A stretch of 23,838 nt of DNA from Candidatus Thorarchaeota archaeon (GCA_016839445.1 JAEOUG010000086.1:1-23838); one strand, 5' to 3'; positions 1 through 23,838 are shown, counted from the stretch's first letter. Made by a program: numbers and translations. The notes: generated by a model not told the origin, from the sequence alone.

Positions 1-201
1 CGGCTCCAGTTCATACCCGGAACACCGCCCAATCTCATGAACTTGCCAGAAGGCTGTAGGTTCCATCCGAGGTGCCCCTTCGCGCAGAGCATCTGTGCAA
101 CGGAGGTGCCTCCCTTTGTGGAAGTGAGTACCGGGCACTTCTGTAGATGTCATTTCGCCGGAGAGCTAGATCTTGCATCCGGGGATGGAGGTGGTCAGTA
201 G
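1..201 (+). CDS. Oligopeptide/dipeptide ABC transporter ATP-binding protein (DppD/OppD-type), C-terminal fragment, 5' truncated by the window edge
   Basis: Frame 1 reads RLQFIPGTPPNLMNLPEGCRFHPRCPFAQSICATEVPPFVEVSTGHFCRCHF...GGGQ*. This is the Cys-rich C-terminal domain (GCRFHPRC...C...C) of DppD/OppD. Its TAG stop directly abuts the ATG of the next ATPase. Not in the ORF track. Confidence 0.9.
   Translation, partial: RLQFIPGTPPNLMNLPEGCRFHPRCPFAQSICATEVPPFVEVSTGHFCRCHFAGELDLASGDGGGQ
187..193 (+). promoter_or_regulatory. Shine-Dalgarno site GGAGGTG for the ABC ATPase at 202
   Basis: GGAGGTG lies 8 nt upstream of ATG 202, inside the end of the upstream gene (translational coupling). Confidence 0.7.
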
Positions 202-1203
202 ATGGCACTAGAAGCAAGCATTCAGACGAACAGCATACTTCAGGTTGAGAACGTCAGAAAGTGGTTCCCAATAAGGACGGGACTTCTGCAGTTCGGCCAA
301 CCGGCGAAGTACGTGAAGGCAGTAGACGGGGTCAGCTTCGACGTCAGAAGAGGAGGCTCGGTCGCTATAGCCGGTGAATCCGGATGTGGCAAGACCACTC
401 TTGCCAGGACCATCCTGAGACTAGTCGAGCCCACGGCAGGGGCAGCATACTACGAAGGCGAGAACATCTTCGACATGAACAGAGAGGAACTTGCTCAGAT
501 GCGCCTGAAGATGCAGATGATCTTCCAGAATCCGTTCGAGGTTCTAGATCCGCGTCATACAGTTGAGGACCTAATCGGAGAAGGATTGGTGATTCACAAT
601 CTGGCCTCCAGCGAGGAGGAGATCTACGACAGAGTTGTCAGGTCATTGGAGGATGTACGACTCATACCTGCTGAGAGCTTCGCCACCCGCTACACTCACG
701 AGCTATCGGGAGGACAGCTGCAGCGTATTGCCATCGCGCGTTCGCTCATCTTGAAGCCAAACCTGATCATAGCAGACGAGCCGGTCTCAATGCTTGATGC
801 GAGCATCAGAACCGAAGTCATGAATCTCATGACTGACCTACAGCGCGAGAAGGAACTGACGTACATCTTCATCACGCACGACCTTGCTCAAGCTCGTTAC
901 ATCGGCGAGTACCTGATAGTCATGTACCTCGGCAAGATTGCAGAGATGGGTCCGATGGAGGAGGTCATTCAGGAGCCGCAACACCCGTACACTAAGGCAT
1001 TGGTGTCCAATATCCCAATTCCAGATCCAACCGTGAAGAAGGATCGAATCATGCTGGAAGGAGAGACCCCCACTCCAATTGACCTTCCCCCTGGATGCAG
1101 GTTCAGACCCAGATGTCAGGAGTTCGGGATACAGTGCGGGCCTGAAGAGCCTCATCTCACAGAGGTCTCTCCGGGTCACTTCGTAGCGTGCTATCTTGGC
1201 TAG
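202..1203 (+). CDS. Oligopeptide/dipeptide ABC transporter ATP-binding protein (DppF/OppF-type)
   Basis: Walker A GESGCGKT, Q-loop MIFQNP, signature LSGGQLQR, Walker B IIADEP, H-loop ITHD, HPYT motif and C-terminal GCRFRPRC...C...VAC. The VKAVDGVSF N-terminal motif is typical of OppF. Confidence 0.93.
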   Translation: MALEASIQTNSILQVENVRKWFPIRTGLLQFGQPAKYVKAVDGVSFDVRRGGSVAIAGESGCGKTTLARTILRLVEPTAGAAYYEGENIFDMNREELAQMRLKMQMIFQNPFEVLDPRHTVEDLIGEGLVIHNLASSEEEIYDRVVRSLEDVRLIPAESFATRYTHELSGGQLQRIAIARSLILKPNLIIADEPVSMLDASIRTEVMNLMTDLQREKELTYIFITHDLAQARYIGEYLIVMYLGKIAEMGPMEEVIQEPQHPYTKALVSNIPIPDPTVKKDRIMLEGETPTPIDLPPGCRFRPRCQEFGIQCGPEEPHLTEVSPGHFVACYLG

Positions 1204-1823
1204 GAACGCAGAGACCGGGCCTTGGCTCGGGCCTGGTTTGCATCTGGATGCTTACCCTGAGCGCTGAGAGAGATGGCAAGAAACTCGTGAGCCTCGGGCA
1301 TGCGTGGAGCCACTTCTGTTAGCTTGCGGAAGTAGCCCTCAGCCTCTCCTGCATCTCCTCGCCTGAGATTGATCATTCCCAGGGCAAGCCAGGACTCAAA
1401 GAACTCTGGTTTAAGCTCAATGCTCTTCCTCGCGGCCTGTTCGGACTCCTGGTCACGATTCAGCGCGAACAACACTGTTGCCAGTCCGCTCCAAGTCGTG
1501 GCGTCACGGGGATTCAACTCGAGAGACTTCCTGAAAGCTGTTTCGGCCTCAGGAAACGACTCCTTTGCCTTGAGAACACAGCCCATCAGGTTCCAGGTGT
1601 CAGCACCATTCCTCAGCTCCAGTGCCTTGGTAGCAGACTCCATGGCTTCTGGGAGTTTCTGTTGCGAGAGCTGACATCGACCTAGCATCATCCAGTTACT
1701 GTATCGGTCAGGCTCTAGAGCAATGAGCTTGTCAAAGGTTGCCTCTGCCTCAGCCCATCTAGCCGTACTTAGCAGTTGTATCGCTTTCTCAAAGAGGTCC
1801 CATTTCTCTTCATCAGCACTCAA
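1200..1823 (-). CDS. Tetratricopeptide repeat (TPR) protein, about 207 aa
   Basis: Five to six tandem ~34-aa helical repeats (W..LG...., A...F.K.LEL.P). Start reassigned to TTG at 1823 because GGAGG lies 7 nt upstream (1831-1835). The 1907 start in the track runs through an RNA hairpin. Confidence 0.88.
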   Translation of the reverse strand: MSADEEKWDLFEKAIQLLSTARWAEAEATFDKLIALEPDRYSNWMMLGRCQLSQQKLPEAMESATKALELRNGADTWNLMGCVLKAKESFPEAETAFRKSLELNPRDATTWSGLATVLFALNRDQESEQAARKSIELKPEFFESWLALGMINLRRGDAGEAEGYFRKLTEVAPRMPEAHEFLAISLSAQGKHPDANQARAKARSLRS

Positions 1824-1854
1824 GTTCGTTCCTCCGGTGTCAGAACCTAACGGG

Positions 1855-1906
1855 AAAAGCGTGTGGCCGTGGGGTCCTGTGAATCCAGGTCTGACCCCAC
1901 AGCACA
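1855..1906 (-). terminator. GC-rich stem-loop followed by a U-tract, between the microprotein and TPR genes
   Basis: Minus strand UGUGCUGUGGGGUC-agacCUGgauucaCAG-GACCCCACGGC(C)ACA: about 14-bp outer stem with one bulge and a short inner stem, followed by CGCUUUUCCC. It starts about 10 nt after the stop at 1916. Confidence 0.55.
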
Positions 1907-1915
1907 TAAGTTGTT

Positions 1916-2068
1916 CTAGAGCTCAACTGGTCTGCAGAGGTACTCCTTCTTCTTGGCAGCCCTGCCGCAGACTTCGCAGATGAACTTGGGATCCTTAACG
2001 CGCGCTCTCATCTCATCAACGCCGTGATGACGAGAGAACTCGCACATGTGGTCTTCATGACTACCCAA
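1916..2068 (-). CDS. Small (50 aa) Cys/His-rich putative zinc/metal-binding protein
   Basis: TTG start with GGAGG 7 nt upstream (2076-2080). Translation: MGSHEDHMCEFSRHHGVDEMRARVKDPKFICEVCGRAAKKKEYLCRPVEL*, with HxC...CxxCGR...LCxP. Below the ORF-track cutoff. Confidence 0.8.
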   Translation of the reverse strand: MGSHEDHMCEFSRHHGVDEMRARVKDPKFICEVCGRAAKKKEYLCRPVEL

Positions 2069-2180
2069 TCTGATTCCTCCGTTGCTCATGATTCCGGTGT
2101 CTTCGAAATAAAGATTGGGAAATGGAACAAGAGGGTGTAATCTTTATGTGGGCCCGACTTGATGAGCGGCAGAGATACCC

Positions 2181-3467
2181 ATGATAGAAGAGCCTAGGAA
2201 GCCACAAGTGAGCGACTGGCGGGCCCTGCGATGGATCTATATCTCCGCGACTCTCTGCAGTTTCGGCTTCTTTGTAGTCGGCTTCATTCTTCCCATTATC
2301 GCCTACAGCGGGATGGGCGCCAGTCCAATCCAAGTGGCCCTAGTGTTCTCGATGCTGACACTGGGCTCCGCGCTCTTTTCACCAGTGGCAGGCAGGCTGG
2401 CTAAGGCTGAAAGGAGACGTCCATCGATTGGACTAGGGGCAACGATTCGAGCAGCGGCATACTTGGGTATGGCGGGCTCAGTGATTCTAAACGACATCAC
2501 GGTCCTTACTCTCAACAGCCTTCTCTGGGGTGTGGGAGCTTCGCTGCACAGAGTTGGGGTCGATGCTGAGGTCTCAGAGAGAGTCCTCACCAACAATAGG
2601 TCTGAGGCGTTCGGACACCTACAGGCATCGTACGGTAGGGGAAGTGTCATTGGAGCTGTGATTGGATTCGGGCTGCTACTCAATGGCGCCGGTGTCGTAT
2701 TGGTGTTGGTCTTCTTCGCAGTTGTCAACCTGATCGGAGGCGCTGTCGTTGTCATGGACAGACGTGCCCCTGCCGAAAGAGCCATGCGAGAGAGCCTTGA
2801 TGCCAAGGCTGCCATTGGTCTCGGCATAGCAGCGCTCGTGATTGCGGCTGCACTTGACACCTTCATTTCGGCTGTTCTATCACCGTTCGTTGAGCTCTAC
2901 ATTCTGGCCGAATTCACTCAAGACATCGCATCGGTCGCTCTTGTCTATCTCCCGGGAGGCATCATCTCTGCAGTTGGAGGCGGATACATGGGCAGATTTG
3001 CGGACCATGCAAGCAAGATTGCAATCGTGTCGGCGGCCGTAATCGTTGGTGCCATCAGCACGCTGGGTCTGGTCTTCGTCCCCACCATCTTTGCTGGAAT
3101 AGCTCTCTCTCTAGGTGAAGTGGTGGTCCCTCTGGACCTGCTAATGGTGGCTTTTCTCTTCAGTATTAGCAGCATAACCGGAATTCTTGCATACACTGTG
3201 ATGTCATCGGTCTTCGGAACTGCCTATCAAGGGAGAGCAAGTGAGGGCTTCGGGATGTTCGAGGGGGCCATGGGAGTCTCTAGGTTCGTGGGGCCCATCG
3301 TTGGTGGCGCGATGTGGGAGGCGACCAGCAACCCTGCATCTCCCTTCCTGCTAGTCGGCTTCTCAGGATTCGCGCTCGTGCCCCTCTACGTGTACGGCAT
3401 GAGAAAATACGAAGAAGTAGCGAGTGGCCATGGGGTTGCTGAATTGGATAGTACACAAGACATATAG
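2181..3467 (+). CDS. Major facilitator superfamily (MFS) transporter
   Basis: About 12 hydrophobic segments. MFS motif-A-like loops (AGRLAKAERRR, GRFADHASK) and the late GRASEGFG...GPIVGG motif. Confidence 0.88.
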   Translation: MIEEPRKPQVSDWRALRWIYISATLCSFGFFVVGFILPIIAYSGMGASPIQVALVFSMLTLGSALFSPVAGRLAKAERRRPSIGLGATIRAAAYLGMAGSVILNDITVLTLNSLLWGVGASLHRVGVDAEVSERVLTNNRSEAFGHLQASYGRGSVIGAVIGFGLLLNGAGVVLVLVFFAVVNLIGGAVVVMDRRAPAERAMRESLDAKAAIGLGIAALVIAAALDTFISAVLSPFVELYILAEFTQDIASVALVYLPGGIISAVGGGYMGRFADHASKIAIVSAAVIVGAISTLGLVFVPTIFAGIALSLGEVVVPLDLLMVAFLFSISSITGILAYTVMSSVFGTAYQGRASEGFGMFEGAMGVSRFVGPIVGGAMWEATSNPASPFLLVGFSGFALVPLYVYGMRKYEEVASGHGVAELDSTQDI

Positions 3468-3513
3468 CAGACCTCACTGAGCTGGCATTCAGAATACCCA
3501 CGAGGAATGCCTA

Positions 3514-4518
3514 ATGACTGTGAAAGTAGGTATCAACGGCTTTGGAAGAATAGGACGCGGCTTTCTCCGAGCTTCCCTGGAGAAGAAGGGATACGAGATT
3601 GTCGCGGCGAATGATCTGACCGATGATGACACATTGGCTCATCTCATGAAGTATGATACAGTAATGGGTCCTTTTCAAGGAACAGTTGAAGTTGGCTCGA
3701 ACGAGATTATCGTGAACAAGAAGACCATCAAGACACTTCAGGAACGTGACCCAGCCAAGCTACCTTGTGGAGATCTGGGAGTTGACATTGTCATTGAATC
3801 TACAGGCTTCTTCAGAAAGAAAGAGGACGCCGAAAAGCACCTGAAAGCAGGGGCAAAGAAGGTACTCATCAGTGCTCCTGGAAAGGGAGAGATGCTCACA
3901 GTTGTGCCGGGAGTAAACGATGCCGCGTACAATCCTGACAAACACCATGTGATATCAAACGCATCATGCACGACCAATTGCCTGGCTCCAATGGTCAAGG
4001 TGATCGATGAGGGTTTTGGAATCGTGAAGGGTCTAATGACCACAATTCACGCAGTGACCAACGACCAAATCATGTTGGACGGACCTCACAAAGACCTGAG
4101 GCGAGCACGTGCTGCGTGTTGGAACATTGTCCCGACTACAACCGGGGCGGCAAAGGCCCTGGGTCTTGTTTACCCGAAGGCAGAAGGCAAACTGGATGGC
4201 ATGGCACTGCGAGTGCCAGTTATGGACGCCTCACTAGTCGACCTGAGTGTGATTGTGCAGAAGGCAGCCGATGTGGAGAGTGTTAATGAAGCCTTCAAGC
4301 AGGCAGCTGCCAAGGGAGACCGTGCACCATACCTAGCATACTCAGACGAACCACTGGTCTCTTCGGACTATATAGGAAACCCGAGTTCATGCACCTTTGA
4401 CTCCCTTCTCACAATGGTCAATGGCGACATGGTCAAGGCATTTGGCTGGTATGACAACGAAGCAGGATACAGTCACAGGCTTGCAGACCTCACCGAAGTT
4501 GTAGCGAAGAAGCTCTGA
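3514..4518 (+). CDS. gap: Type I (bacterial/eukaryote-type) glyceraldehyde-3-phosphate dehydrogenase
   Basis: GINGFGRIGR Rossmann motif, catalytic SNASCTTNCLAP, TTIH, DLRRARAA, PTTTGAAKA and WYDNE. The NDLT and DGPH residues fit NAD specificity. Confidence 0.96.
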   Translation: MTVKVGINGFGRIGRGFLRASLEKKGYEIVAANDLTDDDTLAHLMKYDTVMGPFQGTVEVGSNEIIVNKKTIKTLQERDPAKLPCGDLGVDIVIESTGFFRKKEDAEKHLKAGAKKVLISAPGKGEMLTVVPGVNDAAYNPDKHHVISNASCTTNCLAPMVKVIDEGFGIVKGLMTTIHAVTNDQIMLDGPHKDLRRARAACWNIVPTTTGAAKALGLVYPKAEGKLDGMALRVPVMDASLVDLSVIVQKAADVESVNEAFKQAAAKGDRAPYLAYSDEPLVSSDYIGNPSSCTFDSLLTMVNGDMVKAFGWYDNEAGYSHRLADLTEVVAKKL

Positions 4519-4563
4519 TAGTGAGCTTCTTCCTCACTCTCGAGAGAGGGGAGTTGATCACTG

Positions 4564-5538
4564 GTGGTTCAAGAGCCCATCAGTAGAATAGACGTTCAGA
4601 GCGGCACCCTGTACTTCAGAGGACATTCTGCAGTAGAGCTAGCCACAGACAGGAAGTTCGAGGACGTGCTCTACTTGTTGGTTCATGGAGTCTTGCCTGA
4701 ACCCGGAGAGAGAGATGCCTTGTCTCTAAGCCTTGTCAGCAAGAGAGAGGCCAGCCTGGTCCCTCCATCGGGTTCATCTCTTGTCTCACTGGCTGAGGGA
4801 ATGGAAGGTGTGGAGAAGGAGCCATACGAGAAGCTGCTCGGTCTCGTCGCAGCAATCCCAATTGCAGTGGCAAGCGCATACAGAGCATCGAATGGGAGAG
4901 AAGCAGTTCCTCAGAACGCCAGCCTTAACCATGCAGCCAACCTCCTATGGATGCTCACCGGCATCGAACAAGCCGAACGAAACATCAGGGACTTCGAGAC
5001 ATGTCTCATTCTTCATATGGATGACCCAGAGAACCCTTCACTCAGTCGACTTCTTCAGGCCCTCAATGAGGGAGGCTCCATAGCAGTAGCAGTTGGAACA
5101 GCACTCAGAGCACATGGAGACCCCCTTCACCACGGGGCGGGAAGCTTGGCGGCAAATATGGTCCTAAGTCTCGCACAGGAGGACGACCTGCATGAAGCGA
5201 TGGCAGAGAAACTGGACAGGGGCGAGCGGCTCTACGGACTCGGGCACAGAATCTATCGCACTATGGACCCACGGGCAAAGGAGCTCCGCAGGATACTGGT
5301 TTCTAGGACAAAAGGCACTGACATGAGTTGGCTTCCCAATCATGTCGAGGATGTGGCCAAGGCCGGCGCTGATGTTCTCCTAGAAAGGAAAGGACTCGTA
5401 GTTCATCCAAACGTGGATCTCTACAACGCTCTGGTATATTCGACATTCGGGTTGGCCACGGACGTCAATACGCAGCTCTTCGCAGTCTCCAGAGCGGCTG
5501 GTTGGACTGCACACACAGTCGAATTCCTAGGTATCTAG
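4564..5538 (+). CDS. Citrate synthase-fold protein (citrate/2-methylcitrate synthase family), divergent
   Basis: ISRID..G.LYFRG N-terminus, YGLGHRIY..DPRA, PNVD and SRAAGW motifs. LHADH is changed to LHMDD, GPLHGGA to DPLHHGA, and the C-terminal arm is missing. Confidence 0.8.
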   Translation: MVQEPISRIDVQSGTLYFRGHSAVELATDRKFEDVLYLLVHGVLPEPGERDALSLSLVSKREASLVPPSGSSLVSLAEGMEGVEKEPYEKLLGLVAAIPIAVASAYRASNGREAVPQNASLNHAANLLWMLTGIEQAERNIRDFETCLILHMDDPENPSLSRLLQALNEGGSIAVAVGTALRAHGDPLHHGAGSLAANMVLSLAQEDDLHEAMAEKLDRGERLYGLGHRIYRTMDPRAKELRRILVSRTKGTDMSWLPNHVEDVAKAGADVLLERKGLVVHPNVDLYNALVYSTFGLATDVNTQLFAVSRAAGWTAHTVEFLGI

Positions 5539-5625
5539 AATCGATTAGCCCAGAAGGATGGCGAATTCGTCCAGTAAGAGAAGACTTTTGACCCACATCA
5601 ATTCAACTCATGTTGAGGCTCCGCA

Positions 5626-6810
5626 ATGTTCGCAATCGTCAATGGCACCATCATGTGCCCTGTCAATGGCAAGATAGAGAATGCTAGCATCGTCTTCGAC
5701 AAGAAGATCATTGCAGTTGGCAAGAATATCGACATCCCAAAGGACGCGAAGAAGATTGACGCCAACGGGAAGTACATCGTCCCTGGATTCATCGATGCCC
5801 ACACTCATCAAGGGCTCTTCGATGGATCAATCGGGTCCGCAGGATTGGACGGAAACGAGAGCACAAATCCAGTCACTCCGGAGATACGTGGGATCGACTC
5901 CTTCTATCCGTTCGAGCCCTCTCTCAAAGAAGTTGTGATGGGCGGCGTGACCTGCATAAACACAGGTCCCGGATCTGCAAACGTTATCTCAGGACAGGCC
6001 TTCGTCGTGAAGCCACTCGGGACCGGTGTTGTTGACGATATGATAGTCATGGCGCCGTCAGGCCTCAAGGTCGCCTTGGGTGAGAACCCGAAGCGTGTGT
6101 ACGGAGAACAGAAGAAGACACCCACAACCAGAATGGGTGTTGCCTCTCTGCTTAGGAAGACCTTCACTGACGGACAGAACTATCTCAATGAATGGCAGAA
6201 CTTCGGCGAGAAAGCACGCGCAGCCAAGGAGAATGGTGAAGCACCACCTGCAGCTCCCAAGCGGGACCTCGGAATGGAAGTCATCGCCAAGGTACTCAAG
6301 CGCGAGATACCACTTCACGCTCATGCGCACCGCGCGGATGACATAGCCACAATCATCAGAATCGCTGAAGAATTCAACCTCAGGCTTGTCCTCATTCACT
6401 GCACGGAAGGTCATAAGATTGCGAAGGCTATAGCCAAGTCGAAGGCACCTGCGGTTGTTGGTCCAACAATATACTGGGTAAGCAAGCCAGAAACACGAGA
6501 ACGCGGATTTGAGACCGCAGTTGCGTTGCACAAGGCCGGTGTCAAGGTCGCTCTGCAGACCGATTCACTCACGCCCATGCTTCACTTCCCACTTCTCCCA
6601 ATGTATGTAATCAAGCACGGGATGAAAGAAGACGATGCTCTGAAGTGCGTCACTATGAACCCTGCAGAGATACTCGACATTCAGGACAGAGTTGGCTCGC
6701 TGGAGCCAGGAAAGGATGCAGATGTGGTCCTCTGGTCAGGCCATCCATTCGATTTCTACAGCAAGGTCGAGCAAGTATTCATTGATGGGAAGTCCATCAA
6801 GTTTGACTGA
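5626..6810 (+). CDS. Metal-dependent amidohydrolase (TIM-barrel amidohydrolase superfamily)
   Basis: PGFIDAHTH (HxH), LKVALGENPK, HAHRADD, HCTEG, TD, NPA and GSLEPGKDAD. Confidence 0.9.
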   Translation: MFAIVNGTIMCPVNGKIENASIVFDKKIIAVGKNIDIPKDAKKIDANGKYIVPGFIDAHTHQGLFDGSIGSAGLDGNESTNPVTPEIRGIDSFYPFEPSLKEVVMGGVTCINTGPGSANVISGQAFVVKPLGTGVVDDMIVMAPSGLKVALGENPKRVYGEQKKTPTTRMGVASLLRKTFTDGQNYLNEWQNFGEKARAAKENGEAPPAAPKRDLGMEVIAKVLKREIPLHAHAHRADDIATIIRIAEEFNLRLVLIHCTEGHKIAKAIAKSKAPAVVGPTIYWVSKPETRERGFETAVALHKAGVKVALQTDSLTPMLHFPLLPMYVIKHGMKEDDALKCVTMNPAEILDIQDRVGSLEPGKDADVVLWSGHPFDFYSKVEQVFIDGKSIKFD

Positions 6811-6833
6811 ACAGCGCCAAGGAGAATTCAGGG

Positions 6834-7202
6834 ATGAACCAGGGCAGAGTTGTTGCCGGACTCGTAGTCACTCTCATCGGTGTCCTTGCGTTCTGGGCCT
6901 CGATGCAGATGCTGTTCACGGACATCTTGAGCATGGACTGGGCTCTCTGGACCATTCTTCTGGTCATTGGCTCAGTGGGGATAGGAGTTGGCCCAGTAGT
7001 GGCGATTGTCGCATATGTTAAGTCAACTGTGGAGCAACAGACATGGGCTCAGACGGAACCACAGCAGGTCTACTCGCTTCCACAGCGATGTAAGGAGTGC
7101 GGAAGTGAAATCGGTCTTCACCACTTGGAGTGGATTGGTCCTGATGAGGCCCGATGTCCATACTGCTCTGCGGCAGTTCCAGTCAGAAGGACAGGGTTCT
7201 AG
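6834..7202 (+). CDS. Small membrane protein with two TM helices and a C-terminal zinc ribbon
   Basis: Two hydrophobic helices (about residues 6-27 and 36-61), then CKECG...CPYC. A GGAG lies upstream. Confidence 0.78.
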   Translation: MNQGRVVAGLVVTLIGVLAFWASMQMLFTDILSMDWALWTILLVIGSVGIGVGPVVAIVAYVKSTVEQQTWAQTEPQQVYSLPQRCKECGSEIGLHHLEWIGPDEARCPYCSAAVPVRRTGF

Positions 7203-8095
7203 AAGGGCCAGCCCTCTATCGCCTTGGCGACTCGAGACTTCTCGTCGTTGCCAAGACTGTGGATTGGAGGTCTGCAGTCGCCCCCATTCAGACCCCGCAG
7301 GTCAAGAGCAGCCTTGATGACAGGCACGTTATTGGCAGCCCCTCGTTCCTCACGAAGGAACTCCAGATCTGCAATCATATGCTGGATCGAGATAGCCTCC
7401 GAGTAGTCCTCTATACGGAGAGCCTCCAACATGGAGAGGGAGACTTTGGGTGCGAAATTCCCGAGCCCAGAAGTGAATCCTTCTGCGCCTGCGAGCCAGA
7501 AGAAAGGCGCAAATCGCTCAGCCGTGCCGCATGACCAGGCAATCCCAGACCCGACGGTCTGCACTGTGCGAGCAAAGTCTACAATCCTCCCGAAGGCGTA
7601 CTTCACACCAACCAGGCGTTCATGTCCAGCTAGTTCTGCAAGGACTCTGTCTGACAGGAGCGGACCCTTCTTGTACAGGACAACTCCTATCTTCGCGGCA
7701 TCGAGAATCTTGACGAAGTAATCCCTGATTCCCTCTTCCGAGCTGAAGACGTGCTGTGGGTACATGACCATGACCATCTCTGCGCCCTCCTTTTCGGCGT
7801 ACGCAAGCTGTTCATGTGCCGTTGTGATTGATCCACCGATTCCAGGCATAACGAGAGTACCCGGAGAAACGGCGCTCATGGTAGCATCTACGACACGCCG
7901 CCACTCAGACTCTGAGAGGGAGTAGTACTCGCCGGTGTTCCCACACGGAACAACCAGATCGATTCCGCTGCTCGTGAGGTATTGCAGATTCTGTTCCAGC
8001 CCCGCTTCGTCAATATCGCCAAGATTGTCAGTGAAGGGTGTCGCTGTTGTGACTGAAACACTCCTTAGGGAGTCCCTGAGCTTCTCGATGTCCAT
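7199..8095 (-). CDS. Dihydrodipicolinate synthase (DapA)/class I aldolase family lyase
   Basis: TPF, GNTGE, catalytic Tyr (VVLY), Schiff-base Lys (GVKYA), GAEGFTSGLGNF and CRPP. Start placed at ATG 8095 (MDIEKL); the track start of 8125 is possible. Confidence 0.88.
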   Translation of the reverse strand: MDIEKLRDSLRSVSVTTATPFTDNLGDIDEAGLEQNLQYLTSSGIDLVVPCGNTGEYYSLSESEWRRVVDATMSAVSPGTLVMPGIGGSITTAHEQLAYAEKEGAEMVMVMYPQHVFSSEEGIRDYFVKILDAAKIGVVLYKKGPLLSDRVLAELAGHERLVGVKYAFGRIVDFARTVQTVGSGIAWSCGTAERFAPFFWLAGAEGFTSGLGNFAPKVSLSMLEALRIEDYSEAISIQHMIADLEFLREERGAANNVPVIKAALDLRGLNGGDCRPPIHSLGNDEKSRVAKAIEGWPF

Positions 8096-8155
8096 TTGAC
8101 CACATCGCATCTGTTGACCAGGCATCAGATATACTCAGTGCTTTGGAGAGGCCTG

Positions 8156-9001
8156 CTACGGGAAGCTTCGGATGAGGTCTTCTTTCTCAGTTGGTGGAAG
8201 AGAGAAGTCGACCGGAAAGTCCATGTATGTGCTGGAGCAGGGGGTTCCTTTCGCCACATGAATCCGGATCTCGAGGTCCCCGTCTTCATCCCATTCGGCC
8301 TCGAGAATGTAGCTGTAGACGGTACTCCCCTGGTACGGATTCTGCCGTGGGTCCTGTGGGTAGTGCCTGCAAATCGAGTCGAATCCTCTTCCCTCACTGT
8401 GTGTACTCAGCAGGTCCATTATGTCCATAGTAGACCGAGCTGAAGCAAGGATATTGCTGGCAATCTGACGTCGCTTCTGACTGGTAGCTAATGGGCCTCC
8501 AGCCTCCCGGGCTTCTGCCGAAGCTCGTTTCAGAACATCAGACGTAGGAAGCAGAAGGTGATGGTTGGTCCTGACAATCATTGTGGAATCCAGCTCTATT
8601 TCCGCGTGGTCAGTGCCAATCTCGACCGCCGCAACTTGCCCGGGGTCTGCGAGTATGAAGTTGGACCATTGATACCTGAAACCAGCCTCAATCTCAGTCG
8701 TGATGAGCTCATGTGCCGACTCGATGTCGACGCAGTTTCTGAGGACGCGCTCCATCAAGTCGTCGTAGGGTGCATCATCGCTGATCAGGACAGTCGTGTT
8801 TGCTGCGGCCAGTCCGTGCACGTTGACACCAAAAGCCGCGCCTGTCGCCAGACCACTCTCCACATCTGCACCTTCGACAAGAAGGACCTGATCATCGAAC
8901 ACGACGCTATCCAAGAAGTCGGGCCATATCAGGTCTCGATTCTTGAAGATCAGGTACCTGTTCCCGATTACCTTCGCCCCAGCTGTGCACGCACCACTCA
9001 T
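8156..9001 (-). CDS. N-terminal nucleophile (Cys) hydrolase, peptidase C45/acyltransferase-like
   Basis: MSGA-CT followed by FKNRD, GVN.HGL, SNFIL, RTNH and SICRH. ATG 9001 places Cys at residue 5. The alternative start is TTG 9031, overlapping the MFS stop. Confidence 0.8.
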   Translation of the reverse strand: MSGACTAGAKVIGNRYLIFKNRDLIWPDFLDSVVFDDQVLLVEGADVESGLATGAAFGVNVHGLAAANTTVLISDDAPYDDLMERVLRNCVDIESAHELITTEIEAGFRYQWSNFILADPGQVAAVEIGTDHAEIELDSTMIVRTNHHLLLPTSDVLKRASAEAREAGGPLATSQKRRQIASNILASARSTMDIMDLLSTHSEGRGFDSICRHYPQDPRQNPYQGSTVYSYILEAEWDEDGDLEIRIHVAKGTPCSSTYMDFPVDFSLPPTEKEDLIRSFP

Positions 9002-9027
9002 GCATTCCCCGTCTGCGAGAACCGTCT

Positions 9028-10257
9028 TCAAACTATTGGTGAGTCCCCGGCAGACGATTCTACGACTTCTTCTTCAGTAGCAGGTTCGTCTTCCCGTTGC
9101 GATACTCTCAGATTGAGTAGAGATGCGGCAAGAGCTAGGGCTAGGATATTGCACACCATATTGATCCACGAAATCGGTTGCACCTTGAGGAAGATGTACT
9201 CTGCGAATACTCCTCCAATAATGGGCCCCAGCGCCGTTCCTGCGTTCTGCGCCCCGTAGACCAACGACATCGCACGCCCTCGTTCGTCCTCTCCTGATAT
9301 CAGAGCCGCCAAAGCTGTCGTTGCCGTGGACGAGAGTGGATAGATAGGGAGCGCCCAGAGAATCGCTGCAACAATCGGATCTGAAACCACGGCGAACAGG
9401 AAGGCGAAAGCCCCATAGCTGAGATAGGCAGCGACCAAGACCCTCACCGGCCCTCTGTTGTCGACGATCCTGCCTACGTACCTAGTCAAGAAGAAGGCCG
9501 TCAGAGTTGCTCCTGAGTTAGCTAGACCCACGAAAGCAGTCGTGCCACCTAGCTCATCGACCAGCATGATGGCAAGAAGGAAAGAGACTGAGTTGATGCC
9601 AATCTGACTGAGAGCCACAGCGAGCGTTAATCTAGACATCCCAGGCCGCTTGAGGATCTCGACAACACCAGTCCTGTCAGCTGCTCGTCGCTTCACGAAA
9701 GGAACGTCTTTGATGAGACCAGCACAGGCCAGAGTCGCTGCGATGCTGAGAAGGGCTGCAAGCCTGTAGAGAGCGAACATTCCTACATAGTCATATAATA
9801 CACCACTGAGGAACGCACCAAGGAACCAGCCACCAGACTGGGCTGCAATGAAGGTGCCAAGCCGCTCTCCCTTCTTCTCGGACCGAGTTGTGAGCAGCGC
9901 TTGGCCGGCAGGGAGTGCCGCAGACGAGAAGACGGCGCCGATAATGGCCACGACCAAGTACTGCAGGCTTGTCGTCACTACTGAATAGAGAAGGAATGTC
10001 GCTCCGTAGCCGGCGAAGCCAACAATCATGAAGAGCCTGCGCTTTCCCTTGCGGTCCGAAAGCCACCCCCAGACATTCGCCATCAGAAGAGTAACTAGGG
10101 CGGGGGCCGCCCAGACTATAGTGAGTTCAAGGAAGCCTGGTGTGTGTAGCTCGTGCTTGACGAAGAAGGTCACGAACTGCCAGCTTATGGCTTGAGCTGC
10201 CGCCTGAAGTGAGTAAGTCAGGTAGATGTAGAACGTTGGACGGTCATTCGCGGCCAT
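9028..10257 (-). CDS. Major facilitator superfamily (MFS) transporter
   Basis: Motif A in both halves (WGWLSDRKGKRR, GRIVDNRG), ERGRAMS, GPIIGG and about 12 TM helices. Confidence 0.92.
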   Translation of the reverse strand: MAANDRPTFYIYLTYSLQAAAQAISWQFVTFFVKHELHTPGFLELTIVWAAPALVTLLMANVWGWLSDRKGKRRLFMIVGFAGYGATFLLYSVVTTSLQYLVVAIIGAVFSSAALPAGQALLTTRSEKKGERLGTFIAAQSGGWFLGAFLSGVLYDYVGMFALYRLAALLSIAATLACAGLIKDVPFVKRRAADRTGVVEILKRPGMSRLTLAVALSQIGINSVSFLLAIMLVDELGGTTAFVGLANSGATLTAFFLTRYVGRIVDNRGPVRVLVAAYLSYGAFAFLFAVVSDPIVAAILWALPIYPLSSTATTALAALISGEDERGRAMSLVYGAQNAGTALGPIIGGVFAEYIFLKVQPISWINMVCNILALALAASLLNLRVSQREDEPATEEEVVESSAGDSPIV

Positions 10258-10388
10258 TAGGAATCTTCCTTTGCATGTGACGCCCGAGGTCCCACCTTAT
10301 GCTTAAGGATGTGACGGACAGGGCCATGGCCAGATGAAGTATATGCGCCAGCCATAGAGTATTTGAGTGAATTGGACATCGAAAACCC

Positions 10389-11516
10389 ATGTCATCCGAA
10401 GAGAGCGATGTAGTTCTGAAGGTGGAGAACCTCAGGGCATTCTATACATCGAAGAGAGGATTGGTGAGAGCCGTCAACCGCGTCAGCTTCGAGGTGCGGC
10501 GCGGAGAGATCTTCGGATTGTTCGGAGAGTCAGGATCTGGGAAGACGAGCATTGCTCTGGCAATCCTTGGGCTCTTCGATGACGTTTCCAGATACTACGC
10601 CTCCTCGTCGTCAAGTGATGAGAACAAGCGATTGTGGGAACTTAGGGAGAGAGTTACTGACAAGTCAAACGCATCAGAAGAAGTTGGAGAGGACCTCCCG
10701 GGAGTAGAGGGACACATCTGGTTCAAGGGGCAGGATCTTGTCAAGCTGATTGAAGACGAATTCAGAAGGATTAGAGGGGATAGAATAACGTACATCCCGC
10801 AAGGCACCACGAAGTCGCTGAATCCGTACTCAAAGATCGTCGAGCAGACTGCAGAGCCCCTCTTTGCACATGACGAAACCGGAAAGCTCTCGGAGAAAGG
10901 AGTAATACGGCGTGTGATCAAAGCGTTGGACTTGGTAGAACTCGGGGACGCAATCCTCCGCAAGGACATGAAGCCCTCTCAGTTCAGCGTAGGAGAAGAC
11001 CAACGTGTCCTCATGGCCATGGCGCTTGTTACGGTTCCGGACCTGGTCATCGCTGACGAACCTACGACAGCTGTAGACATGGCAATCCAAAACAGAATCC
11101 TGGAGGCCATTCAGCTCGCACGAGACGAACTAGGTCTCTCTATGCTGCTCATAAGCAACAATCAGACGACGATAAACGCGACCTGTGACAGGATTGCAGT
11201 CATGACAGCAGGACACATCGTCGAGATTGGGACCACCAAGAGAGTACTAGGCAATCCCGGCCATCCCTTTACGAGAGCCTTCATAATGAGCAATCCGAGC
11301 ATGGAGGCCATCAAGAAGATACGAGAGAAGGGCCTGAGAATCAGAGGCATCCCAGGCCAGGCACCCGACAACACACAACCAATAATCGGATGTCCATTCA
11401 GTGAGCGGTGTGACTTCGTCATAGACAAGTGCAGAGAAATCCAGCCCGAGCTTCGCGAGGTCGATGACGGCCACAAGGTCATGTGTCACCGCTATGAGGA
11501 ATTACCTGAATGGTAG
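10389..11516 (+). CDS. Dpp/Opp-type ABC ATP-binding protein with degenerate signature and H-loop, plus an insertion
   Basis: Walker A GESGSGKT, YIPQG, FSVGEDQ (signature), VIADEPT, ISNN (H-loop lost), HPFT and C-terminal GCPFSERC...C...C. Confidence 0.9.
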   Translation: MSSEESDVVLKVENLRAFYTSKRGLVRAVNRVSFEVRRGEIFGLFGESGSGKTSIALAILGLFDDVSRYYASSSSSDENKRLWELRERVTDKSNASEEVGEDLPGVEGHIWFKGQDLVKLIEDEFRRIRGDRITYIPQGTTKSLNPYSKIVEQTAEPLFAHDETGKLSEKGVIRRVIKALDLVELGDAILRKDMKPSQFSVGEDQRVLMAMALVTVPDLVIADEPTTAVDMAIQNRILEAIQLARDELGLSMLLISNNQTTINATCDRIAVMTAGHIVEIGTTKRVLGNPGHPFTRAFIMSNPSMEAIKKIREKGLRIRGIPGQAPDNTQPIIGCPFSERCDFVIDKCREIQPELREVDDGHKVMCHRYEELPEW

Positions 11517-11533
11517 CCCCCAATCCACCGTTC

Positions 11534-12721
11534 CTACTTCTTCGCCTTTGGCTTCCGAAGGGTGACTAGTCTGTACTTCCGGCTTCCCAAGCCAATCTTC
11601 TCTGCATGAGATAGCTGATCCTCTGCGAAGTGGAGATGTTCTCCCGAGTCTTGATCCTTATGACCATGAGCAACCGCGAACTTGTCCTCACCTTCTTTGC
11701 AGTCGGATGCAAGAGAGGCGGGATTCGGAGTTGCTGCTGAAACTGCGTCCATAGTGGCCTGGTCAATGGCTACAGGGTCCTGAGACCCGAATATTCCGAC
11801 ATCGTGCACGAGCAGTGGAGCACCAACGTTCCAGCAGTCGCACTTGTCTGAGATGTCAATAGCCAGATTCAGATAGTAGAATCGCTCTCGTCCGACTGAG
11901 TCCACGACACCAAGAGCATTCTCCACGAATCTGACGGCCTGCTCAGGTGCAGGCCTCCATCCAATCGATATGGCTCTAGCTTTGACCTCACTTGCACACA
12001 CGCCCCTGCAATGACCACAGTGAATGCAGGCATCAGTGTCGATAACTGCCACCTTCTTCATTGTGATGCATCGCACAGGGCATACGCTCAGACAAGCAGA
12101 GCACTCGGGGCCCTTACACGTCTCAGCGTCAACACTGATGTTCTTCATGAAGTGCATCTCTGCCTTTCCACTCTTCCCCACAAGACCGATGCCTAGGTTC
12201 TTAATCGATCCACCAAGCCCGCTGAGCCCATGGCCTTTGGCGTGAGTAAGCATGATGATGATGTCTGAGTCCAAGACGGCAGCAGCAATGTCAACATGCT
12301 GCACGAACTCGCCATCTATCGCGACACGGTGGGTGTCCGTTCCCCAGTATCCGTCAGCCATGAGGATGGGGGCCCCGACTGATGCAGGCGTGAAGCCGTT
12401 CAGTGCGGCCATGGCCAGGTACTCTGGCGCGGTGGTCCTTCCTCCATAGGTCCCTCCTGCGCCATATCCCAGACCACAGGTCTCAGTGACAAAAGGGTGA
12501 CCGCCCGCCTCACGTACTAGGTCTACGACCTTGCGGACATATGCGGGCCTGAGATAGTTCGTGTTTCCCCAGTTGCCGAAATGGGTCTTCACTTGAACTC
12601 GGTAGTCCTTCTTGATGGCTTTTTCGAGACCTAGTCTCTTGAAGACATGCTCAATCTTGTCGAGCATGTTGTATTCTGAATCTGCTTCTCTGTCAGCGAA
12701 ATAGACAATGGGTTCTGCCAT
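11534..12721 (-). CDS. DUF362-type Fe-S protein with an inserted 2x[4Fe-4S] ferredoxin domain
   Basis: VKTHFG..GN, HAKGH..SG.GGSIKNLG.G, CDC and S.DPVAID. Ferredoxin motifs C(KGPE)CSACLSVCP and CIHCGHCRGVC. GGTGAGGA SD upstream. Confidence 0.85.
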   Translation of the reverse strand: MAEPIVYFADREADSEYNMLDKIEHVFKRLGLEKAIKKDYRVQVKTHFGNWGNTNYLRPAYVRKVVDLVREAGGHPFVTETCGLGYGAGGTYGGRTTAPEYLAMAALNGFTPASVGAPILMADGYWGTDTHRVAIDGEFVQHVDIAAAVLDSDIIIMLTHAKGHGLSGLGGSIKNLGIGLVGKSGKAEMHFMKNISVDAETCKGPECSACLSVCPVRCITMKKVAVIDTDACIHCGHCRGVCASEVKARAISIGWRPAPEQAVRFVENALGVVDSVGRERFYYLNLAIDISDKCDCWNVGAPLLVHDVGIFGSQDPVAIDQATMDAVSAATPNPASLASDCKEGEDKFAVAHGHKDQDSGEHLHFAEDQLSHAEKIGLGSRKYRLVTLRKPKAKK

Positions 12722-12753
12722 GGCGAATCCTCACCACATTCGTGTCAGTATAG

Positions 12754-12760
12754 CTATTAA
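12754..12760 (-). promoter_or_regulatory. Putative archaeal TATA box (TTAATAG) for the DUF362 gene
   Basis: AT-rich box about 35 nt upstream of ATG 12721 in an otherwise GC-balanced region. Confidence 0.4.
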
Positions 12761-12834
12761 CAGTTCCCGTTTCTCGTTGCCGTGCCATGCATAGAACAAT
12801 GCATCTTTGAGGACGAGACGGAGACTTCTGGGGT

Positions 12835-13287
12835 ATGACATACTCGCGCGATGCACTGAAGGGTAGGTCAGTGTCCGAATTGGAGATGCTGACGGGCTAT
12901 TGGAGAGGTGTCCACGGCGACGACATTTTCGAGGAGTACTGGCTACCTGAAGCTCGCCGAAACAAGGCGTGCGTCTTCAGGTGGCTGAAGGGGCAGTCAA
13001 TCTACATCTACGAGATAGTCGCACTTGTCGAGAGAAACAACGAGATTCACATGTTGCTCAGGCACTTTGACAGAGACTTCGTGGCCTCGGAGGACAAGGA
13101 CAATCCACTGGACTTCGTCGTGACCGAGATGTCGTCCACACAGGTTGCCCTCGTGGACACTCACGATCCCGATGGTGGCTATCTTCAATATGACGCCAGC
13201 GAGGAGGGACGCCTCAGGTTTCGGGCATACGGAGCGGATGGGTCAGTGTTGTTCGAACTCCAGTTTGAGAAGATCGACAAGTGCTGA
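12835..13287 (+). CDS. Hypothetical protein, DUF6265-like (lipocalin/calycin-like beta-barrel)
   Basis: L..LTGYWRG....FEEYW...FRW.....YE....L.LRHF pattern, recalled from the DUF6265 family. Clean 150-aa ORF. Confidence 0.6.
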   Translation: MTYSRDALKGRSVSELEMLTGYWRGVHGDDIFEEYWLPEARRNKACVFRWLKGQSIYIYEIVALVERNNEIHMLLRHFDRDFVASEDKDNPLDFVVTEMSSTQVALVDTHDPDGGYLQYDASEEGRLRFRAYGADGSVLFELQFEKIDKC

Positions 13288-13314
13288 GCAGTCTGGAATG
13301 CTTCTTTGACACGC

Positions 13315-13322
13315 TTTATTAG
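13315..13322 (+). promoter_or_regulatory. Putative archaeal TATA box (TTTATTAG) for the ABC ATPase at 13354
   Basis: TTTATTAG ends 31 nt upstream of ATG 13354, consistent with a leaderless or short-leader archaeal transcript. Confidence 0.45.
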
Positions 13323-13353
13323 AGAAACATCGATGCTCAGGCTGGGTGTCTGG

Positions 13354-14439
13354 ATGGCCAAGGGCGACCCTATCCTAGTAGTTGAGAATCTCCGAGCGTA
13401 CTATCCATCAAAGAAGGGGCTTGTCAGAGCTGTGGATGACGTATCCATAGTAGTGCGTGAGGGGGAGTGCGTAGGCATTCTCGGCGAGAGCGGTTCTGGC
13501 AAGACGAGCCTTGCTCTCTCGGTGATGGGTCTGTTCGAACGCATTGCTAGATTCTCAGCCGGTGCCTCTAATGACCCCGAACTTATGAGAGCCTTCCGCG
13601 AAGGAAAGAAGCCCCTCGAGGAGAGACCGGGTGTTTCAGGGAAAGTCATCTTCCGTGGGCAAGATATGCTGAGCATTCCAGAGGATGAGAGAGTGAAGAT
13701 CCGAGGCAAGGAACTGAGCCTCATCCCTCAGGGACTCGGCCATGCTCTCAACCCTCAGCACAGTATTGGATACCAGACTGCAGAACCTGTGGAAGTCCAT
13801 GAGGATGAGATACGCCTCATCGAACTCAAGAGGAAGGTGCTTGAGTATCTCGGCATCGTACAACTCGCTGATGCCGGTCTCAGGTATGTCATGGACCCGT
13901 CAACTTTCAGTGGCGGGGAATCTCAACGAATCCTTATCGCCATGGCCCTCATTGCCGGACCCTACATGGTTATTGCAGATGAGCCAACGTCAGCGTTGGA
14001 TGTCACCATGCAGAGGCAGATTCTAAACGTGCTCGGAATGGTACGTGATGATTTTGATGTCTCGTTGCTGCTGATCAGCCATGACGCTGGAGTCGTAGCC
14101 GAGCTATCGAACAGAGTTGCTGTGATGTACTGCGGGAAGATCATGGAGTTCGGACCTGCGGTCAAGATGTTCCATGAACCGGACCACCCCTACACCATGG
14201 GCCTGATGTCTTCATTCCCCACCATCGCCATGATGCAGATGAAGGCAGGGAAGAGACCTCGCCTTCGCGGCATTCCAGGAGACCCTCCGGATCTCACCGA
14301 GATTCCTTCAGGATGTCCATTCAACCCGCGGTGCAGGTTCGCCATTGACATCTGCAGGGAACAGGTGCCCGAATACAGGGAAGTTGAAACAGATCACTGG
14401 ATTCGCTGTCATAGGTACGGCGACCTGTCAGAAGAATAA
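13354..14439 (+). CDS. Dpp/Opp-type ABC ATP-binding protein (DppD-like) with an insertion
   Basis: GESGSGKT, LIPQG, FSGGESQ, VIADEPTSALD, ISHD, HPYT and GCPFNPRC...C...C. Start set at ATG 13354 (MAKGDPIL) by homology to the 10389 paralog and the TATA spacing. Confidence 0.92.
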   Translation: MAKGDPILVVENLRAYYPSKKGLVRAVDDVSIVVREGECVGILGESGSGKTSLALSVMGLFERIARFSAGASNDPELMRAFREGKKPLEERPGVSGKVIFRGQDMLSIPEDERVKIRGKELSLIPQGLGHALNPQHSIGYQTAEPVEVHEDEIRLIELKRKVLEYLGIVQLADAGLRYVMDPSTFSGGESQRILIAMALIAGPYMVIADEPTSALDVTMQRQILNVLGMVRDDFDVSLLLISHDAGVVAELSNRVAVMYCGKIMEFGPAVKMFHEPDHPYTMGLMSSFPTIAMMQMKAGKRPRLRGIPGDPPDLTEIPSGCPFNPRCRFAIDICREQVPEYREVETDHWIRCHRYGDLSEE

Positions 14440-14442
14440 GGT

Positions 14443-14463
14443 GTGGGCGCCAGAGGCACCCAC
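14443..14463. terminator. Small hairpin just after the ABC ATPase stop, between convergent genes
   Basis: GTGGGCGCC-AGA-GGCACCCAC forms a 9-bp stem (fully paired with one G-U on the minus strand). A T-run (GTTTTCC) follows on the plus strand. Confidence 0.4.
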
Positions 14464-14709
14464 GTGAGTTTTCCTGAACCAAGTCTGAGCTTGATGGGCG
14501 TGAGAGAGCCAAGTCTACAACATACGCACAGGTTGCACCCTTCTCAGAAGCGCCACGCATCCATCTCGACCTTGGAATTCCTCCCGGATAACTTGACATC
14601 ACTGTATTGCGCTGATATATACGTGTTACCCAAAGCCATAGTGTTTGTTTGAGGAATGGCGCGGTTCGTGCGACCGGCGATGCCAAGAGTGACCTGACCC
14701 CGTTGCGAA

Positions 14710-15750
14710 CTACTGCTTGCCCATAGTCAGGGCCATTATGGCCTTCTGGACGTGTAATCGATTCTCTGCAACATCATATACGATTGATCTTGGTCCGTCG
14801 CAGACCTCATCTGTGACCTCAGCATTCCTGTCAACGGGACCGCAATGTGTGAACAGCGCGTTGTTCGTCATGGACATCCATTCCTTGTTGCAGATCCAGT
14901 CGTCATACTTGGATGCAAGCTGGATTTCCTTGCTCTTCGCTCCATCAACGTTGTCCTTGGCCACATAGTCATAGAAGTTGGACGTCATCCAGTTTCGTGA
15001 GTAGACGATATCCGCGTCCTTGTAAGCTTCCTCAAGATCGTGCACGATCTCGAAGGTACTGTCAGATCTCTGTGCGTTCTCCTCGCACCACTTGATGACT
15101 TCAGGGTCGAGTTCGTATCCCTTCGGATGAGCGAGAGTGACATCCATTCCAAGTCGCGAGTTGAGGAGGATACTCTCTTGAACGCTAGACCAAGATCTTA
15201 CCAAGGCACCTTTGGCCCACACCTGCACGAGCTTCTTCCCCTTCAGGTTCTTGCCAGCATGCATGCGGTAGCCCATCACGTCGGCGAGACCCTGACATGG
15301 GTGGAAGCGGTCATGCGCCATGCTGACAATAGGAATCGTGGCGTACTGAGCATATTCCCGCAGCAATTCATCACCCTGCCCGTAGGTCTCAAGTGCGGTC
15401 TCTAGAATTCTGATGCCAATGCCTACAGCATATCTGCTCATGACTTCGGCAGCATCCTGAACCGTCTCGCCAGCCGTCTTGGCAGACTTCAGTCGCATGC
15501 TCTTGGGTTCCAGAAACTGAGCGTGTCCACCGAGCTCAGTAGCTGCGGCCTCAAACGACTGTCTTGTTCTCACACTTGGATTGTAGAAGAACATGAAGAA
15601 GGTCCGTCGATCAAGACAGTTGTTCAACGGGTGATCATACCGGTTAGCCTTGAACTCAAAGGAGAGGTCGAGAGTCTTCTCCAGCTCTTCGACGCTCCAG
15701 TCCTGTGTAGTAATCAAATCCTTGCCATACAGACTGTTCATTTTCGTCAC
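14710..15750 (-). CDS. Ornithine/aspartate carbamoyltransferase family protein, N-acetyl/N-succinylornithine carbamoyltransferase-like
   Basis: Carbamoyl-phosphate motif FYNPSVRTRQSF, HPCQ, YSRNW, HCGPVDR and AENRLH. It lacks the OTCase DxxxSMG motif. Confidence 0.88.
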   Translation of the reverse strand: MTKMNSLYGKDLITTQDWSVEELEKTLDLSFEFKANRYDHPLNNCLDRRTFFMFFYNPSVRTRQSFEAAATELGGHAQFLEPKSMRLKSAKTAGETVQDAAEVMSRYAVGIGIRILETALETYGQGDELLREYAQYATIPIVSMAHDRFHPCQGLADVMGYRMHAGKNLKGKKLVQVWAKGALVRSWSSVQESILLNSRLGMDVTLAHPKGYELDPEVIKWCEENAQRSDSTFEIVHDLEEAYKDADIVYSRNWMTSNFYDYVAKDNVDGAKSKEIQLASKYDDWICNKEWMSMTNNALFTHCGPVDRNAEVTDEVCDGPRSIVYDVAENRLHVQKAIMALTMGKQ

Positions 15751-15810
15751 GACATGCAGTGGTGAGCTGGCTTGGTTTTAGATGTATCGAACGGTCTTCT
15801 GACTGCCTCT

Positions 15811-15862
15811 AGAAAAGGAGAAAGGAAAAGCGGTGGAGTCCCGATAGAAGCACGGAACTCCA
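15811..15862 (-). terminator. Hairpin plus pyrimidine/U-tract terminator downstream of rubrerythrin
   Basis: Minus strand UGGAGUUCCG-ugcuucuau-CGGGACUCCA (10 bp) followed by CCGCUUUUCCUUUCUCCUUUUC, starting about 10 nt after the stop. Confidence 0.65.
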
Positions 15863-15871
15863 TGACCTTGA

Positions 15872-16453
15872 TTACTGGAAGACGTGTGGATAGAAGTATC
15901 CCTTGGCGTGATCACATGCAGGGCACTTCTCTGGAGGGTGGTCGCCCTCATGGATGTAGCCGCAGTTAGAGCATCGCCACTTGATCTTCTCTTTCTTCTT
16001 CAGAATACTACCATCAGCCACCATATCGGCGAGCTTAGTATATCGCTCGTGGTGCCAAGTTTCAGCGTGGGCTATCATACGCCATACATGGGCGATGTTC
16101 TTGAAGCCCTCTTTCTCAGCTACATCGGCGTAGCCGGGATACATATCGCTGAACTCGAACTTCTCCCCCTTGGCAGCGGACCTGAGATTCTCCTCAGTAG
16201 TCCCTATGTGGCCAGTGGGGAACATCCACTCAACCTTTACTTCAGGGGTGCAGCCGCCTGCATCCATGAACTTGAAGAATCTCGCGGCGTGTTCGACTTC
16301 CTCTCTGGCAGTCTCTTCGAATACCTTGGCGATATACTGATAGCCTTCTTCTTTTGCGGCCTTTGCATATCTCATGTATCTGTTTGTGGCCTGAGACTCA
16401 CCTGCAAAAGCGGTGAGCAGGTTCTTCTCGGTCTCTGTTCCTTTGAGGTCCAT
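15872..16453 (-). CDS. rbr: Rubrerythrin
   Basis: LKGTETEKNLLTAFAGESQA, diiron ExxH motifs (EVEH, ETWH), GEKFE..MYP and a C-terminal rubredoxin domain WRCSNCG...CPACDH. Start at ATG 16453. Confidence 0.95.
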   Translation of the reverse strand: MDLKGTETEKNLLTAFAGESQATNRYMRYAKAAKEEGYQYIAKVFEETAREEVEHAARFFKFMDAGGCTPEVKVEWMFPTGHIGTTEENLRSAAKGEKFEFSDMYPGYADVAEKEGFKNIAHVWRMIAHAETWHHERYTKLADMVADGSILKKKEKIKWRCSNCGYIHEGDHPPEKCPACDHAKGYFYPHVFQ

Positions 16454-16573
16454 CGTTCTCAACTCTCTCTCGGGAGGCATACTCCTCCCGTTCTCATCAT
16501 CGCCGAAGCGAGAATGAGGTGCCAGCTTTCCACTTGCTAATAAGAGTGCGCTTAGATGAGACTAAGAGTGGCT

Positions 16574-17929
16574 CTATGTCAGAAGTCTGAGTGCAATCTC
16601 TTCTACACCTCTCGAAACCAGGCATATGATAGCGTATTCTCCGACAATCATCACACCCATCATTATGCCACCTGCGACGAAATACAGGAGCGAAATGGAT
16701 GAGAGGAGCAGCCCAAAACAGGCCGCCACTGCAAAGATGGCAGCTGAAGCCTTTGGAATTGCAGCACGTGCAATTCGCAGCCCCGGTTTGAAGACACACA
16801 TCAGACTCGGATTCATCTCACGCCACAGGTTGTAGTATCTCTCGTTTCTGAAGACGTATTTCACGTCCCTAGAAACCTGAATATCGAAGAAGCTGTCATA
16901 CGGTTCCCGAGGTGTAACCCAGAATACACGAGACATAAACAAGAGTGGAATCCACGAGTAAGCGAAGAGGCAAAGAGGCAAGTCCCCCCTGCCAGCAATG
17001 CATATCAGGACAATCGAAACAAGGACACCCCACAACCTACTGAGCCGCACATATCTTCTCTCTCCTTTTGACAACTCCCTACACTTCGGGCAGACGAAGA
17101 TACGCCCACTTCCAGTGAAGCTCCGACCATAATGAGCTGATGACGGCCCAGAGCCAGCTGAGCTGCGTCTCGGACGGTCAAGAGATACCACTCCTCCATC
17201 ATAGGAGGACACAGACATGGTTCCGCATCCAATGCAAGCCGTTGGCCAGTCAGCAGTGTACACCTTGCGAGCATAGAATGCAGTGTCTACAACCACTGTT
17301 CCGCCGTCCTTGTCCTGCCAGAACACGTCCTCATCCGGAGTCACTCGCCCAAGAAGAATCGGACCTACGATTGTGAAACTTGACGACATCAACAGCGAGA
17401 CGGAGAGGAAAAGAAGAGTCCCAAGAATGGCGGAAACTGGAAATGACCCAGACTTGGTCAGGAGATCTAGGAGAATCGAGAATCCTGCCCAGACAGCAAT
17501 GGAAGTACCATAAAGCGACCCAGAGGGCATCAATGTAGATTGTTGTTCAGAGAGCGGAGACATGTTTCTGAGAAGATCTATGCTGTACAAAGACCGCCAT
17601 AGGAGGTACGACACAACTAATACGTAGGTGAGAAGCACGCCGTAGGTCACGATGTAGAACGGGGATAACAAGTAGAAGACAGGAGCGAGGATGAGTCCAG
17701 TAAGCAGTGAAAGCTGCGTCAGCCTATTCTTAGTCCCCTTTTCTAGTAGGAAGTACGCGACAAGGAAGGAAACGAGTATCGACGGAAGTGTCACAAAGAC
17801 GGGCAGCGCCTCGTACCTCTCCGTTGAGGACATCTGTGGGATTAACACAGTGGGAGTAGCGCCGAAGATGAGAGCGACTAGAACAGGATACAGAAAGCGC
17901 CTGTCAGCTCTGACCGCCCGAATCGACAT
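16574..17929 (-). CDS. Uncharacterised multi-pass membrane protein with an internal zinc-finger-like domain
   Basis: About 6 N-terminal TM helices, then a soluble region with CIGCG...CPKC, then about 4 more TM helices. GAGGGGAG SD and TTATTAG box upstream. Confidence 0.75.
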   Translation of the reverse strand: MSIRAVRADRRFLYPVLVALIFGATPTVLIPQMSSTERYEALPVFVTLPSILVSFLVAYFLLEKGTKNRLTQLSLLTGLILAPVFYLLSPFYIVTYGVLLTYVLVVSYLLWRSLYSIDLLRNMSPLSEQQSTLMPSGSLYGTSIAVWAGFSILLDLLTKSGSFPVSAILGTLLFLSVSLLMSSSFTIVGPILLGRVTPDEDVFWQDKDGGTVVVDTAFYARKVYTADWPTACIGCGTMSVSSYDGGVVSLDRPRRSSAGSGPSSAHYGRSFTGSGRIFVCPKCRELSKGERRYVRLSRLWGVLVSIVLICIAGRGDLPLCLFAYSWIPLLFMSRVFWVTPREPYDSFFDIQVSRDVKYVFRNERYYNLWREMNPSLMCVFKPGLRIARAAIPKASAAIFAVAACFGLLLSSISLLYFVAGGIMMGVMIVGEYAIICLVSRGVEEIALRLLT

Positions 17930-17997
17930 TCTCCCCTCTCCAAGAAGGGTATGTCAAGTCATCCTAATAACTGTGGTTCCAGTCGGTCCGTGTAGGT

Positions 17998-19182
17998 TCA
18001 TTTGAGCCGCTTCGCAATATCTGAAGCAAGCAGCTTCACCTGTCGCTCCTCATCGTCAGTCGGACGGGCCTTGACTCGGATAACGGGTTCTAGAACTTCA
18101 CAACGCATCTCTTCGAACATCTCTTTCAGCTTACGGACACCACCGCCACCCCAGCCGTATGTCCCGAAGAGGCCGATGACATTGGCAGGGAATCTCTTCC
18201 CCTTCACTTCATTCACAAAGGCCCAGACTTTGGGGAATGGGAATGCATCATAGGTGGGGGTCCCGACTACTAGCACTCCGGCACGGACTGAGTCGACAAG
18301 AATCTTGCTCATCTCGCTATAGGACACGTTGTGAACTCTCACATCGACACCCATGTCAACGAGCTCTTTCTTGAGTTTCATGGCAAGTCTATGTGTGTAG
18401 CCATACATGGTGCCATACACAATGGTGCAGTGCTTCTCGAGCTCAGGCCGGGTCCACTCATCGTACTTTTCGACAATCCACATCGGATGCTCTCGGTAGA
18501 TCGGGCCGTGGCTTGGAGCAATCATCTTGAGACCGATACCCAAATCTTTCGCTCTGGCAATAGCCTTCTGCACGAACTTGAAGTAGCTCGTAATGATTGC
18601 AGAGAGGTATCGGCGGCTCTCCATCTCAACAAGATCCAGGTCAATCTCGTCGTCGAAGTGCCTACCGTTCAATGCGCCGAATGCCCCAAAGGCATCGCAG
18701 CTCATGAGAATCTGGTCTTCGGCGATGTAGGTGAACATGGTCTCCGGCCAGTGAAGGAAGGGGGCGTGAACGAACTTCAGGGTCTTGCCGCCGAGAGAGA
18801 TCTCCTCAAGATCCTCAACGATCTTCTCCTTGAGGGGTACATCGTAGAAGGACTTCTGCATGTCTGAGGCCTTGGATGTGTAGACCATGGTAGCATTCTT
18901 GGCAATCCTGGCGATATCAGGGAGCGAACTGGTGTGGTCAGGCTCCATGTGGTTCAAGATGATGTAATCGATCTTGGATGGGTCTACTATCTCTCTGATA
19001 TTCTCAATCCATTCGCTTGACCATGGACCCTTCACCGTTTCAACGAGCGCTATCTTCTCGTCGACAATCAAGTAGCTATTGTACGACACACCGAAGGGCA
19101 ATTCCCAAAGATTCTCGAAGAGCTTGGTGTGGTGGTCATCCACACCTATGTAATAGACACCCTTGGCCATTTCTCTGTGCAT
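17998..19182 (-). CDS. fprA: Flavodiiron protein (type A flavoprotein, FprA; O2/NO reductase)
   Basis: GVSYNSYLI, HMEPDH, HWPE, SCDAFG and PSHG diiron ligands, plus a flavodoxin domain (YGTMYGYT, GTPT, FGTYGWGG). Start at ATG 19182 follows an AGGTGA SD. Confidence 0.94.
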   Translation of the reverse strand: MHREMAKGVYYIGVDDHHTKLFENLWELPFGVSYNSYLIVDEKIALVETVKGPWSSEWIENIREIVDPSKIDYIILNHMEPDHTSSLPDIARIAKNATMVYTSKASDMQKSFYDVPLKEKIVEDLEEISLGGKTLKFVHAPFLHWPETMFTYIAEDQILMSCDAFGAFGALNGRHFDDEIDLDLVEMESRRYLSAIITSYFKFVQKAIARAKDLGIGLKMIAPSHGPIYREHPMWIVEKYDEWTRPELEKHCTIVYGTMYGYTHRLAMKLKKELVDMGVDVRVHNVSYSEMSKILVDSVRAGVLVVGTPTYDAFPFPKVWAFVNEVKGKRFPANVIGLFGTYGWGGGGVRKLKEMFEEMRCEVLEPVIRVKARPTDDEERQVKLLASDIAKRLK

Positions 19183-19290
19183 TCCATTCACCTTTGTCCT
19201 GTGTGACTCCGGTGCTCGGGAGATAAAAGAGATTCCCTGAGCACCTGCAAAATGGAACGTTAACCATAGTTAAATGATTCGGAACGAGTT

Positions 19291-20472
19291 CTATTCAGGG
19301 AAGGAGCCCCAGATATCGTCTGCCGAACTACTTGCATCGAGGATGGCATCTCGAAGTGACTGAAGTCGTATCTTCAAATCGGACTTGTCCTGCCTTCCGT
19401 GAAGGAGATGCCCAGGCCTGAGGACAACCCGAGCATCACCAGTGTGCGGTTTGATCTTGAGTTGGCGACTGCTCAGTTGCACATGGACCCCAGGGAAGAC
19501 TGTGACGCCAGAGGGTTCCTTTATGCGACACCTCGCTATGCGGACGTTCTTGAAAACGAGTTCAATGGTCTTGCTTCGTCTACCTAGATTCACCTTTGCC
19601 TCCTTAAGTCTGGAGAGAGGAAGATAATCAAGCGAACCATAGGGAGTCGGAGGATGGCTAGGCCCTACATGAATCAGCGTCCCGAACCAGCTATCAGAGG
19701 GGTACATTATGTCGAACCAAGATTCGTCGGGTCGAGTCAGGTATAACCCGTACATTCCAATAGCGACAAGCCTCTGACTGGTGACTGAAATCGTTCCACC
19801 TCTCGTTCGAGCTCCGAATTCAAGTATTCCATCATCTATGCAAAGGACCTTCTCGCCCTGCATCAGCTGTGATTCCAAGAATCTGCGATGTACACAATAC
19901 ATGGTGTTCCATTCTCTTCCAGGACCGCCAACAGCCCCCGGAGTGTCTTCTTGGAACAGGTACGCATCTGGCTCGAAGTTACGGTACAGAAGAGACTGGA
20001 TTACACTGTGAGGCTCGTGAGGGGTTCTTGGATAGCCTCGAGAATAGAGGCCAAGGCATACCTGAAATCGAAGATCAGAACCGGCACGCGAAAGGTCGAT
20101 ACCCCGCTCATGCATGGCACTGAATTGATTGCTCACGAGTTCTGCCCAGTCAAGGCCATCATATTCTTCGGCAATCCTCTGCAGTGCTCTAAGAGATCCA
20201 TCTGCAGCAATCTCCTCATCTATGCCGTCGACGCGGATTCCACGAATCGCAGGGGCCTCAGTAGGCTCGTAAATGACAGTGACGATATCACCAAGATGAG
20301 GAACAGAGCCCAGTGTCTTCTCATCAAGCACAAACTCGAGTTGCCTCCCACTACTGAATCCAACAATGATGATAGGTAGCCCGTCTTCTGTCGCTGACGC
20401 ATCCAGTATTGTGCCCTGCTCTCTGAGGACCACAGTAATCCGACCCCTCGATTCGCTTTGGAACTCGCCCAC
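19291..20472 (-). CDS. Hypothetical protein (possible N-terminal OB-like and C-terminal PH/GRAM-like domains)
   Basis: Long 393-aa ORF filling the gap between fprA and AOR, with no competing credible ORF. The domain guess comes from sequence pattern only, and the start is uncertain. Confidence 0.65.
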   Translation of the reverse strand: MGEFQSESRGRITVVLREQGTILDASATEDGLPIIIVGFSSGRQLEFVLDEKTLGSVPHLGDIVTVIYEPTEAPAIRGIRVDGIDEEIAADGSLRALQRIAEEYDGLDWAELVSNQFSAMHERGIDLSRAGSDLRFQVCLGLYSRGYPRTPHEPHSVIQSLLYRNFEPDAYLFQEDTPGAVGGPGREWNTMYCVHRRFLESQLMQGEKVLCIDDGILEFGARTRGGTISVTSQRLVAIGMYGLYLTRPDESWFDIMYPSDSWFGTLIHVGPSHPPTPYGSLDYLPLSRLKEAKVNLGRRSKTIELVFKNVRIARCRIKEPSGVTVFPGVHVQLSSRQLKIKPHTGDARVVLRPGHLLHGRQDKSDLKIRLQSLRDAILDASSSADDIWGSFPE

Positions 20473-20598
20473 GGCCGAGATAAATGTTCGGAACGAAACC
20501 TAGGCTCCGTTGTGCATATTGATGCATAACGATATGAAGCTTTGAAGCATATCGCTAATAAGAACGATTGGACATTGGTGTACAGAGGAGGAATTGCC

Positions 20599-22386
20599 AC
20601 GAGTAGAGTATTGCGAATCAACATGACGGATCTCTCACACAAGTGGGAAGACGTCAAGAAGGAGCACGCGGATCTCGCCGGCAGGGCATTCACCAGTACG
20701 GTAGTGTCTGAAGAAGTGGATCCGATGTGTCATCCCCTTCGAGAAAAGAACAAGATTGTCATATCCCCAGGACTACTAGCAGGAACCATGGCCCCTTCAT
20801 CAGGTAGGCTGAGCGTTGGTGCGAAGTCACCCTTGACAGGCGGCATCAAGGAGGCCAACGCAGGAGGGCTCACTGCGACACGACTGGCCAATATCGGTGT
20901 TCGCGGAATCATCATTGAAGGGATGCCCGAGGGTGATGACTGGTACAGCATTGTCATAGGGAAGGACAAGTGCGAAATAAAGAGAACCAACGACTATGCT
21001 GGGATTGGACTCTACGAACTCATCAAGAAGATATGGAAGGACTATCCCACAAAGCCTGGCATCATAGGCGCAGGGTTAGCAGGCCAGCGACTGTACAAGT
21101 GCGCAGGAGTCTTCGGCAACAACATCGAGAATTCCGATCCAGGCAGGTACGCAGGGAGAGGAGGACTTGGTGCGGTCTTCGGCTCGAAACGGATTGTTGC
21201 CATCATATCCGACGATACCGGAGGTTCCAGACCGGAGGCCAAGGAGAAAGAGCGGTTTGACGAAGCCAGGAAGGTGTTCGTGAACTCCCTCAATGACCAC
21301 GCGGTCACTGGGCGCCTGAAAGACAAGGACGGGAACCCCTATGGAGGCCTGAAGAACTACGGAACTAACATCCTTCAGAACATCCTGAGCGAAGCCGGCG
21401 GTCTTCCAACCAGAGGCTTTAGTTCGGGGAGATTCGACAAAGCGGCCAAGATCTCGGGAGAGGCAGTGCATGATCTTGTCGATAGGACGAAGGAGAAGTT
21501 CGGTGACAAGGCCGAAGGGAAGTACGGTCATGCATGTCACCCTGGCTGCATTATGGCTTGCTCCAATGTAGTCCCCTACGAGAAGACAGGCAAGCTCCAT
21601 GTTTCGCCCTTGGAGTACGAGTCGGCATGGGCCCTCGGCGCAAACCTCGGCATCGGGGAGCTCCACGATGTTGCAGAGCTCAATCGGCTGTGCAACGATA
21701 TCGGGTTGGACACTATTGAGGCAGGGAACACAATTGCGATGTTCATGGAAGCAGGGAAGATTCCCTTCGGAGATGGCAAGAAGGCGATCGAGCTTCTCAA
21801 GAAGGCCTACGATGAGAAATCAATAGAGGGGGCGCTTGTATGCTCTGGCACACTGACAGCCGGAGAAGCACTTGGGGTAACGAGAATACCTGTTGTGAAG
21901 GGACAGGCATTGCCGGCCTATGATCCCAGACCGATTAAGGGCATAGGAGTCACCTATGCAACAACCACCATGGGAGCAGACCACACAGCGGGTTACACCA
22001 TCGCCGCCGAGATTCTCGGAATCAAGGGCACGGTTACTGACCCAAGGAAGATCGAAAAGGCCGAGCTCTCCCAGGCGTTTCAGGCCACAACCGCCTACAT
22101 AGACTCCTCAGGTTACTGTCTGTTCATTGCATTCTGCGTCCTGGATGATGATGACGGATTCAAGGCGATGACAGACACTGTGGACGCCTTCTTGGGGAAG
22201 GCGGTGGATGTTACGGCGTATGGCAAGAAGGTGCTGAAGATGGAACGCGAGTTCAACAAGAAGGCAGGCTTCACTGAGAAGGATGACAGGCTGCCCGAGT
22301 TCTTCTACACCGAGAAGCTGCCGCCACACAACGTCGTCTTCGATGTCCCCGACGAAGAGCTGGATGCAGTATACAAGAACATGTAG
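20599..22386 (+). CDS. aor: Aldehyde:ferredoxin oxidoreductase (tungstopterin/[4Fe-4S], AOR family)
   Basis: KSPLTGGIKEANAGG, AGRGGLGAVFGSK, CHPGCIMAC, EYES, GLDTI, PAYDPR, GADH, GYCLF and DRLP. The start is uncertain: homology begins at ACG 20599; in-frame TTG/GTG occur at 20575/20578. Confidence 0.95.
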   Translation, partial: TSRVLRINMTDLSHKWEDVKKEHADLAGRAFTSTVVSEEVDPMCHPLREKNKIVISPGLLAGTMAPSSGRLSVGAKSPLTGGIKEANAGGLTATRLANIGVRGIIIEGMPEGDDWYSIVIGKDKCEIKRTNDYAGIGLYELIKKIWKDYPTKPGIIGAGLAGQRLYKCAGVFGNNIENSDPGRYAGRGGLGAVFGSKRIVAIISDDTGGSRPEAKEKERFDEARKVFVNSLNDHAVTGRLKDKDGNPYGGLKNYGTNILQNILSEAGGLPTRGFSSGRFDKAAKISGEAVHDLVDRTKEKFGDKAEGKYGHACHPGCIMACSNVVPYEKTGKLHVSPLEYESAWALGANLGIGELHDVAELNRLCNDIGLDTIEAGNTIAMFMEAGKIPFGDGKKAIELLKKAYDEKSIEGALVCSGTLTAGEALGVTRIPVVKGQALPAYDPRPIKGIGVTYATTTMGADHTAGYTIAAEILGIKGTVTDPRKIEKAELSQAFQATTAYIDSSGYCLFIAFCVLDDDDGFKAMTDTVDAFLGKAVDVTAYGKKVLKMEREFNKKAGFTEKDDRLPEFFYTEKLPPHNVVFDVPDEELDAVYKNM

Positions 22387-22395
22387 AAGGTCTAC

Positions 22396-22432
22396 GAGAA
22401 GGACTACAAGTCCTTCTCACCTCTCTCTTTTT
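22396..22432 (+). terminator. Hairpin plus T-tract terminator after aor
   Basis: Perfect inverted repeat GAGAAGGACT-ACA-AGTCCTTCTC followed by ACCTCTCTCTTTTT, starting 9 nt after the stop. Confidence 0.7.
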
Positions 22433-22483
22433 CAGCAACCACTAGTGTTAACTACGATTCTTCCGAGGGGGTCTTGATTCCTA

Positions 22484-22807
22484 ATGGCTGACGACGACAT
22501 CGACGTGCATTTGTATGGGATGCTGAGGAAGCTCGTCAAGAACAGCAGACCCGATGAAGACACTGTACTGAAGATGAAGCATGTTCCTGGAGAGACCTTC
22601 GCACGTCTGATCGAGAGAATCGGACTGACGAAAGAGGATCTTGGAGACTGCTTTATCGATGGCACCTTGGCGAAGTCTGATGCTGTCATACCCAAGGGTG
22701 CGAGAGTGGGTCTGTTCCCATTCAACATGGTGCTCCTCTGTGGTGGTCAGCACCTGAAAGGCCATGGATACACACGTGATGATGTTGATGTGGACTACTA
22801 CAAGTGA
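22484..22807 (+). CDS. MoaD/ThiS-like beta-grasp (ubiquitin-like) protein with an internal CGG and 19-aa C-terminal extension
   Basis: IDVHLYGMLR, GETF..L...IGL, FIDG and G.RVGLFP match the MoaD/SAMP pattern. It continues FNMVLLCGG-QHLKGHGYTRDDVDVDYYK. Confidence 0.7.
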   Translation: MADDDIDVHLYGMLRKLVKNSRPDEDTVLKMKHVPGETFARLIERIGLTKEDLGDCFIDGTLAKSDAVIPKGARVGLFPFNMVLLCGGQHLKGHGYTRDDVDVDYYK

Positions 22808-22809
22808 TA

Positions 22810-23076
22810 ATGATGCAGGTAGATGTGAAGCTCTACGCCACACTTCGTCGGCTCGCGCCGAGAGGATTGGAGGTTGGCGAAGCATTCAGAGTCAAGTTTG
22901 ATGGGAACAAGGTCTCAGATCTGCTTCAATCGCTGAACATCAAGCCAGATCAAGCGAAGATCGTGATGTGCAACGGTGTGAGAATAGCGGGGCTCGATCA
23001 AGAACTCTCAGAGGGCGATCTTGTAGTAATCTTCCCTCCGGTGGGAGGCGGCTCAATAGACCTGTCAGCTATCTGA
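22810..23076 (+). CDS. MoaD/ThiS/SAMP family sulfur carrier (ubiquitin-like) with a 7-aa extension after GGG
   Basis: VDVKLYATLR, V.DLL..L.I, NG, L.EGD.V.IFPPVGGG, then SIDLSAI*. Lies downstream of aor, a context typical of MoaD. Confidence 0.88.
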   Translation: MMQVDVKLYATLRRLAPRGLEVGEAFRVKFDGNKVSDLLQSLNIKPDQAKIVMCNGVRIAGLDQELSEGDLVVIFPPVGGGSIDLSAI

Positions 23077-23090
23077 GGGAGTCGACTGCA

Positions 23091-23627
23091 ATGAGGGCAG
23101 GGTATTTTCTGATGCTTGTTGTCTTGGTGACAATTGCGCCCTCACCTCCGCCCAGCGTGTACGAACCACTAGCAGTGCACGGATTCACAATCGATGGATT
23201 GTCCTGGCAGTATCTCTCAGTAGTGTGTGACAAGAACGAGTTGCTCAGAGGGTCCTTCGAAGCGACCAGTGACGGTAGCCTATATCCAGGCGATGAACAG
23301 AAGTATGATGATTGGGTTCCCATCAGGATTGACTTCACAATTCTCTCTGCACCTGAGTTCGCCCTTCTTCAGGCGGGAGACTCCTCGACTCCACTCTTTG
23401 AGATGCATGATGTTTCCCAGGGATCATGGTCTCTGCGGATACCAGAGGCAGGTGAGTGGTTTCTTGTCTACTTCAATCCTACAATCTATTTTGTCCAGAT
23501 TGATGGGCATACGTCGCGTACTGGATTCAGTCTCTTGGTGGCTTCGCTGATAGTACTACTCCCACTAGGGGCGGCCCTTGCATTGGGAGGGCTGCTATGG
23601 AGCCGGAGAGGGCGGTTGATCAGCTAA
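23091..23627 (+). CDS. Type I membrane protein: signal peptide, beta-sandwich (GOLD/p24-like) ectodomain, C-terminal TM helix and short basic tail
   Basis: ATG 23091 begins MRAGYFLMLVVLVTIA (signal/anchor). A beta-rich region IDFTIL...GSWSLRIPEAGEWFLVYFN follows, then TM LLVASLIVLLPLGAALALGGLLW and tail SRRGRLIS. Confidence 0.7.
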   Translation: MRAGYFLMLVVLVTIAPSPPPSVYEPLAVHGFTIDGLSWQYLSVVCDKNELLRGSFEATSDGSLYPGDEQKYDDWVPIRIDFTILSAPEFALLQAGDSSTPLFEMHDVSQGSWSLRIPEAGEWFLVYFNPTIYFVQIDGHTSRTGFSLLVASLIVLLPLGAALALGGLLWSRRGRLIS

Positions 23628-23838
23628 TCTCGCTCGTGATTGGGGCTTCCGTAGGTATCAGCTCATCGACCAGCTCAACAATGGACCTGCCAAGCAGGCC
23701 TCCAAAACCTCCCAAGAGGCCTCCGATGAGACAACTGATCAATATCACGAGCCAGCCGAGCCCGCTCAGTCCCAGGATACCTAGGAAGAAGTCTGCTATG
23801 ACCAGCGCCTGAGCAGTAAGTGCGAGGTAGATGAACAG
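23620..23838 (-). CDS. Membrane protein, C-terminal fragment (5' end outside the window)
   Basis: Open minus-strand frame LFIYLALTAQALVIADFFLGILGLSGLGWLVILISCLIGGLLGGFGGLLGRSIVELVDELIPTEAPITSEIS*, with Gly-rich TM helices. Not in the ORF track. Confidence 0.7.
   Translation of the reverse strand: MFIYLALTAQALVIADFFLGILGLSGLGWLVILISCLIGGLLGGFGGLLGRSIVELVDELIPTEAPITSEIS

What the first reader, a model, noticed from the sequence alone, without database searches (positions are those of the whole stretch)
22484..23076. Tandem ubiquitin-like proteins behind AOR, both with the di-glycine capped by C-terminal extensions
Seen: two adjacent beta-grasp ORFs after aor, neither ending in GG. The first ends RVGLFP-FNMVLLCGG|QHLKGHGYTRDDVDVDYYK. 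Its GG is shifted several residues beyond the MoaD position, in a VLLCGG context reminiscent of the ubiquitin LRLRGG tail, and followed by a 19-aa His/Asp/Tyr tail. The second ends PPVGGG|SIDLSAI. Established: MoaD/ThiS/SAMP need a free C-terminal GG for E1 (MoeB/UbaA) adenylation, and ubiquitin and some prokaryotic Ubls are made as precursors cleaved by JAMM/DUB proteases. Inference: this may be a protease-gated sulfur-carrier or protein-conjugation module for tungstopterin maturation or AOR regulation. Alternatively the first protein is a non-conjugating, metal-binding Ubl (Cys56, Cys86, His90, His94) acting as an AOR accessory.
Basis: partly seen in the sequence, partly recalled or inferred. 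Interest (0 to 1): 0.7.

Follow-up and report, generated by a model that had tools for sequence, protein, structure and literature searches.

The report
Two ubiquitin-fold helpers of tungsten AOR
Behind a tungsten aldehyde oxidoreductase gene of an Asgard archaeon lie two small ubiquitin-fold genes: one is an ordinary sulfur-carrier type with a short, variable cap, and the other belongs to a little-studied family that probably clamps onto the enzyme itself rather than being attached to other proteins.

Summary
Two beta-grasp ORFs follow aor (UBL1 22484-22807, UBL2 22804-23076), and neither ends in Gly-Gly.

The two cases differ.

**UBL2** is the long-known AOR-linked MoaD type. Its 7-residue cap is real but sporadic and unconserved: 29 of 36 database homologues and 44 of 61 genomic copies stop right after GG. 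It would need trimming, and the genome holds a JAMM peptidase and E1 enzymes.

**UBL1** is not a capped MoaD.
- It belongs to a family almost always adjacent to one AOR clade plus a MoaD-like gene, in Asgard archaea and in metagenome contigs of the type named Chloroflexota.
- 77 of 80 non-Asgard-type members have no GG at all.
- In Asgard the tail after GG is as conserved as the core.
- One relative carries UBL1 fused in frame to UBL2.
- A complex prediction places the UBL1 core and its FNMVLLC segment on AOR (ipSAE 0.90, best control 0.00), at residues that are signatures of this AOR clade.

Best reading: UBL1 is a non-conjugating AOR-docking accessory, comparable to AorD/AorE of Aromatoleum. 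The conjugation reading is unlikely for UBL1. A four-ligand metal site is not conserved.

The parts
20542..22386 (+). aor, tungsten aldehyde:ferredoxin oxidoreductase of a distinct clade. The longest ORF is shown. The true start is probably near residue 21, because relatives have stop codons upstream of the equivalent position.
   Evidence: Pfam AFOR_N and AFOR_C. PDB relatives 9mqx, 1aor and 8c0z at 1e-72 to 1e-66. Upstream stops in relatives.
21301..21477 (+). AOR segment (residues 234-292 of the chain starting at 20602) that holds most of the predicted UBL1 contacts. It includes the Asgard-specific insert at 21313-21342.
   Evidence: Interface list. The insert and motifs are absent from 9 AOR paralogues of the same genome and from solved AORs (alignment).
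22123..22134 (+). AOR residues 508-511 (numbering of the chain starting at 20602; 508 and 510-511 are the predicted UBL1 contacts), directly after the fourth conserved cluster cysteine. This is a clade signature (CLFIAF) and a predicted UBL1 contact.
22324..22329 (+). AOR residues 575-576 (numbering of the chain starting at 20602; Pro-His of the LPPHN motif). This is a clade signature and a predicted UBL1 contact.
22484..22807 (+). UBL1: a beta-grasp protein of the AOR-linked family that in general lacks GG.
22721..22741 (+). UBL1 residues 80-86 (FNMVLLC). This is the family-wide M.LL motif and lies in the confident predicted interface with AOR.
22742..22804 (+). UBL1 residues 87-107: the Asgard-specific GG plus conserved tail. 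It is disordered in the model of UBL1 alone.
   Evidence: 13 of 21 positions are at least 90% conserved in 45 sequences. pLDDT is below 50. The tail is not in the confident interface.
22804..23076 (+). UBL2: an AOR-linked MoaD/ThiS-family sulfur-carrier type protein. The likelier start is the ATG at 22813.
23053..23073 (+). The 7-residue extension of UBL2 beyond GGG.
   Evidence: The Pfam profile ends at residue 83. The extension is absent from 29 of 36 homologues and 44 of 61 genomic copies.
23091..23627 (+). Downstream ORF of 178 aa with hydrophobic ends. It is conserved downstream only in the 4 closest loci, so its membership in the module is doubtful.
   Evidence: No Pfam family. tblastn matches of 32-37% in L009, L011, L014 and L016 only.

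Best explanation
aor-ubl1-ubl2 is a conserved three-gene module. UBL1 is a ubiquitin-fold protein that does not use a C-terminal Gly-Gly. It docks non-covalently on the catalytic AOR subunit through strand 1 (HLYG), the RPDEDT loop, the GDCF-NG turn and the C-terminal FPFNMVLLC segment. The surface it binds exists only in this AOR clade. It acts as an enzyme-specific accessory, either a maturation or activation factor or a small subunit. The Asgard-specific tail (GG, a His-rich stretch, an aromatic end) is part of the working protein and probably continues along the Asgard-specific AOR insert. UBL2 is the AOR-dedicated MoaD-type carrier. In this genome its Gly-Gly is capped by 7 unconserved residues, so it must be trimmed before an E1 can adenylate it; a candidate enzyme is the stand-alone JAMM peptidase on contig C27. 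Shown here: fold, conservation, synteny, fusions and clade-specific AOR residues. Predicted: the AOR-UBL1 complex. Inferred: the function in cofactor maturation or activation, the role of the tail, and the trimming of UBL2.
For: (1) Synteny in Asgard genomes. Of 65 loci, AOR lies in 58 and UBL2 in 59; the order is aor-ubl1-ubl2 in 45 and ubl1-ubl2-aor in 13. These loci were found through two tail motifs, so tail conservation among them is partly by construction. (2) Synteny of the GG-less type. Of the best 80 of 460 metagenome relatives, AOR is on the same strand in 67, 12 are cut by the contig end and 1 has room but none. A MoaD-like gene is present in 65, and 63 of those end in free GG. 77 of 80 UBL1-like proteins have no GG in their last 28 residues. 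(3) The profile search without motif bias (134 hits) shows endings such as M.LLYV, LLVV and LLYKWYF, and natural fusions of a UBL1-like domain with a GG-ended MoaD domain in both orders. L064 carries a true UBL1, tail included, fused in frame to UBL2. (4) Tail conservation: G87, G88, Q89, K92, H94, T97 and Y106 are invariant, and six more positions are at least 90% conserved, in 45 sequences. (5) Complex prediction of AOR plus UBL1: ipSAE 0.90, 0.89 and 0.90, best of 3 controls 0.00. That mark was reached by 58 of 80 solved complexes and 2 of 110 mismatched pairs; these counts hold only roughly because my own alignments were used. The runs agree in at least 61% of contacts, and partner pLDDT is at least 75. 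No PDB chain matches the UBL1 profile at E <= 10, so the pass is unlikely to come from a remembered complex. (6) The UBL1 interface residues coincide with the invariant columns of the family. The AOR interface residues (CLFIAF, LPPH, the insert before GLKNYGT) are absent from 9 AOR paralogues of this genome. They are shared by 34 of 35 full-length AORs next to GG-less Ubls. (7) Precedent: the Aromatoleum aor operon has two MoaD-like genes, aorD and aorE, whose products are not in the purified enzyme (PMC6365974, passages). Adding aorDE raised specific activity from 4.5 to 16 U/mg while W content fell from 1.06 to 0.39 (PMC9295118, Table 1 as quoted). (8) E1 genes lie on C61 and C46, and a 141-aa JAMM with the HSHP...S..D motif on C27.
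Against: The complex is a prediction, not a measurement, and no coordinates were available to place UBL1 relative to the tungsten site or the FeS cluster. The tail (87-107) is outside the confident interface, so its role is inferred only. GG is invariant in all Asgard members and paralogues seen, which a purely structural role does not obviously require. AorD/AorE sequences could not be fetched, so homology of UBL1 to either is not shown. AF2 of the natural UBL1-UBL2 fusion gives no defined packing of the two domains (pTM 0.43, linker pLDDT below 50). MoaE, MoaC, the MoaA C-domain and MoeA were not found in this 89.8%-complete assembly, so a classical MPT-synthase role for UBL2 has no visible partner here. 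There is no expression or proteomic evidence.
Confidence: 0.6

Rival explanations
1. One reading: both proteins are precursors. A JAMM-type peptidase cuts after GG88 of UBL1 and GGG83 of UBL2, and both are then adenylated by an E1 and serve as sulfur carriers or protein modifiers acting on AOR or its cofactor.
For: GG is invariant in Asgard UBL1 (45 of 45) and kept in its paralogues with different tails (C5 copy; Heimdall second copies). The genome has a JAMM and two E1-like genes. Iyer et al. proposed that JAB peptidases free the C-terminus of fused ThiS/MoaD proteins (PMC1779556, passage). Some bacterial family members end just where the Asgard GG lies.
Against: 77 of 80 non-Asgard-type members have no GG. 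The tail is conserved like a functional segment, whereas the true cap of UBL2 varies in length and sequence. In L064 the tail is the linker of an in-frame UBL1-UBL2 fusion. Neither JAMM nor E1 is linked to the module in this genome; they lie on other contigs.
Confidence: 0.1
2. UBL1 is a permanent small subunit of this AOR clade, structural or regulatory, for example covering the electron-partner or substrate entry side. It is not a transient maturation factor.
For: The predicted interface is very confident and extensive, with 112-123 contacts. AOR shows clade-specific co-variation at that surface. Contacts lie next to the fourth cluster cysteine in sequence. The UBL1 core motifs are strongly conserved.
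Against: In Aromatoleum the two MoaD-like proteins were not in the purified enzyme (PMC6365974). Permanent linkage to a GG-ended MoaD gene and fusions with it point to cofactor chemistry rather than pure structure.
Confidence: 0.2
3. UBL1 is a metal-binding Ubl that uses Cys56, Cys86, His90 and His94.
For: All four residues are invariant or at least 90% conserved in the Thorarchaeota-type alignment. The tail is rich in His, Asp and Tyr.
Against: The four are not kept together. Heimdall/Hod-type members keep the LLCGGQHLKGHG stretch but have Glu-Ile, Glu-Met or Glu-Ser in place of Asp-Cys56. Others have Asp86 with Cys56 kept. GG-less members have neither Cys. In the predicted complex the neighbours of Cys56 (residues 55 and 57) and Cys86 itself lie at the AOR interface, so any site would more likely be intermolecular.
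Confidence: 0.07
4. The UBL2 extension is neutral drift or a recent stop-codon shift. It either leaves UBL2 inactive as a carrier in this organism or is removed by unspecific exopeptidases. It is not a regulatory gate.
For: Extensions are unconserved, 1 to about 20 residues long and scattered over the family (7 of 36; 17 of 61). Only 2 of 65 are extended in the GG-less-type loci.
Against: About a quarter of Asgard copies carry one, including the nearest relative at 78% identity, while the rest of the protein stays conserved. This suggests the cap is tolerated because it is removed.
Confidence: 0.3

Closest known systems
AorD/AorE of Aromatoleum aromaticum EbN1, two MoaD-like genes after aorABC
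   Same: Two small MoaD-like genes lie directly behind a tungsten AOR gene. They are described as putative W-cofactor maturation factors and are not part of the purified enzyme (PMC6365974). Their co-expression raises specific activity (PMC9295118).
   Different: That AOR is a three-subunit AorABC enzyme. No binding to AorB has been reported in the passages read. The Asgard GG-plus-tail is not known there.
AOR-linked MoaD genes, the 'tungsten cofactor biosynthesis' neighbourhood of Iyer, Burroughs and Aravind 2006; Makarova and Koonin 2010; UblC TK1065 of Thermococcus kodakarensis
   Same: UBL2 is a MoaD-family protein strictly adjacent to aor (PMC1779556; PMC2948915; PMC11323500).
   Different: Those papers, in the passages read, describe a single GG-ended MoaD. 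They do not describe a second GG-less beta-grasp partner, and neither MoeB nor MoaE lies in this neighbourhood. UBL2 here is capped by 7 residues.
MoaD-MoaE molybdopterin synthase
   Same: A beta-grasp protein whose extended C-terminal segment takes part in docking on a partner enzyme. The fold matches 1fm0/1nvi MoaD and 1vjk.
   Different: The predicted partner is AOR, not MoaE. There is no terminal GG. MoaE was not found in this assembly.
Ubl precursors trimmed by JAMM/JAB peptidases. The siderophore operons with ThiS/MoaD-like PdtH and JAB PdtG are listed by Iyer et al.; archaeal SAMP/JAMM systems are recalled, not checked here.
   Same: A short C-terminal cap beyond GG on UBL2, and a stand-alone JAMM in the genome.
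   Different: The JAMM is not linked to the module. Most orthologues need no trimming.
Pfam Ub-Mut7C (PF14451)
   Same: A weak sub-threshold match of both UBL1 and UBL2. Some homologues carry this precomputed label.
   Different: The score is below the cut-off (14.8 against 23), and no Mut7-C nuclease domain is present.

Membership tests
MoaD/ThiS sulfur-carrier family (PF02597), applied to UBL2 | Profile match over the curated cut-off | tested here: met
   37 bits against a cut-off of 22.5, profile positions 1-76 of 76.
MoaD/ThiS sulfur-carrier family (PF02597), applied to UBL2 | Free C-terminal Gly-Gly | tested here: not met
   Seven residues follow GGG in this genome. 29 of 36 homologues do end at GG.
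MoaD/ThiS sulfur-carrier family (PF02597), applied to UBL2 | Adenylation by an E1 and thiocarboxylate formation | not testable with these tools
   E1-like genes exist on C61 and C46. There is no biochemical evidence.
MoaD/ThiS sulfur-carrier family, applied to UBL1 | Profile match over the curated cut-off | tested here: not met
   No ThiS match. Ub-Mut7C scores 14.8 bits, below 23. NCBIfam gives 0 families.
MoaD/ThiS sulfur-carrier family, applied to UBL1 | Beta-grasp fold | tested here: met
   AF2 core pLDDT is about 90. Foldseek best hits are SAMP1, the Pfu MoaD-like protein, Urm1, TtuB and MoaD, with prob 1.00 but E only 4e-3.
MoaD/ThiS sulfur-carrier family, applied to UBL1 | C-terminal Gly-Gly conserved across the family and terminal | tested here: not met
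   The GG is internal, with 19 residues after it. It is absent from 77 of 80 GG-less-type relatives and from many profile hits.
AOR-linked GG-less beta-grasp family (unnamed), applied to UBL1 | Adjacent to an AOR of the CLFIAF/LPPHN clade and to a MoaD-like gene | tested here: met
   Window. AOR in 58 of 65 Asgard loci and UBL2 in 59 of 65. AOR in 67 of 80 metagenome loci and a MoaD-like gene in 65 of 80. Clade motifs.
AOR-linked GG-less beta-grasp family (unnamed), applied to UBL1 | LYG strand 1 and the FP..M.LL C-terminal motif | tested here: met
   Alignments.
Tungsten AOR family, applied to the aor gene | AFOR_N and AFOR_C domains, and four conserved cluster cysteines | tested here: met
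   C312, C316, C320 and C506 are invariant in 34 sequences. Alignment to 1aor.
Ubiquitin-type conjugation system | Linked E1, E2 and deconjugating peptidase | tested here: not met
   None lies in the window. E1 and JAMM are on other contigs. No eukaryote-type JAB domain (PF01398) was found. E2 was not searched.

The most novel reading that the evidence does not exclude
UBL1 is an adaptor that sits on AOR and positions the MoaD-type thiocarboxylate of UBL2. In fused relatives UBL2 is tethered to UBL1 by the tail. The sulfur would be delivered to the already bound tungsten cofactor, activating the enzyme in place rather than making molybdopterin. This would explain three things: why the pair is kept in genomes where no MoaA, MoaC, MoaE or MoeA was found; why aorDE in Aromatoleum raised activity per tungsten about tenfold without raising W content; and why the Asgard forms keep a GG-plus-His tail, which might be a second, JAMM-gated state.
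Probability: 0.15. Interest if true: 0.8.

Novelty: new variant of a known kind. Interest (0 to 1): 0.55.

Why it matters
Tungsten AORs are the only enzymes known to reduce non-activated acids, and there is growing biotechnological interest in them. How their cofactor is inserted and activated is unknown, and recombinant production is limited by it. A widespread, enzyme-specific pair of ubiquitin-fold helpers, one predicted to clamp onto the catalytic subunit, gives a concrete and testable handle on that step. It also suggests what AorD/AorE may do. For ubiquitin evolution it is a caution. In an Asgard archaeon an internal, invariant Gly-Gly on a ubiquitin-fold protein looks like a conjugation handle, yet the family history shows it arose in a lineage of non-conjugating enzyme partners.

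Tried and rejected
- **Long fused forms of UBL1.** A search among longer proteins returned 1 protein, P0309, which is only an over-called N-terminal extension. Two long hits of the profile search (P0164, P0239) are repeat junk.
- **Depth for the fusion model.** An alignment mixing the natural fusion with separate UBL1 and UBL2 rows (A4) put the UBL1 rows onto the second domain and was discarded. The fold was run on 10 natural fusions only (A5). It gave two good domains but no defined packing (pTM 0.43), so it neither supports nor excludes UBL1-UBL2 contact.
- **Metagenome scan.** A 9-sequence alignment worked.
- **AOR alignment.** The first attempt failed on stop codons upstream of the true starts. 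Coordinates were corrected after inspection.
- **Other copies of the tail motif.** A scan of the six-frame translation of the genome found only UBL1 and its C5 paralogue.
- **Placing the interface.** The Aromatoleum cryo-EM paper was searched for channel or interface residues that could locate the predicted interface, but no usable passage was found. Whether UBL1 covers the substrate channel or the FeS side is therefore left open.
- **Earlier scan notes.** Look-ups by place and by sequence returned nothing.
- **ESM Atlas.** It gave only MoaD/ThiS-like clusters at 0.90-0.92, which is a lead and nothing more.
- **Not attempted.** RNA or read evidence, an E2 search, and a UBL2-AOR or UBL1-UBL2 complex prediction (only one complex job was available).
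- **Supplements.** Supplementary files of the papers were closed. The operon figure and sequences of AorD/AorE (Figure S1 of PMC9295118) could bear on whether one of them is GG-less.

Full report
**What is there.** The window is contig C50 of a 2.9-Mb, 89.8%-complete assembly. Database relatives of its proteins are named Thorarchaeota or Promethearchaeota.

aor (20542-22386) carries both AOR domains. After a 97-nt gap comes UBL1 (22484-22807, 107 aa). Overlapping its stop is UBL2 (22804-23076, 90 aa from GTG; homologues suggest the ATG at 22813). Neither ends in Gly-Gly. UBL1 has 19 residues after GG88, and UBL2 has 7 after GGG83.

**UBL2.**
- It is over the Pfam ThiS cut-off, and the profile ends exactly at Gly83.
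- Of 36 database homologues, 29 stop at GG and 7 (the query included) carry extensions of 1-11 unrelated residues. The closest homologue (78% identity) carries a different 4-residue extension.
- In 61 UBL2 copies from 59 Asgard genome loci, 44 stop at GG and 17 are extended by 1 to about 20 residues.
- The cap is therefore real and recurrent but not conserved.
- MoaD genes strictly adjacent to AOR genes have been known since Iyer, Burroughs and Aravind 2006 (PMC1779556, passages). They appear again in Makarova and Koonin 2010 and in T. kodakarensis UblC.
- The other ThiS/MoaD-type genes of this genome (C145, C97, C34) end in free GG.
- The genome has two ThiF-type E1 genes and one stand-alone 141-aa JAMM peptidase with the metal motif, all on other contigs.

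**UBL1 is a different thing.**
- No family model reaches its cut-off.
- The fold is a beta-grasp: AF2 core pLDDT is about 90, and the best Foldseek PDB hits are SAMP1, the P. furiosus MoaD-like protein, Urm1, TtuB and MoaD, at marginal E-values of 4e-3 and up.
- Residues 85-107 model as disordered.
- 172 homologues exist. In a 45-sequence alignment the invariant columns lie in strand 1 (L10, Y11, G12), T27, D55-C56-F57, G60, R74, F78-P79, N81-M82, L84 and C86. In the tail they are G87, G88, Q89, K92, H94, T97 and Y106, with six more tail positions at least 90% conserved.
- A propeptide would not be conserved like this. The true cap of UBL2 shows what an unconstrained extension looks like.

**Family history of the GG.** A profile search of 1.84 billion representatives, with no motif bias, gave 134 hits.
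- Beside Asgard forms with [LI][LI][CD]GG plus variable tails, many hits end in M.LLYV, M.LLVV or M.LLYKWYF... and have no GG. Named members are from Chloroflexota and Dehalococcoidales.
- Several hits are natural fusions of a UBL1-like domain with a GG-ended MoaD domain, in both orders (P0172, P0177, P0287; P0254, P0263). Aligned, the Asgard GG falls on Ser-Trp, Arg-Gln or Ala-Glu of the others.
- One Asgard-type locus (L064) encodes UBL1, tail included, fused in frame to UBL2. It is a single record, so an assembly error cannot be excluded.

**Synteny.**
- In 65 Asgard genome loci, AOR is present in 58 (upstream in 45, downstream in 13) and UBL2 in 59. These loci were found through the tail motifs, so tail invariance among them is partly by construction.
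- A metagenome scan with the GG-less motif found 460 relatives. Among the best 80, AOR lies on the same strand in 67, 12 are cut within 600 nt upstream and 1 has room but no AOR. A MoaD-like gene is present in 65 (63 with free GG, 2 extended), before the UBL1-like gene in 35 and after it in 30. 77 of 80 UBL1-like proteins lack GG in their last 28 residues.
- The unit 'AOR + GG-less beta-grasp + GG-ended MoaD' is therefore widespread. UBL1 is its Asgard form.

**Does UBL1 bind AOR?** One complex prediction was run, with my own alignments of 34 AORs and 45 UBL1s.
- ipSAE was 0.90, 0.89 and 0.90, against a best control of 0.00 in 3 controls.
- That mark was reached by 58 of 80 solved complexes and 2 of 110 mismatched pairs. 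These counts hold only roughly here because my own alignments were used.
- The runs agree in at least 61% of contacts, and partner pLDDT is at least 75.
- This supports binding but does not show it.
- No PDB chain matches the UBL1 profile at E <= 10, so a remembered complex is unlikely.
- The UBL1 interface (9, 11-13, 22-26, 55, 57, 59-62, 76, 78, 80-86) is the set of invariant family columns. The tail beyond Cys86 is not in the confident interface.
- The AOR interface comprises residues 234-235, scattered positions between 245 and 266 and between 282 and 292, 354, 448, 508, 510-511 and 575-576 (numbering of the chain starting at 20602).
- It includes the end of an Asgard-specific insert before the GLKNYGT loop, the CLFIAF stretch right after the fourth conserved cluster cysteine, and the Pro-His of LPPHN.
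- None of these features occurs in 9 AOR paralogues of the same genome or in solved AORs (alignment).
- CLFIAF and LPPHN are shared by 34 of 35 full-length AORs that sit beside GG-less Ubls; the exception is L078.
- This co-variation is independent of the structure predictor and fits a clade-specific docking surface.
- The Asgard-only AOR insert and the Asgard-only UBL1 tail co-occur. N81 touches the end of the insert, so the tail may run along it; this is inference.

**What it does.** The nearest experimental precedent is Aromatoleum aromaticum.
- Two MoaD-like genes, aorD and aorE, follow aorABC. Their products are not in the purified enzyme and are called putative maturation factors (PMC6365974, passages).
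- In the recombinant system, aorABC gave 4.5 U/mg at 1.06 W. aorABCDE gave 16 U/mg at 0.39 W. aorABCDE with added tungstate gave 85 U/mg at 1.52 W (PMC9295118, Table 1 as quoted).
- On these numbers activity per tungsten rises about tenfold with aorDE. That points to activation or correct insertion rather than to cofactor supply; this is my reading of their table.
- I could not fetch the AorD/AorE sequences, so I cannot say whether one of them is GG-less.
- I therefore read UBL1 as an AOR-docking accessory and UBL2 as the dedicated sulfur carrier. Whether UBL1 is transient or a permanent small subunit is open.

**Against my reading.**
- GG is invariant in every Asgard member and paralogue seen.
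- The role of the tail is not modelled.
- The natural fusion shows no packing of its two domains (pTM 0.43).
- The complex is only predicted.

**Metal site.** Cys56, Cys86, His90 and His94 are not kept as a set. Heimdall/Hod-type members keep Cys86 and the His pair but lack Cys56. Others have Asp86. GG-less members have neither Cys. An intramolecular four-ligand site is unlikely. An intermolecular site with AOR His290 or His576 cannot be excluded.

**Novelty.** Searches for 'aldehyde ferredoxin oxidoreductase' with 'MoaD-like' (3 papers), for 'aldehyde oxidoreductase', 'tungsten' and 'beta-grasp' together (1 paper), and for aorD or aorE found no description of a GG-less AOR-binding beta-grasp.

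Two earlier notes of this scan (e1-2167250, e1-2209051) reached the same 'GG-less MoaD-like partner of AOR' reading in other genomes. They are not independent evidence, but I re-derived the synteny here.

- the predicted docking on AOR together with the clade-specific AOR surface;
- the Asgard-specific conserved GG-tail;
- the distribution of UBL2 caps.

**Verdict.** The protease-gated conjugation reading is unlikely for UBL1 and possible but unremarkable for UBL2. The accessory reading is favoured. This is a new variant of a known kind, and interest is moderate.

Noticed in passing
whole genome G000; relatives G001-G018: MoaE, MoaC, the MoaA C-domain and MoeA_N were not found in this 89.8%-complete assembly, although it encodes at least 10 AOR-family genes. 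In the genus the moa genes sit in one cluster (for example G004:C53), and MoaE and MoaC were each found in the same 8 of 18 genomes; MoeA_N was also found in 8 of 18, seven of them the same. 7 of the 10 relatives with a full-length UBL1 lack MoaE, among them one that is 97% complete. This could mean cofactor or precursor salvage, or a locus that bins poorly.
   Followed up: partly
G000:C5:14355-14627 (L005 1432-1713): This is a paralogue of UBL1, 52% identical over residues 8-98. It keeps the HLYG, RPDEDT, GDCFING and FPFNM.L motifs that form the predicted AOR interface, but it has LIDGG and a different 11-residue tail. It is not next to an AOR; its neighbours are a PadR-like regulator and an FAD-linked oxidase. 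The type is conserved in relatives (P0157, P0158).
   Followed up: partly
L061, L063, L066, L067, L069 (about 5670-5950): Heimdall/Hod-type loci carry a third beta-grasp gene directly upstream of UBL1. It is 32-37% identical to UBL1, ends ...LIDGGLY[LI]KKWK[DH], and so has a much shorter tail.
   Followed up: no
L038 5386-6004; L046 3943-4618: Two Thorarchaeota-type loci have a tandem duplicate of UBL2. Both copies end in free GGG.
   Followed up: no
window 23091-23627 and G000:C136:37-570: The 178-aa ORF with hydrophobic ends downstream of UBL2 has a second copy, 86.5% identical, at the start of contig C136. This is either a duplication or strain heterogeneity in the bin (contamination is estimated at 6.45%).
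   Followed up: no
window 20542-20601; L009, L013, L015, L060: The region upstream of the conserved AOR N-terminus is similar at the protein level in relatives but contains stop codons there. The TTG start at 20542 therefore probably over-extends aor by about 20 codons.
   Followed up: partly
L078 2953-4728: The AOR beside the GG-less Ubl P0196 lacks the CLFIAF and LPPHN signatures. It is the only exception among 35 full-length AORs, and this locus has MoaD-like hits on both sides of the Ubl.
   Followed up: no
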